IMG/VR virus record: IMGVR_UViG_2925891887_000001 | Origin: a virus | Taxonomy: Duplodnaviria; Heunggongvirae; Uroviricota; Caudoviricetes | Direction: 5' to 3' (one strand) | Length of the DNA: 64,000 nucleotides | Part shown: positions 1 through 64,000 of the stretch, in pieces | Layout of the letters: every line of letters begins with the position of its first letter | Position numbering within the stretch: position 1 is the first letter of the stretch | Notes under the pieces: model-generated | Databases searched by the model: none | Seen by the model: the letters and a program-made list of their open reading frames with translations, nothing else | What the model was told of the DNA's origin: nothing | Program-made: the position numbers and the translations under genes

Positions 1-447
1 TTCATCAATAAACAATACCTTCCCACTGGTATTCCCTTCAGTCTTAGCATAAGTGACAATAGGTTCTTCATTGCCAACTCTGATGTTCACTTGGCAACCC
101 GTTGTAGCCATTTCATCACAATAGAGTGTACCGTCTTGAATTTCTAAAACAATTCCAGATGGCTTCATGGCCTCGTTAGAGCTTACATTAGCGTTTTCTG
201 GTACTGCGGTCCCGTTAATTTGCAACCGTAATCTTTCTGTTCCTGCATGAAGTATTGTTTCTTCTGCGTTATCTGAGAATCTATACCAGACTGGTTGAAT
301 CAGACCTCGTGATTTGTATTTTAGTACGTCTTCAGAAGTATACATGCTGTACGTTTTTTGCATGTCAGAGACGAAATCTGATAATGCGTTGGCGGAAAAC
401 GCCGGGAGGCATATACAAGCAAGGAATAACGAAAGTTTCATTTTCAT
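1..447 (-). CDS. Secreted protein, partial (C-terminus beyond window start)
   Basis: Minus-strand frame open from window edge to ATG near 445-447; N-terminus MKMKLSLFLACICLPAFSA looks like a signal peptide. Not in ORF track because no stop lies inside the window. Confidence 0.45.
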   Translation of the reverse strand, partial: MKMKLSLFLACICLPAFSANALSDFVSDMQKTYSMYTSEDVLKYKSRGLIQPVWYRFSDNAEETILHAGTERLRLQINGTAVPENANVSSNEAMKPSGIVLEIQDGTLYCDEMATTGCQVNIRVGNEEPIVTYAKTEGNTSGKVLFIDE

Positions 448-462
448 ATCATGATAATCCAA

Positions 463-951
463 TTATTTAACATCACACTTTCTAATTTTTTCTATTTGTT
501 CTAATTTTTCATGATCATCATTTAGATTTCCTTTGACTATCTCCGTTTCAAGTTTGCTGATTAGCATGTTAAGTGCGTTGTAGTTATTGCATTTTACTTT
601 GTAGGCGTAGTATGACCTTGTCCCTGGTTTTTGTACACCCATATCATTAAAGTTAGAGCTTAAAGTATAACCTTCAAGTTCAACCCCTTTTATTGTTGGA
701 AGAATTATATTTAATGGTTCTAATTTAAATGGGTAGATATAAATATGTGATATGAAGTACTCTTCTGAAGAGATTTTCTTCATGTCTTTTGTGATTGAAA
801 CTGAATATTTACGGTCCCGAGCGATATAAAATTTTGTACATTTGTACGGCTCTAAGTTGAATAGATAATATCTGTCTTTAAAAAGAACATCTTTTCCATG
901 TGATATTTTATGTCGTAAAGAGTTAATTATTTTGTTTATAGAAATACTCAT
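463..951 (-). CDS. Hypothetical protein, low-GC
   Basis: 162-aa ORF in track; visibly AT-rich, Lys/Asn/Ile/Tyr-rich; no recognisable motif. Confidence 0.45.
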   Translation of the reverse strand: MSISINKIINSLRHKISHGKDVLFKDRYYLFNLEPYKCTKFYIARDRKYSVSITKDMKKISSEEYFISHIYIYPFKLEPLNIILPTIKGVELEGYTLSSNFNDMGVQKPGTRSYYAYKVKCNNYNALNMLISKLETEIVKGNLNDDHEKLEQIEKIRKCDVK

Positions 952-1096
952 CTACAGTATCCGACCTTAGTTATCAATTGAAAAGCCTACAAATATCGTT
1001 CAGCCAATCAAGAAATTTTTTCAGCCGGAGGTATGTACTTCAAAAAATGTGATGAATGTCACATGCAGGTGCTCTCATACACCTGCATGTAGACTA

Positions 1097-1673
1097 TTAA
1101 TCATTCAATAATCTATATTTTCTTTTGATTAAATCTTCACCTTTTTTGGTGAACACAAAACCAAATTGCGATTTTTTGTTCAGCCTAAGGACTCTGTTAT
1201 CCAACGCATCGGTTGATGGAATCAATGTTTGATCATCTATCCAATTAAGTAGCGTAAGAAAGTTCAGCAGCCTCAACGTTGTTGTGCGAAGCTCTTTCGA
1301 TATATTTTCAATGCTGGCAATTCGTCTTTCTTTTTTCTCAGGTGGTACAGATAATTGTTCTTGAGGTTTCGTGGGTAGATAATCAATTTCGTTTGCTGAA
1401 TCGAATGATATGTGTGGCGTAATTTTGCTAAAAAAGCCTTTCGCTGACTCACTTGATAATAAACCAGACCTATTCATATCGTTTGTTATTCTGTACAGGA
1501 GTGGACTGTGTTTCATTTCAGGATAACGTTGATAAAAGTTAAGCAATTCAAAAGCAGCATTAGCACCAACAAGAAAATCAGAAGGATCGCTGACTTTCCA
1601 GAAAGAATGATTTTTCTTAGCGCCAGTGGTGTCAACAAATGATAATTCTTTTAACCAACTCATGATGTGCTCC
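1097..1673 (-). CDS. Hypothetical protein
   Basis: ORF track 1097-1696; start moved to ATG (MSWLKEL) preceded by AAAGGAG on minus strand; inverted repeat at about 1059-1090 lies just downstream. Confidence 0.45.
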
Positions 1674-1728
1674 TTTCTAACAAGTGAGCACATCATAGAA
1701 TTAGTAGATAGGGGGTAAATATGAAATG

Positions 1729-2007
1729 TTACGGCAACCTGCTCAGTATTTCCTCTAGATCTTTTTTTGTCATATTGGAGTTCTCATAGATGCGCATGAT
1801 TTTCTCACGCGTCTTAGCGGAAACCCCAACGGCAGATGTGACTTTGTCAAATTCAGCCATAGTCATCGTCTCCAGAATGGCATTGATAACTTCAGCCTTA
1901 GACATCTTGATTTTTTTCTCTTTGAGTTTTATTTGAAATTTTCCAAGTTTTTCATTGGCCTTATCAGACAATGCCACTTGGCAATAAGTTGTTTTCTTTT
2001 CGCTCAT
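1729..2007 (-). CDS. Hypothetical small protein
   Basis: 92-aa ORF tightly packed between neighbours; Lys/Glu-rich. Confidence 0.4.
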   Translation of the reverse strand: MSEKKTTYCQVALSDKANEKLGKFQIKLKEKKIKMSKAEVINAILETMTMAEFDKVTSAVGVSAKTREKIMRIYENSNMTKKDLEEILSRLP

Positions 2008-2009
2008 AA

Positions 2010-3569
2010 CTAATCTCGTTTCAGAACTCCAAAATCGAATGCGCCATCAACAGGCAATACACCTTCTGCAAAGCCAGGTGTGGTGTCGATGATGTGTTTT
2101 CGCTCATAAGAGTGAGACAACAGGTATTTGTTGCTAATGTCAATGAAATCAGTGATAAAACACACGTTTGCCTGATTCTTCTTGGCTCGTAAGCCACGAC
2201 CGACACGTTGTCTCATTTCAACTTCTGCTTTCCCACCACCAGCAAGAATGACCGCACCAACGCTTGGCACATCAACACCGACATCCAGAATAGTCGAGCC
2301 TATTAAAACATCTATGTCGCCAGACGCTAAACTGTTCAGCTTTGCTTGCCTTGTCGACTGGTTCGATTCCCCATAAATGAAGTCAACTCTAAGGCCGGAC
2401 TCTTTCATCATTTCCATCAGGATTTGCCCGTGGCGTTTAAGACGAACCAGAGTCATACAATTGAGAGAATGTTGCTTATAGAGCAATGCTTCGCGAACAA
2501 TGGCCTCATTACGTCCCAAATTATACACGATCCCCAACTGATAAGCCTTTTGGTAGGCAGTGCTCATACCTACTCTAAAATTGAGGTGTTTGTTGGCAAG
2601 TTCTGCCTTGATTCTGGCCTCGTCCGGCTTGTAGGCAACTTTATGATAAAGGAAGTATGGCTTTGCCAGAATGCCTCTATCAATCAGGTACTTTTCCGTG
2701 ACTTTTATTTCAATTCGCCCGGCCACTGCCATCAGACGCATGTTGGCTTCCGTAGAATCCTTCATGAACGGCGTTGCCGTAAGCGCCAGGCGATAGTCTG
2801 CGTTCGCACATAATCTGGCAATGTCATAGAAATTAGAGCCTGAAGACTCATGCGCCTCTTCCAGAATAAGAAGAGAGACACTTGAAAGGAAGCGTTTCAC
2901 CAAGTCCCGACGTTTGAGGTGGTAGCTCTTCTTATCTGGAGTTGCATCGCGTGGTGGTTCTTCAAGGAAACTTGCCAGAGTTTGAACTGTAGCGACGTTG
3001 ATATGTCGTGATACCTGGAACTCACCCGAGCCAATGACTCCAACCTTTTGGTCTTTTAACCACGGTTCGCCATTTTCGGCGCGGTAGTCGATGGATCTCT
3101 GGAAGTTTTCGGCCATCTGAAACATCAGAACAGAGCGGGTTGTTAAAAATAATGTCATTCGACCGATACGTGCAGCTGCTTTGCAGGCAACATTAGATTT
3201 CCCGCCACCAGTAGCGATCTGCGCAATCATCATTCCCTCTCGAACCAGTGTTTCCACAGTCTGATCCTGATATGCATAATCAGGATTGTATGGGAATGGG
3301 TTGACCGCCGGATTTGGCTTTCCAAGCGCCGGAGCTTTGTCTTTGCGGATATGAACACATTTGATGCCCGCCTTGTTCAAGTTCGCCGCTACAGGCTTGG
3401 CAAAGCCAGCAGGGAACGAGTTTTTACTCCAGTTGAACATCGTGCTTGTGCCCTTCCAGTCGCCAGTCTCGACTTCGTAGCTCAACATCTGTTGCACCAG
3501 TTGCTTTACCTTGTCATCTGCGCCAGAAATAAGTGCATTTACTGCGTTAGATACAATCCGAACAGTCAT
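2010..3569 (-). CDS. Superfamily 2 DNA/RNA helicase (DEAD/DEAH-like)
   Basis: Walker A TGGGKS, motif II LILEEAHE, motif III LTATP, motif VI QRVGRGLR in the 519-aa translation. Confidence 0.75.
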   Translation of the reverse strand: MTVRIVSNAVNALISGADDKVKQLVQQMLSYEVETGDWKGTSTMFNWSKNSFPAGFAKPVAANLNKAGIKCVHIRKDKAPALGKPNPAVNPFPYNPDYAYQDQTVETLVREGMMIAQIATGGGKSNVACKAAARIGRMTLFLTTRSVLMFQMAENFQRSIDYRAENGEPWLKDQKVGVIGSGEFQVSRHINVATVQTLASFLEEPPRDATPDKKSYHLKRRDLVKRFLSSVSLLILEEAHESSGSNFYDIARLCANADYRLALTATPFMKDSTEANMRLMAVAGRIEIKVTEKYLIDRGILAKPYFLYHKVAYKPDEARIKAELANKHLNFRVGMSTAYQKAYQLGIVYNLGRNEAIVREALLYKQHSLNCMTLVRLKRHGQILMEMMKESGLRVDFIYGESNQSTRQAKLNSLASGDIDVLIGSTILDVGVDVPSVGAVILAGGGKAEVEMRQRVGRGLRAKKNQANVCFITDFIDISNKYLLSHSYERKHIIDTTPGFAEGVLPVDGAFDFGVLKRD

Positions 3570-3633
3570 AAACCTCTTTCCTTAGTGCCTTTTGTATGTT
3601 ATTTGGCTATTATAATAAGTAAGTGATTACTTA

Positions 3634-4332
3634 ATGGATTGTAGCAATAAAATGGATGTAAAAATCACGATTTTGCAGGTTGATGTTGCCAACCTTCGCC
3701 CGAATACCTGGAACACCAATTCGGTTGGTGCGCAGAATTTCGAAAAACTGAAAGGTTCTATCGAAAAATTGGGCTTTTTTAAGCCAATTTTGGCTCGTGA
3801 ACTTGAAGATGGATTTTTTGAAATCCTCGGCGGCGAACATCGCTGGCGTGCCGCTATTGAGCAAGGAATTTCAACGGTTCCGGTGCTTTCTGTGGGCAAA
3901 ATTAGCGATGTCGTAGCTAAACAGATGTCACTGGTGGACAACGAGCGATACGGTGAAGACGACCAAATCGCATTGCAACGCTTCATTGAAGAAATTCAGT
4001 CAGAGCTTGACTATCAACTGTCTGAAATCGCCCCGTATGACGACGAAATCTCGATGGTTTTAGCAAAAGAGGCGGCAATCGACCTTGAAGCACTGGAGGC
4101 GTTGTCTCGTGGTAGTGATGAGCCTGTCGATACCGACAAACGAGAGAAAACCGAACGTGTGGGTGCGGAACATCAGACCATGCGCTTCAAAGTAACTTTC
4201 GATGCGTCAGATCGTGTTGCAGAAACCATAAAAAACATCATTAAAGAGCAGGCTATTAACACCGGTAATGAAATGGAGAACGCTGGTGAGGCTCTGGTGT
4301 GGCTGGTCGACTACTACAAGGAGCGTATGTAA
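3634..4332 (+). CDS. ParB-like nuclease domain protein
   Basis: N-terminal ParB/Srx-like segment (ARELEDGFFEILGGEHRWRAAIEQGISTVPV); start could instead be the ATG near 3652. Confidence 0.55.
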   Translation: MDCSNKMDVKITILQVDVANLRPNTWNTNSVGAQNFEKLKGSIEKLGFFKPILARELEDGFFEILGGEHRWRAAIEQGISTVPVLSVGKISDVVAKQMSLVDNERYGEDDQIALQRFIEEIQSELDYQLSEIAPYDDEISMVLAKEAAIDLEALEALSRGSDEPVDTDKREKTERVGAEHQTMRFKVTFDASDRVAETIKNIIKEQAINTGNEMENAGEALVWLVDYYKERM

Positions 4333-5000
4333 TGACCAAAAAGTTTGAAATCGTATATCGCGACCCGGCAGATCTTATTCCCTATGAGATGAATGCCAAA
4401 AAGCATGATGAACAGCAGATCCGAGATCTGGCCGCAGCCATTAAAAAGCGCGGATTTGACCAGCCAATTACGGTCGATAAGAACGACGTAATTATTACTG
4501 GCCACGGCCGCCGTGAGGCTGCAATTTTTGCTGGACTTGAGCGCGTACCGGTTATTGTTCGCGATGATCTCAGTGATGACGAGGTTCGTGCGAAGCGCCT
4601 TGAAGATAACCGACTTGCCAGCATTGATTACGATGCAATTAAGCTACAGAAAGAGCTTGAGTCGCTTGTTCTGGACGATATCGAGGTTTTCGGCTTTGAA
4701 GAGCGTGAGTTGAATGTTCTCGTTGGCAGTATGACAGAAGAAATGGACACCGACTCGCTAGTTATCGATCTTGGCGAAGAAACTAAACGACAGAAGGATG
4801 AACACACCGTGATCAGTCGTGAAGTTGCAGCGGAAGAAGTACGTGTTGTCGACGTATTGGGCTTTAAAACGCTCCCTGCTGGCTCTGCCATTGTTGTTGG
4901 TGATTTGCTTGCCCACATGGAAGAAATGACGGGAGAAAGCGGGGTAGACGCATTTGTGGCATATGCGGAGAAGATCTCTTCCGGGGAGATGGCTGCATGA
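4332..5000 (+). CDS. ParB-like nuclease domain protein (second copy)
   Basis: ParB N-terminal-like motif (ITGHGRREAAIFAGLERVPVIV); ATG overlaps upstream stop (TAATG) with AAGGAG upstream; track ORF begins 4299. Confidence 0.55.
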   Translation: MTKKFEIVYRDPADLIPYEMNAKKHDEQQIRDLAAAIKKRGFDQPITVDKNDVIITGHGRREAAIFAGLERVPVIVRDDLSDDEVRAKRLEDNRLASIDYDAIKLQKELESLVLDDIEVFGFEERELNVLVGSMTEEMDTDSLVIDLGEETKRQKDEHTVISREVAAEEVRVVDVLGFKTLPAGSAIVVGDLLAHMEEMTGESGVDAFVAYAEKISSGEMAA

Positions 5001-5635
5001 GCAAATACATCATCAACGTATCGTTTCAGACACGCGTAAATAAAACCACGCGCACGTTGGAAATCGCTGAGTCGTTCGGGCTTGGCCTGGACGAAAAAGA
5101 GTGGACGCTTTACGACAATCTGGAGCTGGAAGTGAAGCAGGGCGATGTGGTGTACATTACCGGCCAATCCGGTTCCGGCAAATCCGTTGTGCTGCGCGAG
5201 CTGCAACACCAGATGAAGGATGAAGGGCTATCTGTGGCCTCCATCGATGATTTTACCTTCGATAATGAGGTTAACGTCATTGACCAACTGGGCAAAACTA
5301 CCAGTGATGCGCTTGGGTTGTTATCTATGGCTGGTCTGAACGATGCATATCTGTTTGTTCGCAAGCCTTCTGAAATGTCAGACGGTCAGAAATATCGTCT
5401 CAAGATTGCCAAACTGATTGAGTCAGGCGCTAAAGTGTGGGCTGCTGACGAGTTCGGCGCTGTTCTCGACCGTGTAACCGCTCAGGTTGTGGCATCTAAC
5501 CTCCAGCGTGCCGCTCGAAAGGTTGGTGCGACGGTAATGGTGGCGACGACTCACGAAGACCTGAAGAACGCGCTGCGCCCGGATATGCAGATCACCAAGC
5601 ACTACAAAGAACGCGTGAAGGTGGAATATGCCTGA
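4997..5635 (+). CDS. ABC-type ATPase domain protein
   Basis: Walker A GQSGSGKS, ABC signature-like SDGQKYRL, Walker B VWAADEFGAVLD, H-loop TTHE; stand-alone 212 aa. Confidence 0.6.
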   Translation: MSKYIINVSFQTRVNKTTRTLEIAESFGLGLDEKEWTLYDNLELEVKQGDVVYITGQSGSGKSVVLRELQHQMKDEGLSVASIDDFTFDNEVNVIDQLGKTTSDALGLLSMAGLNDAYLFVRKPSEMSDGQKYRLKIAKLIESGAKVWAADEFGAVLDRVTAQVVASNLQRAARKVGATVMVATTHEDLKNALRPDMQITKHYKERVKVEYA

Positions 5636-5882
5636 TTTGAAGATCGTAGAGCTGAAGCCATCGAAAGAGACTGATAACAACAACGTGGAAGTCATCCGCC
5701 TGCTGGAAGAAGCACTTCAGCACGCCAGAGAAGGAAAAAGCCAGAGCCTGGCGCTGTTGATGATCAACAACGACGGCAGTGTTCTTGATTGCTGGCATAA
5801 CGGCGGGCGCCCGTATGTCATGGTAGGGGCGATGGAGTCTCTTCGCCTGGATTTCATCAATGCCAATATCGAGCGCAGGTGA
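5628..5882 (+). CDS. Hypothetical protein
   Basis: 84-aa ORF overlapping neighbours (operon-like coupling). Confidence 0.4.
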   Translation: MPDLKIVELKPSKETDNNNVEVIRLLEEALQHAREGKSQSLALLMINNDGSVLDCWHNGGRPYVMVGAMESLRLDFINANIERR

Positions 5883-6778
5883 TCGAGATGGCAGATATCA
5901 TCATCAAACGCTACCGCCCTGAAGAGTTTCCGCGTCATCTGGACTTTCTGGAGCGAATGACTGTCACAAAGGGAACTGTAGAGGACTGGCACGCTCTTAA
6001 GTCGCTTCACTACAAAACAGACGGCAAACCTTTCGCGCCAACTTACTATCGCTGCGAACTTGATGACCGTCTGGTGGGCGTCGTGGTTATGGCTTACCCG
6101 AAACTACTGCTGGCACCTCGCCACCGCATGTTTCCTAAGTTGAAACCAACCACTAATACCACCGTGGCTAACCAGTACTGGGGTCGGTACGTGAATAACA
6201 ACTTTGCGGTGATCAGTCGCTCAGTTGTGGATACTCAGTATCGTGGCGTAGGCGTCTCTTATCGAATGATTAACCTGGTTAGCAGGATGCATGACCGGCC
6301 AATCATTGAGATCCAGTCCTCGATGAGCAAATACAATCCCTTCGCCATGAAAGCAGGGTTTAAGTTCATCCGCCCTGAGCGACCGAAGAGCTATGAAAGT
6401 GCACTGCGTGTATTCCAGCGCCATTTCCGTTCCGACCCGGGTGATAACGAGGCGATCGTCAAAGAGTTGTTCGCAATGAGCGAGTCTCGTCGTCGCCGTG
6501 CACTGCGTGATCTGGTGGCGGACTACCACAAGAACAGTTCCCTGGCAAAAGCTGGGCGGAATCGTGGCACGACGATTCAGGACATTGCCGACAGTCTGGT
6601 GGACGAGGCCAGCATTGTGAAGCTGCTCAAGGACATTCACAACCTGAGCTTTACGTCTCCGTTGTATGGTGTGTACCGAAACCCTGACTTTGGCCGTCGA
6701 CTGCCTGACACGCTGCCACTGCTGGCATTCGACAAACAACCTTTGGATAAACCGTTAGAAATTGCTTTACCGGCATAA
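5879..6778 (+). CDS. GNAT-like acetyltransferase domain protein (tentative)
   Basis: R-x-x-G-x-G-like motif YRGVGVSYRMI typical of GNAT acetyl-CoA binding; 299 aa. Confidence 0.35.
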   Translation: MIEMADIIIKRYRPEEFPRHLDFLERMTVTKGTVEDWHALKSLHYKTDGKPFAPTYYRCELDDRLVGVVVMAYPKLLLAPRHRMFPKLKPTTNTTVANQYWGRYVNNNFAVISRSVVDTQYRGVGVSYRMINLVSRMHDRPIIEIQSSMSKYNPFAMKAGFKFIRPERPKSYESALRVFQRHFRSDPGDNEAIVKELFAMSESRRRRALRDLVADYHKNSSLAKAGRNRGTTIQDIADSLVDEASIVKLLKDIHNLSFTSPLYGVYRNPDFGRRLPDTLPLLAFDKQPLDKPLEIALPA

Positions 6779-6787
6779 GGATTTGCC

Positions 6788-7054
6788 ATGACGTTAACCG
6801 ATAAACAAAAGGACATCATCAAAACGCTCAATCTCGGTTATGAGCGAGGTCATCTACTTGACCTGGACGAATTGCTTGAAGTTTTGCCGTACAAGACAAC
6901 CAAGCAAAGTATCCAGTTCTCAATTCGCGCTCTGATAAAAAAGGGGCTGGTGGAGAAAGGGCATACGCGCCAACGCAGTGACAATCGCTATCACCGCCGA
7001 ACTCTTGGGTTAACTACTTTAGGTCGAGCCAAAGCGAAGTTACTGGTGATGTAA
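6788..7054 (+). CDS. Small putative DNA-binding protein
   Basis: 88 aa, basic C-terminus, winged-helix-like segment (SIQFSIRALIKKGLVEKG). Confidence 0.35.
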   Translation: MTLTDKQKDIIKTLNLGYERGHLLDLDELLEVLPYKTTKQSIQFSIRALIKKGLVEKGHTRQRSDNRYHRRTLGLTTLGRAKAKLLVM

Positions 7055-7135
7055 TCGGTCTGGGAGCTTATTTAAAGACCTGCTTCTGTATATATAAATA
7101 ATAAGTAACTTATTAAATATATACGGAAGCAGGCT
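7055..7135. repeat. Near-perfect palindrome (~58 bp core); one copy of an inverted pair with 41728-41810
   Basis: gacctgcttctgtatatataaataataagtaacttattaaatatatacggaagcaggc; reverse complement recurs at 41728-41785 with about 2 mismatches, and the tttaaaga flank is also shared. Confidence 0.8.
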
Positions 7136-7249
7136 TCGTAAGACATGCCAGACCTAATTAAACACCCCAGAAAACAAGTTGGTTAGCAGATGCAGTAAAC
7201 AAGTTGTTTTAGAGCGCATGGACGCGCTCTGTGTGTTTTAGAGGGATCT

Positions 7250-7882
7250 ATGACGGTCGAAAAAGACGAGGTAAAAACTCGCCTGACACCAGCGGAGTGG
7301 GCCGAAGCTGAAGCCAAATGGACGTCAGGCGAATATACACTCTCAAAGCTGGAGGAAGAGTACGGCATTCGTCGTGAAACACTCTCCAGACATTTCAAAA
7401 AGCGAGGATTAGAGAAAGGCGCGGACTCTGTTGGGAAGATGGTTCGTGAGTCTCTTAAATCTGACGCAGAGCTTCGCGCTAAAGCCCGTGCGGAAAAGAT
7501 AGAAGAACGTCGTACACGTTATGACGGCTGGGCGTATGCGTTGGGGCAGATGGTGATGGTCGAAGTCACTACGGCCAAACGTGAGGGTAAGCCTTTAGGG
7601 GCGATTGAGGATTCTCTCAAGAGCTTACAGAGAGCCAGTAATACCCTTGCAAAATGCTTTGAAGTTTCGTCCAAAGCATTGGGCATGGATCATGCGGAAA
7701 ATGACGAGGAAGAAATTCCGAACCTGGTATTTGGTGAGCTTACGCCTTCCCAGGTGGCGAAATTACGTCAGGAAGACGACGAGCCTGAAATCATCGATGA
7801 CGAATTGCTTGAGACGTTGGAAGAAGAAGCTCTAAGCGAATTTGATGCGACAGATGATGGAAGTGAAGGGGAGGACGAATAA
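7250..7882 (+). CDS. Terminase small subunit (putative)
   Basis: Immediately upstream of large terminase; N-terminal HTH-like segment (YGIRRETLSRHF), acidic C-terminus; GAGG RBS. Confidence 0.6.
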   Translation: MTVEKDEVKTRLTPAEWAEAEAKWTSGEYTLSKLEEEYGIRRETLSRHFKKRGLEKGADSVGKMVRESLKSDAELRAKARAEKIEERRTRYDGWAYALGQMVMVEVTTAKREGKPLGAIEDSLKSLQRASNTLAKCFEVSSKALGMDHAENDEEEIPNLVFGELTPSQVAKLRQEDDEPEIIDDELLETLEEEALSEFDATDDGSEGEDE

Positions 7883-9138
7883 TGGCAATCCCGTCCTCGC
7901 TCAGTCTTGTGCAACTGCATTCTGGACAGATGAAAGTCTTCCAGTCTCCGCATCGATTTAAAGTTGTTTGTGCTGGTCGACGCTGGGGAAAATCCCGGTT
8001 GTCGATCTCCACTATTATTCGTGCGGCGGCAAAGGAAAAAAAGCAAAGGGTCTGGTATGTCGCTCCTACTTACCAGATGGCTCGCCAGATTTTGTGGGAC
8101 GATCTACAGGAAGTTCTGCCTCGTAAGTGGGTTAGGAAAAAGAACGACACCACGATGACAATCGTGTTGAAGAACGGTTCGGAGATCGCCCTCAAAGGTG
8201 CTGATAAGCCTGACACTCTGCGCGGCGTAGCGTTGCATTTTGTAGTGCTTGATGAATTTCAGGATATGAAGGCTGACACCTGGTACAAGGTGTTACGACC
8301 TACTCTTTCATCGACACGCGGCGGTGCACTGATCATTGGTACGCCAAAAGGCTTCTCGGAATTTCACAAACTGTGGACTATAGGCCAGAACGTAGAGCTG
8401 CAAAGAAAGGGACAGTGGAAGAGCTGGCAGTTTGTAACTGCCGATTCTCCGTTTGTGCCTACGGCGGAAATTGAAGCTGCTAAGAACGATATGGACCCCA
8501 AATCGTTCGCTCAGGAGTACCTGGCCAGCTTTGAGAACATGTCCGGGCGCGTTTACTACCCGTTCGATCGTAACGTGCATGTAAAACCGCTTCAGTTCAA
8601 CCCTCGGTTGCCTATATGGGTAGGGCAGGACTTCAACATTGACCCGATGTCTTCAGTAATTTTGCAACCTCAGCCAAATGGTGAGCTATGGGCAATTGAT
8701 GAATTGGTGCTCTTTTCCTCTAACACGGCAGAAGTTTGTGATGAGCTTGAGAGACGCTTCTGGCGCTGGAAATCACAGGTAACGGTATTTCCAGATCCGG
8801 CAGGTGCTTATCGCCAACATGCTCGTGGGGAGTCTGACGTAGACATATTCAAAGAGAAGGGATTCTTACGTGTCGATTATTCGAAAAAGCACCCGCCAAT
8901 TGCGGATCGTGTTAATGCTGTTAACCGAATGCTGATGTCCGCATCTGGAGATATCCGGCTGTATATCGATCCGAAGTGCAAGCATTTGATTGATTCACTG
9001 GAAAAAGTCATCTACAAGCCTGGAACACGAGATATGGATAAGACAGGTGGCATTGAGCATAGTGCAGACGCATTGGGCTATCCAGTACATCGTAGGTATC
9101 CAGTCAAAAACCGTGTTATTCTTGGTGGTTCTCGATAG
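7882..9138 (+). CDS. Terminase large subunit
   Basis: Walker A VVCAGRRWGKS, Walker B-like VLDEFQDM, C-terminal nuclease-like region; 418 aa. Confidence 0.85.
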   Translation: MAIPSSLSLVQLHSGQMKVFQSPHRFKVVCAGRRWGKSRLSISTIIRAAAKEKKQRVWYVAPTYQMARQILWDDLQEVLPRKWVRKKNDTTMTIVLKNGSEIALKGADKPDTLRGVALHFVVLDEFQDMKADTWYKVLRPTLSSTRGGALIIGTPKGFSEFHKLWTIGQNVELQRKGQWKSWQFVTADSPFVPTAEIEAAKNDMDPKSFAQEYLASFENMSGRVYYPFDRNVHVKPLQFNPRLPIWVGQDFNIDPMSSVILQPQPNGELWAIDELVLFSSNTAEVCDELERRFWRWKSQVTVFPDPAGAYRQHARGESDVDIFKEKGFLRVDYSKKHPPIADRVNAVNRMLMSASGDIRLYIDPKCKHLIDSLEKVIYKPGTRDMDKTGGIEHSADALGYPVHRRYPVKNRVILGGSR

Positions 9139-9164
9139 GTAAGTAATTATCTAAGGTTATTCAA

Positions 9165-10739
9165 ATGGAATTGAACGACAAACAAATTAAGGATCTGGTG
9201 GCGCGACGCCACCCGGAATACGAAAAGAAAAAAGAACATTGGGACTTCCTCGCCAGCACTTACGCTGGCGGGCGTGGTTGGTTTACAGACAATATCTTTC
9301 GTTACTTTAAAGAGGGAGATCAGGAGTTTAAGGAGCGAGTTGAACGTGCTTATCGCTTCAACCACACTCGTGAGGTGGTAAACCTCATCAACAAATATCT
9401 CTTTAAAGAAGACATTCATAGAAATATCGAAGAGGCACCAGAGCAGATCCGCAATTTCTGGAAACGTGCGACTCGCCAGAATGCCTCTATTGACTCATTT
9501 ATGGCCGCTATTGATTTGCAGTCGTCTATTTACGGTCGCATATGGGTTGTTGTCGATAGCACGATGAGTGGTGATGTTGAGTCAGTAGCTGACGAGAAAA
9601 AGAAAGATGCTCGCGCCTACGCCTACTGGATTTCACCTCAGCAAATGCTGGATGTGGCATGGGACGACGACGGGAATATGTTGTGGGCGTTAATTGTGGA
9701 AGTCGCTCGTGATGACGCAGATCCTTTTACTTCTACAGGTCAGGAATACCAACGTTATCGTCTGTGGACACAAAACGAGTGGTATCTGTTCCGTGAGGAA
9801 GTGAAGAAGGGCGCTGGTGGAGCAGGTCGCCGTCAGGCAAAAGTTATTTTAGAGGATAGCGGTGAGCATAATCTCGGCGTAGTTCCTGTGTTTCCTGTTG
9901 ATTGTATTGGAGAAAGTGAATCACCGTATTTCAGCCCATCGTTGATCGATGATATCGCTTATCTTGATCGTGCGGTTGCAAACTATCTGTCAAACCTTGA
10001 TGCCATTATTCAGGATCAGACATTTAGCCAGTTGGCTATACCGGTACAGTCGCTTTTACCTGGTGATGAAAACCACACTAAAGTGCTTGAAATGGGCACA
10101 AAGCGAGTCTTCACCTACGATTCTGAAGGTGGAAACCAGCCGTTTTATCTGTCACCAGACCCGAAACAAGCTCAGATGATCATCACTACGATTAAGACGG
10201 TGATTAACGAAATCTACCATTCAGTTGGTGTAGCTGGTGAGCGAACGAAGCAGGACAACGCACAGGGAATCGATAATTCATCTGGTGCCGCAAAAATGTA
10301 TGACTTCCAGCGTGTAAATAGCTTGCTTGTCACAAAAGCAGAGCGTCTGGAAAGGGCTGAACGCCAAATCATGCTACTGGTTGCGAAATGGATGGGGGCA
10401 GATCTGGACGAAGACCACTCTTTAATTGCGTATCCAGAAAGTTTCGATATTCGTGGCCTTACTGATGAATTTTCTGTTGCCGAGAAACTGTCATTACTTC
10501 AGGCACCGGACTCTGTACGTCGTCACCAGATGGAAATGCTTATTGAGAAGATTTTCCCGAACATTACTGAGGCGATGAAAAAGGAATTTGATAAAGATCT
10601 CTTGAATTTTCCTCCAAAAAATGATCTAAATACCCTTGAAAATAAGTCAGTACTTACTTATGATCGTGGTGCAGCCCAAGAAAGCGGGCAAGATCAACCC
10701 CGAGGGAATGGGGACTCATCTACTCAAGAGAACGAGTGA
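9165..10739 (+). CDS. Portal protein
   Basis: 524-aa protein directly after terminase; size and position typical of portal. Confidence 0.7.
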   Translation: MELNDKQIKDLVARRHPEYEKKKEHWDFLASTYAGGRGWFTDNIFRYFKEGDQEFKERVERAYRFNHTREVVNLINKYLFKEDIHRNIEEAPEQIRNFWKRATRQNASIDSFMAAIDLQSSIYGRIWVVVDSTMSGDVESVADEKKKDARAYAYWISPQQMLDVAWDDDGNMLWALIVEVARDDADPFTSTGQEYQRYRLWTQNEWYLFREEVKKGAGGAGRRQAKVILEDSGEHNLGVVPVFPVDCIGESESPYFSPSLIDDIAYLDRAVANYLSNLDAIIQDQTFSQLAIPVQSLLPGDENHTKVLEMGTKRVFTYDSEGGNQPFYLSPDPKQAQMIITTIKTVINEIYHSVGVAGERTKQDNAQGIDNSSGAAKMYDFQRVNSLLVTKAERLERAERQIMLLVAKWMGADLDEDHSLIAYPESFDIRGLTDEFSVAEKLSLLQAPDSVRRHQMEMLIEKIFPNITEAMKKEFDKDLLNFPPKNDLNTLENKSVLTYDRGAAQESGQDQPRGNGDSSTQENE

Positions 10740-10760
10740 TAAGTAACAAAAGGAATTTTT

Positions 10761-11648
10761 ATGAATCTGTGGCAAATGCTTTTGGCCCGTCGTGGTCTGA
10801 TGGATGTCGCTGAAGCGCATGAGCGTGGAGGCGCTGGCGGTGTAGCTGCTGATAATGAGCAGAGCACACAAGATCCTGACAAACAGGGTGAACAAAAAGA
10901 GCAGCCGAAGGGCGATGACGAATACGCTGGCATGACTCAGGAAGAGTTACTGGCCGAACTTCGTAAAACCAAGAAAGCTGGTGCTGAACTGCTGAAGGAG
11001 AACATGAAGCGCAAAGAGAAAGAGCGCACATTGGCCGATCAGCTTGCTCAGTACGGTGATATCGACCCGGCGCGTGCTCGCCAGCTTTTAGAAGCTGAAC
11101 AGGCCGCAGAAAATGCACGTCGTGAGGCGGAGCAAGCTGAACTGGAGCGTCGTGGTGAGTTCGATGCTGTTAAAAAACAGATGATCGAAGCACACCAGGC
11201 AGAGCTGGCACAGCGTGACGAACGTTATACAGCACTGGAAAGTGAAAACGCATCACTGAAATCTCAATTAGTCGAGATGACCGTGGGCGCTTCCTTCAGT
11301 AACTCTCTCTTCCTACGTGACAAAGTTCTGATGACCCCGGCAAAAGCCCGCGTGATCTACGGTTCTCATTTTGAAGTGGGTGAAGACGGTAGCGTAGTGG
11401 GTTATGACAAACCGGCAGGTCATAAAGAACGAGCTGTTCTGGTTGACGGTGAAGGTAAGCCGTTGCCGTTTGAATCCGCGATTGAACGCATTGTGCGGGC
11501 AGATCCGGAAGCTGACGCATTGATGCGTAGCGAAGCCAAGCAGGGTGTAGGCTCACATTCCAAATCGACCTACACAATATCCCAACCGAAGAACAAGTCG
11601 ACTATGGATAAGTTGGCCTCCGGTCTGGGGAAAATTGGACTTAAGTAA
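10761..11648 (+). CDS. Scaffolding protein (putative)
   Basis: Charged, coiled-coil-like sequence (EAEQAAENARREAEQAELERRGE) between portal and capsid genes. Confidence 0.55.
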   Translation: MNLWQMLLARRGLMDVAEAHERGGAGGVAADNEQSTQDPDKQGEQKEQPKGDDEYAGMTQEELLAELRKTKKAGAELLKENMKRKEKERTLADQLAQYGDIDPARARQLLEAEQAAENARREAEQAELERRGEFDAVKKQMIEAHQAELAQRDERYTALESENASLKSQLVEMTVGASFSNSLFLRDKVLMTPAKARVIYGSHFEVGEDGSVVGYDKPAGHKERAVLVDGEGKPLPFESAIERIVRADPEADALMRSEAKQGVGSHSKSTYTISQPKNKSTMDKLASGLGKIGLK

Positions 11649-11673
11649 CATCTAAATCAAAGGGAATTGATAG

Positions 11674-12549
11674 ATGCCATTACTGCGTGAAGAAGCTGAA
11701 AAGCTGTCTAACAACGAACTTGAACAGGGTGTGATCGAAACTATCATCGATCGCGATGACCTGTTTGCCATCCTGCCTTTTATGAAAATTAATTCAAAGG
11801 CATATCTGTACAACCGTGAAAAAACGCTGAGCGAAGCTACTTTCATTGATGTGAACGACACCATCACCGAAGGTGCAGCAACCTTCGAAGAGAAAGTTGC
11901 GAAGCTGCGCATTCTGGCTGGCGACGTTGACGTCGACAAATTCCTGGCTACCACTATGGCTGATACCAACAACCAGCTGGCTATCCAGGTTCGTCAGAAA
12001 GTCAAAGGTCTGGCTCGTGCCTTCCGTCGCAATCTGATTGTTGGCGACTCCACCACTAACAACAAGGCGTTTGACGGCATTCCACGCCTGATGCACGCAG
12101 ATCAGAAGATCGATATCGCCGGTGCATCTATGACTTTCTCCATGTTCGACGAACTGGTCGATGCGGTGAAAGATCTTGGTGCTGACTGCATCATGATGCG
12201 TTCAGAGCACCTGCGTGCTTACCGTGCGCTGCTGCGTACAGTAAACGTAGGTCCGTCTGAAATCATGATGGAGAACTTCGGTCGTCCGATGCTGTGCCAT
12301 AACGACGTTCCGTTTATCGTAAACGACTTCATTCCGACCGATGCTGGCAAAGCAAGCATCTACTGCCTGCATCTGTCAGAAGAGAACGGCGTTACTGGTC
12401 TGTATGGCGGCGACAACGCAGGTATCGTTGTTGAAAACATTGGTACTGTACAGAACAAAGACGCAGTACGTACCCGTGTGAAGTGGTACTGCTCTCTGGC
12501 GAATAAGCACGATAAGGCTATCGCTGCACTGACCAATGTAAAAATTTAA
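11674..12549 (+). CDS. Major capsid protein
   Basis: 291-aa protein after scaffold, followed by a strong intrinsic terminator. Confidence 0.65.
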   Translation: MPLLREEAEKLSNNELEQGVIETIIDRDDLFAILPFMKINSKAYLYNREKTLSEATFIDVNDTITEGAATFEEKVAKLRILAGDVDVDKFLATTMADTNNQLAIQVRQKVKGLARAFRRNLIVGDSTTNNKAFDGIPRLMHADQKIDIAGASMTFSMFDELVDAVKDLGADCIMMRSEHLRAYRALLRTVNVGPSEIMMENFGRPMLCHNDVPFIVNDFIPTDAGKASIYCLHLSEENGVTGLYGGDNAGIVVENIGTVQNKDAVRTRVKWYCSLANKHDKAIAALTNVKI

Positions 12550-12583
12550 TCAGTGTTGTAGATAAGTAATTATCTATGTTTAA

Positions 12584-12609
12584 GGGTGGGCTATACGCCC
12601 ACCCTTTTT
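12584..12609 (+). terminator. Rho-independent terminator after capsid gene
   Basis: gggtgggc-tata-gcccaccc stem-loop followed by TTTTT. Confidence 0.75.
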
Positions 12610-12622
12610 GTAGGAGCAAGAA

Positions 12623-13543
12623 ATGCCAGAACAAAAGATGAAGATTACGGAAGAGGCATTTTCGGATTTTACGGGGCATATGTGCCGCGCCGGATTTACC
12701 AATTCTATCTCCGATGAACCTTTAACCGAGCGGCAACAAAGTCAGCTATCTGCTTGTTTGCAGGCGGTTCCCTTCTCCCAATCCGTAAACATAACTCCGG
12801 CTTCACCATCAGTTTTGGTTGGGAAAACTGTTCAACTTAGTGCAGGTATTAGTATGGGTAAGAGTGCCAGTTCATTTACCTGGAAGTCAGCCAATGATCA
12901 AATTGCAACCGTTAACGGCACTGGATTAGTAACTGGCGTAGCCCCAGGCAAAGTGAAAATTACCGCAACTGATCAGGAAACCCAGCTTTCCGCGTCAGTG
13001 GAAGTCACCGTAAATCCGGTAGCCGTTAAATCCGTAACGGTAACGCCAGACTCAACCTCTGTTGAGAAAGGGAAATCAGTCAGTCTGAAAGCGAATGTTC
13101 AGCCGTCAAATGCGACGAATAAGGCAGTTACCTGGTCTTCCAAAAATGAAGACAAGGCAACGGTAGACCAGAGCGGGAACGTTACTGGTGTAGAAGTTGG
13201 CACTGCGACGATTGAGATCGTTTCCCAAGATGGCAGCAAAAAGGCAACTGCAACGGTGGAAGTAACTGCGCCTGTTGTGGCTGTTACCGGCGTCGAAATC
13301 GACCCAAATAGCACAACCGTTGAGGCAAACAAAACTGTTCAGCTGACCGCAAATGTCGAGCCGGCAGGAGCCACAAATAAAACCGTTACTTGGGAATCCA
13401 AAAATACCGAGTTTGCAACGGTGGACAGCGAAACCGGTGTTGTAACTGGTGTTGCGGCTGGTACTGCCACAATCGAGGTTACTACCCAAGATGGTAGCCA
13501 CAAAGCGACAGCGACCGTAGAGGTCACTGCCGCACAGGAATAA
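12623..13543 (+). CDS. Ig-like (Big_2) repeat protein, probable head decoration protein
   Basis: Three tandem Big_2-like units (VTWSSKNEDKATVDQSGNVTGV...; VTWESKNTEFATVDSETGVVTGV...); position after capsid gene. Confidence 0.6.
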   Translation: MPEQKMKITEEAFSDFTGHMCRAGFTNSISDEPLTERQQSQLSACLQAVPFSQSVNITPASPSVLVGKTVQLSAGISMGKSASSFTWKSANDQIATVNGTGLVTGVAPGKVKITATDQETQLSASVEVTVNPVAVKSVTVTPDSTSVEKGKSVSLKANVQPSNATNKAVTWSSKNEDKATVDQSGNVTGVEVGTATIEIVSQDGSKKATATVEVTAPVVAVTGVEIDPNSTTVEANKTVQLTANVEPAGATNKTVTWESKNTEFATVDSETGVVTGVAAGTATIEVTTQDGSHKATATVEVTAAQE

Positions 13544-13587
13544 CCGATATTGGGCGGCGAAAGCCGCCCAAGAGGAGAGAAAGCGTT

Positions 13588-14022
13588 ATGAAACCAGCAA
13601 AAATTGTTTTATTAGAACCGCAATTTTCCGGTTATTCGGGAATGCTGTGTGGCGTTCAGTTCGAGAACGGGGTATCCGTAGCGGAGTTGCCTTTTATCGA
13701 TCAGCAAAGGATTTGTGCCTCAATGCGAGCATCAACAGTCGAGGGCAAAAATGTTTCTCCGTCTGCCGCATACAGTGATCGTGGCGAGTTGACCGCAGAC
13801 CTGATTACCGAGCCAGCAGCACCTGGCATTGTGCCAATGAAACGTGGGACACCAGATGAACCGGCCAAACAGATCCAGACTTTCACACGAGAAGAGTTGG
13901 AGTCAATTGCAGACAATGAAGGCATTGCCGGTCTACGTGTGATTGGTAATCAGGTTGGTGTCAAAGCGAAAGGAATTGTCGAGATGATTGAAGGCATCCT
14001 GAAAGCACAAGGCGGTGAGTAA
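13588..14022 (+). CDS. Hypothetical head/connector protein
   Basis: 144-aa ORF in head-tail joining region. Confidence 0.4.
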   Translation: MKPAKIVLLEPQFSGYSGMLCGVQFENGVSVAELPFIDQQRICASMRASTVEGKNVSPSAAYSDRGELTADLITEPAAPGIVPMKRGTPDEPAKQIQTFTREELESIADNEGIAGLRVIGNQVGVKAKGIVEMIEGILKAQGGE

Positions 14023-14855
14023 TGGCGCAGATCGACTCGTATCGTAGCGGTGAAGCTGTTTCCCTTTCATTTGCCTTCAACGTGCTGGATATCGAATCTG
14101 CTACCTACACAGTAAAGGACAGCACCGGGGCTATTCTCGTTGATGGCGAGCCGCTAGAAATTACCAGCGGTCAAATGTCGATTCCGGTTGTCGTGTCGGC
14201 TGAATATAACCAGCTCTCTGAGAAAGAGCGAGATCTGCGGTACGTCATTGTGAAGGCTGTTGCATCGGGTCTGACGCATGAAGAGCGGCAAATGTATGTT
14301 CTGCTGAATAGTTTTGAACTGTCGATACCAGAACAGTCGTTTGCAACTGTCGCTGATGCTCAAATGCAGGCGATCGATATGCTGAATGGGGACACTTTGC
14401 TGTCGGATGGTGAAGGCTTAATGCGCAAGCGTCTCATTGAGGCTACCAGACGAATTAAAACTTTACCGTTCTCAATCCGCAAAATTCTACGTATCGACTT
14501 TGACCGATACGATCGCCCTCAAAATATGCTGAATGTGTATGACATTCCGTGGGGAGCAGATGGAGCGTACCGGCATGATTTAGTCGATTGGGAAAAGATG
14601 ACGCAGGAGAAGTTTGAAGAGTTCCCTGACTACTTCAAAGAAGCGTTGATGCTTGCCGTTGTCAACGAAGCGTGTGAGATCGCAAATGGCAATGATGTAG
14701 CCGCAGCACGAGAGGATGGCATTTTGTCAGAGTCCATCGGTGAAACAACCAACATGTACCGTACCGGTAAAGCTGCAAACGTGCATGTGGCTCGTAGTAC
14801 CTGGCGCTTGCTGGTCAGTTACATCAACAACCGTATGATTGTTCGCCGTGCGTAA
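14022..14855 (+). CDS. Hypothetical head-tail connector protein
   Basis: 277-aa ORF with start overlapping upstream stop. Confidence 0.4.
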   Translation: MAQIDSYRSGEAVSLSFAFNVLDIESATYTVKDSTGAILVDGEPLEITSGQMSIPVVVSAEYNQLSEKERDLRYVIVKAVASGLTHEERQMYVLLNSFELSIPEQSFATVADAQMQAIDMLNGDTLLSDGEGLMRKRLIEATRRIKTLPFSIRKILRIDFDRYDRPQNMLNVYDIPWGADGAYRHDLVDWEKMTQEKFEEFPDYFKEALMLAVVNEACEIANGNDVAAAREDGILSESIGETTNMYRTGKAANVHVARSTWRLLVSYINNRMIVRRA

Positions 14856-14934
14856 CGCCAGTCGCATTATTTACTTTTGGTCGAAAGGGTTTTTGGCCAG
14901 TAATGAGAGCGACCGACAACAACAGGGAGAGAGC

Positions 14935-15279
14935 ATGAATATTTCATGGCAAACAGAAATTGCGATCTACCGCTTTGGCGCAAAGAACGTTTACGGTGAG
15001 GCGCAATTACAATTCGTCAGGAAGACGAATGTCGGCGTGGTTAAGTTCGAACAGAGTAATGAGAAATCGTCAGTTCGTGCTGATAGCTCTGGTAGTCGTG
15101 GTAAGGCGAGTCTGGAGCTGTTTGATGCTGTGTTAGTAGTCCCTTTAGAAGCGGCTGTACAACTTGATGATGTACTGATCCTTGAAGGTCAAAAATTAAA
15201 GGTGTCCAGTGTTCATCGCCGCTGGGGGCTACGAGGAAGACCTGGGCATCTTGAAGTAGGGGCGAATATATGGGTCTGA
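14935..15279 (+). CDS. Head-tail joining protein (putative)
   Basis: Track ORF 14839-15279; likely start at ATG (MNISWQ) preceded by GGGAGAGAG. Confidence 0.4.
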   Translation: MNISWQTEIAIYRFGAKNVYGEAQLQFVRKTNVGVVKFEQSNEKSSVRADSSGSRGKASLELFDAVLVVPLEAAVQLDDVLILEGQKLKVSSVHRRWGLRGRPGHLEVGANIWV

Positions 15280-15743
15280 AATACGATGCGCATCAGTTCA
15301 AACGTGCGGGGAATAGACTCAACAACAGCCAGAAAGCATTTAAGCGATATCTTATTCGGGACATGGAAAAGCTGGCGCGTTTGGTTGAGCGCCTCAGCCG
15401 TGCAATGGCCCCGCTGGAAACCGGATCTCTGGAGACAGCCATCTTTGCCAGGGTGATTAAAGAAGGTTATTCAGGGCTGCGCATTGAGCTTTCTGTGTCT
15501 GGAGCAAAACCACGTCAGGGGCATCCGGGCGTAGAAGTCGGTGACTATGCTAAGTACATGGAGCTGGGTAAATACCGACTCGGTTATCTTTCTCGAATGA
15601 AGAACGTGACAAACCCACCAATTGCCGGTGTTAAACCCCGTGTTGGGCCACACTTTCTGGAAAGAGCGGTGGAAATTAGCGAGAAGCAGTTCTCAGAAGC
15701 GATTCTTGAGGCTGCCAGAAAAGCCGGATTTACGAGAGGTTAA
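15270..15743 (+). CDS. Head-tail joining / tail completion protein (putative)
   Basis: 157-aa ORF; position only. Confidence 0.4.
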   Translation: MGLKYDAHQFKRAGNRLNNSQKAFKRYLIRDMEKLARLVERLSRAMAPLETGSLETAIFARVIKEGYSGLRIELSVSGAKPRQGHPGVEVGDYAKYMELGKYRLGYLSRMKNVTNPPIAGVKPRVGPHFLERAVEISEKQFSEAILEAARKAGFTRG

Positions 15744-15744
15744 T

Positions 15745-16128
15745 GTGTTTATTGAAGCGTTTGCAAGTTTGATGCAGAAGGCAAAGATTGGCACGGTCGG
15801 GACTGACATTTTCTGTCACTACTTGCCTGCCAATGTGAAATCTGGCGTCCTGCTTATTAACCCAAATACCGGTATCAGCATCGATCATGAGCTACAGGGC
15901 TTTTACCACGAATCATTCACAATAATTGTGCGTGGTTCGTCAATTACTACGACGGTTGAGAAAGCCAATAAAATCATTGAGATGTTTCCAGTAGAGGAAA
16001 CGGAATCTGGTGGTGTTTATTTTCGACTGGTACGACCGATGGCGATGCCAATCATTTATCCCAAAAATGATGGGGCATTAATAGAAGCAGGCATTCCTAT
16101 TGAATTTGCTGGCTATTTATTGAATTAA
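15745..16128 (+). CDS. Tail terminator/completion protein (putative)
   Basis: Track ORF from 15622; probable GTG start after GAGAGG RBS, coupled to upstream stop. Confidence 0.4.
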   Translation: MFIEAFASLMQKAKIGTVGTDIFCHYLPANVKSGVLLINPNTGISIDHELQGFYHESFTIIVRGSSITTTVEKANKIIEMFPVEETESGGVYFRLVRPMAMPIIYPKNDGALIEAGIPIEFAGYLLN

Positions 16129-16202
16129 CTCAATTGGTAAGTATATACTTACTATTAGCGCAATGAATGCGTAGAATTAACGGAAAAAGGAGTTTTCCAT
16201 CA

Positions 16203-16949
16203 ATGTCTAATACCCATGTAAAAAACATCAAACTTGGTGCCTGTAAGGTGTCGTTTGGTGGTGTGGATTTGGGTTACACCAAAGGTGGTGTTCAGGTTGA
16301 AATCGCAACCGAAACGCTGAAAGTGACCGTAGACCAGCTGGGCCAGACCACGATCTCCGAGCTGATCCAGGGCCGCAACATCACCATTACTGCGCCGCTG
16401 GCTGAATCCGTGTTGAAAAACATGGTCGATCTGATGCCAGGTTCCACGCTGAGTTCTGGCGAAGATACCGTAACCATCACGTCTGCGCAGGGAGTGAACC
16501 TGATCGACGTTGCGAAAGAGTTGGTGCTGACCCCGCAGGATGCGACGGATTATGTTCTGACCATCCCTAAAGCAGCAACCGCGGGTAACTTCACCATGAC
16601 CTACCAGTCTGACGACGTTCGCGTGTTCTCAGTTGAGTTTTCCGCTTACCCGGACGACGCTGGCGTGTTGGGGAAAATGAGCCTCCCAAAGCCGGTTGAG
16701 AGCGTCACGCTGACCCCGTCTTCACCGACCGTAAAAGTGGGCACTAAAGTTCAATTGAGCGCAACCTTCACCCCGGCCGATGCAACCAATAAGACTGGCG
16801 TGTGGAGCTCTGATGCGACTGATAAAGCGACCGTAGATCAGAACGGACTGGTAACTGGTAAAGCTGTCGGTTCAGCCAATATCACCTTCACAACTAATGA
16901 CGGTGCCAAGAAGGCGACCAAAGCCGTCTCTGTAACTGCCGCAAGCTAA
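16203..16949 (+). CDS. Major tail protein with C-terminal Ig-like (Big_2) domain
   Basis: ATG after AAAAAGGAG; lambda gpV-like N-terminus (KLGACKVSFGGVDLGYTKGG); C-terminal Big_2-like domain. Confidence 0.75.
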   Translation: MSNTHVKNIKLGACKVSFGGVDLGYTKGGVQVEIATETLKVTVDQLGQTTISELIQGRNITITAPLAESVLKNMVDLMPGSTLSSGEDTVTITSAQGVNLIDVAKELVLTPQDATDYVLTIPKAATAGNFTMTYQSDDVRVFSVEFSAYPDDAGVLGKMSLPKPVESVTLTPSSPTVKVGTKVQLSATFTPADATNKTGVWSSDATDKATVDQNGLVTGKAVGSANITFTTNDGAKKATKAVSVTAAS

Positions 16950-17011
16950 ATTGTGATAACCCAAGAGGCCCATGGATGGGCCTCTGTATGAGTTTAAAAG
17001 GATTTTAACCA

Positions 17012-17329
17012 ATGACCAAATTACTCGATCTCGATTCCATTCTGCCTCCGAAGAAAAGCATCAAATTTGGCGGTCAGGAATATCCCATCGTTGAAATGAC
17101 GGTAGGTCTGTTCGTTTCCATCAAGCAGATGGAAGGCAAAGATCTCATGAACATGTCTCCTGTTGAGCAAGTGACAGCTTATGCAGATCTGGTTCGTAAG
17201 GTTATCCCTTCAGTACCTGACGAAGTTCTTGAAAAACTGACTGTTCCGCAACTCCAGCAGATCTTCACCTTCGCTATGGAAGTGATTGATGAAGAAAACG
17301 AAAAAGCGGCTGGCGAAGGGGCAAAGTAA
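17012..17329 (+). CDS. Tail assembly chaperone (gpG-like)
   Basis: 105-aa acidic protein just upstream of tape measure gene. Confidence 0.6.
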   Translation: MTKLLDLDSILPPKKSIKFGGQEYPIVEMTVGLFVSIKQMEGKDLMNMSPVEQVTAYADLVRKVIPSVPDEVLEKLTVPQLQQIFTFAMEVIDEENEKAAGEGAK

Positions 17330-17679
17330 TTTCCCGCGATGAATCCGGGACAAGGACCGTCTCAATAGATCTCGGATTCTATTTCAGTCGTGTAGTTGCT
17401 CACTACGCCGTGTCGCCATTAGAGCTACTGAACGTTCCTCTCACGATGTTCTGGATGCTCAGTCGCAATATAGACCGTCTGCGTGCGGAAGAGGATGTCC
17501 GCAACTTACAAGTCGCTCGTGCGTCCCAGGCGGATGGCGAGGCTGTGAAGGCGTTCATGGAGGGTTTGCAACTCAGGATTGGAAGACCAGTCGTAACAGA
17601 TAAAGTCTACGATCCAAGCCAGGATAAGGCAGACCCTGACGCCAAAGAGCAACTGATGCAAATATTTGGCAGAGGATGA
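17293..17679 (+). CDS. Tail assembly chaperone frameshift extension (gpT-like), candidate -1 frameshift product
   Basis: The -1 frame is open from about 17293 through 17679, overlapping the end of the G-like ORF; A-rich run gaaaaag at 17300-17306 is a candidate slip site. Confidence 0.4.
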   Translation, partial: RKRKSGWRRGKVISRDESGTRTVSIDLGFYFSRVVAHYAVSPLELLNVPLTMFWMLSRNIDRLRAEEDVRNLQVARASQADGEAVKAFMEGLQLRIGRPVVTDKVYDPSQDKADPDAKEQLMQIFGRG

Positions 17680-17686
17680 CAAGGGA

Positions 17687-20600
17687 ATGTCACAAAACGT
17701 AGAGTTTATCCTGTCGCTGGAAGACAAACAGTTTACAGCGTCAATCGATCGTGCGGGGAAACTGCTTACTCGATTTGGTGAGCAGGTAACAAAGCCTGCT
17801 CAAAAAATCCAAACCTTTGAACGCTCTTTGGGTTCGGTCGCCCGTATCATTGGCGTTCTGGAAAGCAAGCTCGATTCTACGGCAGATAAACTACAGGATG
17901 TAGCTGCCGGTTTTGAGCTTGCTTCAGATGCTACGCGTAAAATGCGTGGCAACATCACCAGCCTCAATTCTGGTCTTAAAGCCCTGATTGAGCGCGTCGA
18001 TACGACAACTTCTTCAGTAGATAAACTCACCGCGTCATTACGTAAAGTGCAATCAGAGCTAAATGATTTCTCTGATTGGGCGACCTATGCAAGCAAAAGC
18101 GCAAGCCGCTTTGGTACGGAGGTCAAAGAAGCCTCTGCGTCCGTGAGTGGCATGAATACGCGCCTTAATACCACGACGAAGCGACTCAGTAATTGGGGTG
18201 TCTCAACGAGTCAGGCTGCCGAGGGACTGAAAAAGGTTCGTGAGCAGATGGACGAAGTTATCGGACGTCAGCAACTGATTAGCAAGCCGGTACGCGTTCG
18301 TACATCTGGAGGTAGCGATGGTGGCAGCGGGCGGCGTAGCGGCTCTGGCCATAGCGGTAAAAGTAACGAAGGAGGTATGTTCTCTGGCCTTCGTGGCAAC
18401 ATTTTCCTGCTTGGCGAGATCGGAGATGCAGCCAGAACGGTTACTGACATCATGTTTGGGTGGCAGAAGCCTATTGTTGAAGCTGCGGCCGAAATGGAAC
18501 GTATGCGGGTGATGCTTCGAGGGTTGAATAAGGAGAAGTCCAACCCGGGCCAGGCTGCCGCTGATGATATGAAGTACATCGTAGACATGGCTCAAAATGC
18601 GCCGTTCGCGATGCAGGCGTTAACAGACTCCTTCGTGAAGTTTCGTTCTGCTGGCTTAGATCCAACCGATGGTTCTCTGAAGGCGCTGGTGGACTCCGTT
18701 GCTCGTTTTGGTGGTGATAGTGAGCTGTTGAAACGTGCGGCTGTGGCCGTTCAGCAGATGTCCGGTAAGGGCGTTGTGTCAATGGAAGAGCTACGTCAGC
18801 AATTAGGTGAAGCCGTTCCTAACGCGATGCAGGCAATGGCAGACGCCGCAGGCATCACTATGGGGGAACTGACTAAAGCCGTTGCCAGCGGTACGGTTGA
18901 GGCAAAACAGGCGTTGTCTCTGATGTTTGTTGGTCTGCGTGCGGAGAATGAGAACGCAGCGAAAGACATGATGCAAACCTACACAGGTGCGCTGGCGCAA
19001 CTTCAGACGTCATTCACGTTATTTGCTGATCGGGTTGGTCAGGCCGGATATCTGGATTCTCTATCGAAGGGGATGAAAGAACTGGCTTCAATCATGAATA
19101 GCGCCGAAGGGATTTCGTTTGCCAATTCTTTAGGTTCGGGGTTAACAACGGCAATCGATGGGTTGCGTCAGCTTGCTCAATGGTTAGCAAAGAACCAAGA
19201 GCTGGTAATTAATCTCGGTAAGGTCGTGGCCGCGATGGTTGCGTTCAAACTGATGCGAGCAGGGATCATGGGGGTAGTTGGCGCTGGGAGCCAGATGGTT
19301 AGCACCTTTGCCACGATGGCGACCGCCATACAGACTCCATTTAACCTCGGCGCTACAGCAGTAACTCGATTCAATCGTGCGGCACGTATGGGGCTGGCTC
19401 CGATCCCCTCTCTTATTTTCGCCATCCGTGGGGCGATTACGGGGCTTAAAGGCGCTTTTGCTGGATTAACGGCGTTCATTGCAGCAAACCCTATAGGGGC
19501 AGCATTTACAGTTGCCACAGTAGCTGTTGCTGGCCTAATCACGTACATGACCATGCTCCGCAGCGAAACTTCAAAGGTCGTTGACGAGATTAGGAAAATA
19601 CCAGAGGCGATGACGGCGGCCAAACGTGCACAGATGGCGGAGTATAAAGCGCGTCTTGAGCAACAAATCACGCAAAAGGAACAAGAGTTAAAATCTGGCG
19701 AAAAGGTGGTTTATGGGCCGGGTATGGCCGGAACTACAGTAAAGATTAATCAGGATGAACGTAAGCGTATAGAAAATGAGCTAAATGACCTTCGTGAGAA
19801 ACGCGATAAAACTACTGGGGCAATTGAACGCGGAGACACTGCTGTAGCCAAACGTCTTGCAAAAGATGCGGCAGAATCACAGATAGAGAAAATACGGGAA
19901 GAGAATAGAGACTTTGCGGCAACATTCGCTAAAGCTCGTCAAGAGGCTCTGGATAAGATCCAGAAAATCAATGATGACGGTTCACTTTCAGATGACGAAA
20001 AGAACAAGCTATTGGCACCGTTACGTGAAACGGTAAACAAAAGCTATCTGGAGCCTGCGCAAAAACTGGTTGATTCACTTTCTTCTCGTAAGAATGCGAC
20101 CGAGAAGCAAATTGCGACTCTTAATGATCAGCTTGAAAAAGCCAAAAAGGATGGAAATACCGAGCAGATCCAGAAACTGCAAGGCAGTATTCGTGGTTAT
20201 CAGGAGCATTTGGAAGCCGTTGCTCAGGAGCTGACTCAGGCAGAGTTCGAGAGAGATAACGCGGCCAAAACTGGTAAGGGCGTAATGTCAAACCAGGGGA
20301 CTGTTCTTGGGTTAGGTACAACTGATAAAGCTGCTCAGAAGGCGCTGGCGCAATATATGCGAAACCAGATGGATTCTGCGACTTATCAGCGTACTTTGCC
20401 TGACGGCACTCCGATGATGGACTTCGAAGGTAAGCCGATTATTGGGCCTAAACAACTCAAGACGCAGCTTAATTTGCAGAAAGCATCCAGCGCCAGCTCT
20501 CTGGAGAAAATGAGCGATGAAGAGCGTGCCGCAGCCATTGCTGCACTGACTAAAGCTCGTGAACAGGATGCCGCAGCCGCCGAGAAAGCAGCCCAACGAT

Positions 20601-22261
20601 CAGCTAACGCCTCGCAGCGTGCGGCCAAGAAGGAACAGGCAGCGCAACAGAAACTGGCAGCCGGATACCAGAAGGCTCTGGACAAAGCCGATCAGCTTAT
20701 GGGGCAAATGGGTGAAAGCTCTAAGGCTACGGTATCGTTTGATCAGTCTCTTCGCGATACAACGAAATCGCTGACAGATTTGGCTAATGCGGTTCCTAAC
20801 GAGTTCATCACTCAAGAGATGATCGACAAGGCGAAAAAACGTCTTGAAGACCTCAAAAATGCGACACCTGAATATCGCGAGATGTTTAATCGCCGCAATG
20901 TTGAGCAGATGATCTCCACCTGGGCACCGGAGGCGGATTCCATTATTAGTGCTGGCTATACGCCGTCTCGCGAAGAGAAAGTTGCTGATTTCGAAGACAC
21001 CTACAACCGCAATCTCAAAGCGTTGATAGAACTTCGTGATAAGGCGTCTGATCCTAAAGTTGTGGCGCTTTATACAAAGAAAATCAATCAACTGATTGCT
21101 GCTGGCAATACCGCGCTTATTAAAGAGACGGGGACTGCGACGCAGAAGTTGGCACTGGAATACGAAAACCTGGCAGAGCAGATCGAAAGCACCTGGACTG
21201 ATTTGTTTAGTGGCTTAACTGATGTCCTGACTGATTTCGTTATTAACGGGAAGATGAGCTTCTCCAGCCTATCTCAGTCCATTTTGAAAGATATCACCAA
21301 TATGGTCGTGAAGTCGCAAATCACGCTGCCTCTAATGAACATGTTGGGGATGGGAACCACCGCAGCTGGTAGTTCACAGAGTGGCAATTTGCTCACTGGA
21401 GTTGCTTCTGCCGTTGCCAATCAAGGTGTACGAATGGGCAACACTGTTAATGGCGACAAGTCGGTAGGAGAAGCCACGAAGGAGACGTCCAGTTCGGTAA
21501 CTGGATTGGGGCAAACAACACAGCAGACCACCAGCGCAATTGGCACAGCAACAAATGCGATTGGTAGCTGGGTATCGGGGCTATTTGATAGCACCGAAGC
21601 CAAAGATGCTGAGACAAAAGCAGTGAAGGACTCCATCTTCTCGATGCAGAACCTCAGCTCTGTTACCGGCGCTCTGTCTGCCGCGTTTGCAATGCTTGGA
21701 GCTAATGCTTCCGGCTCTGGTAATAAGTGGTTGAATTTCGGCGCGACAGTTGCATCTGGTTTGGTTTCAGTATGGGCTGGTGGTGGATTCGATGGATTGA
21801 TGTCCGGTTCTTCTGGCTCAACTTCCGGGTTCAACAATCTGACCAGTTCTGCTGCCGATGGCACGAATGGTATTCCTGCAATTCCGAAGTTTGCAAATGG
21901 TGGCATATTCGGAAAAGACGGCGTGATCCCGCTCCGGGCATACCAGAAAGGCGGTATCGCCAACTCACCTCAATTGGCGTTGTTTGGGGAAGGCGATATG
22001 AATGAGGCGTATGTTCCATTGCCTGATGGCCGAACAATCCCTGTAACGCTCAGTACCGATGGTATGAGTGGAGGCGGAAATGTTCTTTCTCCTGTATCAA
22101 TTGAGATCAACGTCCATAGTGACGGTAGCACGACAGAATCCGGCGATACAGAAAGCATATGGAACAATGCCGCTCAACGGATGAAAGCAATCGCGCTTGA
22201 GACTATCGCTCAAGAGAAACGCCCTGGCGGATCACTCAACCCAAACACTCAACGTAACTAA
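17687..22261 (+). CDS. Tape measure protein
   Basis: About 1525 aa, coiled-coil rich, hydrophobic Gly/Ala segments; track start 17666 is TTG, ATG at 17687 has a better RBS. Confidence 0.85.
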   Translation: MSQNVEFILSLEDKQFTASIDRAGKLLTRFGEQVTKPAQKIQTFERSLGSVARIIGVLESKLDSTADKLQDVAAGFELASDATRKMRGNITSLNSGLKALIERVDTTTSSVDKLTASLRKVQSELNDFSDWATYASKSASRFGTEVKEASASVSGMNTRLNTTTKRLSNWGVSTSQAAEGLKKVREQMDEVIGRQQLISKPVRVRTSGGSDGGSGRRSGSGHSGKSNEGGMFSGLRGNIFLLGEIGDAARTVTDIMFGWQKPIVEAAAEMERMRVMLRGLNKEKSNPGQAAADDMKYIVDMAQNAPFAMQALTDSFVKFRSAGLDPTDGSLKALVDSVARFGGDSELLKRAAVAVQQMSGKGVVSMEELRQQLGEAVPNAMQAMADAAGITMGELTKAVASGTVEAKQALSLMFVGLRAENENAAKDMMQTYTGALAQLQTSFTLFADRVGQAGYLDSLSKGMKELASIMNSAEGISFANSLGSGLTTAIDGLRQLAQWLAKNQELVINLGKVVAAMVAFKLMRAGIMGVVGAGSQMVSTFATMATAIQTPFNLGATAVTRFNRAARMGLAPIPSLIFAIRGAITGLKGAFAGLTAFIAANPIGAAFTVATVAVAGLITYMTMLRSETSKVVDEIRKIPEAMTAAKRAQMAEYKARLEQQITQKEQELKSGEKVVYGPGMAGTTVKINQDERKRIENELNDLREKRDKTTGAIERGDTAVAKRLAKDAAESQIEKIREENRDFAATFAKARQEALDKIQKINDDGSLSDDEKNKLLAPLRETVNKSYLEPAQKLVDSLSSRKNATEKQIATLNDQLEKAKKDGNTEQIQKLQGSIRGYQEHLEAVAQELTQAEFERDNAAKTGKGVMSNQGTVLGLGTTDKAAQKALAQYMRNQMDSATYQRTLPDGTPMMDFEGKPIIGPKQLKTQLNLQKASSASSLEKMSDEERAAAIAALTKAREQDAAAAEKAAQRSANASQRAAKKEQAAQQKLAAGYQKALDKADQLMGQMGESSKATVSFDQSLRDTTKSLTDLANAVPNEFITQEMIDKAKKRLEDLKNATPEYREMFNRRNVEQMISTWAPEADSIISAGYTPSREEKVADFEDTYNRNLKALIELRDKASDPKVVALYTKKINQLIAAGNTALIKETGTATQKLALEYENLAEQIESTWTDLFSGLTDVLTDFVINGKMSFSSLSQSILKDITNMVVKSQITLPLMNMLGMGTTAAGSSQSGNLLTGVASAVANQGVRMGNTVNGDKSVGEATKETSSSVTGLGQTTQQTTSAIGTATNAIGSWVSGLFDSTEAKDAETKAVKDSIFSMQNLSSVTGALSAAFAMLGANASGSGNKWLNFGATVASGLVSVWAGGGFDGLMSGSSGSTSGFNNLTSSAADGTNGIPAIPKFANGGIFGKDGVIPLRAYQKGGIANSPQLALFGEGDMNEAYVPLPDGRTIPVTLSTDGMSGGGNVLSPVSIEINVHSDGSTTESGDTESIWNNAAQRMKAIALETIAQEKRPGGSLNPNTQRN

Positions 22262-22459
22262 CTATCGACTGCCCCGACCGGGGCAGTCTCACAAGGATGT
22301 GAGATGGAAAGACAAACGTTTAATTGGTATCCAGATTACGAATCTGAAAAGAGCGTAAAACCGAATGTAACGGTACTTAATTTTGGTGATGACTACGAGC
22401 AGCGACAGGCTCAAGGTCTTAATCGTATTAAAGAAGAATGGTCGGGTAATGACTCCAAC

Positions 22460-22963
22460 TTATTGATAGTGTTTTATGTTCAGATAATGCCCGATGACTT
22501 TGTCATGCAGCTCCACCGATTTTGAGAACGACAGCGACTTCCGTCCCAGCCGTGCCAGGTGCTGCCTCAGATTCAGGTTATGCCGCTCAATTCGCTGCGT
22601 ATATCGCTTGCTGATTACGTGCAGCTTTCCCTTCAGGCGGGATTCATACAGCGGCCAGCCATCCGTCATCCATATCACCACGTCAAAGGGTGACAGCAGG
22701 CTCATAAGACGCCCCAGCGTCGCCATAGTGCGTTCACCGAATACGTGCGCAACAACCGTCTTCCGGAGCCTGTCATACGCGTAAAACAGCCAGCGCTGGC
22801 GCGATTTAGCCCCGACATAGCCCCACTGTTCGTCCATTTCCGCGCAGACGATGACGTCACTGCCCGGCTGTATGCGCGAGGTTACCGACTGCGGCCTGAG
22901 TTTTTTAAGTGACGTAAAATCGTGTTGAGGCCAACGCCCATAATGCGGGCAGTTGCCCGGCAT
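22460..22963 (-). CDS. insB: IS1 InsB (transposase C-terminal ORF)
   Basis: 167-aa translation ...[36 protein letters not shown]... recognised as IS1 InsB. Confidence 0.95.
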
Positions 22964-23157
22964 CCAACGCCATTCATGGCCATATCAATGATTTTCTGGT
23001 GCGTACCGGGTTGAGAAGCGGTGTAAGTGAACTGCAGTTGCCATGTTTTACGGCAGTGAGAGCAGAGATAGCGCTGATGTCCGGCGGTGCTTTTGCCGTT
23101 ACGCACCACCCCGTCAGTAGCTGAACAGGAGGGACAGCTGATAGAAACAGAAGCCAC
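22882..23157 (-). CDS. insA: IS1 InsA
   Basis: 91-aa translation [43 protein letters not shown]... recognised as IS1 InsA. Confidence 0.95.
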
Positions 23158-23498
23158 TGGAGCACCTCAAAAACACCATCATACACTAAATCAGTAAGTT
23201 GGCAGCATCACCGAATGGTCGTTAACCTTTACCAGATCATACAACGAAATTAATGCAATCGATGACTTCCTGACTGAGCGAGCAGGCGTTGAGTCGTTCT
23301 ATTGGGTTAATCCAAGAGGAAAACGGATTGTAGTTGTATGTGACAGTCATACGGTCAAGCGATATCAGGGGTACTGTGTCTTAACTGCTACATTCAGACA
23401 AGTATTTGAGGCTTAAGTATCTGGATAAGTAAGTACTAATTTACTATCATTGTGGCGCTGACAGGATGTTAGCGCCTACTTATTTCAAGGATGAAACA

Positions 23499-24197
23499 AT
23501 GGGAATTAAAGCTGATATTCAGAGCTTATCTCCCTCTGCACTCATTGAGTTGTTCGTACTGGATATGTCGAACACAACTTCAGGGGGGAAGTTATTCTTC
23601 CACGCCGGAACAAACGAACTGATGCAACCTGTCGTCTGGCAAGGAGTGACATACGAGCCGTGGCCAATCAAAGCATCAGGCTTTGACAAAACTGGCCAGG
23701 GAACGTTGCCACGTCCAAAAATTCAGGTATCGAACTTTGCCGGAACCGTCTCTGCGGAAGTTCAGGCGAACGACGATCTTGTTGGCTGCCGCATTATTCG
23801 CAAGATGACGCTGGCTCGCTTCCTCGATGCCGTTAATTTTAAAGACGGCAACCCAACAGCAGATCCAAACCAACATTTCCCGGATGAAATGTGGTTTATC
23901 GAACAGAAAACGCTCGAAACTCATCAGGTTGTCGAGTTTGAGTTGTCCAGTGTGTTCGATTTGATGGGGGTGCAACTGCCGTATCGTCAGATCATTAAAA
24001 ACACCTGCCCGTGGAAATACCGAGGGCCAGAATGCGGCTATACCGGTCCATATTTCGACAAAAATAACCAGCAGACGTCTATGTCTGGTGCTGATTACTG
24101 CACAAAACGTTATGACGCCTGTAATGCGCGTCGGAATTATTTTGCCAACGGAGTGATCCATTTTGGCGGGTTTATTGGAGCTACGCGATATGGGTAA
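23499..24197 (+). CDS. Minor tail protein L (lambda gpL-like)
   Basis: Clear gpL-like segments (KMTLARFLDAVNF; NTCPWKYRGPECGYTGP; FGGFIG); ATG after AAGGA; track ORF begins 23466. Confidence 0.9.
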   Translation: MGIKADIQSLSPSALIELFVLDMSNTTSGGKLFFHAGTNELMQPVVWQGVTYEPWPIKASGFDKTGQGTLPRPKIQVSNFAGTVSAEVQANDDLVGCRIIRKMTLARFLDAVNFKDGNPTADPNQHFPDEMWFIEQKTLETHQVVEFELSSVFDLMGVQLPYRQIIKNTCPWKYRGPECGYTGPYFDKNNQQTSMSGADYCTKRYDACNARRNYFANGVIHFGGFIGATRYG

Positions 24198-24987
24198 TAA
24201 AGCAATCCCTGAGCTTGGCTCTGATGTTATGCAGCAAATCTATCTCTGCGCCATAAATCGCTACCCTAATGAAGCGTGTGGCTTTCTGGTGAGAACTAAT
24301 GGCGACAAATATCGCTTTATGGAAGCGCGAAATGTTTCGGAGAACCCGCAGAACACTTTTGTAATGCACGTTGACGACATTATAGCGGCAGAGGATGCAG
24401 GTGACGTAATCGCAATCTGGCATTCACATACTGATGAATCAGCAGAAGCATCTGATGCCGATCGTGCAGGCTGTGAAGCGACGGAAGTTCCGTGGATGAT
24501 TCTGGCTATTCGCAAGAATGTTGAGGGAGATGCCCCTTTCCATTTTAGCGAGATGAATGTGATCACACCTGATGGTTTCGAAATGCCATACCTGGGTAGA
24601 CCGTATGTATTTGGCGTATTCGATTGCTGGATGTTGTGTCGGGACTATTTGAAGCGTGAGTTTAACGTCGAGCTTAACCCGAACGCACACCTGCATATTC
24701 CATCGTGGTACACCGGCGATAACGACATTCTCGACCAGAACTACCGAAACGAAGGGTTGGTACGGCTTGCGCCTGGAACAGAGCCTCAACGTGGGGACGT
24801 CTTCTTTATTCAATACGGGAAAATGCCAGATCACTGCGCGGTTTATATCGGCGATGGAATGATTCTTCATCACCAGATCGACCGTCTTAGTTGTCGTGCT
24901 TATTACGGCGGAATGTATCAGAAACATACGACGCATCACTTGCGTCACAGAGACTTGCTCAAGGGAGATGAGACGTGTCTGAGTTAG
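24163..24987 (+). CDS. Tail assembly protein K (MPN/JAMM + NlpC/P60 domains)
   Basis: JAMM motif IWHSHTDESAEASD and C-terminal NlpC/P60-like Cys/His region; start may be 24190 or later. Confidence 0.85.
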   Translation: MAGLLELRDMGNKAIPELGSDVMQQIYLCAINRYPNEACGFLVRTNGDKYRFMEARNVSENPQNTFVMHVDDIIAAEDAGDVIAIWHSHTDESAEASDADRAGCEATEVPWMILAIRKNVEGDAPFHFSEMNVITPDGFEMPYLGRPYVFGVFDCWMLCRDYLKREFNVELNPNAHLHIPSWYTGDNDILDQNYRNEGLVRLAPGTEPQRGDVFFIQYGKMPDHCAVYIGDGMILHHQIDRLSCRAYYGGMYQKHTTHHLRHRDLLKGDETCLS

Positions 24988-25568
24988 TTCATGTGCAGCT
25001 TGGCGGACCTATGGCTAAACATTTTGGTCGCCACTGGCATCTAAAGGTGCGCAATACAAAACAGGCTCTGGATTTAATTGAAGCCAACAAGCCTGGGTTT
25101 AAAGCATGGATGAAGCGCAATATCAAAACCTATGACAGTTACCACATCCAGATCACCAATAAACAGGGCCACAAGTGGTCTGTTGACGAAAGTGAATATC
25201 AGATGATGGGGCAGTCTGACAACATTGCCAAAATCCGCATTACACCTGTTCCGCGAGGAAGCGGTGGATCTGCTTTTGGGTGGTTTCAGACGGTAGTAGG
25301 GGCCGCTTTGTTGGTTGTATCGGCGGTAGTGATGCCTGCTTTAGCACCTCTCGGTTTGTCACTGATGATGGGCGGCATATCACAAATCATATCGCCGCAA
25401 GCCACTAACGAAAGTGTGAGACAGGCAGATAACTCGAACTCTTATTATTTCGACGGCCCTCAAAATACAGAAAACCAGGGCAACCCAGTACAACTTATCT
25501 ATGGCGAGGAAATTCTGGTTGGCTCACAGGTTGTGAGTTCTTCAATCACGATTGACCAGCTAATGTAA
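24975..25568 (+). CDS. Tail assembly protein I (lambda gpI-like)
   Basis: Position between K and J; C-terminal hydrophobic segment (FGWFQTVVGAALLVVSAVVMPALAPLGLSLMMGG). Confidence 0.75.
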   Translation: MSELVHVQLGGPMAKHFGRHWHLKVRNTKQALDLIEANKPGFKAWMKRNIKTYDSYHIQITNKQGHKWSVDESEYQMMGQSDNIAKIRITPVPRGSGGSAFGWFQTVVGAALLVVSAVVMPALAPLGLSLMMGGISQIISPQATNESVRQADNSNSYYFDGPQNTENQGNPVQLIYGEEILVGSQVVSSSITIDQLM

Positions 25569-25585
25569 ACAAGGATTTTTTGAAC

Positions 25586-28500
25586 ATGGAACAGTTCAAG
25601 AAGAAAAAGCTACCGCTGTTTATTGCCGGTGCGGGTGGTAAAAAAAGCAGCAAAAGCTCTAGTCGTACACCGGTTGAAGCCGACGATACCGTAAATTCTC
25701 GTGCAATGGCCGCTATCCTCGATCTTCTTGGGGAAGGGGTAATTGGCGGCTTAGTAAATGGCGCAAGATCTATTTTTATCGACGATCTGCCGATTGTAAA
25801 TGAAGACGGTTCCTCCAACTTCAGCGGAATCACATGGGATTTTCGCGACGGTTCACAAGACCAGACTCCAATGTCTGGCTTTGATTTCGTTGAAACGCCT
25901 AAATCCGTCAATATCCAGTTAAAAAAAACACATTATGTAACGGTTTCAATCGATAACGATGAAGCTGATCGGGTTCGTGTCATCATGAAGTTTCCTTCTT
26001 TGCGAAGCATAGATAAAAAAACTGGTGACACGAACGGTACGACTGTTGAGTACAAGTTCCAGATAGCAAATGGCGACTCAACATTTGTAGATGTGGTCGC
26101 GGAAGGTGAAAAAAGCGTTGGCATTAAGCTAACAGCAAAGAAGACCGGCGTTTATTACCGTAGCTACGAGCTGAAGCTGCCTAAGCCTGGACGCGCATAC
26201 AAGGTTCGTGTAGTCCGTATTACCGATGATAACAGTAGCCAGTATCTCTATAACGATACATGGGTGGATTCAATCGGGGAAATTGTCGATACACCGATGA
26301 ACTATCCAAACTCTGTTTTGGTTGGATTGAAGGTAAACTCTGAGCAATTCGGCAGCACCATGCCATCTCGCTCTTATCTGGTGCGTGGCCTAAAAATTCG
26401 AGTACCTTCAAACTATAACGAGTCCAGTAACACTTACGCTGGGGTATGGGATGGCACTTTTAAGCTGTTGTCTTCTTCGAACCCCGCGTGGATTCTCTTT
26501 GATTTGCTGACCAATGCTCGATATGGCCTTGGTCAGTATGTGTCGGAATCTATGATTGACCTTGGCCAGTTGTACCAGATTGGTCGATATTGTGACGAAG
26601 AGGTCGATGATGGCTTTGGTGGCAAAGAGAAACGCTTTGCAATCAATACGCAGATCACCAGTCGACAGGACGCATACCGGCTAATTCAGGATATTGCCGG
26701 AGCATTCCGCGGCATGGTGTTTTGGGCTGGTGGGATGGTTAACATCATGCAGGATAGCCCATCAGATCCGGTAATGATGTTTACCAACTCTAACGTCAAA
26801 GATGGATTGTTTACCTATAAAGGTTCTGCGCGTAAAGATCGCCCATCCGTTGCGCTCGTAACCTACAACAACAAGGAGGACGGTTATAAGCAAAACATCG
26901 AGTACGTCGAAGATCAGGACGCAATGCGCCGTTATGGTGAGCGTAAAACAGAAGTCGTAGCATTTGGCTGTACAAGCCGAGGGCAGGCTCACCGAGTTGG
27001 TTTGTGGCTTTTATATACCGCCAGAATGGAGTCGGATGTAATTACATTTACTGCCGGCTTAGACGCGTCATTTCTGATGCCTGGTGAAACCGTTCTGATT
27101 CAGAACAAATATCGCGCAGGCAAACGTAACTCAGGTCGAATTGTGGCGTTTACCAAAAACAGCGTCACACTCGATGCGCCTGTGTCGTTAGCCAAAGGCG
27201 GCTGCTTTATTCGAATACTGAATCAGGAAGGCAAAATCGTTGAACGCGATGTTCTTGAAACTGGCGAAAATATAACAAAAGTTACGTTTTCAAAAGCCCT
27301 GTCTTCGGCTGAAACGCCTGTTTTGAACGGCGTCTGGACTATTACAGAACCAGACCTCGAACCTATGCGCGTTCGCATCGTTAACATCGCGCAGGGGGAA
27401 ACGCCGGGTAGCTTTGACATCACCGCTGTTGAGAACAATCCGTCTAAATATGAGGCAATCGACAATGGTGCAACGCTGATCCCACAGAATACGACGGTAT
27501 TGGACCCAACTTACTCCAAGCCATCTAATCTGCAAATCACTGAAGGGACTTATCTCTCAAGCCCGGGCAACCTGTCAGTAAAACTGACTGCAACATGGGA
27601 AGGGAAATCTCCAGAGTATTGGATCAGTTGGCGACGTTCTGATGAAAACAATGTATCGAACTGGCAATCGGCGCGTGTAACCGAAGAGCAATACGAAATC
27701 GTTAATGTCGCGGAGAATGGACGCTACGACTTCCAGCTGTATGCGGTTTCATTCAACGGTAAAAAAACAGAGATTATCAGTACCGTTTATCAGGTGTTGG
27801 GCACAATGACACCGCCGGATGCCCCAACGTCATTAACGGCCGTTGGAGACTATCGTAATGTGATACTGAATTGGGTTAATCCAGATTCGGTAGACCTTGA
27901 TCACATTAATGTTTACGCATCCCAGACCAACAATCTGGATACGGCGAAACTGATCGCAGAGTCTGCAAGCACCACCTTTACACATGCTGGTCTTGGGGAT
28001 AGCGAAACGTGGTATTACTGGGTTCGAGCATCGAACAAGCGAGGTATGTTAAGTCCTCCGAACTCAAACTTGGGTACAGAGGCGACAACTCGCGATGTAC
28101 TGTCGTTCCTGACTGGCAAAATTACATCTTCCGAGCTTGGTCAGGCTCTGCTTGAGGACATCAACAGCAAAGCCTCTCAAGAAGCAGTTGACGAGTTAAA
28201 TGAGCATATCAACCAGAGCGTCGAATCTTTGGAGGGGGCGGTAAACGACGTTAAGGAAGATATAGCTGAATTAGATAAGCAGTTCAGCGATAACCTCGCG
28301 GATTTTGAAATAAAATTCAACGAGCGTAGCGATGCTTTGGAGAACGCACAAACCGAGCTTAAAGGTGAGGTTTCGGCAACGATCGACAAGGTCAATGAAG
28401 CGTTTGAAAAAATTGATGCTACTGATGCTGCAATTGTTGAAATCGAAAACACCGTATCTGAACACGATAAAGCTCTCGCTAATACAGTCGAGGCAATAAA

Positions 28501-30313
28501 GGCTGCAAGAGATGAAGCGGCGGCTCTTATTGCTAAGGAAAGCGAGGCTCGTGTTGAAGGCGATGCTGCAAACGCTAAACAACTGGAAGTGTTGCAGTCA
28601 ACGGTAGAGGAAAGCTCCGCTGCCGTTGAAGAAATGAAAAAGACGGTTGCAGAGGTCGATCGTGCCAGTGCAGAACTGACTACGAACATTGAAGCGTTAG
28701 CTAAAACAAATATTGACCTGGCTCTTCGTCAAGATGAAGACCAGCACAAGCAGATGGTCAATAACGCGAAGATCGCAACAACACAGAAAACCTTTGCTGA
28801 TGATATGTCCGCAATGGCCACGAAGGTTGAGGAAATTCGCGTAGAAATTGGCGAAGACATTAAGGCCAGTATTCTGGAAGAGTCCACCGCTCGTGCCGAT
28901 GGCGATGAAGCGTTGGCAAAGCGTGTCACTCAGCTGCAATCTAAGTTTGAAGGAGATATCAGCGCGGCGATTAGTACAGAGCAGGAGGCTCGTACATCTG
29001 CCGATGAAGCTCTGACGACACAAATCACTCAGCTTGAGTCGAAAGTAAGCAACGATATCGTCGCAGCTATTAAGGAAGAGCAAGAAGCCCGAGCAACGGA
29101 AGATTCGGCTCTGGCAAGCCAGATCACCCAACTTCAGGCAAAAGTTGATGATGATATTTCTGCTGCAATACGCAGTGAGCAGGAGGCCCGAGCAAGCGGG
29201 GACTCTGCGTTAGCCAAACAAATAAACCAGCTTCAGTCAAAGGTTGACGGTGATATATCCGCTGCCATCACTCAGGAGCAGGAGGCCAGAGCAAGTGCTG
29301 ACCAGGCGCTCTCACGAGAAATTAACAGCCTGCGAGCACAAACCGGAACTGATATTGCCGCAGCGGTTGCTGTAGAGACAAAAGCAAGGACTGATGCCGA
29401 TAGTGCATTGTCTACCCAGATTACGTCTCTTACAGCAAAAGCTAATGATCTCAAGGCGTCTCTTGCCAGAGAAACAACGGCTCGTGCAGATGGTGATACC
29501 GCTTTAACAAAAGAGGTTTCAAGTTTAAAAGCACAGACAGCGAAAGATATTAGTGCGGCCGTTGCAGTTGAAACGCAGGCTCGAACTGATGCTGACTCGG
29601 CGTTGTCGTCTCAGATCACCAAGCTGACCTCTCAATACAAAGAGGATATTAAAGCGGCTGTAGCAACCGAAACGAAAACGCGTACAGAGCAAGATGCTGC
29701 ATTGGCGACTCAAATCACAAACTTAGAGTCTCAAACGGCAGCCAACATTTCCGCGGCGGTCACAACTGAAACGAAAGCGAGAACGCAGGCAGATAATGCT
29801 CTGAGTGGGCGAATCGATACTCTGAAAGCAGAGGTGAATGGAAATACCGCGACAATTCAACAGCAGGCAACAGCTATTGCTGATACCAACAAAAAAGTGT
29901 CAACCGCGTGGACGTTGAAAATGGAGACTTCAACGAGCGGAGGGCAGAAGTATGTTGCCGGTATTGCGCTTGGTATTGACACCACTGGGCTATCTCAGTT
30001 TTTGGTTCAGGCGGACAGGTTTGGTTTGGTCAACTCTGTTAACGGGAAGATCACAACGCCATTTGTTATCGAAAACAGTATCGCCTATATGAATGGAGCG
30101 TATATCAAGGATGGCACAATCACCAATGCAAAAGTAGGCGATCTGCAATCTACCAATTTTGTTAGCGGTAGATCTGGATGGCGGTTCGGCAAAAATGGAA
30201 CGCTTGAGATCAACGGTAATAGCGGCGGCAATGGGCGATTGGTTATAAATGGTCAGCGGATTGACGTTTATGACGATAACAACGTCCTACGAGTAAGAAT
30301 TGGCCGTCTGTGA
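25586..30313 (+). CDS. Tail tip / host specificity protein J (central fibre)
   Basis: gpJ-like N-terminus (GGKKSSKSSSRTPVEADDTVNSRAMAAILDLLGEGVIGG), FN3-like region, then about 9-10 tandem 33-aa repeats; track start 25580 is TTG, ATG at 25586. Confidence 0.9.
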   Translation: MEQFKKKKLPLFIAGAGGKKSSKSSSRTPVEADDTVNSRAMAAILDLLGEGVIGGLVNGARSIFIDDLPIVNEDGSSNFSGITWDFRDGSQDQTPMSGFDFVETPKSVNIQLKKTHYVTVSIDNDEADRVRVIMKFPSLRSIDKKTGDTNGTTVEYKFQIANGDSTFVDVVAEGEKSVGIKLTAKKTGVYYRSYELKLPKPGRAYKVRVVRITDDNSSQYLYNDTWVDSIGEIVDTPMNYPNSVLVGLKVNSEQFGSTMPSRSYLVRGLKIRVPSNYNESSNTYAGVWDGTFKLLSSSNPAWILFDLLTNARYGLGQYVSESMIDLGQLYQIGRYCDEEVDDGFGGKEKRFAINTQITSRQDAYRLIQDIAGAFRGMVFWAGGMVNIMQDSPSDPVMMFTNSNVKDGLFTYKGSARKDRPSVALVTYNNKEDGYKQNIEYVEDQDAMRRYGERKTEVVAFGCTSRGQAHRVGLWLLYTARMESDVITFTAGLDASFLMPGETVLIQNKYRAGKRNSGRIVAFTKNSVTLDAPVSLAKGGCFIRILNQEGKIVERDVLETGENITKVTFSKALSSAETPVLNGVWTITEPDLEPMRVRIVNIAQGETPGSFDITAVENNPSKYEAIDNGATLIPQNTTVLDPTYSKPSNLQITEGTYLSSPGNLSVKLTATWEGKSPEYWISWRRSDENNVSNWQSARVTEEQYEIVNVAENGRYDFQLYAVSFNGKKTEIISTVYQVLGTMTPPDAPTSLTAVGDYRNVILNWVNPDSVDLDHINVYASQTNNLDTAKLIAESASTTFTHAGLGDSETWYYWVRASNKRGMLSPPNSNLGTEATTRDVLSFLTGKITSSELGQALLEDINSKASQEAVDELNEHINQSVESLEGAVNDVKEDIAELDKQFSDNLADFEIKFNERSDALENAQTELKGEVSATIDKVNEAFEKIDATDAAIVEIENTVSEHDKALANTVEAIKAARDEAAALIAKESEARVEGDAANAKQLEVLQSTVEESSAAVEEMKKTVAEVDRASAELTTNIEALAKTNIDLALRQDEDQHKQMVNNAKIATTQKTFADDMSAMATKVEEIRVEIGEDIKASILEESTARADGDEALAKRVTQLQSKFEGDISAAISTEQEARTSADEALTTQITQLESKVSNDIVAAIKEEQEARATEDSALASQITQLQAKVDDDISAAIRSEQEARASGDSALAKQINQLQSKVDGDISAAITQEQEARASADQALSREINSLRAQTGTDIAAAVAVETKARTDADSALSTQITSLTAKANDLKASLARETTARADGDTALTKEVSSLKAQTAKDISAAVAVETQARTDADSALSSQITKLTSQYKEDIKAAVATETKTRTEQDAALATQITNLESQTAANISAAVTTETKARTQADNALSGRIDTLKAEVNGNTATIQQQATAIADTNKKVSTAWTLKMETSTSGGQKYVAGIALGIDTTGLSQFLVQADRFGLVNSVNGKITTPFVIENSIAYMNGAYIKDGTITNAKVGDLQSTNFVSGRSGWRFGKNGTLEINGNSGGNGRLVINGQRIDVYDDNNVLRVRIGRL
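28870..29830 (+). repeat. Tandem 99-bp (33-aa) coding repeats inside gene J
   Basis: Repeated unit DISAAIxxEQEARxxADxALxxQITQLxSKVxx, about 9-10 copies. Confidence 0.8.
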
Positions 30314-30406
30314 TGGTGGAAAAAAAATTTTATATCGGTAAAAATAGGTAGGTATATACTTAATGGCGGGCAAGGATAGCCCGCCAAATCAAGGAGCATA
30401 TTCAAC

Positions 30407-33400
30407 ATGTGGTACAGGGAAGGTACTATCACATTTACACAGGGCAGCAATACTCTGGTTGGGGCAGGGACAGCCTGGAACGTAACAGCTAATGGTGTGT
30501 TGCCGGGGATGATCGTCATTGGCCCCGACAATAAGCTGTATGAGATCAAGCGCGTAACCAGTGATACGAACATTGTTCTCTCAGAACCTTATACCGGCGA
30601 AACTCAGTCTGAAGTTCCGTGCCGAATCATTACGACCTATGAAGGCGACTTAACACAGTTTAGCGCGCGCTTTACTGCGCTAATGTCGCGTATGTCGGCT
30701 GATTCCAAGTCCATACGCAGTTGGTTGACTGCGCTGGATGAGGTGACAATCGAGCGTGAAGACGGTACAGAAGTGACCGTTAAGCCGCTAATGCAGATCG
30801 TCAACGAGCACAACGAAAACGTTGAGTGGTATAAAAATAACACTGACGCGATTGATGCTGCTGGCGACAAAGCTCGTGAGGCGGCGGCCAGTGCTGCCGC
30901 AGCAGCAAAAAGCGCCAATGCCGCTGGAGAAAAAGCCTCTCAAGCGTCTCAAAGTGCATCCGCTGCGGCATCCTCACAAAGTGCCGCAAGTGCGAGTGCA
31001 ACTGCTGCGAAAAAATCTGAAACGAATGCTGCAGCGTCACAAAAATCTGCAGCCACTTCTGCATCCACCGCGACCACGAAGGCGTCAGAAGCTGCCACCT
31101 CAGCCCGGGATGCGGCGGCCTCAAAAGAGGCAGCGAAATCATCAGAAACGAGCGCAGCCTCGAGCGCCAGTAATGCCGCTTCCTCGGCAACGGCGGCAGG
31201 AAATTCCGCGAAGGCGGCAAAAACGTCCGAGACGAACGCCAGGTCTTCTGAAACGGCAGCGGGACAGAGCGCCTCGGCTGCGGCAGGCTCAAAAACAGCG
31301 GCTGCGTCGTCTGCCAGTGCCGCGTCAACAAGTGCCGGGCAGGCCTCAGCCAGTGCCACCGCCGCCGGAAAATCGGCAGAAAGTGCCGCATCGTCTGCTT
31401 CAACTGCCACAACGAAGGCTGGCCAAGCCACTGAACAGGCCAGCGCAGCAGCGAGGTCTGCTTCCGCAGCGAAGACATCCGAAACGAACGCGAAAGCGTC
31501 GGAAACCCGTGCAGAATCCTCAAAAACGGCAGCCGCATCGTCCGCCAGTTCGGCGGCGTCATCGGCATCATCGGCGTCTGCTTCAAAAGATGAGGCGACC
31601 AGACAGGCGTCAGCAGCGAAGGGCAGCGCCACGACGGCATCCACGAAAGCAACAGAGGCGGCAGGCAGTGCGACGGCAGCATCTCAGAGCAAAACTGCTG
31701 CTGAATCCGCTGCGACCCGTGCGGAAGCTGCTGCTGATCGTGCTGAAGAGATTGCCGGTGCAGTTGCGATGGAAGACGCAAGCCTTACAACTAAAGGTGT
31801 TGTGAAACTTAGCAGTGCTGTCGACAGCACCAGTGAATCGCTGGCCGCAACGCCAAAAGCAGTTAAAGCAGCCAATGACAATGCGAATAGCAGGGTGCCA
31901 TCTAACCGAAAAGTTAACGGTAAAGCACTGACTGCGGATATCAAATTAACGCCGAAAGATATTGGTACTTTAAATTCAGTAACGATGTCTTTCTCTGGCG
32001 GGGCAGGGTGGTTCAAACTGGCTACGGTTACCATGCCACAAGCGAGTTCCATCGTTTACATCGCATTGATTGGTGGCGCTGGTTACAACGTCGGCTCCCC
32101 ACATCAGGCAGGCATTTCAGAACTGGTTCTACGAGCAGGCAATGGAAACCCCAAAGGGATTACAGGTGCTTTGTGGAAGCGTACAGCTGTCGGATTAACG
32201 AATTTCGCCTGGATCAACACATCCGGCGATACATATGATATTTACGTTGAGATTGGCAATTATGCGACTCGTGTAAATATCCATTGGGATTGTACTGCAA
32301 ATGCGACAGTTTCTATTTATACCTCGCCAACATATTCAGCGAGTAAGCCTTCCAGCGTTACCGATGGTGTTGTTTATACGATGTATAGCACACATCAGAA
32401 ACCGACGCCGTTAGATATTGGAGCACTGCCAACAACCGGAGGAACAGTTTCAGGTCCGTTGTCTGTTACAGGTGGATTAACTGGTTCATTGAATGGTAAT
32501 GCAAGTACAGCCACGAAATTGCAGACGGCAAGATCTATCGGTGGAGTTGTTTTCGACGGTTCTGCAAATATTAACCTTCCAGGTGTAAACACTACGGGTA
32601 ATCAGAACACCACTGGTAATGCTGCAACTGCTACAAAACTTCAGACTGCAAGAAAAATATCCGGTGTTCCATTTGATGGTTCTACTGATATCACTTTAAC
32701 CGCTGCGCATGTTGCCGCTTTCGCAAGAAGGGCAACAGGGTCATATGCGGATGCTGATGGTGGCGTGCCGTGGAATGCTGAATCTGGTGCTTACAATGTA
32801 ACTAGAACAGGCGACACCTATATTCTTGCCAACTTTTATACCGGTGTAGGTAGTTGCCGGACCCTGCAGATGAAGGCGCATTACAGAAATGGAGGTCTGT
32901 TCTACCGTTCCTCAAGAGATGGCTATGGTTTTGAAAGTGGTTGGGAGCAGGTTTACACGACTGGATTTATGCCTCAGCCGGCTGATATAAACGCGCCAAC
33001 CGCTGCCGCTGGATGGTTAAATAGTGGTAACGGAACGGCATTTACGACTGCTCAATTTATAACTTGGCTAAATAATCAGGGGGCATTTACAAACAAACAT
33101 TGGATCGCACGGTGCTCATGGACTTACGCCAACAATAATTATATAGACGACACTGGTTGCGGTAGGATCGATCTATCTGGTTCCGTGATTGAGGTGTTTA
33201 GTAATAAGGCAACAAGCCACTACACTATTCGTGTTACAACGACAACAACATCGGGTCATGGTGGTGTTAACAATGCGGAATTTATTTATGTGTACAATGG
33301 AAGTGATTATGCACCAGGCTGGCGTCGTTCTTATAACACTAGAAACAAACCAACAGCTTCTGATGTAGGAGCATTACCGCTTTCAGGTGGCACATTATCT

Positions 33401-34705
33401 GGAGGGTTAACATCTTCTGGTGAGATCATTTCAAAATATGCAAATGGTTTCCGCATTGCTTACGGTAAGTTTGGGTTCTTTATCCGTAATGATGGGGTGA
33501 ACACATATTTCCTGCTAACAGCATCAGGAGACACATTAGGTTCATGGAACGGTTTGCGACCTATTACAATTAATAATACCAGCGGTGCTGTATCAATTGG
33601 TAATGGACTAAATGTGACTGGTGGCGTAAATGGTAGTTTGAACGGTAATGCTTCAACAGCTACGAAGTTGCAAACAGCGAGAAACATCAATGGTGTTAAG
33701 TTTGATGGTTCAGGCGATATCAATATTAATACATTGGTATCTCGTGGCCGAGTTACGGCGTTAAGCGGCTCTACTCAAGGCACTGCTGGCATTCAAATGT
33801 ATGAGGCGTACAACAATAGCTACCCGACCACGTATGGCAACGTATTGCACATGAAAGGTGCGAGTGCTGCTGGTGAGGGCGAGTTGCTTATTGGCTGGAG
33901 TGGTACGAGCGGTGCACATGCGCCAGTTTTCATTCGCTCACGAAGAGATAACACAGGTGCAGCATGGTCAGCGTGGGCGCAGGTATATACCGCTAAGGAT
34001 TCAATCCCTGGTGTGAATACAACTGGTAATCAGAACACTACTGGTAATGCCGCAACCGCCACAAAATTGCAGACAGCAAGGAAAATTGCTGGTGTGGCGT
34101 TTGATGGCTCTGCCGATATAACTTTGACTGCGGCTAACCTTAATGCTTACACGAAAACAGAGGTAGCAAACCTTCTAAGTTCCTATGCAAGCAGATCATC
34201 ACTGACAGGCTATAGTGGCAACCTGGATATTGTTGCTGAAACACTGGTTGTCAAATCAGGCGGTAGTGGAGGGTTTGCTATATGGGATATTGGCACAACT
34301 ACTAGCGGTGCCAATATGTACATTGATCCAAACCCAGGTATCAATACAGTTTGGCGTTCAACGTCTTCAAGGCGCTATAAAAAGGATATTGAAACATTAC
34401 AAGATCGATATGCTGATGAACTTTTGTCATTAAGACCTGTTTGGTATCGTTCAATTTGTCGAGGTGACCGAAAGGATTGGGGGTATTACGGCCTTATTGC
34501 TGAAGAGGTTGGTGAGATTGCCCCGCAATATGTCCATTGGCGTGAACCAACAAATAATGATTCTCCAGAAGATATTTCCTCAAATGGTATGGTCGCTGAA
34601 GGAGTGATGTATGAGCGTTTGGTTGTACCACTCATTTATCATATTCAGCAATTGACCAAAAGGGTTGAGGAGCTTGAAACGAAGTTAAATTCACCTAAAG
34701 AATAA
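30407..34705 (+). CDS. Side tail fibre protein with C-terminal intramolecular chaperone (peptidase S74-like) domain
   Basis: Stf-like Ala/Ser/Thr low-complexity region (KTSETNAKASE...), three copies of NGNASTATKLQTAR-x-I-x-GV-x-FDGS, and C-terminal chaperone-like segment (SRRYKKDIETLQDRYADELLSLRPVWYR). Confidence 0.85.
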   Translation: MWYREGTITFTQGSNTLVGAGTAWNVTANGVLPGMIVIGPDNKLYEIKRVTSDTNIVLSEPYTGETQSEVPCRIITTYEGDLTQFSARFTALMSRMSADSKSIRSWLTALDEVTIEREDGTEVTVKPLMQIVNEHNENVEWYKNNTDAIDAAGDKAREAAASAAAAAKSANAAGEKASQASQSASAAASSQSAASASATAAKKSETNAAASQKSAATSASTATTKASEAATSARDAAASKEAAKSSETSAASSASNAASSATAAGNSAKAAKTSETNARSSETAAGQSASAAAGSKTAAASSASAASTSAGQASASATAAGKSAESAASSASTATTKAGQATEQASAAARSASAAKTSETNAKASETRAESSKTAAASSASSAASSASSASASKDEATRQASAAKGSATTASTKATEAAGSATAASQSKTAAESAATRAEAAADRAEEIAGAVAMEDASLTTKGVVKLSSAVDSTSESLAATPKAVKAANDNANSRVPSNRKVNGKALTADIKLTPKDIGTLNSVTMSFSGGAGWFKLATVTMPQASSIVYIALIGGAGYNVGSPHQAGISELVLRAGNGNPKGITGALWKRTAVGLTNFAWINTSGDTYDIYVEIGNYATRVNIHWDCTANATVSIYTSPTYSASKPSSVTDGVVYTMYSTHQKPTPLDIGALPTTGGTVSGPLSVTGGLTGSLNGNASTATKLQTARSIGGVVFDGSANINLPGVNTTGNQNTTGNAATATKLQTARKISGVPFDGSTDITLTAAHVAAFARRATGSYADADGGVPWNAESGAYNVTRTGDTYILANFYTGVGSCRTLQMKAHYRNGGLFYRSSRDGYGFESGWEQVYTTGFMPQPADINAPTAAAGWLNSGNGTAFTTAQFITWLNNQGAFTNKHWIARCSWTYANNNYIDDTGCGRIDLSGSVIEVFSNKATSHYTIRVTTTTTSGHGGVNNAEFIYVYNGSDYAPGWRRSYNTRNKPTASDVGALPLSGGTLSGGLTSSGEIISKYANGFRIAYGKFGFFIRNDGVNTYFLLTASGDTLGSWNGLRPITINNTSGAVSIGNGLNVTGGVNGSLNGNASTATKLQTARNINGVKFDGSGDININTLVSRGRVTALSGSTQGTAGIQMYEAYNNSYPTTYGNVLHMKGASAAGEGELLIGWSGTSGAHAPVFIRSRRDNTGAAWSAWAQVYTAKDSIPGVNTTGNQNTTGNAATATKLQTARKIAGVAFDGSADITLTAANLNAYTKTEVANLLSSYASRSSLTGYSGNLDIVAETLVVKSGGSGGFAIWDIGTTTSGANMYIDPNPGINTVWRSTSSRRYKKDIETLQDRYADELLSLRPVWYRSICRGDRKDWGYYGLIAEEVGEIAPQYVHWREPTNNDSPEDISSNGMVAEGVMYERLVVPLIYHIQQLTKRVEELETKLNSPKE
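32582..32708 (+). repeat. ~125-bp direct repeat within tail fibre gene (copy 1)
   Basis: ggtgtaaacactacgggtaatcagaacaccactggtaatgctgc... recurs with few mismatches at about 34010-34136. Confidence 0.8.
34010..34136 (+). repeat. ~125-bp direct repeat within tail fibre gene (copy 2)
   Basis: Near-identical to 32582-32708; encodes GVNTTGNQNTTGNAATATKLQTARKI-GV-FDGS-DITLTAA. Confidence 0.8.
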
Positions 34706-34765
34706 ACAACTTCAATCGGGGCTGGAGCTAAACCAGCCCCTGCTTAAAAGTATAAGGATATATTT

Positions 34766-35020
34766 ATGAGCTATGGTGCACAGGTTTGGTCGCCATCAAG
34801 ACAGGAGATGGTCAATGCGTTGGCCCCTGTTTATTACCTCGATTATTTTACTCCCTCTGGTTCAGGAAGTAGAACATATGAGGTTGAGGCGGGATTGGGA
34901 ATCGACTATTACATAATGGACGTAACCAATGGAAAGTACACAAGTCTTACGGTTTCTGGAAATACCATTTCGTGGTCTGGAGCTAGTGGTAATTTAAACA
35001 TATTGGTTTTTCAAAAATAA
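34766..35020 (+). CDS. Hypothetical protein (tail fibre accessory?)
   Basis: 84-aa ORF immediately downstream of tail fibre gene. Confidence 0.35.
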   Translation: MSYGAQVWSPSRQEMVNALAPVYYLDYFTPSGSGSRTYEVEAGLGIDYYIMDVTNGKYTSLTVSGNTISWSGASGNLNILVFQK

Positions 35021-35628
35021 TGTACGGAAGCAAGATATATCGATCTGACGGGAAGGTCTGGATGTCTCCTTCTTTGTCTCCTATCGTTTTTCAGAGAAAG
35101 CAGGTTGTTTCTTTGTCCGGCGGGACAGAGTTTAACACCAAAATATCTCCAGATCGTTCACCGATTATTTTTGTTGCCTATTCGAAAGCTGTTTCATTAA
35201 TAGCCAACAGAATAGTGCGTAACAACCAGGTGATTTACAGTTTCGGAGGTCAGGGTAGCGACTCTAGTGCCACGATATACGTATTTTCGAAAGGTATAGC
35301 CAAAAAAGAAACTTGGGGCATGAGTTTTTTCAATGCACAAGGGGAGGAAATCTATAATACGGCAAATATCCCACTTTCATTTACCTTTCTTAATAATACG
35401 GAGTGGAACAGCTCTGGAGGGCATGTTTTTGATTACCCTCCAGCGATAATCCCAACATATGCGAATGTGTTCGCTGTTCCAGTACCGGGCGGAGCCATGA
35501 CAATGGTTTATGGATATGCGGCATATGGAAATACTGTTAGCTCGATATTCGTAAACCAACTTAATGGCGGCCATAGTTTTAGCGTAAATGGCAGAGTACC
35601 GGTAATAAATAGAAATCTGTATAACTGA
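35020..35628 (+). CDS. Hypothetical protein (tail fibre accessory?)
   Basis: 202-aa ORF coupled to upstream ORF (ATG overlaps stop). Confidence 0.35.
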   Translation: MYGSKIYRSDGKVWMSPSLSPIVFQRKQVVSLSGGTEFNTKISPDRSPIIFVAYSKAVSLIANRIVRNNQVIYSFGGQGSDSSATIYVFSKGIAKKETWGMSFFNAQGEEIYNTANIPLSFTFLNNTEWNSSGGHVFDYPPAIIPTYANVFAVPVPGGAMTMVYGYAAYGNTVSSIFVNQLNGGHSFSVNGRVPVINRNLYN

Positions 35629-35635
35629 TGAGTAG

Positions 35636-35869
35636 ATGATGAAAAGATTATTTCTAACAATAGCTGTTGTTCTCTCTCTTACTGGCTGCCAGAAATTGCC
35701 GACACCTATATGTTACGGTGAGGCTATCATTGGTGGACAGGAGACAGTCATACCCATATATGCTGTTAAAAAAGTGAACGACTATACCTTATACAAAGCG
35801 GGTAGCATCTATAACTGGCGATGGGTAGGAGTAGGTGCTTTCTCATCAGTCCGTTGCAATGCTGAATGA
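35636..35869 (+). CDS. Small lipoprotein, Cor/Llp-like superinfection-exclusion candidate
   Basis: 77 aa; signal peptide plus lipobox (MMKRLFLTIAVVLSLTGC); sits just downstream of receptor-binding genes. Confidence 0.5.
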   Translation: MMKRLFLTIAVVLSLTGCQKLPTPICYGEAIIGGQETVIPIYAVKKVNDYTLYKAGSIYNWRWVGVGAFSSVRCNAE

Positions 35870-35950
35870 TAGGTAAGTACACACCTACAACAAAAGGGTG
35901 AAATGTGATATAAATCCGCCATCCCGATTTGACTTTTCATGGAGGAAAAC

Positions 35951-36274
35951 ATGTCGAACGAGATGGCGGGCGTTACAACAGAGCAAGTTGAGCGTATTGC
36001 CGCGATCGTTGCTCGGGAGGTTGTTGGCAAATTAGGTAAAGAGCTACGTGAAGAAATTGGCCAGGAGGTCAACGATCAGCTGAAAACCTACTTTGGTGAT
36101 ATGACCCCGGCGCAACATAGTATTCAACACTCCAACCTGGACAAACTCCTTAACCGGTTAGATTCCATCTCAAGTGGGTTCTTTGGCGGCATTGTTTCTA
36201 AAATAACGTCGTTCATTATTACCGCACTGCTTTTGGGGTTAGCCGCGTATGGCGTAAAAAATGGACTGCAATAA
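35951..36274 (+). CDS. Holin-like small membrane protein (putative)
   Basis: ATG after GGAGG; one C-terminal transmembrane segment (ITSFIITALLLGLAAYGV); directly upstream of lysis genes. Confidence 0.35.
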   Translation: MSNEMAGVTTEQVERIAAIVAREVVGKLGKELREEIGQEVNDQLKTYFGDMTPAQHSIQHSNLDKLLNRLDSISSGFFGGIVSKITSFIITALLLGLAAYGVKNGLQ

Positions 36275-36287
36275 CAGGAGATCAAGG

Positions 36288-36980
36288 ATGAAGACTCCGA
36301 GAGGTATTCGTAATAATAACCCCGGTAATCTTGATAAAGGATCACCGTGGCAAGGTCTGGTTGCGAATCCAGACGAACCGCGCTTTTGCACGTTTAAAGA
36401 CCCTGTTTGGGGGATTCGTGCACTGGCGGTGACTCTAATTACCTACCACGACAAGCGTCGCGCAAAAGACGGCTCAAGTATCGATACCATTCGTGAAGTT
36501 ATTGAACGTTGGGCACCGCCGAATGAAAACAACACTGACGCCTACATTAATGAGGTGTCTAAAGCCGTTGGTGTAACCGCAGACATGATTATCGATCTGC
36601 ATGATTACGACATTCTTCGACCTTTGGTTGAGGCAATCATTCGCCATGAGAATGGGCGAGGTCCGCTAAAAACGCTGAACACCTGGTATGCGGCAGAAGT
36701 TATTGAGGAAGGTCTGCGTCGAGCTGGCGTCGTTAAGCCGGTGAAAACCGTGAAGGCTGTTCCTGTAACTAAAGAAACAGCAGGCGCAACTGTTACAGCA
36801 GGTATTGGTCTGGCGCAGCTGGCCGATGTTATGCCGCAGGTTTCCGCTGCTATGGATAAAGCACAAGGTCATATCTCTAGCGGGGATACAGTACGCATCA
36901 TCTTCGGTATTGCCACTATTGTTGTGGCTGGATTTATCGCCTGGTCGCAGGTAAGAAGACACCAGAAAGGGATGGTCTAA
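36288..36980 (+). CDS. Lysis cassette protein, endolysin candidate with C-terminal membrane anchor
   Basis: Sits between holin-like gene and Rz/Rz1; conserved-looking N-terminal motif RNNNPGNLDKGSPWQG; C-terminal TM (IIFGIATIVVAGFIAW). Enzymatic class not resolved. Confidence 0.4.
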   Translation: MKTPRGIRNNNPGNLDKGSPWQGLVANPDEPRFCTFKDPVWGIRALAVTLITYHDKRRAKDGSSIDTIREVIERWAPPNENNTDAYINEVSKAVGVTADMIIDLHDYDILRPLVEAIIRHENGRGPLKTLNTWYAAEVIEEGLRRAGVVKPVKTVKAVPVTKETAGATVTAGIGLAQLADVMPQVSAAMDKAQGHISSGDTVRIIFGIATIVVAGFIAWSQVRRHQKGMV

Positions 36981-36981
36981 T

Positions 36982-37233
36982 ATGCTAGGCAGCCTGATGA
37001 CAAAGCTAAAAGTTGCTTTGATTACGCTGGCTGCCGTTCTTTTCGTTCTGGTCGGCGCTTACACGATGGGCGGAAATGCGGCGCGACGAGCAATGGAAGA
37101 GAAGGCAAAACAGGAAGACAGAAAACGACTTCAAAGCACAGTGGATGTCAAAAATGAAACGGTTAATGAAGTGCGGCAAAAAGATGCCTCTGGTGTTCAT
37201 CGCGAGCTGTTTGATAAATGGGTGCGTGATTAA
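36982..37233 (+). CDS. Rz-like inner-membrane spanin (i-spanin)
   Basis: N-terminal TM (LKVALITLAAVLFVLVGAY) then charged coiled-coil region; 83 aa. Confidence 0.6.
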   Translation: MLGSLMTKLKVALITLAAVLFVLVGAYTMGGNAARRAMEEKAKQEDRKRLQSTVDVKNETVNEVRQKDASGVHRELFDKWVRD

Positions 37234-37381
37234 GACGCAGGCTCCAGGCGTGCTATTCTGCGATGCTGCAAATCCTATCTATGTGAGTAGAGAGGATTTT
37301 ATGACTGAGGAAACGGAGCGACAGTTGCTTATCCACAATACGATAGGTGAAAGGCTGTGTGAGTGGGGGCACCTGAACTGA
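37145..37381 (+). CDS. Rz1-like outer-membrane lipoprotein spanin (o-spanin), overlapping Rz in +1 frame
   Basis: Alternate-frame ORF begins inside Rz and extends past its stop; signal peptide with lipobox (MKRLMKCGKKMPLVFIASC); exact start among several in-frame ATGs unresolved. Confidence 0.55.
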   Translation: MSKMKRLMKCGKKMPLVFIASCLINGCVIKTQAPGVLFCDAANPIYVSREDFMTEETERQLLIHNTIGERLCEWGHLN

Positions 37382-37605
37382 GTCGATGATTGATGAGTGG
37401 TCTCAGTTTACCTTTTATCCTAAAGATGGCATCTTCACTCATATACACGCCTGTTCACTCAAGCTCATGTTGAATCATTTAGTAATTTGATGTAGATTTA
37501 TTAGGCATCCACGTAAGTGGGCACATACAGGCTACGCATCCTCGTAGCCTTCAACCCCGAGAGGGGTGCCGCAATGACACTTGTGTTAACGGCTAAGGTG
37601 GATAT

Positions 37606-38025
37606 ATGCTAAATTATCATGACAATACGCGTTCTATGCAGACGATCCGCACCAATACTGCGGTCATCGACAGCTTTCCTATGCGTATTCACAACAGTGA
37701 AGACGCAGTAGAAGTGCGACGTATGTTGTGCCGTGAATCAGCTAACCGCCAGCACTTCATCGTCACTTTTAAGAGCGATGTGGCGCGTGCCGAAAAGATC
37801 TCTAATTCTACGTCACTGGTTAAACCGTTGGCCGAGGTTGTCGCTAACGGTAAACGAACCTCTTTTGTTTTAGATGTTGCTGAACAATATCCTGACTTGA
37901 AGTGTTTAGATCGTGATATTTCTTCACGAATCAAACAAGTTGTAGAGTCTTTTATGAAGAAATTCTGTAAAATCGATGATATGGAACCATCAACGGCACA
38001 GAATACTTCATGGCACCATCTCTAA
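37606..38025 (+). CDS. Hypothetical protein
   Basis: 139-aa ORF from track. Confidence 0.35.
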   Translation: MLNYHDNTRSMQTIRTNTAVIDSFPMRIHNSEDAVEVRRMLCRESANRQHFIVTFKSDVARAEKISNSTSLVKPLAEVVANGKRTSFVLDVAEQYPDLKCLDRDISSRIKQVVESFMKKFCKIDDMEPSTAQNTSWHHL

Positions 38026-38783
38026 TTGGTCAGGCGAACAGATTAATCCCTGAAATAGAAGACTACAGCAAGGTCTTGTCTGAAATGCCGAGAGCGACGA
38101 GAATTATCGCTCTCGGTGAGTTCTATTTTATCTCCCGAGGTTTCGATCTAATTCGATTTACCGAATACGAGCTTGTTGATTCGGCCTATGAACGCTGTAT
38201 TGTTGGCGAGTGTCTTGAGTCATGTGATCCTGATTACCAAGAGCAGGAAGTTAAGCGACTCAAACGTGCTGGTTACACACCTCTTGAGATAGGAGCAGAA
38301 ATTGAATCCTACAAGTTGCATGTGGGGCAGCCAGTCCAAACAGTCTTCCGCGTGGCCTACTGCGAGTTTCCAATCAAGGATAAATCTGGAGTAAAAGTCA
38401 GCGCCAAGCAGATTAGAGGGGTTTTTACTCATGCTGATTATATGGGATTAGGCATCGCAAGTTTTGCTTACCTTTATCTCGTAGATAAGTATCAGTACTT
38501 GGTTTGCGATACGTTACAGACGGTAAAAGGCGCAACTCTTTGGGCTGTGAGTATGCGCAAACATGGACTGGTCGAAATTTACGATACGAAGAACGAAAAT
38601 TTTATAGAGGAATTGGGTGAGGATGCCTGTGGCGTAAGTGGTTTTATTCCGTGGGATATCGGTAAGTCTGACGGAGGCCAGATGCGAAGACGTGAAGAGT
38701 GGGGGACTAATAAAATCAATCTCACCCCAGGTGCTTGTACTCATATAGTGAACATTCTGACTAAACGATCTATGAATCAATAA
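38010..38783 (+). CDS. Hypothetical protein
   Basis: 257-aa ORF from track; followed by intrinsic terminator. Confidence 0.35.
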   Translation: MAPSLIGQANRLIPEIEDYSKVLSEMPRATRIIALGEFYFISRGFDLIRFTEYELVDSAYERCIVGECLESCDPDYQEQEVKRLKRAGYTPLEIGAEIESYKLHVGQPVQTVFRVAYCEFPIKDKSGVKVSAKQIRGVFTHADYMGLGIASFAYLYLVDKYQYLVCDTLQTVKGATLWAVSMRKHGLVEIYDTKNENFIEELGEDACGVSGFIPWDIGKSDGGQMRRREEWGTNKINLTPGACTHIVNILTKRSMNQ

Positions 38784-38805
38784 ACCCGCTACGGCGGGTT
38801 TTTTG
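38784..38805 (+). terminator. Rho-independent terminator
   Basis: acccgc-tacg-gcgggt stem followed by TTTTT. Confidence 0.7.
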
Positions 38806-38932
38806 TTATTAAGCCCCCCCTATGTACCTATCATTAAACCTTTACACCGCAGCCGTAGGCATTTAGGCTATATCACATATAAGAAAACAAGTTGTTTCAG
38901 ACGATAATTATATACGCAAAGGGAACTCTCCA

Positions 38933-39601
38933 ATGACCAAGATCTTTGTGGTTGGCGGCACAAAGGGCGGGCCTGGCAAATCCACCGTTGCCCAGCAAAT
39001 TGCCGTTTGCCTGAAAGTCAAAAAGAAGAAGAAGGTTTATATTACCGATATAGATATTCAGCGCACGACAACGAGCTGGTGTGAAGACCGTCGACAGAAC
39101 GAAGACCTTGAGCTGATTCCTTTCGCATACGTTCAGGATGACATCATTAAGCACCTAAAATCGCTTCAGGGTAGAGCTGAGTTTGTAGTGGTAGATGCTG
39201 GTGGCTTCGACTCCGAAATTCAGCGACAAGCGATGCTGATGGCTGACGTTATCATTATCCCGCTGCGTCCTAAGCGTCGTGATTTGAAATCTTTACGTGA
39301 CATCGATCCTATTATCGACAATGTTCGCAATGTAAACGATAAAGTGAAGGTCCGCGCGGTCATGAACCAGTGCCCGGCTTTGCCATCACAAGTGTCTCGC
39401 ATTCTGGCGGCTAAAGAGATTGTTGAGACGTTTGGCATCGAGTCTGCGCCAGTCAATCTATATAACCGCAACGTCTATGATGATGCGGAAGAGTCTGGTC
39501 GTTCTATCTTTGAAATGACCGGTAGCGAGCGCGACAAAAAGGCGGAAGCCGAGTTTGAAGAATTTGTAGATTATCTGTTGAGTCTGGAGGAAGAAGAATA
39601 A
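38933..39601 (+). CDS. ParA/ParF-like partition ATPase (type Ib)
   Basis: Deviant Walker A GGTKGGPGKST, small size (222 aa), acidic C-terminus. Confidence 0.8.
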   Translation: MTKIFVVGGTKGGPGKSTVAQQIAVCLKVKKKKKVYITDIDIQRTTTSWCEDRRQNEDLELIPFAYVQDDIIKHLKSLQGRAEFVVVDAGGFDSEIQRQAMLMADVIIIPLRPKRRDLKSLRDIDPIIDNVRNVNDKVKVRAVMNQCPALPSQVSRILAAKEIVETFGIESAPVNLYNRNVYDDAEESGRSIFEMTGSERDKKAEAEFEEFVDYLLSLEEEE

Positions 39602-39960
39602 TGTCCATGAAAATGGGTGACCTAGCAAAGCGCAAAGAGCCTGATGCACCGGCTAAGAACACAACTCCTTTGCGCCAACCAGTCAGACCACAGGGACGCC
39701 CGACTCGTGGCAAAGAGAAAATTAAAAGCCGCACAATGTCACTGGAGGACGAATACTTCGAACTGCTGGAGATGATGAAGTTCATCCCTCGCTTCGAGAA
39801 GTTCACTCGTTCTGACGTGATTCGTGCTGCTATTTTCCATCTTGCGGAGAAGACACCGCAGGAAATCGAGGACATCGTGAAACTTAACGAGGCGATCACA
39901 GCTGCCGATGTCACGATGCGTACCGATGAAATTAAACGCGAGTTGATGAAGAAAGGGTGA
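39601..39960 (+). CDS. Partition centromere-binding protein (ParG/RHH-like), putative
   Basis: Small basic protein coupled to ParA (start overlaps stop); unstructured basic N-terminus, C-terminal helix-rich region. Confidence 0.5.
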   Translation: MSMKMGDLAKRKEPDAPAKNTTPLRQPVRPQGRPTRGKEKIKSRTMSLEDEYFELLEMMKFIPRFEKFTRSDVIRAAIFHLAEKTPQEIEDIVKLNEAITAADVTMRTDEIKRELMKKG

Positions 39961-40011
39961 TTATATTGGGCGTTTGTTACGCCCAATATATGAGTTGAAG
40001 GATAGACACCA

Positions 40012-41718
40012 ATGGAATCGATAGAAGTATTTTTAAAAAATTTTTTGGACTCAGATCATCGGGTTGCTGTCATAAAAGGAAATTGGGGAGTAGGTAAAAC
40101 GCATTATTGGAATAGCTTTTATACTAAACATTCTAAAAAATTAGATTTTAATGCATATTCATATGTTTCTTTGTTTGGAATAAATTCTATTGGAGACATT
40201 AAAAAAGCTCTTTATCATTGTGCCACACCAATTAATGAAAAGAAATATAAAGAACTGATTTTATCTGAAACGGATCGAACTATGATTCGTTATAGAAATG
40301 GGTTTTGGGGATGGTTGAAATACAACTCCTTGTCAAAATTTATAATACATTTTGGAAAGAACGATTTTTTTGGGTTCAAAACTGATAATCTGCTGTCATC
40401 TCTTGAGTATAAATTTGTTAATAATTATTTGGTTTGCATTGATGATATTGAACGAAAAGGTAGTGCGCTAGAAATTAAAGAGATTATGGGGGTAATTGAT
40501 GAGTTGGCAAGAAGAAAAAATTGCAAGGTTGTTCTAATATTAAATGAAGATAACTTACATGAAGAAACTGCACAACAACAGTTTTTAGAGTATAGAGAAA
40601 AAATAATTGATGTGGAAATAAAATACGATCCCACGCCTGAGAAAAACTTAAGAAAAGTTTTTTATGAGACTGACCCTGATTTTCTTTTGTTAAAAAACCT
40701 AGCAAATGATTTAAACATCAAAAACATTAGAATATTAAATAAAATAAAATCATCTCTAGTTATATTTAGAGATGTGCTAAAGTTAGCAGAGGATAAGGTT
40801 AGAGAAAGTTTTATTAATAGATTGGTCTTATTTTCAGTGGTTTACTATTTTGGTGTTCCTAGCGTTGATTATGCTTCATTTAAGGAGTCAATCAAAAATA
40901 TACATGCATTCGACTATATGTTAGATGATAAAGATGAAAAGGAAGAAGTTAACTCTGTATATTCATTTGTTAATAGCCTTGATGTTATTTATGAACGAGC
41001 AGAAAGTGCTTTCGATGATGATATAGATTTTTACCTTAAGAACGGTTATGTTTCTTCTGAAAGCAATATTCTAAATATAATAAAAGAAAAAAATGAACAA
41101 TATAGAGATAATAGGGTTTTATGTGAGGTTTATAAAATTTGGGATGTTTTTAGAAACTCTTTTAAAGATAATGAATCAGAGTTTATTTTTCAAATTGAGC
41201 GCGTAATTAACGATAGTCTGTTGCGTATACCAATTGGACAGTTCGTAGGTTTAATAAATGTCCTAATTAAATTGGATAGAGATTGTAATAATATTATAGA
41301 GGCATATGCAGATGCTTTTGTTAATAAAGACAATGCGTATGCTACATTTAATTCTTTGCGAGTAGAGATCTTCGGAAATGAAGAATTAGGTTTCAGAATT
41401 GAAAAAAAATTGAAAGATAGAAATCCAGATGACTATAACTTAGATAAAATTATAAAAAAAATAGCTGGTGGAAGATTTAACCATAGTGATGTGAATATTC
41501 TTAACAGTTTTTCTAAAGATGATTACGTAAACTGGATATTATCCTGTGATCAGGATGCTTTGAATTTAGTAGAAGAGACTATGCTCAAGTTCAAGGGTAT
41601 GCAACACCCGACAGACGAACAGAAGAGCATCACTGATAAAGCAATAGAAGCTTTGGAGGAAGTTGCTTCAAAATCAACACTTAATAAGCTGCGTGTTAAT
41701 AAAATACTCAATCATTAA
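40012..41718 (+). CDS. KAP-family P-loop NTPase-like protein, low-GC cargo gene
   Basis: Walker A GNWGVGKT and Walker B LVCIDDIER about 120 aa later (KAP-like spacing); strongly AT-rich versus flanks; bracketed by hairpin 39962-39990 and palindrome 41728-41785. Confidence 0.55.
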   Translation: MESIEVFLKNFLDSDHRVAVIKGNWGVGKTHYWNSFYTKHSKKLDFNAYSYVSLFGINSIGDIKKALYHCATPINEKKYKELILSETDRTMIRYRNGFWGWLKYNSLSKFIIHFGKNDFFGFKTDNLLSSLEYKFVNNYLVCIDDIERKGSALEIKEIMGVIDELARRKNCKVVLILNEDNLHEETAQQQFLEYREKIIDVEIKYDPTPEKNLRKVFYETDPDFLLLKNLANDLNIKNIRILNKIKSSLVIFRDVLKLAEDKVRESFINRLVLFSVVYYFGVPSVDYASFKESIKNIHAFDYMLDDKDEKEEVNSVYSFVNSLDVIYERAESAFDDDIDFYLKNGYVSSESNILNIIKEKNEQYRDNRVLCEVYKIWDVFRNSFKDNESEFIFQIERVINDSLLRIPIGQFVGLINVLIKLDRDCNNIIEAYADAFVNKDNAYATFNSLRVEIFGNEELGFRIEKKLKDRNPDDYNLDKIIKKIAGGRFNHSDVNILNSFSKDDYVNWILSCDQDALNLVEETMLKFKGMQHPTDEQKSITDKAIEALEEVASKSTLNKLRVNKILNH

Positions 41719-41727
41719 TAGATTATG

Positions 41728-41810
41728 ACCTGCTTCCGTATGTATTTAATAAGTTACTTATTATTTGTATATACAGAAGCAGGTCTTTTAAAGACGCCCA
41801 CCAGAACAAG
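41728..41810. repeat. Near-perfect palindrome; inverted copy of element at 7055-7135
   Basis: gacctgcttccgtatgtatttaataagttacttattatttgtatatacagaagcaggtc; reverse complement matches 7078-7135 with about 2 mismatches. Confidence 0.8.
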
Positions 41811-41890
41811 TCCCTTCCGTTTCCACTTCCAAAAACTGCCACCAGTCGCTATCATCCGCTCATTGTGATAAGTAAGTAACTACCTACCAG

Positions 41891-42640
41891 GTGAGCCACA
41901 TGAGCCAAATCTTTTTCGATACCATCGACAACGACCAGTACGACTTCATGACAGAGTGGAATACCGCTGTTATGGACAAGTGGGTTGCTGAAAACATTGG
42001 TTTGTCGCGCTGCAAAGACGAGGCTGAACTGTTTGAGACGAAGTGGTTTGATTACCGCGATATGCATCCTCTCATGGCCACCTGTCTGTTTACGGAGGCA
42101 TACAAACGTCAGTACTCAAATATCATGCTGACGCACGGTCGTGAACACTTTGAAACAGCTCCGTTCACCACCGGGTTAAAACGCTTGCCTTATCAGGAGT
42201 TGTCGACTGCTAATAAAACGTCGCTATGGAAAGCACGCCAGTTTGCGGATCGCTATTGCTGCTCATACGACTACTTTATCTCCACTGTTCTTTCCGCAGC
42301 TGCACGACGTCTGTGGGACAAGCTGCCTCGCCCACAGCATTTGTGGCAGCCAGAACTGATTGAGATATTTGAAGAGAAATTAGCCAGACGCGCAACAACC
42401 CGTCTGGATGACTCTCTGGTTAGCTTTAAGCATATGGGAGACATGCAGTTCAACCCGATTCAGGAAAGCTATTTTGAGTGGATTCTGGAGCGTTTGCGCA
42501 CCATCCCTCGCAGTAAGCGCATACGCGCAATTTTCTCCGCTATCTGGCTAATGGAAATCGTTCCAGAGCGCCTTATTTCCGCCCACTTTCCAGAAGAACT
42601 GGAAGAAGCACGGCGGTTTATTGATCCCCTATCTAATTAA
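41891..42640 (+). CDS. Hypothetical protein (replication module)
   Basis: 249-aa ORF immediately upstream of DnaB-like helicase. Confidence 0.35.
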   Translation: MSHMSQIFFDTIDNDQYDFMTEWNTAVMDKWVAENIGLSRCKDEAELFETKWFDYRDMHPLMATCLFTEAYKRQYSNIMLTHGREHFETAPFTTGLKRLPYQELSTANKTSLWKARQFADRYCCSYDYFISTVLSAAARRLWDKLPRPQHLWQPELIEIFEEKLARRATTRLDDSLVSFKHMGDMQFNPIQESYFEWILERLRTIPRSKRIRAIFSAIWLMEIVPERLISAHFPEELEEARRFIDPLSN

Positions 42641-42683
42641 CTAATACTAGAAAACAATTTGTTTAAAAAACAAAGGAAAGCAC

Positions 42684-44024
42684 ATGACCGAACTTTGCCA
42701 TACAGGACGCGGGCTGTCCGAAGAGTTTGATGAAGATTTCCAGAACAGACTGACGGCATATTTTTGTCGTGATCACGAGTTTCTTACTCGTGCGGGAGAT
42801 CTGGTTGTGCCTAGCCAATTTGCCAATGCGGCCAATGCCATATTGGTTAATATGGTTTCGGGCTATTACCGTATGTACAAGAGCGCGCCCTCTTCATCTG
42901 CAATTCTGGATATGCTTAAGCGTGCGAAACGCGATAAGACTATCCGTGAGGAACTATTCGCCGATGTTGTTGTTGCGTTTAAGCGCATCCTTGCAGAAAA
43001 ATTGTCCGATACCTCGTACATGGTTGACCAGGTATCAACCTTCGCAAAAAGCGTAGCGTTTGATGATGCTCTGATTAAGGCTGCTGAACTGAAAGAGAAG
43101 GGCGACTTTCAGGGGGCGATGGCAATCATGGCCAAGGTTCAGCAGATTGGATCGAACGAAGCGACCGGAATCTATGACTACTACACCTCCGCAAGTGAGC
43201 GATTGAAAGCGCGTGAATATGAGGCTTCAGAGGAGTATGTACCAAACAGTATTACAACTGGACTCCCTCTTCTCGATAGGTTGCTGTACCAAAAAGGCTG
43301 GGCAAAGCGCGAAATGGTGCTCTTCATGGGGTTCGCTAAATCCGGTAAATCGACCGCAATGGGTGAGTTTTCCATAAACGCAACGCTTGCTGGCTACAAT
43401 GTTCTGTATCTCTCGCTGGAGGTTCACACCAACATTTTGTCCGACCGTTTTGATGCAAGATTGTCGGAGACGGAAATGTCCAAGTTGGTGGAACGGCGCG
43501 ATGAAGTTCATCGTAAGTTGGCAGAGTTGGGAGCCTCTAAGGGGATTGGTAGTTTGTGGGTTGTTGAGCGTCCGTCAGGAAGTATGTCACCGGCAGATCT
43601 GGACCGTATGCTTAACAGCATGAAAGCCAACGGCATGGTGCCTGACATGGTTGTTGTCGACTACGCAGATTTGATGCGTGCCAGTTATGACCTTCGTGAT
43701 GATCGCGCCAACATTCGTAGTATCTACACCGATTTACGTGCTCTTTATGACAAGCATAACGTTGCTGGGATCACGGCATCGCAGACAAACCGTGAAGGTG
43801 GCGCGTCAGAAGTTGCCACAATGATGCACGCTGCCGACAACATCGAAAAAGTACGTATTGCTGACCTGGTAATAACGATCAACAAAACCGAAGAAGAAGA
43901 AGCGAAAGGAGAGGCTCGTCTCTACTTTGCCGGTTCACGTAACCAGCAGGGAGGGATCAGCATTCGCGTTAAACAAAACCTCGAACAAATGCGCTTCATT
44001 GAGCGAATCTTAGACGTTACCTAA
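42684..44024 (+). CDS. DnaB-like replicative DNA helicase
   Basis: Walker A GFAKSGKST, RecA-like C-terminal domain with DYADLM and arginine finger region; 446 aa. Confidence 0.8.
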   Translation: MTELCHTGRGLSEEFDEDFQNRLTAYFCRDHEFLTRAGDLVVPSQFANAANAILVNMVSGYYRMYKSAPSSSAILDMLKRAKRDKTIREELFADVVVAFKRILAEKLSDTSYMVDQVSTFAKSVAFDDALIKAAELKEKGDFQGAMAIMAKVQQIGSNEATGIYDYYTSASERLKAREYEASEEYVPNSITTGLPLLDRLLYQKGWAKREMVLFMGFAKSGKSTAMGEFSINATLAGYNVLYLSLEVHTNILSDRFDARLSETEMSKLVERRDEVHRKLAELGASKGIGSLWVVERPSGSMSPADLDRMLNSMKANGMVPDMVVVDYADLMRASYDLRDDRANIRSIYTDLRALYDKHNVAGITASQTNREGGASEVATMMHAADNIEKVRIADLVITINKTEEEEAKGEARLYFAGSRNQQGGISIRVKQNLEQMRFIERILDVT

Positions 44025-44105
44025 AAAATAAGCGTGGAGAACACCTCCACGCTTGATTCATTGGTGAAACAACTTTTCTTTTGCCAAACCACAAAAGAAA
44101 AACAC

Positions 44106-45287
44106 ATGAGCCTTTATGTTATATCAACATTTAGGTTGGTCACAATATTGCCTGTTAAAAGTGGAATTATCGTGAGCGAGCTGAAAGAGCTAATTGCCGA
44201 ATTAGATTTTGAACAATGGTTGGATACTGAAGGTATCGTTTATCGACGTGGAGGCGTGAGTGCTCGCGGTCGTGAAGTGAATATCAAAGAGTGTCCGGTA
44301 TGCGGCAGCTCCAACTGGAAGGTATATTTCAATCTGACCAGTGGCGTCGGCAAATGCTTCGCTGGTGATCATCCCGAAGAGATTCAGTTCAATAAGCTGG
44401 TCTTCCTCAAGCACTACAGCGGTAAATCACGACGACAGTTCGAGGAATATGTGCAGAACGCTCTTCTTTCCCAGGGGTGGACACCAAAGAAAGAAGAGCT
44501 AGTGCTTGCAAGCACAGTCGAGTTAGAGGGGCCAGTTGCACTCCCTCGTCATTACGAGCTTCCTATAGATGGCCGTCTTCCAGACTATCTGGTTGAACGA
44601 AACATATCACCTGAAATGGCAAAGTATTTTGACCTACGATACTGCGTCGAAGGCAAGCACGCTTATGTAGATCCGTATACAGATCAGGTAAAAGGGCAGA
44701 TATTCGATATGCGAATACTGATACCGGTTTACGATCTGGATGGGGTAATGAAGACATTTCAGGGACGAGACATTACCGGTACAGCAGAACGCCGCTACCT
44801 CTTTCCTATGCAGCTTCCAGCTTCAGGTAAATTTCTCTACAACGGCCATAATGCAGTCGGCAAACAGACTGTAGTTGTCTGTGAGGGTTCGTTCGATGTT
44901 ATGGGGGTCAAACGAGCTATTTTCGACGAAGAAACATTACGTGATTACGTGGAGCCAATAGGAACGTTCGGGATGCATCTATCTGGCAACACCACTCAGG
45001 ATGCAGAAGATCAGTTGGGCGCGTTCCTGACGCTCAAGGCGCGTGGATTACGTAATGTGATCATGATGTGGGATAGTGAAAAGCAAGCTATACGAAACAC
45101 GATGGCCGCAGCCAGGCGACTGACCAGTATTGGTCTTAATGTCAAAGTTGCGTGTTTGGGCGAGGAAGGACTCGACCCCGGCGATGCGACACCGGGGCAG
45201 ATTATCAAAGCCTACTATTGCGCAAAACCTTATTCACGACAGCTTGAACTTTTAAGCAAGGTAAAAGGTATAGCAGCATTAGTTTGA
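44106..45287 (+). CDS. DNA primase (zinc finger + TOPRIM)
   Basis: Zn-binding-like CPVCGSS...KCFAGDH; TOPRIM motifs VVVCEGSFDVMGV and MWDSE; track ORF starts 44034 but includes a hairpin, so start is probably 44106 or 44173. Confidence 0.7.
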   Translation: MSLYVISTFRLVTILPVKSGIIVSELKELIAELDFEQWLDTEGIVYRRGGVSARGREVNIKECPVCGSSNWKVYFNLTSGVGKCFAGDHPEEIQFNKLVFLKHYSGKSRRQFEEYVQNALLSQGWTPKKEELVLASTVELEGPVALPRHYELPIDGRLPDYLVERNISPEMAKYFDLRYCVEGKHAYVDPYTDQVKGQIFDMRILIPVYDLDGVMKTFQGRDITGTAERRYLFPMQLPASGKFLYNGHNAVGKQTVVVCEGSFDVMGVKRAIFDEETLRDYVEPIGTFGMHLSGNTTQDAEDQLGAFLTLKARGLRNVIMMWDSEKQAIRNTMAAARRLTSIGLNVKVACLGEEGLDPGDATPGQIIKAYYCAKPYSRQLELLSKVKGIAALV

Positions 45288-46532
45288 ACCAGTATTAGTC
45301 ACGTAAACATTGACCGAAAATGATTTAACTTCTGTGTTGAAGTTGTCAGTCATTACCGCGAGGTAGGCATTCTTGGTATCTCTGAATTGCTTCAGGATGA
45401 TTTGAACGTTATCGGTGCAAACAAACGAGGTAGCCAGATTGCCTCCTTTCTCTGAAAAATCCTTCAAGAAGGTGCAGTCAACTTTGCCATCATTAGCGGT
45501 GAAGACGGCATCATCACCCTGCCAGGTAAATGTTGCGTTAACGCCTTTATCAATGGATTTAGCAATAAGTCGCTGAGTGTCAGATTTGGCATTTTGCTGT
45601 TTTGAAGGCGAACGGAACGTACCTTTTGCTTTCATTGCAGCAACGTTTTCGCAGCCCGTTTCGTCATCTTTATCGCAAGCAGCTTGGTAAAGCTCTGATG
45701 CTTTCCGATAATCCTGTTTGACGCCCAATCCCTTAAGATACATGTAACCAAGGTGGTTCATGGCATAATCATTTCCTAAGCTGATTGCTTGTTCTAAAAG
45801 ACTTCTGGCCTTCGAATAGTCTTTTTTTATACCTTCTCCATGCATCAACTTGTATCCAAGCGCGCTCATGGCGTTATTATTTCCTAATTCAGCTGCTTTC
45901 AAGTACCACTTAATTGCCTCTTTATTGTTGCGCTTAACAGCAACACCATCGTCGTACATAGAGCCTAGCCCATACATTCCTGCGGCATTTCCACTATCCG
46001 CAGCCTTTTTATAAGATTTAAATGCTTTCTTGTAATCTTTCGGAACTCCCTTACCGTATTGATATAAATATCCCATATAGGCAAGCGAAGGTATATCACC
46101 AGCTTCTACTGCTAGTTTGTGATATTTTAAAGCAGCTTCTGGGTCCTCCTTTCCAGTCCAACCTCGTTCGTATATAACGGCAAGATTATGGTAAGCACTG
46201 CCGTTGCGAGCATTTCCTGCTAGTTTGTAGTACTCAACGGCCTTATTTAGATCTTTATCTACTCCCTTCCCAATTGTGTACATAACCCCAAGCGCATAAT
46301 ATGCTACTTTATCTCCCTTTTCTGCGGCGAGATCGATCCACTTCTTGGCCTCTACTAAATCCTCATCAAAGCCATTAGCCCCATCCAAATAATTTGTCCC
46401 TAACGCACTTTGTGCTGTGGTATCTCCTGCGGTGGCGGCGTCGATCAGCGTTTGTTTATTATCTGCGTTAACGTATCCAGGGCCGAAAAGCAAAGCTAAT
46501 GCCAGCAACGATGAAGGTTTTATGAGTTTCAT
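45279..46532 (-). CDS. Sel1-repeat (TPR-like) secreted protein
   Basis: Signal peptide (MKLIKPSSLLALALLFGPGYVNA), then at least 8 Sel1-like repeats (A..YxLGxMYxxGxGVxxDxxxAxxWYxKAA); only minus-strand gene in this block. Confidence 0.7.
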   Translation of the reverse strand: MKLIKPSSLLALALLFGPGYVNADNKQTLIDAATAGDTTAQSALGTNYLDGANGFDEDLVEAKKWIDLAAEKGDKVAYYALGVMYTIGKGVDKDLNKAVEYYKLAGNARNGSAYHNLAVIYERGWTGKEDPEAALKYHKLAVEAGDIPSLAYMGYLYQYGKGVPKDYKKAFKSYKKAADSGNAAGMYGLGSMYDDGVAVKRNNKEAIKWYLKAAELGNNNAMSALGYKLMHGEGIKKDYSKARSLLEQAISLGNDYAMNHLGYMYLKGLGVKQDYRKASELYQAACDKDDETGCENVAAMKAKGTFRSPSKQQNAKSDTQRLIAKSIDKGVNATFTWQGDDAVFTANDGKVDCTFLKDFSEKGGNLATSFVCTDNVQIILKQFRDTKNAYLAVMTDNFNTEVKSFSVNVYVTNTGSN

Positions 46533-46759
46533 ATTTTATGTTCTGTTGATATAGGATGAACAGTTTAGACGCGGCAAGCGTCAAGTGTGCGAAAAGGGTA
46601 CTTAAATTTAGTTAATCTGTCAGCTTTGATAATTTATGAACTGTAAAGTTGATGTGATATTAATCACTGATGGAAATAATGAGCTATGGAATTATTGTGA
46701 CACGGCTCGTGTTTTGGTTAACTAATACCTACGATAAATATAAATAAAGGGAAGTCAAA

Positions 46760-47173
46760 ATGAGCAAAAAGAAGTTGATTTTAACAGGTGCTTTATTGTC
46801 GTTGTTTGCATTAGTTGGGTGTAAGCCTACAGACGAGAAGGCTATTACTCTGGGCCAACAGGCAATTGCGGATGATATGAAAGATCCCACGTCGGTGATG
46901 TTTAGGAAAGATAAGTTTGTCAGGACTGATCATGATGATGGGAGTGTGACAGGCTTTGTGTGTGGTGAATTAAACGCCAAAAATGGCTTTGGTGCATACG
47001 TGGGCTATCACTCATATGTTGTTGAACTCGAAATGAAGCCAAAGGGCATGTTTTCAAAAGGGGTGGTATACAAAATCCTATCGAAGTCGTTGGCACCTAA
47101 TGATCCTCATGATTTACAGCGTTATAAGCAGGTCTACAGAAAGATGTGCAACAGTGAGGCTGTAGCTCATTAA
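46760..47173 (+). CDS. Lipoprotein, hypothetical
   Basis: Signal peptide plus lipobox (LSLFALVGC); 137 aa. Confidence 0.5.
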   Translation: MSKKKLILTGALLSLFALVGCKPTDEKAITLGQQAIADDMKDPTSVMFRKDKFVRTDHDDGSVTGFVCGELNAKNGFGAYVGYHSYVVELEMKPKGMFSKGVVYKILSKSLAPNDPHDLQRYKQVYRKMCNSEAVAH

Positions 47174-47298
47174 AGGTGAATGCTGGGCTGAGGATATGCC
47201 CGGCATCTTAGTATAAAGAACTATTGCACCTAAAATGATAAGTAGATACATACTTAAGTTTTTGTAAGAATACTTTCATCCGTTAGCTAGGAGTTGGT

Positions 47299-48081
47299 AT
47301 GAAAGAAGAAATTAAGAGATTAGCCTGCAACATCATTGATAAAACTGGTTTAGAAATCAGCGAGAGCAATCGGCTAGACATCATTGAAAAAGCCGTCAAT
47401 ACGGCAATGGATCATATCGCCACTCGTTTGGTCGAGATCCCTCTACCGGGGCTACCTTATCTGAAGGTTAAGTTGTGCGTATGGGACGAACCTGCACATG
47501 CACGACGTTCTGCATTAGTTGTTTTTGTACGCAAAGAAAACTTACGAACTCTAAAAGTGCAGGTTGGGGCGTGGTTTGATGGCAGAGTCATCTATACAGA
47601 TACCATTATCTGTCCTCCAGGTGACGAACATATTGAAGCCGTTATTCGAGAATCAATTCGAGCTATGCGTAGTTTAGCTTTGCTGGAAGACAAGCAAAAC
47701 TTTGAAGATTACTTGCTGTCGGTAAAAGCTGAACCAACATTGTCTCTGAAAGCCGATTTCGTCACCCCGACAAATCTGTTGGAGGTTTTGATTAATAAAG
47801 GGGCTAATGATGCTGTAAACCTAATCAGGGAGAGCGAATATTCGACTCTTTGGGACATGTGCAAAAGCCAGTTGGATCTTGTGCATATCATTGTTGATGC
47901 GGGTAAGGCGTGTGATGGCGTAATGGCGGAATTTGCTGGGAAGATGGTCAGGATTGCTAACGAATTACCGATGATAGAGCAAGAGGCCAAATCATACGCC
48001 ACCAATCATGTCACAGAGCTTCTTGCCCCCTATCGCTTAGAAAGCGATCAGCGCAAGATGATTAGCTGGGGAAGTTGGTAA
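47299..48081 (+). CDS. Hypothetical protein
   Basis: 260-aa ORF from track; preceded by GATAAGTA motif. Confidence 0.35.
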   Translation: MKEEIKRLACNIIDKTGLEISESNRLDIIEKAVNTAMDHIATRLVEIPLPGLPYLKVKLCVWDEPAHARRSALVVFVRKENLRTLKVQVGAWFDGRVIYTDTIICPPGDEHIEAVIRESIRAMRSLALLEDKQNFEDYLLSVKAEPTLSLKADFVTPTNLLEVLINKGANDAVNLIRESEYSTLWDMCKSQLDLVHIIVDAGKACDGVMAEFAGKMVRIANELPMIEQEAKSYATNHVTELLAPYRLESDQRKMISWGSW

Positions 48082-48148
48082 GCTCTCTGTGTGTCGTTTT
48101 TTACGCAAATAATGATAAGTAAGCACAAGATTATTTCTGGCGGTAATT

Positions 48149-48619
48149 GTGAAAGCTGATTTGTCAAAAGTCCCTTCTATTTCAGGAAATAACGGTTATT
48201 CACTTCGTTGTGAGGAAGTAAAGATAAACGGTGAGTCGGCATATTGCAGCTACTCCGTTTGCCAGCACACCATTCTTGCCTTCAAAGAAAACCGTCTTCC
48301 TCGAACGTCTTTCCAGTCGTGCGCAACCGCTATTAAAGCAGGCAAATGCAAGGCGTTAAAAATGATGGTTGAAGAGATTCGTAAAGGAGAATCTCTGTAT
48401 TTCGAAGATATGACCGCACTCATTAAGGAGGTTGAAGAACGGAATAAACAAGCCAGAACTATAAAACGAAAACGTGACAGTGTAACGATTAATAGCATGG
48501 TTAAGAAGAGCGCCACATCACAAACAGCGATCACTGACGTGTATGCGGCGTTGATTGAAGAAACAACAAAAGAAACACATGAGCAAATCGATCAACATAT
48601 GGAGGCAAAACAACAATGA
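48149..48619 (+). CDS. Hypothetical Cys-rich protein
   Basis: 156 aa with N-terminal Cys cluster; coupled to ligase gene. Confidence 0.35.
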   Translation: MKADLSKVPSISGNNGYSLRCEEVKINGESAYCSYSVCQHTILAFKENRLPRTSFQSCATAIKAGKCKALKMMVEEIRKGESLYFEDMTALIKEVEERNKQARTIKRKRDSVTINSMVKKSATSQTAITDVYAALIEETTKETHEQIDQHMEAKQQ

Positions 48620-49938
48620 AAAAGTTGATCGCACTTAAGCATAAGCTGGACGAAATGAAAGCTATAGGAACCAATGCAAAAAAAGAGGCATTGGCCAACA
48701 TGGATGACTTTGAACAAAGCATGGTTTCATTGATGCTCAACCCTTTCATCCGTTTTGGGGTAAAGAAATACAAAGTGGCAGAGCCGCTTAGTGAGTCCAT
48801 CCCAAGTGACGTAAAAGCCATTGATGTACTGAATAAGCTGGCCTCTCGCGAGCTAACGGGGAACGCAGCAATAGCAGCTGTTGAGTCTATCGTGGCGTCA
48901 ATGTGCGCCGATGGGCAGGACGTGTTCCGTCGTTTCCTCTTAAAAGACCCGAAAGCAGGTGTTGGGATTAGCCTATGCAACAAGGTTTTTGAAAATCCCA
49001 TTCCGAAATTCGAGGTGCAGCTGGCGTCACCGTATAAAGAAAAAGGCGACAAATACCCCTTCAAGCCAAATCCTAAAGCAAAATGGCCGATGATTGGCAG
49101 TCTTAAGCTCGATGGTTTGCGAGTAATTTGCGAGGTTATTGTTGACGAGGAAGAGGTTAACTTCCTTTCTCGTACTGGTAATCCAATCACGTCTCTCGAT
49201 CACCTAAAGCCAGCAATGCTCGAATTAGGCAAACTTTCAGGCCACAAACACATCTTCTTCGATGGTGAAGGAACAGCCGGTTCATTTAACCAGTCCGTAT
49301 CTGCATTGCGCAAAAAGAACGTGCAGGCAATTGGCGCTATTTATCATGTTTTCGACTTCTTCCTACCGGAATGGCGAGCACAGGCTAAATCCAAAGAGTA
49401 TGCAAAGACAGGTATGAAGCTGAAAGAGCGCCTGGCTATTCTCGTGGCGTTGTTCAAAAACGATCGCAGTGAAGGCTACACACAAGACATTCACCTGCAT
49501 CCGTTCTATATCATCCATAGCCACGAAGACTTCATCGAACGCTTCATGAAACGCCTGGACGATAATGAAGAAGGGGAGATGGGCAAAGATCCGAACTCTG
49601 TTTACGAGTTTAAACGTACCCGCAGCTGGTGGAAGTTAAAAGACGAAGATTCAGAAGATGGTGAAATTATCGATTTTGAGCCGGGCGATCCGGACTCTGG
49701 TTTTGCCAACACGCTTGGAAAAATTGTTATTCGTCTTGAAAACGGCGTCATCGTTCGTGCGAGCGGTATTAAGCATAAATATCTGGACGAGATCTGGAAC
49801 AACAAAGAGAAGTACCGTGGTCGTATTGTTGAGGTTCATTGTCACGAGAAAACACCGGATGGCAGCTTACGCCACCCCCGACTGAAATGGCCGCGTTGCT
49901 TACGCGATACAGAAGATCGAATCGGAGATAAAGAATGA
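48616..49938 (+). CDS. ATP-dependent DNA ligase
   Basis: Motif I KLDGLR (adenylation lysine), motif III-like FFDGEG, motif V-like WWKLK; 440 aa. Confidence 0.75.
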   Translation: MKKLIALKHKLDEMKAIGTNAKKEALANMDDFEQSMVSLMLNPFIRFGVKKYKVAEPLSESIPSDVKAIDVLNKLASRELTGNAAIAAVESIVASMCADGQDVFRRFLLKDPKAGVGISLCNKVFENPIPKFEVQLASPYKEKGDKYPFKPNPKAKWPMIGSLKLDGLRVICEVIVDEEEVNFLSRTGNPITSLDHLKPAMLELGKLSGHKHIFFDGEGTAGSFNQSVSALRKKNVQAIGAIYHVFDFFLPEWRAQAKSKEYAKTGMKLKERLAILVALFKNDRSEGYTQDIHLHPFYIIHSHEDFIERFMKRLDDNEEGEMGKDPNSVYEFKRTRSWWKLKDEDSEDGEIIDFEPGDPDSGFANTLGKIVIRLENGVIVRASGIKHKYLDEIWNNKEKYRGRIVEVHCHEKTPDGSLRHPRLKWPRCLRDTEDRIGDKE

Positions 49939-50114
49939 TGCTCGGCTGGATGATTGCATTTTTAGCAGTTGGTTTTTTCATAGGTATTGTGGTGATGTCC
50001 AGTTGCATCAATGACTACATTAAAAGCGGTGTTATAGAAAGACGCGGTCGTATTTATCGCATTGTAGAAATAACCAACACCCTGAAGGAGATTAAGGATG
50101 ATCGTATTAAGTAA
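49935..50114 (+). CDS. Small membrane protein (59 aa), not in ORF track
   Basis: ATG overlaps ligase stop; one TM helix (LGWMIAFLAVGFFIGIVVM) then basic tail RRGRIYRIVEIT; paralogous to 50310-50462. Confidence 0.4.
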   Translation: MMLGWMIAFLAVGFFIGIVVMSSCINDYIKSGVIERRGRIYRIVEITNTLKEIKDDRIK

Positions 50115-50313
50115 ACGGGAGAAGGAAACGCTTCATGAAATCAGTAAGTGGCCGGAGTTCCCTGAGTACTGGAAGCCTAAAACGCGAGCTAAGTTAGAGC
50201 GTTTAGGGTTGGTTGCAAACGTTTCTGAAACGTGGTGTTCGGCCAACTACCAGTTAACTGATAAAGGGAAAGTATTGCTACAGCAATTAGTAGAATCAGG
50301 AGTGTTAAAATGA
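50098..50313 (+). CDS. Hypothetical small protein
   Basis: 71-aa ORF from track. Confidence 0.35.
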   Translation: MIVLSKREKETLHEISKWPEFPEYWKPKTRAKLERLGLVANVSETWCSANYQLTDKGKVLLQQLVESGVLK

Positions 50314-50462
50314 TTCCATACATCTCATTAGCTTTTATGGGTGGCTTCCTTATCGGCTTCGGCATCTGTCGTGATTTAGTTAAGCAGGAACTTAAAACCA
50401 AAACACTGTGCATCGGAAAGCGTGTGTATCGGGTAGTTCATGAAACAAAGGTGAAAAAATGA
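50310..50462 (+). CDS. Small membrane protein (50 aa), not in ORF track
   Basis: One TM helix (ISLAFMGGFLIGFGIC) then basic tail GKRVYRVVHET; same architecture as 49935-50114. Confidence 0.4.
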   Translation: MIPYISLAFMGGFLIGFGICRDLVKQELKTKTLCIGKRVYRVVHETKVKK

Positions 50463-50749
50463 GCAATTTAACTTCTTGGGAATGGTGGTTGGCCACCTAT
50501 TTCTTAGCGGCCGGAGTCGCATTCGCCTTTTACGTAGGTCAGTTAGTCGTAAAACTGTTGCTGATTAAATTTGCTAGTCATAAACGTATCGATGATGGTC
50601 TGTGGCGTCTTGGCGCCCTGGTGGAAACTCGCTACGGGCAACTTAAGGAGAACGAAACCATTACTATCCAAGCGAAACGATTCACTGCCACCATTACAAG
50701 AACACCTAGTCGTAGAGTGGCCTTGATCAAAAAAGTCACAACCGAATAA
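50459..50749 (+). CDS. Small membrane protein
   Basis: 96 aa with N-terminal TM (WWLATYFLAAGVAFAFYVGQLVV). Confidence 0.4.
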   Translation: MSNLTSWEWWLATYFLAAGVAFAFYVGQLVVKLLLIKFASHKRIDDGLWRLGALVETRYGQLKENETITIQAKRFTATITRTPSRRVALIKKVTTE

Positions 50750-51527
50750 AAACATATTGATAAGTATTTACTTACTTATCTTTTGTGTATAAGATGACTT
50801 TGTTTTCGTTGAGACGCGACTGTTTGAACTTAAATACAAGTGCAAACGAAGAAGTCTATCTGGCAGTAGCCTAATAAGCCAAACACCAGCGAGGTCAGTT
50901 TCCAGCCTCGTTACCGAAATGGGACACACTGAGCGAGTGTGATTGCAGAACGCAGGAGGGAACATTCATGTTCCCTCCGATGAAGTAACAGAATGGGCGG
51001 TTGGTATATTTTCAACTCCATATGACTCCCGGATTCTTAGCCACTGACCGCCCATCCTGTTACGTCATTTTGTTCAATTATGTCGTTTATACTGGGTTAA
51101 AAAGCGGCGACGTAGCCCGGCTGGTATGGTTAGCCAGCACACAACGTTGAGGCCATTACATTTTTATCAATTCTAAGGTTCTATTCACAGAGATACCGGC
51201 GAGCGTTGATATGTAACATGTTGGGCAAACATTCAATCGGAGTAGTGGCCTCAACGTTGTGAAGACGGGATTGTTGTGTAGGTTTAACCACTGTTGCCAT
51301 TGGTGCCTGTTTTCACAACAAATGATTCCATACATCACATTGTATAAATTACAAAGTAGGTGCTGTCCTCAGAAACATCATCTACTTAAAGATTTTGCCT
51401 TCTACTATTGAGCGAAGTCGAAAGCGTCTGGCACTAACGAAAAGTGCAAGTAGCGGTGCGTTTCCTGGCAGAAACTAAACCGTCGCGATTGGCACTGTTG
51501 AGTAATAAATACTGGCAGTGCTGAATT

Positions 51528-51602
51528 GATGGTGTAGCTCAGCGGTAGAGCAGTTGGCTGTTAACCAACTGGTCGGTGGTTCGAATCCACCCACCATCGC
51601 CA
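51528..51602 (+). tRNA. tRNA-Asn (anticodon GTT)
   Basis: Manual fold: acceptor gatggtg/caccatc, D-arm tagctcagcggtagagca, anticodon loop ctGTTaa, T-loop ggttcgaatcc, encoded CCA. Confidence 0.8.
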
Positions 51603-51607
51603 ATTTA

Positions 51608-51694
51608 GGGGAGTTAGTCCGTAGAGGTAGCGGTGTAGACTGTAAATCTACTGTCATGGCGACTCGGGTGGTTCGACTCCATCACTCCCCACCA
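51608..51694 (+). tRNA. tRNA-Tyr (anticodon GTA), long variable arm
   Basis: Acceptor ggggagt/actcccc, anticodon loop ctGTAaa, long variable arm, T-loop ttcgact, encoded CCA; D-arm pairing weak. Confidence 0.7.
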
Positions 51695-51698
51695 AATT

Positions 51699-51774
51699 GC
51701 CGGTTTAGCTCAGTTGGTAGAGCAGTCGCTTTGTAAGCGAATGGCCAGCGGTTCAAGTCCGTTAACCGGCACCA
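51699..51774 (+). tRNA. tRNA-Thr (anticodon TGT), tentative isotype
   Basis: Acceptor gccggtt/aaccggc, D-arm tagctcagttggtagagca, anticodon loop ttTGTaa, T-loop ttcaagt, encoded CCA. Confidence 0.7.
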
Positions 51775-52094
51775 ACACAACAGGTAAGAGCATTGGGCGA
51801 ATCGGCGATACTGACCCACAAGGCCGTAAATCGATAGAGTCAGACCAGTGCTCTTACCGTTGTGAGGAAGTGCAGCTCTTTGAAGCAACCAGAAGATAAG
51901 CATCTGGCTTCACAACACAACGATAATATCATTACGGTTAATCGTCGTTCATGTGCACAATGACTGGTCGAAAGGTAGTGATCTTACCGTTGTGATGAAT
52001 GCACAGGCTGATGTGCCGCAACTACAGTAGTGCGCGCTTTGCGGGGCTTGCTACAACCCTGTGTCGGAGTTCAGCACCGACCATCACAATAGCT

Positions 52095-52181
52095 GGAGAG
52101 TAGGGAGCATGGTGCTCAAGCGGTCTTGAAAACCGTCCCATTGTGCAAACGATGATGGTTCGATTCCATTACTCTCCGCCA
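52095..52181 (+). tRNA. tRNA-Ser (anticodon TGA), atypical D-arm
   Basis: Acceptor ggagagt/actctcc, anticodon loop ctTGAaa, long variable arm, T-loop ttcgatt, CCA; D-arm lacks canonical GG. Confidence 0.55.
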
Positions 52182-52335
52182 GACACAGCGTTGAGCGGTT
52201 TGGCCTTTTAATCAACTCGATTAAGACTCCGCTAACATAAACCAGACCGCTCAACGCTGTGATAGATAATTACGGCAGACGTTCTTAACCATAGCTTGCT
52301 AACATCCTAGCAACACTTTTTTCAGCGCAAAATTC

Positions 52336-52358
52336 AAAGGGGCTTCGGCCCCTTTTTT
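52336..52358. terminator. Bidirectional rho-independent terminator
   Basis: aaaggggc-ttcg-gcccctttttt; serves plus-strand tRNA cluster and minus-strand gene ending at 52374. Confidence 0.8.
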
Positions 52359-52373
52359 GTTGAACAGTGCAAT

Positions 52374-53636
52374 TTACTTTGCATAGTCGCCCAATTTTAA
52401 TATTTCGCGCTTATATTCATTAACCATGCTACTGGATTCAGTATAAATTCGATTTAAAAGATTATCGTTATCTTTATTTTCATTTATCTTAATTAGTGCT
52501 AATTTATATTCATAGTCATCAAATGCCACAATTAAATGGTGGCCTGGGATTATATCTTCGTCACTCTTAAAGTATATATCTTCAAGTATGTAATCTAGTT
52601 GATTAGATTTTCTTTTCTCGATGTAATCTTCAGCCATAGCTATTACATCATTCCTGTCATTTAACCTGTTTTTTTCGGAAGGCACATCTTCGTAATGTTG
52701 CACGATTGAACAACCAATAAGGCGTGGGATGTAAACGTCAAAATGAGTAACTCTATCATTCGCGGTTTTAAGTAGTTCCTCAAAGTAGTTTCTTACATGT
52801 AAAGGCAACTTCTCAAAGTAATCATTAATTATAGGAGAACAAGGAGTTTTATAATTCATAAGAACCGACGGTACGAGCTTTGGGTGTCGAAACATCCAGT
52901 CCCTTTTAACGTCCGATGGAACATAATAACTTTTAATGATATTATCAAAATAATTTATCATTCGAGATTTGAATATTTTGTTGAATCTAAGGTTTATGAA
53001 TGTATCCAGATAAGGCATATTTGAATAAGCATCATCAAAAAATATTTCATCATTGAAAAAATCATATTTATTCAATAAACAACACAGTTTTTCCGAATTA
53101 ATATGTTCACAATAATCGATTTTTAATCCAAAGATAGCAATGATCAACTTCATCTGAGGTGGGATTTTAAAAATTAATTGTGACACATACGCTCTTTTTT
53201 CCTTGAGACATTCCCCATCAATATAAAATGAACCATCCACATACTCAAATATATTAATAATATGCTTCACATACTGTATTACCTCATGCTGTCTTACCAA
53301 TGGATAATATAGTCTATGTAACTCATCGCTGTTTAAATTAATTTTGTGTTTATCGATAATTTGTTTTGCAAGAAGACATAACTCATCATGTTGATTTAAT
53401 AAGGAATCAAACCATTGTTTAAATGCACTCTTTCGCATTTCGAACAATGATTCAGTTGTTAATTGAAGGGCTGAAAAAGCTGCTTTTGCACTTTTTCTCG
53501 CTTCGTAGGCATTCCATGCTGTTGCTATAAAAGCAAATGCTGTAGCCAATGTTCCAACAGTTTGACCATTTAAAACAACCCAATCCCAAAAAATGACGGT
53601 GAGCAGTAGTATAATAATGAAAATTAAAAAAGGCAT
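52374..53636 (-). CDS. Hypothetical membrane protein, low-GC cargo gene
   Basis: 420 aa; N-terminal hydrophobic segments (FLIFIIILLLTVIFWDWVV; LATAFAFIATAW); strongly AT-rich; only minus-strand gene here. Confidence 0.5.
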   Translation of the reverse strand: MPFLIFIIILLLTVIFWDWVVLNGQTVGTLATAFAFIATAWNAYEARKSAKAAFSALQLTTESLFEMRKSAFKQWFDSLLNQHDELCLLAKQIIDKHKINLNSDELHRLYYPLVRQHEVIQYVKHIINIFEYVDGSFYIDGECLKEKRAYVSQLIFKIPPQMKLIIAIFGLKIDYCEHINSEKLCCLLNKYDFFNDEIFFDDAYSNMPYLDTFINLRFNKIFKSRMINYFDNIIKSYYVPSDVKRDWMFRHPKLVPSVLMNYKTPCSPIINDYFEKLPLHVRNYFEELLKTANDRVTHFDVYIPRLIGCSIVQHYEDVPSEKNRLNDRNDVIAMAEDYIEKRKSNQLDYILEDIYFKSDEDIIPGHHLIVAFDDYEYKLALIKINENKDNDNLLNRIYTESSSMVNEYKREILKLGDYAK

Positions 53637-53810
53637 GTATGTATTTCACTCTACTAACTATAAAATATTAGGCTAATGTTAACCAAACAATGCCTTAATT
53701 AATAGATTGATCGAGGCTTTAATAGCTTTATAATGCAGACTTTAAAGATAAGTATGCACATACCTATCTTCTTTGTAAGTAAAGTTGCATATCAATTCTA
53801 TGAGGTAACA

Positions 53811-54056
53811 ATGACGATCACTATCTACGGACGAGATAACTGCTCATACTGCAAACGTGCGGTCGAGCTGGCGAAGCAACTAAAGGGACATGGCTACGGT
53901 GATTATGAGTACATCGACATCACCACTGCCGGTATCGACAAGGAAAAACTAAGTGAAATTGTTGGTAAACCGGTAGAGACTATCCCCCAAGTGCTGATCG
54001 ATGGCCAACCGATTGGCGGATACACAGAACTGGCTGCATACGTCAGCACCCTCTGA
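53811..54056 (+). CDS. Glutaredoxin (GrxA-like)
   Basis: CxxC active site (NCSYC) and strong resemblance to E. coli glutaredoxin 1 layout (KPVETIPQVLIDGQPIGGYTELAAYV); ATG after GAGGT; terminator at 54061-54083. Confidence 0.85.
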   Translation: MTITIYGRDNCSYCKRAVELAKQLKGHGYGDYEYIDITTAGIDKEKLSEIVGKPVETIPQVLIDGQPIGGYTELAAYVSTL

Positions 54057-54060
54057 TTTT

Positions 54061-54083
54061 AACGGCTCACAGGAGCCGTTTTT
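54061..54083 (+). terminator. Rho-independent terminator
   Basis: aacggctc-acag-gagccgtt followed by TTT. Confidence 0.7.
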
Positions 54084-54266
54084 ATTCCCACCAAACTCAC
54101 TCCCGTTTCCCTTAAAATTCAAAAAACAACGTCAAAATGATTCCATACCTACTATGTATGGAATCATTACTGAAAATGAGTTACTTTTACTCTTGATCCT
54201 ATAAGAATCTATGCCTAATATACTGTTTACTTATACAGTAAATCGGCGTAACTCGGTGATTGTCAT

Positions 54267-55370
54267 ATGAAAAATAGCTTTGACAGAGCACGCGCTGCGG
54301 AGAACACCTCAAAAGAGGCGATTGAGTATCTCGAAAGAGCATCTCAAATGCAGGCCGTTATGATCTCGCAGGTCAGCAATGACATGAGATTCTCGGACGC
54401 ATTCATGTTATTCACTCGCTTATCTCTGCTGATAACAAGACGTCGGCCAGAGATCGCTGTTCATTGTATTTTGATACATGTTTTGCCGCACATTGCCGAT
54501 GTAAAAGTAAGTGACATTAATAGGTTCATGGTGAACCAACTGGTCAACCCACTAATACTGGATGGCAAAATTGTTATGGGCCGCCGCGTTTTCTCTCTGA
54601 TGAAGCAGTTCCTTAGCTGGTGCGCCTTCCAGGGGATGATAGACGTGTCACCGTTAAACGATATGTCACTAAACAAAGTTGCCGGTGGCGCAAAGCCCAC
54701 ACCTCGCGAGCGGAAGCTGACCGACGCAGAGGTATGGGTGTTCTGGAATATATGGGACTACTTCAATGTGTGCGCTGGTACAAAATGGGCGGCCAGGCTG
54801 TGTCTTGTATCCGCAAGACGACCTGACGAAGTACTGCGGGCTAAAAAAAGTGAGTTCAATCTTAAGCGTGGGGTTTGGAATCAAGGCAAGAGGAACAAAT
54901 CTGCCCGTGAGCATTCGCTGCCTTTAAGCACATTAATGCGCACATGTATTGAAGAGTTGTTCGAATACGGTAAAGGCAGCCAGTGGCTCGTGCCTTCGAA
55001 TAAAAAAATCGGGAAAGACCTTCCTATGTCTAAAGTGGCAATAGCCCAGGCATTACGTCGTATCCTGGAACGACCAGAACTGATGGAGCTTGAGCCATTT
55101 ACACCCCGAGACTTGCGCCGTACTGCGCGTAGTTACTTCCCAGCATTAGGCATAAGCCAGGAGGTCTCACGCAAAATCATGAACCACAGTCTTGAGGGGA
55201 TAGATCGAGTCTACGACCGGCACGATTATATGGACGAGATGCGAGACGCCTTAGAAAGTTTCTCGACGTACATCGCATCAATCGTAGAGCAACCGGATTT
55301 AGACGAAATTGACCACAAATTCAAGGGAGATCGTCTATCAACAGAGCTTATTCGTGTAAATTTTTCATAG
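54267..55370 (+). CDS. Tyrosine recombinase / integrase family protein
   Basis: C-terminal catalytic region with conserved Arg (LVSARRPDEV), box II-like PRDLRRTARSY, then NHSLEGIDRVYDRHDY with candidate catalytic Tyr; 367 aa. Confidence 0.65.
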   Translation: MKNSFDRARAAENTSKEAIEYLERASQMQAVMISQVSNDMRFSDAFMLFTRLSLLITRRRPEIAVHCILIHVLPHIADVKVSDINRFMVNQLVNPLILDGKIVMGRRVFSLMKQFLSWCAFQGMIDVSPLNDMSLNKVAGGAKPTPRERKLTDAEVWVFWNIWDYFNVCAGTKWAARLCLVSARRPDEVLRAKKSEFNLKRGVWNQGKRNKSAREHSLPLSTLMRTCIEELFEYGKGSQWLVPSNKKIGKDLPMSKVAIAQALRRILERPELMELEPFTPRDLRRTARSYFPALGISQEVSRKIMNHSLEGIDRVYDRHDYMDEMRDALESFSTYIASIVEQPDLDEIDHKFKGDRLSTELIRVNFS

Positions 55371-55751
55371 AGACTTTATGGCCTCAACAACCTTTTGTGA
55401 TGCGCCTTTCTCTTTACCGAATCGCTCGTTATATGCAGCAAGAACCTGTTTTTCGTCCTCGTTAAGAGGAGCGGTGCCTTCTTTGTATAAAAATGCTGCG
55501 AGTTCAGGTTGGCGTTCTTCCAGCACCATCATCATAAGACGACTTGGCTCAATACCCAGCGCCAGCGCCAACGGACGAACCTTATCGATAGGCAAAGGAA
55601 TTTTGCCACTTTTAATTAAAGAAAGGTTGTTGGCATTTTTATAACCAATAAGTCTGGCTATTTGGGCCTGACTCATAGGTGAGGATTCAATCAGCCCTGC
55701 GATAAAAGCGGCATAGCGACTTTCTATAAATTCAATCTTGTTGTCAGACAT
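55365..55751 (-). CDS. XRE-family HTH transcriptional regulator (repressor-like)
   Basis: HTH segment SQAQIARLIGYKNANNLSLIKSG; 128 aa; divergent from 56002 ORF, with palindrome GGTAAGTGCTTACC about 32 bp upstream of its start. Confidence 0.65.
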   Translation of the reverse strand: MSDNKIEFIESRYAAFIAGLIESSPMSQAQIARLIGYKNANNLSLIKSGKIPLPIDKVRPLALALGIEPSRLMMMVLEERQPELAAFLYKEGTAPLNEDEKQVLAAYNERFGKEKGASQKVVEAIKSL

Positions 55752-56001
55752 TGTTACAACCTTTGCGCGTTCAATTCTCTCTGGTAAGTGCTTACCGATA
55801 TTACATCAAAGGTTAGGGTTGTAAAGCTATTATCATTTTTTCGATAGGCACTTAAAAGACCGGTTAAAGGCCATTGCACGGAGAAAAATTAGCCCAAAAC
55901 AGGTAAGAAAATTAACTTGCATATGATATGAATGTATTCAGTATTGATATAAATTTTAGTAGTATTCCTTACCATAGTATAAGTTAGAATGGATTGATTG
56001 A

Positions 56002-56214
56002 ATGAACACCACTATTTCCAGCCTAATCGCTCTTGAGATCGGACACGTACAGAAATTAGCTGATGAGTGTGTAGCTGACATCCTCACCGATCTACCGAAT
56101 GAGCAGATTCAGGTTGGTGTGAATGACACAACTGGCTTTATATTCGAACTTAACAACAAACGCTTCACGCTTCTCAATATCGGCTCCGGGTCTTTAGCCG
56201 TCAGAATCTGTTAA
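56002..56214 (+). CDS. Hypothetical small protein
   Basis: 70-aa ORF divergent from XRE regulator; followed by hairpin at about 56229-56263. Confidence 0.3.
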   Translation: MNTTISSLIALEIGHVQKLADECVADILTDLPNEQIQVGVNDTTGFIFELNNKRFTLLNIGSGSLAVRIC

Positions 56215-56312
56215 CCCCTCTTCTCCCTGCGCGAATGGCTTAGTTCCCTGTTCGCGCAGTGCTACATTAAACACACTAGTAAATAATTTGTTTTCATAAC
56301 AAAGGATTAGCC

Positions 56313-58421
56313 ATGTCTAAAAAACGTTCCATCAAAGAGGTTCAGGACTTCCGTGACAGTGTAAAACGAGTAGTCGCTCTCCTTTCAGGTAAAAACATCC
56401 CTGTTGCAGAACGAGGGGACGACGCTTATGTACGCTATAACGATGATGGAGAGCCAATTCTCGTAAACATCCCATCAATCCCGGATAACGCAACACCGGC
56501 ATTGATGAATGCTGTGCGCGGATTTCTCGATCATGAGGTTGCTCACATTTTGTTTACCGATATTCGTGTGTCCAACAAAATGAGAGAAAAAGGACGCGTT
56601 CCTTCCTGGTCGCTATGGAATGCCTTAGAAGACGTGTTCATCGAGCGAAAAATGGGTCAGGTCTTTAACGGAACAAGACGTAATCTGATGGCAACTCAGC
56701 GCCTTATAATCGAAAAAGTCTTTAAACCAAAGGCTTCAGAGGCTATTGCTTATTGTGGCAAAGATCAGCGCGCGCTTTTTCTAAACTTCTTTCTCTGTCC
56801 GGTTGTAAGAGCCTGGGATGGCCAAGCACCGTTCGTAGATTTCATGGATGAACATTGGCCTGTCATTGAGAAACCAATTTCATTATTAAAAGAACATGGT
56901 ATCGATGTGGCCGTGCGTAACATGTCTTGCACCGAGGATTGTGTAAAGGTGGCTGCGACCATAGCTAAGATCCTCAAAGACACTGAAAGTGAAAGCAAAG
57001 GTAAGGAGTCAGCTCCGGGAAAAACTTCCGATCCTTCAGACGCTGACCAGACGGATGCCTCTGGAGAAAACAATGAAGACAACGAAGATCATGAGACTCC
57101 CTCAGTGTTAGATAATCACAAATCTATCAAATCAGAATCACATAGTAAGTACAAACATGATAATAACAACAGTGATGATTCAGATAATTCTGAATCATCA
57201 GAAACAATATTCGATGATACAGAAAATGATAAAGAGGTATCAGATTCTGATGCTTCTGATAACGCGGCGTCAGAATCATTAACCGCTGACCACGAAAAAA
57301 GAAAAACGACAGAAGACGGCTCTTCAGATATCCCAACTCCGTCAAAAATGAGTCTGGAAGAGGCTTTAGAGGAGCTGGATAGCATAGAAGATGAAGTCGG
57401 AGGCATGACAGAAGATGCTCTATCCGAAACGATTAAAAGCGAGTTAACAGAAAGCTCGAAAAGCGAATACAGGCCATACAATCGCTCATACGACTTCATC
57501 GGCTCGATTGATCAGGCAGAAGCCCATATCAAACGGCTTATTAAAACATTCTCCGATATTGATTTGGGAGGATATCCAATCAGCCGCTATCGCATCGTTC
57601 CTGAAGGCAACCAGCTCTTCGACAAATATATTGAAAAGCATCTTTCGTCAGGTGTTTCGTCGACGCTGGCAAAAGACCTGGAGCGAGCAATAGCAAGCAG
57701 AAACAGAGTTCAGTTTATACCGGGCCAGCGTCGGGGGCGCATTCATGGTTCTAGTATCTACAGATTAGCAATGAATGATGCTCGCGTGTTTCGTAAAAAA
57801 GAAGAATCTAAAGCCGTTAACGCCTGTGTTCAACAAGTGATTGATTTATCAGGTTCAATGAGTGGTATAACGATTAAACTGGCTCTTGCAAGTGCATATA
57901 CCATCGCCGATGCCCTTGATCGAATAAATGTTCCCAACATTATCACTGGCTTCACTACATTTGGTAGTCATATGGCGGCAGGAGAACTTAAGGCTGTCAA
58001 GTATGAGTTCTCTCGCTTTGAATCTTTAATGCTACCTATCATCAAAAATTGGAATGAAAAGGTAAATTCTCGCGAAGTTCGCTCACGTATGGGGTGCGTA
58101 GGCTACACATTCCCACTTCTTAATAACGTGGATGGTGAAAGCATAGCCAGCCTTGCATCGTTATTTTCCGGTCGCATGGAGGACAGGAAGATCATGCTTG
58201 TTCTGAGTGATGGCGCGCCGTGGGCTGTTGGGAGAGGTTTTGACGCTCATTTGCGTTCAGTTGCGAAGCAAATTGAAACGCAGACTGATATTGATTTGAT
58301 GGCAATTGGCATCATGACTGACGCACCGGAGAGATTTTACTCAAATCATGCCCTGGTAACGAGCGTTGATAGTCTTGGTTCATCTGTAGTTACTGAACTA
58401 TCTCGTATCATTTTAAAGTGA
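56313..58421 (+). CDS. von Willebrand factor A domain protein (CobT-like) with long acidic linker
   Basis: MIDAS-type motif DLSGSMSG in C-terminal VWA region; central acidic, Ser/Asp/Glu-rich low-complexity stretch; 702 aa. Confidence 0.65.
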   Translation: MSKKRSIKEVQDFRDSVKRVVALLSGKNIPVAERGDDAYVRYNDDGEPILVNIPSIPDNATPALMNAVRGFLDHEVAHILFTDIRVSNKMREKGRVPSWSLWNALEDVFIERKMGQVFNGTRRNLMATQRLIIEKVFKPKASEAIAYCGKDQRALFLNFFLCPVVRAWDGQAPFVDFMDEHWPVIEKPISLLKEHGIDVAVRNMSCTEDCVKVAATIAKILKDTESESKGKESAPGKTSDPSDADQTDASGENNEDNEDHETPSVLDNHKSIKSESHSKYKHDNNNSDDSDNSESSETIFDDTENDKEVSDSDASDNAASESLTADHEKRKTTEDGSSDIPTPSKMSLEEALEELDSIEDEVGGMTEDALSETIKSELTESSKSEYRPYNRSYDFIGSIDQAEAHIKRLIKTFSDIDLGGYPISRYRIVPEGNQLFDKYIEKHLSSGVSSTLAKDLERAIASRNRVQFIPGQRRGRIHGSSIYRLAMNDARVFRKKEESKAVNACVQQVIDLSGSMSGITIKLALASAYTIADALDRINVPNIITGFTTFGSHMAAGELKAVKYEFSRFESLMLPIIKNWNEKVNSREVRSRMGCVGYTFPLLNNVDGESIASLASLFSGRMEDRKIMLVLSDGAPWAVGRGFDAHLRSVAKQIETQTDIDLMAIGIMTDAPERFYSNHALVTSVDSLGSSVVTELSRIILK

Positions 58422-58516
58422 ACAAAACAGCCTTAACGATAAGTAACCACTTACGATATATAATGATATATTTATATAAGAAGTTGAACGCTCATTAGAG
58501 AACAAAGGAAAAACGC

Positions 58517-59752
58517 ATGACGACTACTGCACTGCAAAATGAAAAAAATCCTTCTGATTACCTTGTTTGCAAGTGGTGCGGCAAATCATTTCACTATTTT
58601 AAGTCCCATGTAGCCAATGGTAATTGCGAGGGCATTCCTGAGTCAGTAAAAGATGCCGATCCTGACACCGTACTGAAAATGTACACAACGCAGTTTCCAG
58701 ATGAACCAACGCTATCGAAAAAGGCACTTGATGCAATTCAAGCTAAACGTGCCGAGCAAAAAAGCGAAATGGCCAAATCTTCTGGCTTGACCAGTAGCCC
58801 TGGCTACACAGGCACAGTTGAGTACAAGACAGATCTGGTCGCAGCTCACGAACTGCTAAACGTAACAGTGGAAGAACTCGGAACAAAACGTGGGACGCCG
58901 CTCATGGTTAGCGTCAACGTCAATACGCCGTATCCAGAGTTCGTTCCCGAAGTGAAGAAAGGCTACGTATATGGCGACTTCGAACTGATCAAAGATATTT
59001 TCATGATGCTTGAACTTGGCATACCTGGCTATTTGTGGGGTCATGCAGGAACAGGCAAATCGTCATTGCCTACACAGCTATGTGCTTTGCTCAATCGTCC
59101 GTTGATCCGTGCCCAACATACAGCATCAATGGAAGAGGCACATGTTACGGGGCAAATTCTGGCGCGTGATGGCTCTACGTATTTCGAACCTGGCTTGCTT
59201 GCGCTCGCAATGAAGCATGGCTGGGTTTACCTCGCGGATGAATACGACTTTGCGTTTCCACAAATTCTTGGCGTGTATCAGCCAGTGCTGGAAGGTGAAG
59301 CGTTGGTCATCAAAGAGGCAACTCCAGAATGGCGTCGCATTACTCCGCATGAACGGTTTGCTTTCATTGGCACTGGCAACACGAACGGATCTGGTGATGA
59401 AACCGGCTTGTACCAGGGTACAAACATCCAGAACGCCGCGAACTTTTCGCGTTTTGGCATCGTTTCGAATGTGAAATACATGAGCAAAGACGCAGAGATC
59501 AACATGTTGACAAATGCAGGCATCGTGGATGAATACGCTGAAAAGATGGTTAAGTTTGCCGGTATCGTTCGCGATGGATACGAAGAACACCTCATTAGTC
59601 AGCCAATTGGCCCTCGTGAACTTTTGTTGTCGGCCAAGATTGGAATGATGCGAGGCGACTTTGTGACAGGTATTGAGCGTTCTTTCATTAACAAACTCCC
59701 TTCAGCTTCTGCACAAGCGGCTCGTGAAGTTGTTCAAAAAATATTTGGTTAA
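58517..59752 (+). CDS. AAA+ ATPase (CobS/MoxR-like)
   Basis: Walker A GHAGTGKSS, Walker B VYLADEYDF; 411 aa; paired with downstream-facing VWA protein. Confidence 0.7.
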   Translation: MTTTALQNEKNPSDYLVCKWCGKSFHYFKSHVANGNCEGIPESVKDADPDTVLKMYTTQFPDEPTLSKKALDAIQAKRAEQKSEMAKSSGLTSSPGYTGTVEYKTDLVAAHELLNVTVEELGTKRGTPLMVSVNVNTPYPEFVPEVKKGYVYGDFELIKDIFMMLELGIPGYLWGHAGTGKSSLPTQLCALLNRPLIRAQHTASMEEAHVTGQILARDGSTYFEPGLLALAMKHGWVYLADEYDFAFPQILGVYQPVLEGEALVIKEATPEWRRITPHERFAFIGTGNTNGSGDETGLYQGTNIQNAANFSRFGIVSNVKYMSKDAEINMLTNAGIVDEYAEKMVKFAGIVRDGYEEHLISQPIGPRELLLSAKIGMMRGDFVTGIERSFINKLPSASAQAAREVVQKIFG

Positions 59753-59754
59753 TC

Positions 59755-59958
59755 GTGCGTAAAGGATGTTTCGGCTCTCTTATCGCTGCTTCTGAAACTG
59801 GTAAGGCTTGTCTGGTGTGTCCAGACAAGCCCGATTGTCACCAATCAGCAAAAGAAGTTGCGATTTCGATGCATGGGAAGTTCGTAGGCTTCCCCAATGA
59901 CAAAATCAAAAAAACCAGAAAGGTAAAAACACATGAAGGCACTGATGGTTCGAACTGA
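59755..59958 (+). CDS. Hypothetical small Cys-rich protein
   Basis: 67-aa ORF (GTG start) between CobS-like and polymerase genes; weak support. Confidence 0.25.
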   Translation: MRKGCFGSLIAASETGKACLVCPDKPDCHQSAKEVAISMHGKFVGFPNDKIKKTRKVKTHEGTDGSN

Positions 59959-62296
59959 CTTCTCACTTGGGGAGTCGGCTCTAAAAGCAGAAAACGCGGT
60001 GAAGATTGCCAGAGAAGCTGGCTACACCGCTGTAATTTCAGCAGATAGCATGAATATTGCGAGCGTTATTCCACTACAACGTGCCGCTGGTGACGACATG
60101 GCGGTTATTTGTGGTGTGAAACTAAACATTGTTGATGATCCCACATACGAGCACCGGGCTAAACTTGCTAAAGAATCTATGAGATGTATGGAATCATTAG
60201 AGCGAGGACGTAACTACTCGTTTACCGCTCTAATTAAAAATGAGAAAGGATATCGCGACATCTGCGAACTAATGACGGCGGCCAACACACGAGAACAGTT
60301 CTACTTTGTACCGCGTCTCTCGCTCGAACAGTTGGTTTCTACATATGCCAAAGGCAACATCATCCTGCTTACTTCCGACATCGGTAGCGTGTTCCAACGC
60401 AACGATTTTGCAAAAATCATAAGCACACTGATTACAGCGGGTGGAAAAGACAACTTCTATAGTGTGGTTTATCCGCACCCTACCCCATTCTACGACCAGA
60501 TTAACGTCCGGGCGATGAAAGTCGCCAGCGCATTGAAAATAGAGCCAGTGGCGTTCTATCCCGCTTATTACGAATCGATCGACGATGCAGACATTAAAGA
60601 CATTGCGCACATGGTTACGAACAACATCAAAATCGACCAGCCGCATCGTCTGCGTATCCCCCACCAGCGAGATAACGCCGTCAATGGTCGCCGCCATCTC
60701 CTTGAGGCGCTTAAAGCCTTCTCCGTTCGCATGGATGTGCCGGTAACAGCTGCAATGGCCTCAACAACGCAGGATACCATTATCGATGCCTGCACATGGC
60801 GCTGGCATGAATTGCCGCCAGCACTGCCAAAGATGGCAGACGACGAGCCTGCAACGCTGATGAAACTGGCTGTTGCAGGGCTGCGTAAACGTCTTACCAC
60901 AAAAGAGTTTGGCTACACACCACCTGCTTCTGAGAACAGGGTTTATGTTGAGCGGCTAAAGTACGAAATGGACACGCTGACTCGCCTGGGATTCTGTGGT
61001 TACTTCCTGATGGTGCGCGATCTGATGAATCATAGTCGTGAAACTGGCATTCCCGTTGGGCCTGGTCGTGGTTCCTCTGCCGGTTCTCTGGTGGCGTGGT
61101 GCATAGGCATAACCAACGTCGACCCAATCCGTCACGGTCTTCTGTTTGAGCGTTTCATCAACCCTGAGCGTCTCGACTTGCCGGATGCGGACTTGGACTT
61201 CAGCCAGGCACGTCGCCATGAGGTGATCGAGTATCTGAATGAACGCTACGGCGAAGATTACGTTGCAGGCATTCCGAACTTCACCTACCTGGGCGCAGCC
61301 TCTGCACTACGTGATACCGCTCGTATTTATGGTGTGGAGTCCGCAGATATGGCGGTATCAAAAGAGCTGAAGAACGTCGAGGATGATAGCCTTCCATTGG
61401 AGGAGCTGCGCGAACAACTGGCAAGTCTCGACAAATACGCAACAAAATATCCTGATGCATTCAATGCAGCCTGCAAGTTACAAAGCCTTATGCGTGGCTT
61501 TGGTAGACATGCGGCAGGGATGATCGTAGCAGGTGTTCCTCTGACAGAACGTACACCGGTTGAACGCCGTGGTGACGCGCGTTGTATCGCATTTGACAAG
61601 CGTTACTGCGAGGCTATGGGCCTAATTAAGCTGGACGTGCTTGGCCTGGCAACTCTCGATTTGCTCGATAGTGCAAAACGCTACATAAAAGAGAACACAG
61701 GTGAAGATATCAATCTTGATGCCATTTCTCTTGAAGATCGCAAGGTGCTGGATGGTTTTGCTGCAGGGTATACACAGGGCGTATTCCAGCTTGAATCAGG
61801 CCCAATGCGCAAGCTGCTTAAAGATTTAGGTGGTGGAATTGAGCCAATGAGCTTTAAAACGGTCGTCGCTACAACTGCGCTCTTCCGACCTGGCCCGATT
61901 CAATCCGGCATGTTGGACGATTATGTGTCCGTGGCCAAAGGCTTCATGGCCCCACATTCCTTACACCCAATGCTGGACGACATCTCTCGCGACACAAACG
62001 GAGTTCTGATTTATCAGGAACAGATCATGGCTGCTACGCGAATCTTGGCGGGGTTCTCAATGGCGGAAGCAGACTCGGTCAGGAAAGCGATCGGGAAAAA
62101 AGATATGGAGAAAATGAAATCCATTGGCGGCGACTTCATTAAGCGAGCGGAGGAAGGCTGGGTGACAGTGTCACTGGATGATGGTTCTACGAGAAAAATC
62201 CATAAAGCAGCACGCCTACTTTGTGCTGATGGTGAGCGTCGCACTTATGCCGAAGCAATGGCAATAAATGCCGACATAACGAGCTTCGATATTTGA
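59933..62296 (+). CDS. dnaE: DNA polymerase III alpha (DnaE-type), N-terminal segment ending at interruption
   Basis: Degenerate PHP-like N-terminus, palm motifs GPGRGSSAGSLVAWCIGIT and PDADLDF, FRPGP fingers motif; about 43 codons before the stop stop resembling DnaE. Confidence 0.85.
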   Translation: MKALMVRTDFSLGESALKAENAVKIAREAGYTAVISADSMNIASVIPLQRAAGDDMAVICGVKLNIVDDPTYEHRAKLAKESMRCMESLERGRNYSFTALIKNEKGYRDICELMTAANTREQFYFVPRLSLEQLVSTYAKGNIILLTSDIGSVFQRNDFAKIISTLITAGGKDNFYSVVYPHPTPFYDQINVRAMKVASALKIEPVAFYPAYYESIDDADIKDIAHMVTNNIKIDQPHRLRIPHQRDNAVNGRRHLLEALKAFSVRMDVPVTAAMASTTQDTIIDACTWRWHELPPALPKMADDEPATLMKLAVAGLRKRLTTKEFGYTPPASENRVYVERLKYEMDTLTRLGFCGYFLMVRDLMNHSRETGIPVGPGRGSSAGSLVAWCIGITNVDPIRHGLLFERFINPERLDLPDADLDFSQARRHEVIEYLNERYGEDYVAGIPNFTYLGAASALRDTARIYGVESADMAVSKELKNVEDDSLPLEELREQLASLDKYATKYPDAFNAACKLQSLMRGFGRHAAGMIVAGVPLTERTPVERRGDARCIAFDKRYCEAMGLIKLDVLGLATLDLLDSAKRYIKENTGEDINLDAISLEDRKVLDGFAAGYTQGVFQLESGPMRKLLKDLGGGIEPMSFKTVVATTALFRPGPIQSGMLDDYVSVAKGFMAPHSLHPMLDDISRDTNGVLIYQEQIMAATRILAGFSMAEADSVRKAIGKKDMEKMKSIGGDFIKRAEEGWVTVSLDDGSTRKIHKAARLLCADGERRTYAEAMAINADITSFDI

Positions 62297-62344
62297 GAAT
62301 TAATTTATAAGATAAGAAAACAATTTGTTTAGTGAGTCTTAGAA

Positions 62345-63079
62345 ATGCCGAGTACGAAGTACAAAATCACAGAAGAATGGTTACGTCAGCGTTACATGGT
62401 TGACCTGATGAGAAAAGAAGACATTGCCGCCGAAGCTGGTTGCAGCAAGGCAAATATTGACCGCTTATTAGCCAAATGGGGGATCAGGCGCGGAAGCGCG
62501 CGGATCTCCGCTACCCCAGCCTGGAATCGTGGCAAAAACAAAAATAATGACGAACGTATGAAGCGTCTCTCCGAAGCCCGGACTGGCACTGGCAACCCTA
62601 TGTATGGGAAAACCTCGTGGAATGCCGGTCTGCGTGCTGATATCGATGAGCGAGTGGCCACCGTTTCGAAAAAGCTAACCGGCAGAACAATCCGCGCGGA
62701 GACGAAGGAAAAGCTGGCGGCTGCCAAACGCGGAAAGATCGGAGAAGAAGCGAACAACTACAAAGGTGGCATCATCGTAAAAACCAACGGCTACATGATG
62801 CAGCTGGTTGGTAACAATGGCGTTTCGCAATACGAATACGTTCATCGATTGATAGCGAAAGAACGTCTCGGTCGGGAGCTACGTGACGATGAACATGTCC
62901 ACCATATTAACCGCGATACGATAGATAACGCCCCTGGGAATCTTGTAGCACTTCCAGAAGACGCCCACATTCGCCTGCATAGTGAAATGCGTGAAGAGAT
63001 ATGGAGCTGGGAGCGCCAACGGAACTGGCTGGCCTCCAATGGGTATGAGTTCGTGAAGATTGATGAGGTGACTGCATGA
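62345..63079 (+). CDS. HNH homing endonuclease with NUMOD-like motifs
   Basis: HNH motif EHVHHINRDTIDNAPGNLVALPEDAHIRLH; NUMOD3-like repeats (GKTSWNAGL; TIRAETKEKLAAAKRG); sits inside the polymerase gene. Confidence 0.8.
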   Translation: MPSTKYKITEEWLRQRYMVDLMRKEDIAAEAGCSKANIDRLLAKWGIRRGSARISATPAWNRGKNKNNDERMKRLSEARTGTGNPMYGKTSWNAGLRADIDERVATVSKKLTGRTIRAETKEKLAAAKRGKIGEEANNYKGGIIVKTNGYMMQLVGNNGVSQYEYVHRLIAKERLGRELRDDEHVHHINRDTIDNAPGNLVALPEDAHIRLHSEMREEIWSWERQRNWLASNGYEFVKIDEVTA

Positions 63080-64000
63080 AAATTACCGGTGTTGTCGAAG
63101 AGAGCAATGGCCTGACGCACGAACGAGCCGAAGAAATCTGGAATATGTTTGAGAAATCCGGCGCGTATGCCTTCAACAAATCACACTCTGTTGCTTACTC
63201 CTTAATCAGTTATCAATCTATGTGGTTGAAAACTCATTATCCCGCAGAGTTTTTCGCTGCTGCTCTCACTATTCTTGGCGAAGATAAACACCAGGGGCTG
63301 GTTAAAGATGCGCTGACCTATGGCATTCGCGTATTGCCACCAGACGTTAACGTGTCATCTAACCGAATCGAGATCCGCACGCTTGAAGATGGCAGCCAGG
63401 TGCTGTATGCGCCCTTCTCTGCTGTGAAGGGGTGTTCTGAGAATGGCTGCCAAGCCATCATGAGAGCGCGAGAAAAAGTTGGCGGCAAATTCGAGTCACT
63501 GGCGCAATTCGAAGAAGCTGTCGAGAAACGTGCCTGTAATAGTCGAGTGCGCGAATCGCTGCAAAAAGTAGGGGCGTTTGCATCCATCGAGCCAGGCAGT
63601 CTGCCAGCAACTGATCCAGAGCGCCTACGCGACCAGGCTGAATTGATGGGAAACCTTGTCATAGACGCAGTTAAAGCCTCACGTCCGTTTGAGATGAACC
63701 CCAAACGTTCGGCTGAAATTAACGTACTCATGACGCGGATGGCGGCTGAAATGGGCTTAGGTGATGAACTAATCCGCCCCAGCATTGGTATTAAGCCGAA
63801 AATCATGATCATTCTGGACAATGCGAACGGCAATGATGCTCGAACCGGTTACTTTATGGAGAACGGATACGACGACTTTAAGGCCAAGCTATTGACGGCT
63901 GGAGATTTACGCATGGGCGATCTCTATGTCACAGGTGTTTGCAAGAAGGTTAAAGACAAAGAAAAAGACTACACCAAAGACGAGATCGGCCAGTTCACCG
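63076..64000 (+). CDS. dnaE: DNA polymerase III alpha (DnaE-type), C-terminal segment, partial (runs off window)
   Basis: ATG overlaps HNH stop (ATGA) with GAGGTG 6 nt upstream; frame open to window end; carries the conserved AYAFNKSHSVAYSLISYQSMWLKTHYPAEF block. Confidence 0.8.
   Translation, partial: MKITGVVEESNGLTHERAEEIWNMFEKSGAYAFNKSHSVAYSLISYQSMWLKTHYPAEFFAAALTILGEDKHQGLVKDALTYGIRVLPPDVNVSSNRIEIRTLEDGSQVLYAPFSAVKGCSENGCQAIMRAREKVGGKFESLAQFEEAVEKRACNSRVRESLQKVGAFASIEPGSLPATDPERLRDQAELMGNLVIDAVKASRPFEMNPKRSAEINVLMTRMAAEMGLGDELIRPSIGIKPKIMIILDNANGNDARTGYFMENGYDDFKAKLLTAGDLRMGDLYVTGVCKKVKDKEKDYTKDEIGQFT

Follow-up and report, generated by a model that had tools for sequence, protein, structure and literature searches.

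The 1432-aa open reading frame of the analysed window (a stretch of 64,000 nt of viral DNA) is very probably the side tail fibre gene of an SSU5-like phage-plasmid from E. coli; we consider this the best overall explanation of the data. It is an ordinary, well-built fibre gene consisting of swappable modules, connectors and a predicted self-cleaving end, and, with nothing new in kind, it illustrates known phage biology. The reading frame is real and intact, starting with ATG and running uninterrupted over 4299 nt (Table 1). The whole gene, including its long direct repeats, was 100% identical in the complete circular plasmids NZ_CP195468.1 and NZ_JBSWAS010000002.1, which are finished SSU5-like phage-plasmids of E. 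coli of about 110 kb. Both repeat copies are therefore not an assembly artefact, a doubt that had been attached to the original prediction. The gene lies directly downstream of a J-like tail tip gene (25580-30313), and all PHROG, Pfam and PDB matches of its product were tail fibre proteins, which bears out its earlier designation as a side tail fibre.

Table 1. Features of the side tail fibre gene and its surroundings, in window positions.
Feature	Position	Strand	Basis or remark
Shine-Dalgarno sequence AAGGAG	30391..30396	+	10 nt 5' of ATG, read from the sequence
Side tail fibre gene, 1432 aa	30407..34705	+	ORF list; identical plasmids; PHROG tail fibre families
N-terminal anchor domain, aa 1-143	30407..30835	+	SSU5-type specific; nt 1-513 matches
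Spurious 326-aa ORF over rod	30801..31781	-	ORF list; codon-position test
Spurious ORF over rod	30822-31805	+	ORF list; codon-position test
Ala/Ser/Thr-rich heptad coiled-coil rod, aa 144-455	30836..31771	+	Composition, periodicity, AF2 model
Spurious ORF over rod	30949-31644	-	ORF list; codon-position test
Conserved junction motif SLTTKGVVKLSSAVDSTSESLAATPKAVKAANDNANSRV, aa 451-502	31757..31912	+	Mu S alignment; breakpoint
Knob module, aa 503-696	31913..32494	+	Common to lambdoid Stf; lambdoid phage DNA matches
Connector units 1 and 2, tandem, aa 697-768, 40-residue period	32495..32710	+	Repeat family D1
Long direct repeat copy A (tail of unit 1 and unit 2)	32579..32729	+	Repeat search
Two Mu S'-related knob domains, aa 771-868 and 860-984	32717..33358	+	phmmer against PDB
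Gp34_trimer-type domain, aa 956-1055	33272..33571	+	PF21446, E=3.5e-28; PDB T4 gp34, Mu S
Connector unit 3, aa 1080-1105	33644..33721	+	Repeats; breakpoints of relatives at nt 3250-3278
Knob module, aa 1106-1200	33722..34006	+	Also in relative L023
Long direct repeat copy B (partial unit and connector unit 4), aa 1201-1250	34007..34157	+	Repeat search
Distal tip of mature fibre, aa 1245-1319	34139..34363	+	Ends at predicted scissile bond T1319-S1320
Peptidase_S74 intramolecular chaperone, aa 1320-1432	34364..34702	+	Pfam, alignment, 8hqz_d profile, AF2 and Foldseek
Ser1320 codon	34364-34366	+	
Lys1325 codon	34379-34381	+	

The first part of the gene (nt 1-513) found matches only in SSU5 and SSU5-like records, with 77.6% identity to SSU5 itself. 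The anchor domain is encoded at about 73-74 loci, mostly with 77-100% aa identity, ahead of very different fibres, and these first ~143 residues would dock the fibre onto the tail tip of SSU5-like elements. The N-terminal attachment region of Stf-type fibres was absent, and lambdoid matches started only at nt 522-545. From nt 525 on, the DNA, including that of the rod, is common to lambdoid side tail fibre genes with 85-95% identity, and this similarity reaches nt 2270/2528. A lambdoid phage tail gene whose record names it no more precisely than 'tail protein' / 'hypothetical protein' was 95.5% identical over nt 525-2270, and other lambdoid matches (85-92%) were annotated 'side tail fiber protein'. 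The central part of the fibre matched the S proteins of P1, P7 and D6, S/S' of Mu and gp34 of T4. An SSU5-only N-terminus, lambdoid DNA and a P1/Mu/T4-type centre thus make up the mosaic with an Stf-like rod that had been proposed from the sequence alone.

The rod of 312 residues consists of 40% A, 23% S and 10% T (A+S+T 73%). Its alanines recur with a periodicity of 3.5/7.0 residues (power 32.6, where none of 100 shuffles exceeded 8.8), and a single-sequence AF2 model showed a near-unbroken helix with block pLDDT mostly between 75 and 88. Tandem Repeats Finder detected only four trivial 2-copy arrays and no DNA tandem repeat in the rod region. The region is a strict protein heptad coiled coil and not disordered filler, so its earlier description as low-complexity holds for the richness in Ala, Ser and Thr, while the repeat lies in the protein heptad and not in a DNA tandem array. 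We propose that in the rod three alpha-helices pack around an alanine core as a coiled coil, which, given a helix rise of 1.5 A per residue, would be about 46 nm long. Three further ORFs over the rod had been suspected to be spurious, and rightly so, with 215 of 343 substitutions among relatives falling on codon position 3 of the fibre frame.

Following the rod, the motif SLTTKGVVKLSSAVDSTSESLAATPKAVKAANDNANSRV aligned with residues 105-156 of Mu tail fibre S in 8ju3 and 5yvq. Matches of the fibre in PDB comprised 8ju3 (E=7e-64), 5yvq and 4uxe, and together with PF21446 they identify S/S'-type knobs and a Gp34_trimer domain. In a phmmer search against PDB, query residues 860-984 corresponded to 8ju3 residues 201-324 and query residues 771-868 to 8ju3 residues 324-421, meaning that the order of the two knobs of the Mu S' variable part is reversed relative to 8ju3. 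The same knobs (aa 771-984) showed 58-68% aa identity to S of P1, P7 and D6. The knob at aa 503-696 is placed before the connector units here and after them in a relative (L004), and the knob at aa 1106-1200 was also found between connector arrays in another one (L023). In the proposed architecture globular knob modules would be strung after the rod, set apart by 40-residue connector units.

These connectors have as their core the motif GNA[AS]TATKLQTAR-x-I-x-GV-x-FDGS, which had been noticed before in three copies and is present in four (aa 697, 737, 1080 and 1213), two of them with the form NGNAS and two with TGNAA. Among relatives, 50 distinct copies with near-invariant positions gave the consensus GNAATATKLQTARxIxGVxFDGSANIxLPGVNxxGNQxTT, and the 40-aa spacing was counted 54 times. 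Two direct repeats of ~125 bp, reported earlier, are two of the connectors. Their positions were confirmed (copies A and B, blastn E=5e-27 within the gene), but the copies have diverged: identity is 75% over 151 nt (79.7% over 128 nt), and no exact match between them exceeds 14 nt. Differences lie mainly at third codon positions (26 of 37) and the encoded peptides are 82% identical over 50 aligned codons; this higher identity in protein than in DNA (75-80%) indicates that selection on the protein maintains the repeats.

Fibres behind the shared anchor varied widely: among the 74, the 56 whose ORF was complete and had 600 aa or more were 648 to 1647 aa long. Anchor-sharing relatives carried 0 to 7 connector copies per fibre, 1 to 4 of them in tandem with the 40-aa period, knob modules in differing orders and at least seven different S74-bearing C-termini. 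With breakpoints taken as the ends of megablast HSPs against this gene, 7 of 15 distinct ones lay inside connector blocks, which account for about 10% of its length (binomial p=4.5e-4); the relatives sampled do not represent independent lineages. Corresponding connectors of different elements showed 93-97% DNA identity across the boundary, and in Cyrano-type relatives nt 3598-3781 (copy B) formed an isolated island of similarity. Judged from these comparisons, the connector units are conserved at the protein level and sited at the boundaries of swapped modules, and recombination probably takes place within them. Homologous recombination that pairs a connector with its counterpart in another phage would then swap knobs and tips among SSU5-like elements, lambdoid prophages, P1-like phages and Drexlerviridae, and might also alter the connector copy number.

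A purely structural role of the connectors, for example as a shaft fold between knobs, is possible, though on the unlikely side. Their overlap with boundaries would then be a by-product of their being the sole conserved DNA, with exchanges occurring by illegitimate or other recombination and selection keeping in-frame, foldable joints. Such a role would agree with the strong conservation of the protein while synonymous sites diverge and with the near-invariant positions in the 50 distinct copies. It would also agree with the recurrent breakpoints at nt 1481-1488, in the SLTTKGVVKLSSAVDSTSESLAATPKAVKAANDNANSRV junction, and at nt 2866 (aa 956, the start of the Gp34_trimer-type domain), both of which are domain edges without a connector. 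Moreover, wherever the crossovers took place, conservation alone will give connectors the look of boundaries. The 93-97% DNA identity across boundaries, as in the island at copy B, however suits homologous exchange, and such divergence is tolerated by phage recombinases (PMC3945230).

At the C-terminus, the domain HMM search suggested with the original prediction identified Peptidase_S74 (PF13884) at aa 1320-1376, with modest scores of 27.0 bits for the whole protein and 30.7 bits for aa 1245-1432 against a gathering cutoff of 22 bits. The match begins at profile position 1, which is Ser1320. In T1319-S1320-S-R-R-Y-K1325 a Ser is followed by a Lys five residues on, at the place where the mature part ends, and this spacing equals that of the cleavage signature Thr1263/Ser1264...Lys1269 of T5 pb1 (the slash marks the bond; PMC4690869). 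In 24 homologues, the most distant of which had 31% identity, Y1324, K1325 and E1329 never varied, and aa 1319-1321 (T, S, S) hardly did. A profile match to the solved chaperone of an L-shaped tail fibre (8hqz_d, E=2.2e-8) was also obtained. A monomer AF2 model had a mean pLDDT of 58.8; blocks within its residues 88-188 mostly reached a pLDDT of 70-88, one being at 55, and a terminal helix spans its residues 158-184. All of the eight top-ranked Foldseek matches in PDB with E<1 were intramolecular chaperones (7dc3, with a probability of 1.00 and a TM of 0.41-0.54, 3gud, 4uw8 and 3gw6), the Foldseek E-values being only 1e-3. With scores that are modest and from a monomer model, the predicted fold shows the chaperone pattern of mixed alpha/beta and a long C-terminal coiled-coil helix. 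A chaperone-like C-terminus had been anticipated, and profile, fold and the T/S....K signature agree with it.

By analogy to T5 pb1, the S74 domain (the last 113 residues) would start the distal part folding into a trimer, and the fibre is most likely a homotrimer. Ser1320, activated by Lys1325, is predicted to cut the T1319-S1320 bond, which would free the chaperone and expose a tip of 75 residues that may bind the receptor. A degenerate S74-like remnant, retained as a trimerisation cap or no longer cleaving, appears improbable to us. The domain did have the lowest S74 score of the C-termini tested among anchor-sharing fibres (27-31 versus 31-58 bits). Homologues of tip and chaperone also occur as separate genes of ~230 aa in Drexlerviridae and lambdoid phages, where such stand-alone proteins are annotated 'lateral tail fiber chaperone', and the role of the module may differ from the classic one. 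The (near-)invariance of Thr-Ser....Lys and surrounding residues down to 31% identity would however be unexpected for a dead site.

An intramolecular chaperone would also fit with the genes downstream. Behind the fibre gene lie ORFs of 84 and 202 aa and cor, none of which matched Tfa in Pfam, and the 1432-aa protein had no Pfam match to Collar or Phage_fiber tip domains, which are present in a sister fibre (L011). Relatives with Tfa-dependent tips (NIAFNYIVRLA and similar; Collar, Phage_fiber) encoded a Tfa-like ORF of 172-189 aa 1-15 nt downstream, while fibres with an S74 ending as here had unrelated genes directly downstream. We propose that no separate Tfa chaperone gene is needed because the S74 domain would chaperone the distal part and then release itself.

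The direct repeats had been suggested as points of domain swapping or deletion; swapping agrees with the breakpoints on connectors, whereas deletion does not agree with the genomes searched. It is very improbable that the repeats recombine actively within the gene, with loss or duplication of the central 1.4 kb switching the length or specificity of the fibre in a single lineage. The two copies share a reading frame and enclose a self-contained module set, and the variation of tandem connectors from 1 to 4 points to unequal exchange at the level of units over evolutionary time. Against such activity, a synthetic in-register deletion junction was covered to at least 80% by none of the records among 5426 complete E. 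coli genomes, all matches being half-only, and the deletion was present in 0 of 29 close relatives. The minimal pairing segments for Red-beta and RecA are 23-34 nt (PMC3945230), and copies that differ by 20-25% and share exact runs of no more than 14 nt fall short of what efficient homologous recombination within the gene would need. The predominance of third-position differences further indicates copies that are old or were separately acquired.

A pseudogene or an artefact of annotation is scarcely credible, because, although the PGAP feature in NZ_CP195468.1 begins 465 nt into the ORF and is labelled pseudo ('incomplete, missing N-terminus') and a tail gene of the element is disrupted by IS1, the frame is unbroken behind a good ribosome-binding site, the N-terminal 150 residues are kept at mostly 77-100% identity in at least 70 loci, and other records (e.g. 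phage Cyrano) start the gene at the same codon. The IS1 inserted in a tail gene of the host element may mean that the fibre of this particular copy is never assembled.

The side tail fibre resembles T5 pb1 and the DT57C-type LtfA (8hqz) as a long siphovirus side fibre (1396 aa in T5) with an Ala/Ser/Glu-rich N-terminal rod in T5 and a C-terminal Peptidase_S74 chaperone, which in T5 is removed by Ser/Lys autoproteolysis. It differs in that no similarity was detectable outside the chaperone and in that it has no bullet-shaped receptor domain, the last connector and the cleavage site being only 75 residues apart. With lambda Stf and its prophage relatives it shares the location after the J gene and, at 85-95% DNA identity, the rod and first knob, but its anchor is SSU5-specific and its end is an S74 chaperone instead of a Tfa-needing Collar/Phage_fiber tip with tfa next to it. 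Tail fibre segments were reportedly found to be exchanged horizontally among Mu S/S', P1/P7/D6 S and T4 gp34 by Sandmeier and Haggard-Ljungquist in the 1990s, and the central knobs and Gp34_trimer domain described here are homologous to these proteins (8ju3, 5yvq, 4uxe, PF21446), with the two S'-like domains in the opposite order to Mu. For an invertible segment that switches between alternative C-termini as in Mu and P1 (Gin/Cin-type), only two weak short inverted repeats were found in 30000-35200, and the annotation of the identical plasmid lists no invertase gene for 9 kb to either side. The chaperone itself belongs to the same Pfam family as the K1F endosialidase chaperone and the MyRF ICA domain and shares their predicted fold (7dc3, 3gud and 3gw6 on top), although at 12-21% identity and on a fibre rather than on a tailspike enzyme or a eukaryotic transcription factor.

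The fibre gene is an uninterrupted ORF of 4299 nt on the plus strand (30407-34705) encoding 1432 aa; a ribosome-binding site (AAGGAG) lies 10 nt 5' of its ATG, and a gene for a J-like central tail fibre (25580-30313, 1577 aa) immediately precedes it. Our analysis showed that this gene is a textbook example of a mosaic tail fibre ending in an intramolecular chaperone, and that the original prediction of a mosaic side tail fibre was largely correct, with corrections to its repeats. Window positions 21407-43705 were 99.996% identical to p22AR0322A, a 109-kb circular record from E. coli 22AR0322. Two finished plasmids carried the fibre gene at 100% identity and about 20 more (108-156 kb) at 97-99.9%, and the first 513 nt of the gene showed 77.6% identity to Salmonella phage SSU5. 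Taken together, these matches mark the carrier element as an SSU5-like phage-plasmid. Of 5426 complete E. coli genomes, 4202 had matches to parts of the fibre gene but only 47 contained 80% or more of it; the gene is a specific assembly from very common parts.

Existing public annotation names the protein "phage tail fiber protein" or "tail fiber domain-containing protein". In an identical RefSeq plasmid PGAP calls the fibre a pseudogene 'missing N-terminus' with a start 465 nt into the ORF (window 30407-30872), and in another plasmid the PGAP fibre CDS begins 384 nt into the ORF. This truncation looks like an error of annotation brought about by the Ala/Ser-rich region. The intact ORF, the good ribosome-binding site and the conserved N-terminal domain all speak against the pseudogene call.

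The long Ala/Ser/Thr-rich stretch that had been proposed was located at aa 144-455 (A 40%, S 23%, T 10%). Three long ORFs in other frames overlap it, at 30801-31781 (minus strand), 30822-31805 (plus) and 30949-31644 (minus), and these had rightly been called spurious, as 215 of 343 substitutions fell at codon position 3 of the fibre frame in an ungapped alignment of 15 relatives. They are by-products of composition. Tandem Repeats Finder returned only four trivial arrays of about two copies each on the fibre gene, and therefore the rod is not a tandem array at the DNA level. It is an in-phase heptad repeat of the protein, with an Ala periodicity of 3.5/7.0 residues (power 32.6; the highest value from 100 shuffles was 8.8). 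Single-sequence AlphaFold2 predicted a near-single continuous helix for aa 130-520 with block pLDDT mostly between 75 and 88, and we read the rod as a putative alanine-core coiled coil, which at a rise of 1.5 A per residue would extend for about 46 nm. A Pfam scan of the rod with E up to 10 gave chance-level matches only and no family. From nt 525 of the gene (counted from its ATG) the rod and the next knob, i.e. the first globular module behind it, shared 85-95.5% DNA identity with lambdoid genes for tail fibres, several of which carry the annotation 'side tail fiber protein', and the description of the rod as Stf-like was accurate. The likeness to lambdoid Stf is that of the rod, whereas the window fibre has neither an Stf-type N-terminus nor a Tfa-dependent tip.

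Among the knobs, aa 956-1055 matched Gp34_trimer in Pfam (E=3.5e-28), and a PDB sequence search retrieved the Mu tail fibre S/S' (8ju3, E=7e-64; 5yvq) and T4 gp34. Residues 771-868 corresponded to 8ju3 324-421 and residues 860-984 to 8ju3 201-324, so that the solved Mu structure has these two Mu S'-like knobs (window 32717-33358) the other way round. The reversal points to shuffling at the level of domains and not to simple divergence. P1, P7 and D6 have S fibres 58-68% identical to the central segment, and SSU5's own fibre is 60% identical to it. The knobs thus resemble the Mu/P1/T4 fibre network, but a switch by DNA inversion like that of Mu and P1 was considered and rejected for the fibre locus, where the invertible segment is absent.

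At the distal end the fibre resembles T5 pb1 and other S74-terminated fibres. A chaperone-like C-terminus had been proposed together with a Peptidase_S74 HMM search, and this search matched aa 1320-1376 with 27 bits (30.7 on the fragment) against a curated cutoff of 22. All features tested for S74 family membership were found in the window fibre, with self-cleavage as a prediction. An alignment of 24 homologues, the most distant at 31% identity, showed the motif R-S-T-S-S-x-R-Y-K to be invariant or nearly so. In T5 pb1 the scissile bond lies between Thr1263 and Ser1264, Lys1269 activates the serine, and the S1264A exchange stops cleavage (PMC4690869); the predicted bond between T1319 and S1320, together with K1325, would have the same Thr/Ser....Lys arrangement. 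The alignment profile also matched 8hqz_d (E=2.2e-8), the chaperone at the C-terminus of an L-shaped tail fibre of solved structure. An AlphaFold2 model of the C-terminal region was confident in the chaperone part only (pLDDT about 70-88; overall mean 58.8), and its best Foldseek matches in the PDB were all intramolecular chaperones (MyRF ICA 7dc3, 3gud, T5 4uw8 and K1F 3gw6). Close homologues are annotated "chaperone of endosialidase" in public records. Sister fibres with a Tfa-dependent tip have a Tfa-like ORF of 172-189 aa within 1-15 nt downstream; behind fibres with the window-type ending, unrelated genes come next. This gene order agrees with the S74 assignment, as do the motif, the profile match and the model.

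Homologues of the tip plus S74 domain (47-56% aa identity) also occur as separate genes of about 225-234 aa in KarlJaspers (3881-4558 of locus L078) and PhiR49_1 (4354-5058 of locus L079). In Drexlerviridae and in a lambdoid phage such separate genes lie two ORFs downstream of the gene for the lateral or side tail fibre, and together with the window fibre they constitute a fusion/fission polymorphism of the module.

A short motif reported in three copies proved to be real and is present in four (aa 697, 737, 1080 and 1213), two of the form NGNASTATKLQTAR and two of the form TGNAATATKLQTAR. In all copies collected from relatives it forms the core of a 40-residue connector unit, GNAATATKLQTARxIxGVxFDGSANIxLPGVNxxGNQxTT, which is frequently tandem, with the exact 40-aa spacing counted 54 times. 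Long direct repeats had been predicted as well, and they are present at 32579-32729 and 34007-34157, including in finished assemblies (the two plasmids with a 100% identical fibre gene), yet they are diverged, with 75% identity over 151 nt (79.7% over 128 nt, E=5e-27) and exact runs of at most 14 nt. Each consists of the tail of one connector unit and one whole unit. Since 26 of their 37 differences lie at third codon positions and their peptides are 82% identical over 50 residues, the copies are old or separately acquired and maintained by selection at the protein level. On the same grounds, and with 75-80% DNA identity, recent duplication was ruled out as their origin. Scanned on its own against Pfam (E up to 10), the connector region (aa 687-778) gave chance-level matches and no family, phmmer of it against all PDB sequences gave chance matches only (E ~1), and full-text searching of the literature for TATKLQTAR and its variants brought up nothing relevant. 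Fibre mosaicism, rods built as Ala-rich coiled coils and chaperones of the S74 type were established before, and current understanding is unchanged; the sole mildly new element is the connector, for which these searches gave neither a Pfam family nor a solved structure nor a published mention.

A search with the N-terminal anchor domain yielded 73 loci and, with four annotated records, 74 fibre ORFs; genome contigs contributed only five loci, and the viral collection was much more productive. Complete fibres of at least 600 aa ranged from 648 to 1647 aa with 0-7 motif copies and many different C-termini, at least seven of which bear S74 domains. Breakpoints were taken as similarity ends from megablast of the fibre gene against relatives, HSP ends being approximate.

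Recurrent breakpoints in the fibre gene
Position (nt from ATG)	Location
2100, 2221, 2248	connector units 1-2
3250-3278	connector unit 3
3598-3601, 3716	edges of connector unit 4
620, 1240, 1481-1488, 2866, 2907, 3536, 3781, 4225	outside the units

Connector blocks make up about 10% of the gene and hold 7 of 15 distinct breakpoints (binomial p=4.5e-4), although conserved segments resemble boundaries under any crossover mechanism. Between their connector arrays, relatives carried the same knobs in differing orders. In one relative (L004) the knob that precedes unit 1 in the window fibre comes after the units, and another (L023) runs from four units through the aa 1106-1200 knob to three further units and the window fibre's tip plus S74. 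The original prediction that the repeats mediate swapping or deletion is therefore supported by breakpoints and knob orders for swapping at connectors, and unsupported for deletion. A synthetic deletion junction of the two intragenic copies had no spanning match in the 5426 complete E. coli genomes. Red-beta and RecA have minimal pairing segments of 23-34 nt and tolerate roughly 12-17% divergence (PMC3945230), and the two copies fall short of both. Possibly, though we consider it rather doubtful, the 40-residue GNAxTATKLQTARxIxGVxFDGS unit is a dedicated universal 'joint', retained both as a structural spacer and as a recombination landing pad. If true, receptor-binding knobs would pass through it combinatorially among SSU5-like phage-plasmids, P1-like phages, lambdoid prophages and virulent Drexlerviridae, and a stand-alone tip-plus-S74 gene could likewise be fused to the main fibre or split from it.

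Tail fibres determine which bacteria are open to phage entry, here by a plasmid-like prophage able to carry resistance genes. The host range of SSU5-like phage-plasmids has been described as poorly understood (PMC9600943). At this locus the boundaries of the modules can be clearly mapped, a cleavage site is predicted and a connector recurs, all of which could help fibre engineering or host-range prediction in these elements.

Fibre genes are repeatedly disrupted among relatives with the SSU5-type anchor. In three loci (L018, IMGVR_UViG_2851976983_000001; L021; L022) the ORF ends early (852-939 aa) and DNA similarity to the window gene returns further on. The break in L018 comes after aa 939, and the ORF behind it presumably resembles the IS2 InsC protein. 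In the window, IS1A at about 22304-23416 (transposase about 22460-23157) interrupts a gene for a phage tail protein, which the 99.996%-identical plasmid has annotated as two pseudogene fragments, and this phage-plasmid copy may be incapable of tail assembly.

Between fibre and holin (34766-35866) lie genes for an 84-aa protein (phrog_557), a 202-aa protein (phrog_425, 'moron') and the exclusion lipoprotein Cor (lipobox LTGC, about 35636-35866). Presence or absence of this cassette in relatives is independent of the fibre C-terminus type. The 84-aa and 202-aa genes were rejected as fibre chaperones: neither matches Tfa or any other Pfam family, and they accompany S74-type and other fibres alike, even behind a fibre having its own Tfa-like gene. 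Promoter and terminator sites were predicted less often than in shuffled sequence, and internal expression signals are therefore unsupported. The 93-nt gap between the J-like and fibre genes contains a G+C-rich hairpin (GGCGGGC-aaggata-GCCCGCC, 30365-30386) without a following T run. The J-like protein itself carries about ten tandem repeats of about 33 aa at roughly aa 1030-1370 (ITQLQSKV-GDISAAI--EQEARA-AD-AL--Q), which look like a long coiled-coil insertion ahead of its C-terminal domain.

Follow-up and report, generated by a model that had tools for sequence, protein, structure and literature searches.

A Cor-family exclusion lipoprotein gene at the edge of a mosaic cassette in an Escherichia coli SSU5-type phage-plasmid

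The cor locus and its neighbourhood

The window (the whole stretch of DNA that was analysed, 64,000 nucleotides, IMG/VR record IMGVR_UViG_2925891887_000001) is an E. coli phage-plasmid of the SSU5/pHCM2 type. In PLSDB, 376 plasmids, including 211 from Escherichia, match its holin region, as do the phages Cyrano, PhiR41_1, SSU5 and CMS-2020a. The gene considered here, cor, is the last of a three-gene cassette (PHROG 557, PHROG 425, Cor); the whole 34700-36300 stretch recurs at about 99% identity in 71 plasmids, and of 5,426 complete E. coli genomes 67 carry the cassette, in every case on a plasmid. The features of the region are as follows.

25580-30313, + strand: J-like protein of the central tail tip, 1577 aa (annotated in Cyrano as 'tail host specificity protein J')
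30407-34705, + strand: side tail fibre, 1432 aa, whose C-terminal part is an S74 intramolecular chaperone (Pfam Gp34_trimer, Peptidase_S74)
32698-35872, + strand: mosaic module made up of the distal part of the fibre, both small cassette genes (84 aa and 202 aa) and cor (local blastn)
34766-35020, + strand: first cassette gene, 84 aa, PHROG 557 'outer membrane protein' (E 2.4e-24)
35020-35628, + strand: second cassette gene, 202 aa, PHROG 425 'membrane associated protein' (E 5.8e-49)
35636-35869, + strand: cor, Cor-family phage exclusion lipoprotein precursor, 77 aa (76 aa from the probable start at 35639)
35636-35686, + strand: predicted lipoprotein signal peptide of Cor, residues 1-17 (sequence reading plus hydropathy and lipobox scan)
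35687-35866, + strand: mature Cor domain, 60 aa from Cys18 (predicted acylation), a predicted small beta-sheet with GG, AG and NWRWV motifs
35939-37381, + strand: lysis cassette directly downstream of cor (PHROGs 5093, 873, 1026 and 1275; Cyrano and SSU5 annotations)
35951-36274, + strand: holin of the lysis cassette
36261-36980, + strand: endolysin (PHROG 873)
36982-37233, + strand: Rz i-spanin of the lysis cassette
within 37076-37381, + strand: embedded Rz1 o-spanin lipoprotein of the lysis cassette

The sequence-only reading of this DNA had placed a 77-aa ORF with a signal peptide and lipobox at 35636-35869 (+), following the tail fibre and accessory ORFs. The ORF exists exactly as described, and the genes for the J-like protein and the fibre, followed by two small ORFs, precede it. 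Its 77-residue translation is MMKRLFLTIAVVLSLTGC followed directly by QKLPTPICYGEAIIGGQETVIPIYAVKKVNDYTLYKAGSIYNWRWVGVGAFSSVRCNAE. A hydropathy and lipobox scan bears out the lipoprotein signal: the n-region MMKR carries two basic residues, the hydrophobic core LFLTIAVVLSL has 11 residues and a Kyte-Doolittle value of 2.84, and the lipobox L15-T16-G17 precedes Cys18 (L-T-G-C, residues 15-18). The +2 residue is Gln, which under the E. coli sorting rule directs a lipoprotein to the outer membrane. The mature part has 60 aa, and the Cys residues of the protein are at positions 18, 26 and 74. The Pfam model LPAM_1 gives a weak, sub-threshold match to a lipoprotein site over residues 2-19. When a simple rule was applied to the whole window, a lipoprotein-type N-terminus was found in 2 of the 179 first-Met ORFs of at least 50 aa; the other one, at 46760-47173 (137 aa, beginning MSKKKLILTGALLSLFALVGC), matches PHROG 2320, a family of unknown function.

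The true start of cor is probably the second ATG, at 35639, which gives a protein of 76 aa. This start is favoured because alignments to the family models and to all homologues start at residue 2, and because the sequence GAG lies 6 nt upstream of the second ATG. The 76-aa and 77-aa forms are both present in databases.

The two cassette genes upstream of cor have counterparts in other phages, the 84-aa protein corresponding to N15 gp22, T1 gp32 and SSU5_023, and the 202-aa protein (for which the PGAP start is 35062) to N15 gp23, T1 gp31 and SSU5_024. The smaller protein is 68% identical to SSU5_023 and 27-28% identical to its N15, phi80 and T1 counterparts; the larger is 74-76% identical to SSU5_024 and about 30% identical to the T1-like proteins. 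The order of the cassette, downstream of the tail genes, is common to N15, HK75, phi80, T1, ES18 and SSU5. A signal peptide and a transmembrane segment were looked for in both proteins and are absent (maximal 19-residue hydropathy of 0.54 and 1.38, respectively), and in spite of the PHROG labels both partners are predicted from their sequences to be non-membrane proteins. Both begin M-x-YG, like their N15 and T1 counterparts, and there are weak cross-matches between the small and large cassette proteins; the shared start and the cross-matches suggest that the two are paralogous.

Comparison with close relatives places the cassette within a mosaic module. In local blastn comparisons, identity to Cyrano is 98.6% up to position 32697 and resumes at 35868, while identity to CMS-2020a is 97.5% up to 33678 and resumes at 35873, so that in both comparisons the right edge of the module is the cor stop codon. 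Cyrano and CMS-2020a have about 98% DNA identity to the window across J, and the C-terminal 299 aa of the CMS-2020a J protein are 99% identical to those of the window, yet neither carries the cassette: in Cyrano the fibre gene leads directly to holin, and CMS-2020a has a different fibre of 1576 aa plus a 279-aa adhesin-like ORF. The cassette is therefore optional, and dispensable for this type of virion. The region between J and holin is a mosaic hotspot: SSU5 combines the cassette with a fibre and an adhesin there, the window with an S74-type fibre. The GC content is about 0.41 in the cassette versus 0.45-0.49 in its flanks. These alignments add a point specific to this element: the cassette is a mosaic unit that can be absent, and its right edge coincides with the cor stop.

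Several other features of the surrounding DNA were recorded. An Rfam scan of 33500-38500 gave no match. The fibre gene contains a GC-rich (0.55-0.61), Ala/Ser-rich low-complexity stretch at 30600-32000, and the J-like gene contains long Ala/Glu-rich coiled-coil repeats at 28200-29900; in both regions, numerous long but spurious ORFs arise in the remaining frames and on the complementary strand. The C-terminus of J was tried as an indicator of the receptor and dropped, since the 299-aa query matched more than 2,000 phages at about 30-35% identity. These matches are uninformative because they reflect coiled-coil repeats and a generic distal domain, and because J is unchanged in the relatives that lack the cassette. 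The endolysin (36261-36980) has a C-terminal hydrophobic segment at residues 213-231 and is called simply 'membrane protein' by PGAP in plasmid records. Anchoring in the membrane at the C-terminus would be unusual for an endolysin. Farther downstream, at 40012-41718 and beside a ParA partition gene, there is a 568-aa ORF for a KAP-family P-loop NTPase (Pfam PF07693; PHROG 4740, a family of unknown function). It lies in an AT-rich island (GC 0.28-0.32 versus about 0.46 around it) and looks like a horizontally acquired accessory gene, possibly with a role in defence.

Family membership and predicted fold

The protein is clearly a member of the Cor family by its profile matches, as the sequence-only reading had suggested in calling it Cor-like. 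It scores 80.7 bits against a cutoff of 31 with the NCBIfam equivalog NF047972 ('lamb_exclu_cor', phage exclusion lipoprotein Cor), residues 2-75 aligning to positions 1-77 of the 78 in the model, and it matches PHROG 1119 ('Cor superinfection exclusion protein') with an E value of 2.3e-30 over residues 2-76. Gene context and the identities to known homologues agree with these matches. Identity is 59% to SSU5 Cor, 58% to the Cor of Stx podophages, 47% to HK75 Cor, 42% to N15 gp24, phi80 Cor and ES18 gp32, and 28-34% to T1-like Cor proteins (28% to that of T1). A Pfam search returned only the sub-threshold lipoprotein site, the Cor family being absent from Pfam. The method of searching matters: a word-indexed protein search with the single sequence gave just 4 matches, and an alignment-based search was needed to recover the family, which then amounted to 364 clusters (at 90% identity) from Enterobacterales; many of these already bear the name Cor. 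The possibility that 35636-35869 is a chance ORF was ruled out by the match to NF047972 and by the profile search.

The residues that characterize the family are present. In an alignment of 115 Cor sequences, C18, C26, G56 and C74 are invariant, and G33, G34, A55, W61, W63, V64 and F69, each at least 90% conserved, are all found in the window protein. The lipobox Cys is kept in 115 of 115 aligned members, and none of the 115 has Asp at +2.

The gene is an ordinary one and is already annotated. An identical protein is present in NCBI and UniRef as 'phage exclusion lipoprotein Cor', on hundreds of contigs, and the RefSeq annotation of September 2026 gives the gene as 'cor: phage exclusion lipoprotein Cor'. 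At the same position most PLSDB gene tables have no feature, or 'hypothetical protein' or 'lipoprotein' (for example NZ_CP107145.1, 6930-7251), which argues that the gene name is recent. One 90%-identity cluster of a large protein collection that contains this Cor also has the unrelated product of the neighbouring 202-aa gene as its representative; such mixing is an artefact of the clustering that could lead automatic annotation astray.

Within the family, the alignment shows the window protein to be a member of a divergent subfamily. Positions 20, 22, 45, 50, 52 and 58, which are 85-99% conserved in the rest of the family, set it apart from the lambdoid Cor group, and the subfamily consists of the window protein, the SSU5-type and Stx-phage-type proteins, and a few metagenomic sequences. 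The nearest relatives outside the SSU5 type (58% identity) belong to Stx podophages, where the gene lies behind a fibre-adhesin pair and not behind J.

Given the position of cor, 81 nt upstream of the holin start, and the predicted outer-membrane location of its product, one might consider a role in lysis, as an o-spanin or as an accessory to holin and endolysin. PHROG 456, a spanin family, is also matched faintly (E 0.39). However, that match is confined to the signal peptide (residues 1-24), both members of an Rz/Rz1 pair are encoded downstream at 36982-37381 (PHROG 1026, E 5.7e-25; PHROG 1275, E 2.2e-25), and Cyrano and CMS-2020a have the same lysis cassette with no cor. With the strong matches to the Cor models added to this, a lysis function is extremely improbable.

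The fold of the protein was predicted with AlphaFold2 from the 115-sequence alignment. The model has a mean pLDDT of 87.3 (above 93 in the mature core); in it, a signal helix leads into a small beta domain of five strands. In BFVD, a library of predicted viral structures, the top match of the model is Dhillonvirus Cor, followed by T5-like phage lipoproteins, with TM-scores of 0.49-0.56. The best structural match overall is the FhuA-bound form of Llp. A Foldseek search of the PDB with the model gave nothing significant and did not retrieve Llp. The 60-aa mature domain is confidently predicted to adopt the T5 Llp fold, and a disulfide between Cys26 and Cys74 is probable.

The likeness to Llp does not extend to the sequence. 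The identity between Cor and T5 Llp (PDB 8A60 chain B, 7QJF) is 15% and not significant; in a sequence search of the PDB, the single Cor sequence had no match, and the Cor profile matched 8a60_B with an E value of 1.1, mostly over the signal peptide. The sequence-only reading had called the protein Cor/Llp-like. The Cor part of that description is upheld by the family models; the Llp part holds for the fold, in agreement with two recent reports (one of them PMC13164509), but not for the sequence family.

Timing of expression

The placement of cor argues for expression with the late genes. The gene lies between the tail genes and the lysis genes, in the position of a late operon, and its ATG follows the stop codon of the 202-aa gene by 7 nt. 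A consensus scan for promoters and terminators around cor found none adjacent to it, a result with which an internal or read-through promoter is compatible; two promoter-like matches were found in 34600-37600, both upstream of the two small ORFs, and these are fewer than in shuffled sequence. The element is specific in this respect: its cor has no detectable transcription signals of its own. The tight packing, the lack of an own promoter or terminator, and the position between tail and lysis genes favour the view that cor is made mainly with the late genes during lytic growth.

The layout of cor transcription varies among phages (extract coordinates: ES18 4501-4743, T1 29623-29850, N15 4389-4925, phi80 8187-8572). 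In N15, phi80 and HK75 there is a gap of about 110 nt before cor, and in N15 and phi80, where cor shares the strand of the tail genes, a strong terminator follows it; in T1 and ES18, cor is on the strand opposite to the tail genes and forms a separate unit. In SSU5-type elements cor is tightly packed, without gap or terminator.

These layouts bear on a second view of the gene, which corresponds to the 'carrier state' of the sequence-only reading. In this alternative, cor is mainly a lysogenic-conversion (moron) gene that the resident plasmid expresses constitutively and that protects the carrier cell from FhuA-dependent phages (T1, T5, phi80) and toxins, whatever receptor the phage-plasmid itself uses. 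Lysogens are reported to gain protection from FhuA-dependent phages through the Cor proteins of their prophages (Hernandez-Sanchez 2008 and Uc-Mass 2004, both quoted from a bioRxiv preprint). The dispensability of the cassette in relatives with the same J is as expected of an accessory gene, and the GC content of the cassette is slightly below that of its flanks. Moreover, the Cyrano plasmid is present at about 5.5 copies per cell (PMC9928086), so that weak read-through could yield some protein. On the other hand, the 7-nt gap leaves no space for a promoter where N15, phi80 and HK75 have their longer gaps and T1 and ES18 their opposite-strand units, and the two promoter-like matches, fewer than expected by chance, both precede the small ORFs. 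In addition, the carrier-state transcripts of Cyrano that rise above background include none from the J-to-spanin region (PMC9928086). A mainly lysogenic-conversion gene is, on balance, somewhat unlikely.

Expression of cor, and hence exclusion, in the carrier state was the weakest part of the sequence-only reading. Such expression is doubtful in view of the short gap, the absence of a promoter or terminator in the scan, the late-operon position and the silent late region of Cyrano; exclusion during plasmid carriage is nonetheless possible. The favoured role for cor is in lytic growth, by analogy with T1 Cor and T5 Llp.

Receptor, mechanism and comparison with known systems

The three-gene cassette has been described in a 2026 study of phage KanT1 (PMC13164509), and the gene family, the cassette, the link to FhuA and the Llp-like fold are all already in the literature. 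In that study the full cassette was present in 10 phages of the BASEL collection, 10 of 10 being FhuA users, and it has so far been found in FhuA-dependent phages only; one phage (Tempevirinae) that has Cor and the larger partner only uses BtuB. Citing Wietzorrek 2006, the same report lists T1, HK022, N15, ES18 and phi80 as all FhuA-dependent, and an AlphaFold3 model presented there docks Cor on the periplasmic face of FhuA. According to Uc-Mass 2004, as quoted in the bioRxiv preprint, Cor functionally inactivates FhuA; the preprint adds that the molecular mechanism of Cor itself is still unsolved. The sequence-only reading had proposed that the lipoprotein could indicate the receptor class, which is reasonable in light of the association of the full cassette with FhuA. 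Because the window carries the full cassette, FhuA is the most likely target of its Cor by analogy with these phages.

As a whole, the evidence is best explained, with good confidence, by a Cor-family superinfection-exclusion lipoprotein of an E. coli SSU5/pHCM2-type phage-plasmid that acts most probably against FhuA and is expressed mainly late. The export, lipidation and receptor steps of this model are drawn from the Cor family, Llp and lipoprotein biogenesis. After Sec-dependent export, the precursor would receive its lipid on Cys18 and be processed by signal peptidase II. The beta domain, probably stabilized by the Cys26-Cys74 bond, would then bind the periplasmic face of a TonB-dependent transporter, most probably FhuA, and the resulting change in the extracellular loops would leave phage receptor-binding proteins unable to attach. 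Made late, Cor would block superinfection and could spare released progeny from being wasted on cell debris.

A Cor-type exclusion lipoprotein need not act on FhuA, and its target might instead be another TonB-dependent transporter such as BtuB, or another receptor of SSU5-type virions. Cor-like and Llp-like lipoproteins of other phages do target other receptors: the BtuB-using Tempevirinae phage combines Cor with a PHROG 425 partner (PMC13164509), and Rtp45 blocks LptD. The six positions at which the divergent subfamily departs from an otherwise 85-99% conserved consensus fit such a shift in target, as do the 58%-identical relatives that lie behind a fibre-adhesin pair in Stx podophages. In these podophages the PHROG 557/425 pair is 3 kb from cor or occurs without it, and in 933W-like Stx phages the pair has no adjacent cor. 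For SSU5, the only receptor found cited is the LPS core, bound via adhesin gp22, and a literature search found no link between SSU5-type elements and FhuA, Cor or exclusion. Weighing against a different target are the restriction of the complete cassette to FhuA users so far (PMC13164509), a score 50 bits over the cutoff of an equivalog-level Cor model, and the FhuA-bound form of Llp as best structural match. We consider a target other than FhuA unlikely.

Since the same J is found in relatives without the cassette, J cannot be the cognate binder of FhuA. A further reading is more speculative: the two small partner proteins (84 aa and 202 aa) could act as receptor adaptors at the tail tip. In SSU5-type phage-plasmids the cassette might then be an optional, horizontally exchanged add-on, with the two small proteins adapting an unchanged J to a new protein receptor and the divergent Cor serving as the matching blocker, possibly of a receptor other than FhuA. 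In the BASEL study (PMC8594841), the locus downstream of J is described as a horizontally exchanged unit of receptor-binding protein and matching exclusion protein. In the window, searches with Pfam, PHROG and NCBIfam matched the neighbours of cor to PHROG 557 and PHROG 425 only, and to no receptor-binding-protein family. We regard this adaptor arrangement as a long shot. If it is correct, cassette-bearing and cassette-free virions would have different terminal receptors, with the cassette as a portable 'receptor plus its own lock' unit.

As a discovery cor matters little, its family, position and likely role being established. The complete cassette is of more use as a practical marker: for this lineage, present in about 1% of complete E. 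coli genomes, it predicts that FhuA is both used and blocked. Such a prediction is relevant to host range, to interference with therapeutic T1-like and T5-like phages, and to the sensitivity of carrier strains to colicin M and albomycin.

Among the closest known systems is that of Salmonella phage SSU5, whose SSU5_025 (annotated as Cor), like its copies in phage-plasmids of Enterobacter, Citrobacter and Salmonella, belongs to the same type of element. In SSU5 the same trio occupies the same position before holin, and DNA identity of about 76% is continuous over 34766-37340. The alleles are nonetheless distinct (identity of 59% for Cor, 68% for the 84-aa protein and 74-76% for the 202-aa protein), and SSU5 has the separate fibre adhesin gp22, which is absent from the window; the window allele is the E. 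coli one.

The Cor proteins of lambdoid and linear-plasmid phages (phi80 Cor, N15 gp24, HK022 and HK75 Cor, mEp167 Cor) share the length of 75-78 aa, the lipobox, the Cys pair and the GG, AG and NWRWV motifs, and their genes occupy the same place after the PHROG 557/425 genes downstream of the tail genes. The window protein is 42-47% identical to them and lacks the 3-residue insert that they have after the lipobox, and its gene lacks the intergenic gap and terminator. The window also differs in having a side fibre gene between J and the cassette, and lysis genes after it.

T1, other Drexlerviridae and Dhillonvirus encode Cor proteins of the same family in the same three-gene cassette. Because these phages are strictly lytic, Cor can evidently work in lytic growth. 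In T1, however, cor is on the opposite strand behind a terminator, and the Cor proteins of this group are 28-34% identical to that of the window.

Two further lipoproteins resemble Cor in position or fold. T5 Llp, which shares the predicted fold, is partnered with the receptor-binding protein pb5, whereas the partners of the window cor are the PHROG 557/425 pair. Rtp45 of phage Rtp, whose target is LptDE, is likewise a lipoprotein of the periplasm, its gene adjoins the receptor-binding locus downstream of J, and it likewise blocks the receptor of its own phage. It is absent from the structural matches of the Cor model, and both its target and its mechanism are different, the loops of LptD being displaced sterically rather than by allostery.

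Follow-up and report, generated by a model that had tools for sequence, protein, structure and literature searches.

A probable four-gene lysis cassette with an Enc34 ORF39/M4Lys-type endolysin and overlapped spanins in an SSU5-like phage-plasmid of E. coli

The endolysins ORF39 of the Hafnia phage Enc34 (PDB 7Q47) and M4Lys of the Salmonella phage BSPM4 have been shown to degrade peptidoglycan, and only their full-length forms are toxic or lytic (PMC8943055, PMC7143992). For Enc34 ORF39, lysis by the domain was shown on E. coli, P. aeruginosa and H. alvei cells with a permeabilised outer membrane, the entire protein proved toxic, and roles have been described for its catalytic Glu131 and for Trp79 and Tyr95 (PMC8943055). 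Sole expression of M4Lys lyses E. coli, and a Sec inhibitor is without effect. Removal of the transmembrane domain (TMD) abolishes lysis, the transmembrane segment alone is bacteriostatic but not lytic, and the putative holin has no effect (PMC7143992). The authors of the Enc34 study pointed out that lysis without a holin may be an artefact of over-expression (PMC8943055). HPLC-MS suggested glucosaminidase and endopeptidase activities for M4Lys, whereas the structure speaks for glycosidase activity alone. Two-component spanins have been surveyed by Kongari et al. 2018 (PMC6139136), who placed SSU5 in the Chi o-spanin family as an overlapped ('ovl') pair in the +1 frame. The SSU5 i-spanin is listed in their supplements as an overlapped protein of 83 aa, the SSU5 o-spanin has 76 aa and a periplasmic length of 57 aa, and a pattern of no cysteine in the i-spanin and two in the o-spanin is the commonest combination. 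The cassettes of SSU5 (SSU5_026-030) and of phage Cyrano (CYRAN_22-25) are already annotated as holin, endolysin, Rz and Rz1.

The window analysed here is a stretch of 64,000 nucleotides (IMG/VR record IMGVR_UViG_2925891887_000001), and its positions 35951-37381 very probably constitute a four-gene late lysis cassette of an SSU5-like E. coli phage-plasmid. The identity of the individual parts is in little doubt. The four genes are co-oriented and encode a tail-anchored membrane protein, an endolysin, an Rz-like i-spanin and, in the +1 frame, an Rz1-like o-spanin (Table 1), with gaps of 13 nt between the first gene and the endolysin and 1 nt between the endolysin and Rz. Shine-Dalgarno sequences precede the first gene (GGAGG at 35941-35945, 5 nt ahead of the ATG) and the endolysin (AGGAG at 36276-36280). 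Sequence comparisons showed that the window is 99.9% identical to the E. coli plasmid pS2-S1K81-2 (NZ_CP107145.1), and that Cyrano and SSU5 are 83-95% identical to it across the cassette. Their own four-gene cassettes are orthologous to that of the window (nucleotide identity of 94% for Cyrano and 83% for SSU5; the SSU5 endolysin is 92-95% identical) and exhibit allelic differences only, such as INGC in the Rz1 signal peptide of the window vs. VSGC. Downstream of Rz1, the window has two genes of unknown function where Cyrano has a KacT toxin-antitoxin pair. A 2.1-kb query spanning the cassette matched 392 PLSDB plasmids, 85 of which cover at least 80% of the query. The order endolysin-Rz-Rz1 is found in 55 of 73 related loci.

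A scan of 34600-38200 found neither a sigma-70 promoter nor an intrinsic terminator inside the cassette, which is presumably transcribed by read-through from the late/tail operon. No hidden holin was detected, in that none of the other + strand ORFs of at least 30 aa within 35870-37600 contains a hydrophobic segment. Scans of all four cassette proteins against Pfam and NCBIfam returned no significant family. The initial annotation, made by eye from the sequence, had proposed a lysis cassette with overlapped Rz/Rz1 genes; this proposal was borne out by the recovery of all four ORFs, by their PHROG matches and by the homologous cassettes.

Table 1. Coordinates (window numbering) of the cassette genes and of the features within them
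Feature	Position	Strand	Basis
First gene: 107-aa tail-anchored membrane protein, phrog_5093	35951..36274	+	ORF, Shine-Dalgarno, PHROG, AF2, hydropathy
Endolysin, 230 aa, Enc34 ORF39/M4Lys type	36288..36980	+	PDB 7Q47, phrog_873, Foldseek, full-length alignment with Enc34/BSPM4/SSU5
RNNNPGN motif, aa 8-14 of the enzymatic domain	36309..36329	+	Invariance in alignment
Trp75 codon	36510-36512	+	Counterpart of Enc34 Trp79
Tyr86 codon	36543-36545	+	Counterpart of Enc34 Tyr95
Glu121 codon (in RHENG)	36648..36650	+	Counterpart of catalytic Glu131 of Enc34 ORF39
C-terminal membrane module: helix 1, loop, helix 2	36777..36953	+	Hydropathy, charge counts, conservation
Rz-like i-spanin, 83 aa	36982..37233	+	phrog_1026 (5.7e-25), Enc34 ORF40 alignment, hydropathy
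Rz1-like o-spanin, 75 aa	37154..37381	+	phrog_1275 (9.6e-26), alignment with Enc34 ORF41, BSPM4 and SSU5
Most probable lipobox LINGC, aa 20-24 (Cys24 codon 37223-37225)	37211..37225	+	Conservation

The 230-aa protein consists of a PHA02564-type enzymatic domain followed by a C-terminal two-helix membrane module. A phmmer search aligned its residues 3-151 with PDB 7Q47 (E=2.6e-54), the family phrog_873 ('endolysin') matched at 4.9e-88, and the best Foldseek match of its AF2 model was again 7Q47 (TM 0.82, 60% identity); no Pfam or NCBIfam model matched. The protein is alignable end to end with its two characterised relatives, with the same domain order as M4Lys and, in Enc34 ORF39, the whole architecture in common: domain, PVTKET-like linker, two helices and basic tail. 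Identity in the enzymatic domain amounts to 64% with Enc34 ORF39 and 63% with M4Lys, whereas in the membrane module it is only 44% and 46%, respectively. The protein of the window is 12 aa shorter than Enc34 ORF39, without the insertions that the latter has behind WAPP (5 aa) and RHENG (6 aa). The Enc34 gene occupies the same place, upstream of a homologous short Rz and an overlapped Rz1, although the host elements differ, a 110-kb phage-plasmid for the window and a 60-kb chi-like lytic siphovirus for Enc34. An alignment of 30 sequences, down to 56% identity, showed that G6, R8, N11, P12, G13 and N14 are invariant, as are Trp75, Tyr86 and Glu121. This Trp/Tyr/Glu signature is shared with Enc34 ORF39, and the RNNNPGN motif with Enc34 ORF39, M4Lys and the virion protein Gp29 (9VVP). 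By sequence and predicted fold, the 230-aa protein belongs over its full length to the Enc34 ORF39/M4Lys endolysin family. Its most likely target would be a glycosidic bond of peptidoglycan; Glu121 would serve as catalytic acid, and Trp75 and Tyr86 would position the substrate.

The description of this protein as a membrane-anchored, non-canonical wall hydrolase was thus correct in outline, given its Enc34 ORF39 and M4Lys homologues, and the RNNNPGN motif that had looked conserved is truly so. The reported absence of a lysozyme or amidase signature is also correct insofar as neither Pfam nor NCBIfam has a model that matches. The endolysin class, which had been left unresolved, is already characterised and crystallised in Enc34, and the homology search and structure prediction for 36288-36980 assign the protein to it. 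A separate canonical endolysin, the finding of which was to count against the assignment, is annotated neither in SSU5 (131 features covering ~100 kb of the 103,299-bp record) nor in NZ_CP107145.1 (128 features). The only related entry annotated, a C40 peptidase of the tail module, was dismissed as a second endolysin.

The membrane module comprises helix 1 (residues 164-185), a loop (186-202) and helix 2 (203-222), flanked by the invariant PVTKET linker and by a basic tail, RRHQKGMV. Helix 1 is weakly hydrophobic (KD19 maximum of 1.11) and half of its residues are Gly, Ala, Ser or Thr, whereas helix 2 is strongly hydrophobic (KD19 of 2.07). Charges of +6/-1 ahead of helix 1, +1/-2 in the loop and +3/0 in the tail yield a predicted N-in/loop-out/C-in topology. 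The C-terminal transmembrane segment noticed at first was confirmed, although as a module of two helices and not as a single segment. AF2 also places helices in the module, with low confidence for residues 159-199. Positions P159, T161, E163, A167, G174, Q177, P183, A188, S198, A218 and Q221 are conserved in the alignment; with so many invariant non-hydrophobic positions, the module appears to be more than a passive anchor. One homologue that lacks every residue of the catalytic signature still keeps it. Searched alone, the module matched no holin PHROG, only phrog_873 itself and, weakly, the 'membrane protein' family phrog_1130 (E=0.007), so that its likeness to holins is one of analogy, not homology.

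A weakly hydrophobic, Gly/Ala-rich helix would keep the enzyme at the inner membrane, as in the SAR endolysins P1 Lyz and R21 of phage 21 that act with pinholins, and in both types lysis may be possible without a large-hole holin (an analogy discussed in PMC8943055). However, SAR endolysins have their SAR domain at the N-terminus and are exported by Sec, so that the enzyme is periplasmic, whereas the module of the window is C-terminal, no signal is present and a cytoplasmic enzyme is predicted. The protein begins with a hydrophilic stretch, MKTPRGIRNNNPGNLDKGSPW, and outside the fold core its hydrophobic segments are confined to the C-terminus. Lacking a weakly hydrophobic N-terminal signal-anchor-release domain, the protein is not a SAR endolysin.

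The two downstream ORFs match Rz-like spanin families, and Rz1 is kept in 79 of 80 related loci; both observations argue that they are not chance ORFs. Rz, a homologue of Enc34 ORF40, has a basic N-terminus (MLGSLMTKLK), a TMD at about residues 11-29 (KD19 of 2.38 within residues 1-35) and a helical periplasmic domain of about 50-54 aa without cysteine, in keeping with the N-in, C-out arrangement of an i-spanin. At 83 aa, this i-spanin is very short compared with the 153 aa of lambda Rz. It has about 50 periplasmic residues, and the survey of PMC6139136 predicted no coiled coil. As the initial annotation had stated, the start of Rz1 lies within Rz, in the +1 frame, and its coding sequence continues beyond the Rz stop: the Rz1 ORF is open from 37076, the conserved start (MKRLMK...) gives an 80-nt overlap (37154-37233), and a further 148 nt follow the Rz stop. 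The o-spanin likewise starts within the i-spanin gene and passes its stop in the +1 frame in the Chi/SSU5 and the P2 LysB/LysC-type overlapped spanins. The distribution of cysteines, none in Rz and two in the periplasmic part of Rz1, also follows the Chi/SSU5 type and would allow disulfide-linked complexes. By their sequences, the spanins of the window belong to the already catalogued Chi/SSU5 overlapped family.

The lipobox was first assigned to IASC, which is probably wrong. The Rz1 signal peptide, MKRLMKCGKKMPLVFIASCLING, opens with MKRLMKCGKK, continues with a 13-aa hydrophobic region and leads into the lipobox L-I-N-G-C24. Cys24 is kept throughout the 79 SSU5-like loci, Enc34 and BSPM4, whereas the IASC cysteine (Cys19, 37208-37210) is Phe in ~21 of the 79 SSU5-like loci and also in Enc34 and BSPM4. 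The 57-aa periplasmic length of the SSU5 o-spanin places its acylated residue at Cys20 (VSGC), the counterpart of Cys24. Compared with the lipobox consensus, the Asn at position -2 is atypical; most relatives have Ser. The mature protein would have 52 aa, with two conserved periplasmic cysteines in FCD and RLCxW motifs and Val at +2, where outer-membrane sorting requires a residue other than Asp. Rz1 is thus probably an outer-membrane lipoprotein acylated on Cys24.

The behaviour of M4Lys, which lyses alone, independently of Sec, and needs its TMD (PMC7143992), is, by analogy, the best guide to the protein of the window. In the mechanism that we favour, the endolysin would be a cytoplasmic enzyme that the C-terminal hairpin tethers to the membrane from the inside. 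The hairpin resembles a class II holin in its first helix (weak, Gly/Ala/Thr-rich), its second helix (strong) and its basic tail, and might itself provide or nucleate the membrane lesion that exposes the wall to the enzymatic domain, as for M4Lys. The first-gene protein, probably not the sole hole-former, would set or modulate the timing of the lesion as an antiholin, a co-holin or a releasin-like regulator. As the last step, Rz, anchored in the inner membrane, and Rz1, in the outer membrane, would form a Chi/SSU5-type two-component spanin and remove the outer membrane. The division of labour between the endolysin hairpin and the first gene is plausible and is put forward tentatively.

The first gene matches a single family, phrog_5093 ('unknown function', 7e-69), and has no Pfam or NCBIfam match. 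In-frame Met codons, as might serve a holin/antiholin dual start, are present at 35939, 35951 and 35963 (MEENMSNEM...); the N-termini of the family are not conserved, and the PHROG alignment begins at the Met of 35951. The AF2 model (pLDDT of 85.7) shows two helices, of residues 10-48 and 53-103, joined by an FGDMTP turn; the second continues into a C-terminal TMD (~80-102), behind which only the five-residue tail KNGLQ remains. Consistent with the model, the hydrophobic stretch lies within residues 72-107 (KD19 of 2.02). An exhaustive HMMER search for relatives gave 56 cluster representatives, and G49, H56 and H60 are invariant in the alignment, forming a G-x6-H-x3-H motif. No match was found by Foldseek comparison of the model with the PDB.

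The genomic context of phrog_5093 was assessed from 10 individual look-ups and one extra locus (L169); an IMG/VR motif scan returned almost only SSU5-like elements. An endolysin lies at most two genes downstream of the distant relatives in nine of the ten look-ups, often overlapping the stop of the relative. These endolysins are of five types: PHA02564 with a TMD, Peptidase_M15_3, GH108, SAR-lysozyme-like and phrog_669. Every cassette with a TMD-less endolysin has another small membrane protein of one or two TMDs, whereas the SSU5-type cassette has none. Thus, the first gene may be a lysis regulator rather than a hole-former.

Alternatively, the first gene could be a true holin or pinholin and the endolysin hairpin an anchor only, a C-terminal analogue of SAR control. 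The gene leads the cassette, adjoins the endolysin, is small and has one TMD; its original label of 'holin-like' derives solely from position. It is annotated as 'holin' in Cyrano and SSU5, and its family is tightly linked to five endolysin types. The Enc34 authors speculated on SAR-like tethering together with a pinholin (PMC8943055), and the M4Lys TMD is not lytic alone (PMC7143992). However, the single TMD lies at the extreme C-terminus with a tail of only 5 aa; the charged hydrophilic C-terminal domain expected after a holin TMD is absent, the hydrophilic domain being N-terminal. No described holin family was matched (Pfam, NCBIfam, PDB fold, Enc34 ORF38), and the distant phrog_5093 cassettes hold a separate holin-like protein besides. 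In BSPM4, the non-homologous first gene is neither lytic nor alters the kinetics of M4Lys (PMC7143992). The partner of M4Lys, ORF_37, is of the chi type, as is Enc34 ORF38, which belongs to an unrelated family with an N-terminal TMD rather than a C-terminal one; a relationship of Enc34 ORF38 or BSPM4 ORF37 to phrog_5093 was rejected (hhalign probability of 1.4%). With such unrelated first genes, the partner demand of the endolysin cannot be very specific. We consider a holin or pinholin role of the first gene possible but doubtful.

The first gene, and no other part of the cassette, has an analogue in the Mu releasin gp25 (DUF2730; PMC9239132): both are small membrane-tethered cytoplasmic proteins beside unrelated endolysin types. 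However, gp25 has an N-terminal TMD and is encoded downstream of the endolysin, whereas the phrog_5093 protein has a C-terminal TMD and is encoded upstream, and the two have no sequence relationship. PF10805 (DUF2730) matched neither the first-gene protein nor 29 of its relatives, nor Enc34 ORF38 and BSPM4 ORF37. Identification of the first gene as a releasin was rejected on the missing domain and the C-terminal TMD, and that of the two chi-type proteins on the missing domain. A further proposal, speculative and somewhat unlikely, is that phrog_5093 represents an undescribed class of lysis-control proteins that are tail-anchored, with a cytoplasmic two-helix domain and the G-x6-H-x3-H motif before the TMD, and that stand at the head of cassettes with at least five unrelated types of endolysin. 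Such a protein might gate the endolysin hairpin in SSU5-like elements rather than form the hole, and the cassette would be of a holin-less or split-holin kind. If this reading is true, the SSU5/chi endolysin would be a natural endolysin-holin fusion.

A different topology, in which the enzymatic domain is exported to the periplasm and only the last helix anchors it (N-out, C-in), with helix 1 as an interfacial amphipathic helix and depolarisation activating or releasing the enzyme, is improbable. Only helix 2 is clearly hydrophobic, several predictors recognised one TMD only in M4Lys (PMC7143992), and holin-less lysis resembles the behaviour of SAR endolysins (PMC8943055). However, the N-terminus, MKTPRGIRNNNPG, contains no signal or SAR segment, the six basic residues ahead of helix 1 place this side in the cytoplasm by the positive-inside rule, lysis by M4Lys is Sec-independent (PMC7143992), and no known pathway exports an N-terminal domain of ~160 aa by a C-terminal signal (PMC8943055). 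It is very improbable that the 230-aa protein is a virion-associated or injection-stage hydrolase and the true endolysin an unrecognised gene elsewhere: although the same catalytic domain with RNNNPGN forms the N-terminus of Gp29 of phage E1004 (9VVP) and K1F gp16-type internal core proteins (E=5.5e-22), occurs in tape-measure and 'tail injection transglycosylase' PHROGs, and has led some databases to name homologues 'virion protein', such PHA02564 proteins exceed 1000 aa, are ejected, carry the domain N-terminally without a C-terminal hairpin and lie outside lysis cassettes, whereas the gene of the window is tightly fitted between the holin-like gene and Rz/Rz1, has a membrane module in place of a structural domain and has a full-length homologue, M4Lys, that lyses cells from within (PMC7143992). 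The annotation of two related complete genomes lists no further endolysin. Gene context and architecture led us to reject this reading.

As both the enzyme class, with its structure, and the spanin family have been published before, the cassette adds little new biology in these respects; only its first gene is truly uncharacterised. Hundreds of sequenced Enterobacteriaceae phage-plasmids carry the cassette. As no Pfam or NCBIfam model covers its proteins, RefSeq lists the endolysin as a 'membrane protein' and Rz as 'hypothetical' and omits Rz1, and the lytic capacity of widespread, often resistance-carrying plasmids is invisible to automated annotation. The comparative pattern, in which phrog_5093 occurs alongside many kinds of endolysin, and cassettes whose endolysin has no hairpin of its own contain one more small membrane protein, gives a hypothesis for the role of the preceding gene. 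SSU5-like elements offer a convenient inducible E. coli system for this role and for the route of a hairpin endolysin to the wall.

The lysis cassette comprises four closely spaced genes on one strand (see the table). Direct reading of 35700-37700 and the ORF listing both agree with the coordinates and geometry in the initial annotation. The open frame of Rz1 extends from 37076; counted from the conserved start, Rz1 shares 80 nt with Rz and runs 148 nt beyond the Rz stop. A 2.1-kb region containing the cassette is 99.9% identical to the E. coli plasmid pS2-S1K81-2 (NZ_CP107145.1), matches 392 PLSDB plasmids, mainly from Escherichia, Enterobacter, Salmonella and Citrobacter, and is 94% and 83% identical to phages Cyrano and SSU5, respectively. 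Because of these matches, the window is assigned by sequence to the SSU5-like phage-plasmids. In Cyrano and SSU5 the four genes are already annotated as holin, endolysin, Rz and Rz1. The cassette is a near-identical copy of a published type, and homology upholds in outline its initial reading as a lysis cassette with overlapped Rz/Rz1 and a membrane-anchored wall hydrolase. In a diverged SSU5-like element (L161:3317-5807, IMG/VR 2751185775_000001) the cassette is split, with ~1.4 kb holding two ORFs and a gene for a 91-aa lipoprotein between the endolysin and Rz/Rz1.

Features of the window in and around the lysis cassette
Feature	Coordinates	Strand	Length	Remarks
Tail-fibre ORF	30407-34705	+	1432 aa	Ala/Ser/Thr-rich low-complexity run at about aa 150-480
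'Outer membrane protein', phrog_557	within 34766-35869	+	84 aa
'Membrane associated protein', phrog_425	within 34766-35869	+	202 aa
Cor superinfection-exclusion lipoprotein	within 34766-35869	+	77 aa	lipobox LTGC
First gene, phrog_5093	35951-36274	+	107 aa	GGAGG 5 nt before ATG
Endolysin	36288-36980	+	230 aa	AGGAG 7 nt before ATG
Rz	36982-37233	+	83 aa	starts 1 nt past the preceding stop
Rz1	37154-37381	+	75 aa	+1 frame relative to Rz
Three-hairpin structure	37504-37570	+		MFE -31.2 kcal/mol
phrog_2594 gene	within 37606-38783	+	139 aa
phrog_3307 gene	within 37606-38783	+	257 aa
parA	38933-39601
Three clustered tRNA genes	51528-51771	+		Rfam

The endolysin has no match in Pfam or NCBIfam, which explains why no signature was recognized initially and why RefSeq names its counterpart in NZ_CP107145.1 'membrane protein'. 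It matches the PHROG family phrog_873 'endolysin' (4.9e-88) and, in a sequence search of the PDB, chain 7Q47_A (E=2.6e-54), the ORF39 endolysin of phage Enc34. An AlphaFold2 model built from 30 homologues has a pLDDT of 80-96 across the enzymatic domain, and its top fold match is again 7Q47 (TM 0.82, 60% identity). The protein is alignable end to end with Enc34 ORF39 and with M4Lys of phage BSPM4; its enzymatic domain is 63-64% identical to theirs, its C-terminal 80 residues 44-46%. The class that the initial annotation left open had been settled in 2020-2022 (PMC7143992, PMC8943055). The Enc34 domain alone is lytic for E. coli, P. aeruginosa and H. alvei with permeabilised outer membranes, and the full-length protein is toxic (Cernooka et al., PMC8943055). 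Enc34 Glu131, Trp79 and Tyr95 are equivalents of the GH73 and GH23 catalytic residues (PMC8943055). Their counterparts here, Glu121 (RHENG), Trp75 (ERWAPP) and Tyr86, are invariant in the alignment of 30 homologues, as are G6, R8, N11, P12, G13 and N14 of the RNNNPGN motif, rightly described before as conserved-looking. M4Lys by itself lyses E. coli; this lysis is not blocked by a Sec inhibitor, is unchanged by co-expression of the putative holin and needs the C-terminal TMD, which is non-lytic alone (Bai et al., PMC7143992).

The family has 1932 clusters (E<=1e-10). The domain is present in 793 phage records, and in 182 of these the match spans 80% or more of the query; the full-length matches among those listed belong to chi-like and SSU5-like phages. 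In the other domain-bearing records it lies at the N-terminal end of virion proteins, examples being K1F gp16-type core proteins and E1004 Gp29 (PDB 9VVP). At the annotation level, neither SSU5 (covered for about 100 kb of its 103,299-bp record, 131 features) nor NZ_CP107145.1 (128 features) has a second endolysin, the sole other wall-active annotation being a C40 peptidase within the tail module. SSU5 RefSeq also has an entry, SSU5_101, named 'lysozyme inhibitor LprI family protein', which maps far away from the cassette (L006:36898-37596; SSU5 86898-87596).

The single C-terminal transmembrane segment noted initially is confirmed by hydropathy and extended to two helices, a weak helix 1 (164-185; KD19 maximum 1.11, half Gly/Ala/Ser/Thr) and a strong helix 2 (203-222; KD19 2.07). 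The 20 residues before helix 1 hold six basic residues and one acidic, the loop between the helices one basic and two acidic, and the C-terminal tail three basic and none acidic. By the positive-inside rule, this charge distribution predicts a hairpin with the N terminus inside, the loop outside and the C terminus inside, which would leave the enzymatic domain cytoplasmic and tethered to the membrane. The weak Gly/Ala-rich helix 1, strong helix 2 and basic tail resemble class II holins; the module has no holin family matches, and the likeness is an analogy only. The authors of the M4Lys study also remarked on its holin-like tail (PMC7143992). Eleven positions of the module are invariant among the 30 homologues (P159, T161, E163, A167, G174, Q177, P183, A188, S198, A218 and Q221), a conservation in sequence that exceeds the needs of a passive anchor. 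A full-length metagenomic homologue of 40% identity, located in a phrog_5093/endolysin/Rz cassette (L094:3868-4563, Logan SRR30563942), has all its catalytic-signature residues replaced (R8C, W75Y, Y86Q and E121Y), with the membrane module conserved to the same degree as the rest of the protein. Judged from its sequence, this homologue may be an enzymatically dead copy kept for a membrane function. The mechanism is described as unexplained in the literature, and the holin-independent lysis as possibly an effect of over-expression (PMC8943055). Given the conservation beyond a passive anchor and the retention of the module in L094, the likeliest reading, a tentative one, is that the endolysin hairpin itself would create or nucleate the membrane lesion.

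The first gene is the sole part of the cassette without a known family. It matches phrog_5093 ('unknown function'), has no counterpart in Pfam, NCBIfam or, by fold, the PDB, and bears no relation to the first gene of the chi-type cassettes (Enc34 ORF38, BSPM4 ORF37). Its close relatives occur in SSU5-like elements only. An exhaustive HMMER search places 56 cluster representatives of 94-150 aa in the family. The family alignment shows a charged N-terminal helical region, the motif YFGDMTPxQHxxQHxRxDxLLxxLD with invariant G49, H56 and H60, and a TMD at the C-terminal end, followed by a very short tail. The AlphaFold2 model has two long helices (10-48 and 53-103; pLDDT 85.7). The product is thus modelled as tail-anchored and as having a cytoplasmic domain, unlike the usual holin layout. 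It could nevertheless be a true holin, as it is labelled in Cyrano and SSU5, or a pinholin, though this is the less likely reading.

Genomic look-ups showed an endolysin at most two genes downstream in 9/10 distant phrog_5093 members, often overlapping the stop codon of the phrog_5093 gene. These endolysins are diverse: PHA02564 with a TMD (P0036), Peptidase_M15_3 (P0033, P0041, P0043, P0050 and P0057), GH108 with PG_binding_3 (P0051), SAR-lysozyme-like (P0046) and phrog_669 (P0034, also locus L169). In every cassette examined whose endolysin has no membrane domain of its own, there is an extra protein of 58-107 aa with one or two TMDs, and some of these match holin PHROGs (phrog_8226; weakly phrog_34682). 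No extra small membrane protein was found in the SSU5-type cassette. The endolysin pairing and the pattern of extra membrane proteins tie the family firmly, on genomic grounds, to lysis, and suggest a role as a regulator or co-factor. The Mu gp25 releasin offers an analogy, being a cytoplasmic protein that is tethered to the membrane and occurs with endolysins of diverse kinds (PMC9239132); the two have no sequence relationship and carry the TMD at opposite ends.

Rz matches phrog_1026 (5.7e-25) and aligns with Enc34 ORF40; Rz1 matches phrog_1275 (9.6e-26) and aligns with ORF41. Spanins of this type were already catalogued in 2018: those of SSU5 are listed as overlapped in the +1 frame, with an i-spanin of 83 aa (50 aa periplasmic) and an o-spanin of 76 aa (57 aa periplasmic) of the 'Chi' family (Kongari et al. 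2018 and supplements, PMC6139136). Two conserved cysteines occur in mature Rz1 and none in Rz, the commonest combination in that catalogue (PMC6139136). The lipobox IASC proposed initially probably does not hold: both Enc34 and BSPM4 have Phe in place of its Cys19, as do about 21/79 SSU5-like loci. Throughout the 79 loci and both phages, the cysteine that follows never varies (in LINGC here, usually in ISGC or VSGC), and the 57-aa length of Kongari et al. points to the same position. On both grounds, mature Rz1 is predicted to begin at Cys24 and to comprise 52 aa. Its +2 residue, Val, is consistent with outer-membrane sorting under the Asp+2 rule.

The hairpins downstream of Rz1 lie in the 224-nt gap before the next ORF (z = -3.3 versus shuffles), with no Rfam match and no T-run downstream; they are missing in Cyrano and SSU5, whose similarity stops near 37361. 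The two overlapping genes that follow have no assigned function, and at the equivalent position Cyrano carries a KacT toxin-antitoxin pair, encoded on the opposite strand; the spot is one of variable cargo. Upstream, the trio between tail fibre and cassette also occurs in SSU5. The tail-fibre ORF contains repeated 'NASTATKLQTAR' / 'GNAATATKLQTARKI' units, and the annotation of NZ_CP107145.1 gives its counterpart a shorter length, 3882 nt. Four tRNAs (Ser, Thr, Tyr, Asn) are annotated in the tRNA region of that plasmid.

Annotation problems affect 36288-37381 of the window and records NZ_CP107145.1, OV696614.1 and NC_048655.1. In NZ_CP107145.1, RefSeq gives Rz as 'hypothetical' and leaves Rz1 uncalled; in Cyrano, a 39-aa ORF without overlap is labelled Rz1; in BSPM4 RefSeq, the chi-type first gene is labelled 'Rz-like spanin' and an antisense 'tail protein' occupies the Rz position. 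The residual interest of the cassette lies in this annotation gap, in which the Pfam and NCBIfam models, the Rz1 call and correct labels for Rz1 and the first gene are wanting, in the route of the tethered enzyme to the wall, and in the phrog_5093 family itself.
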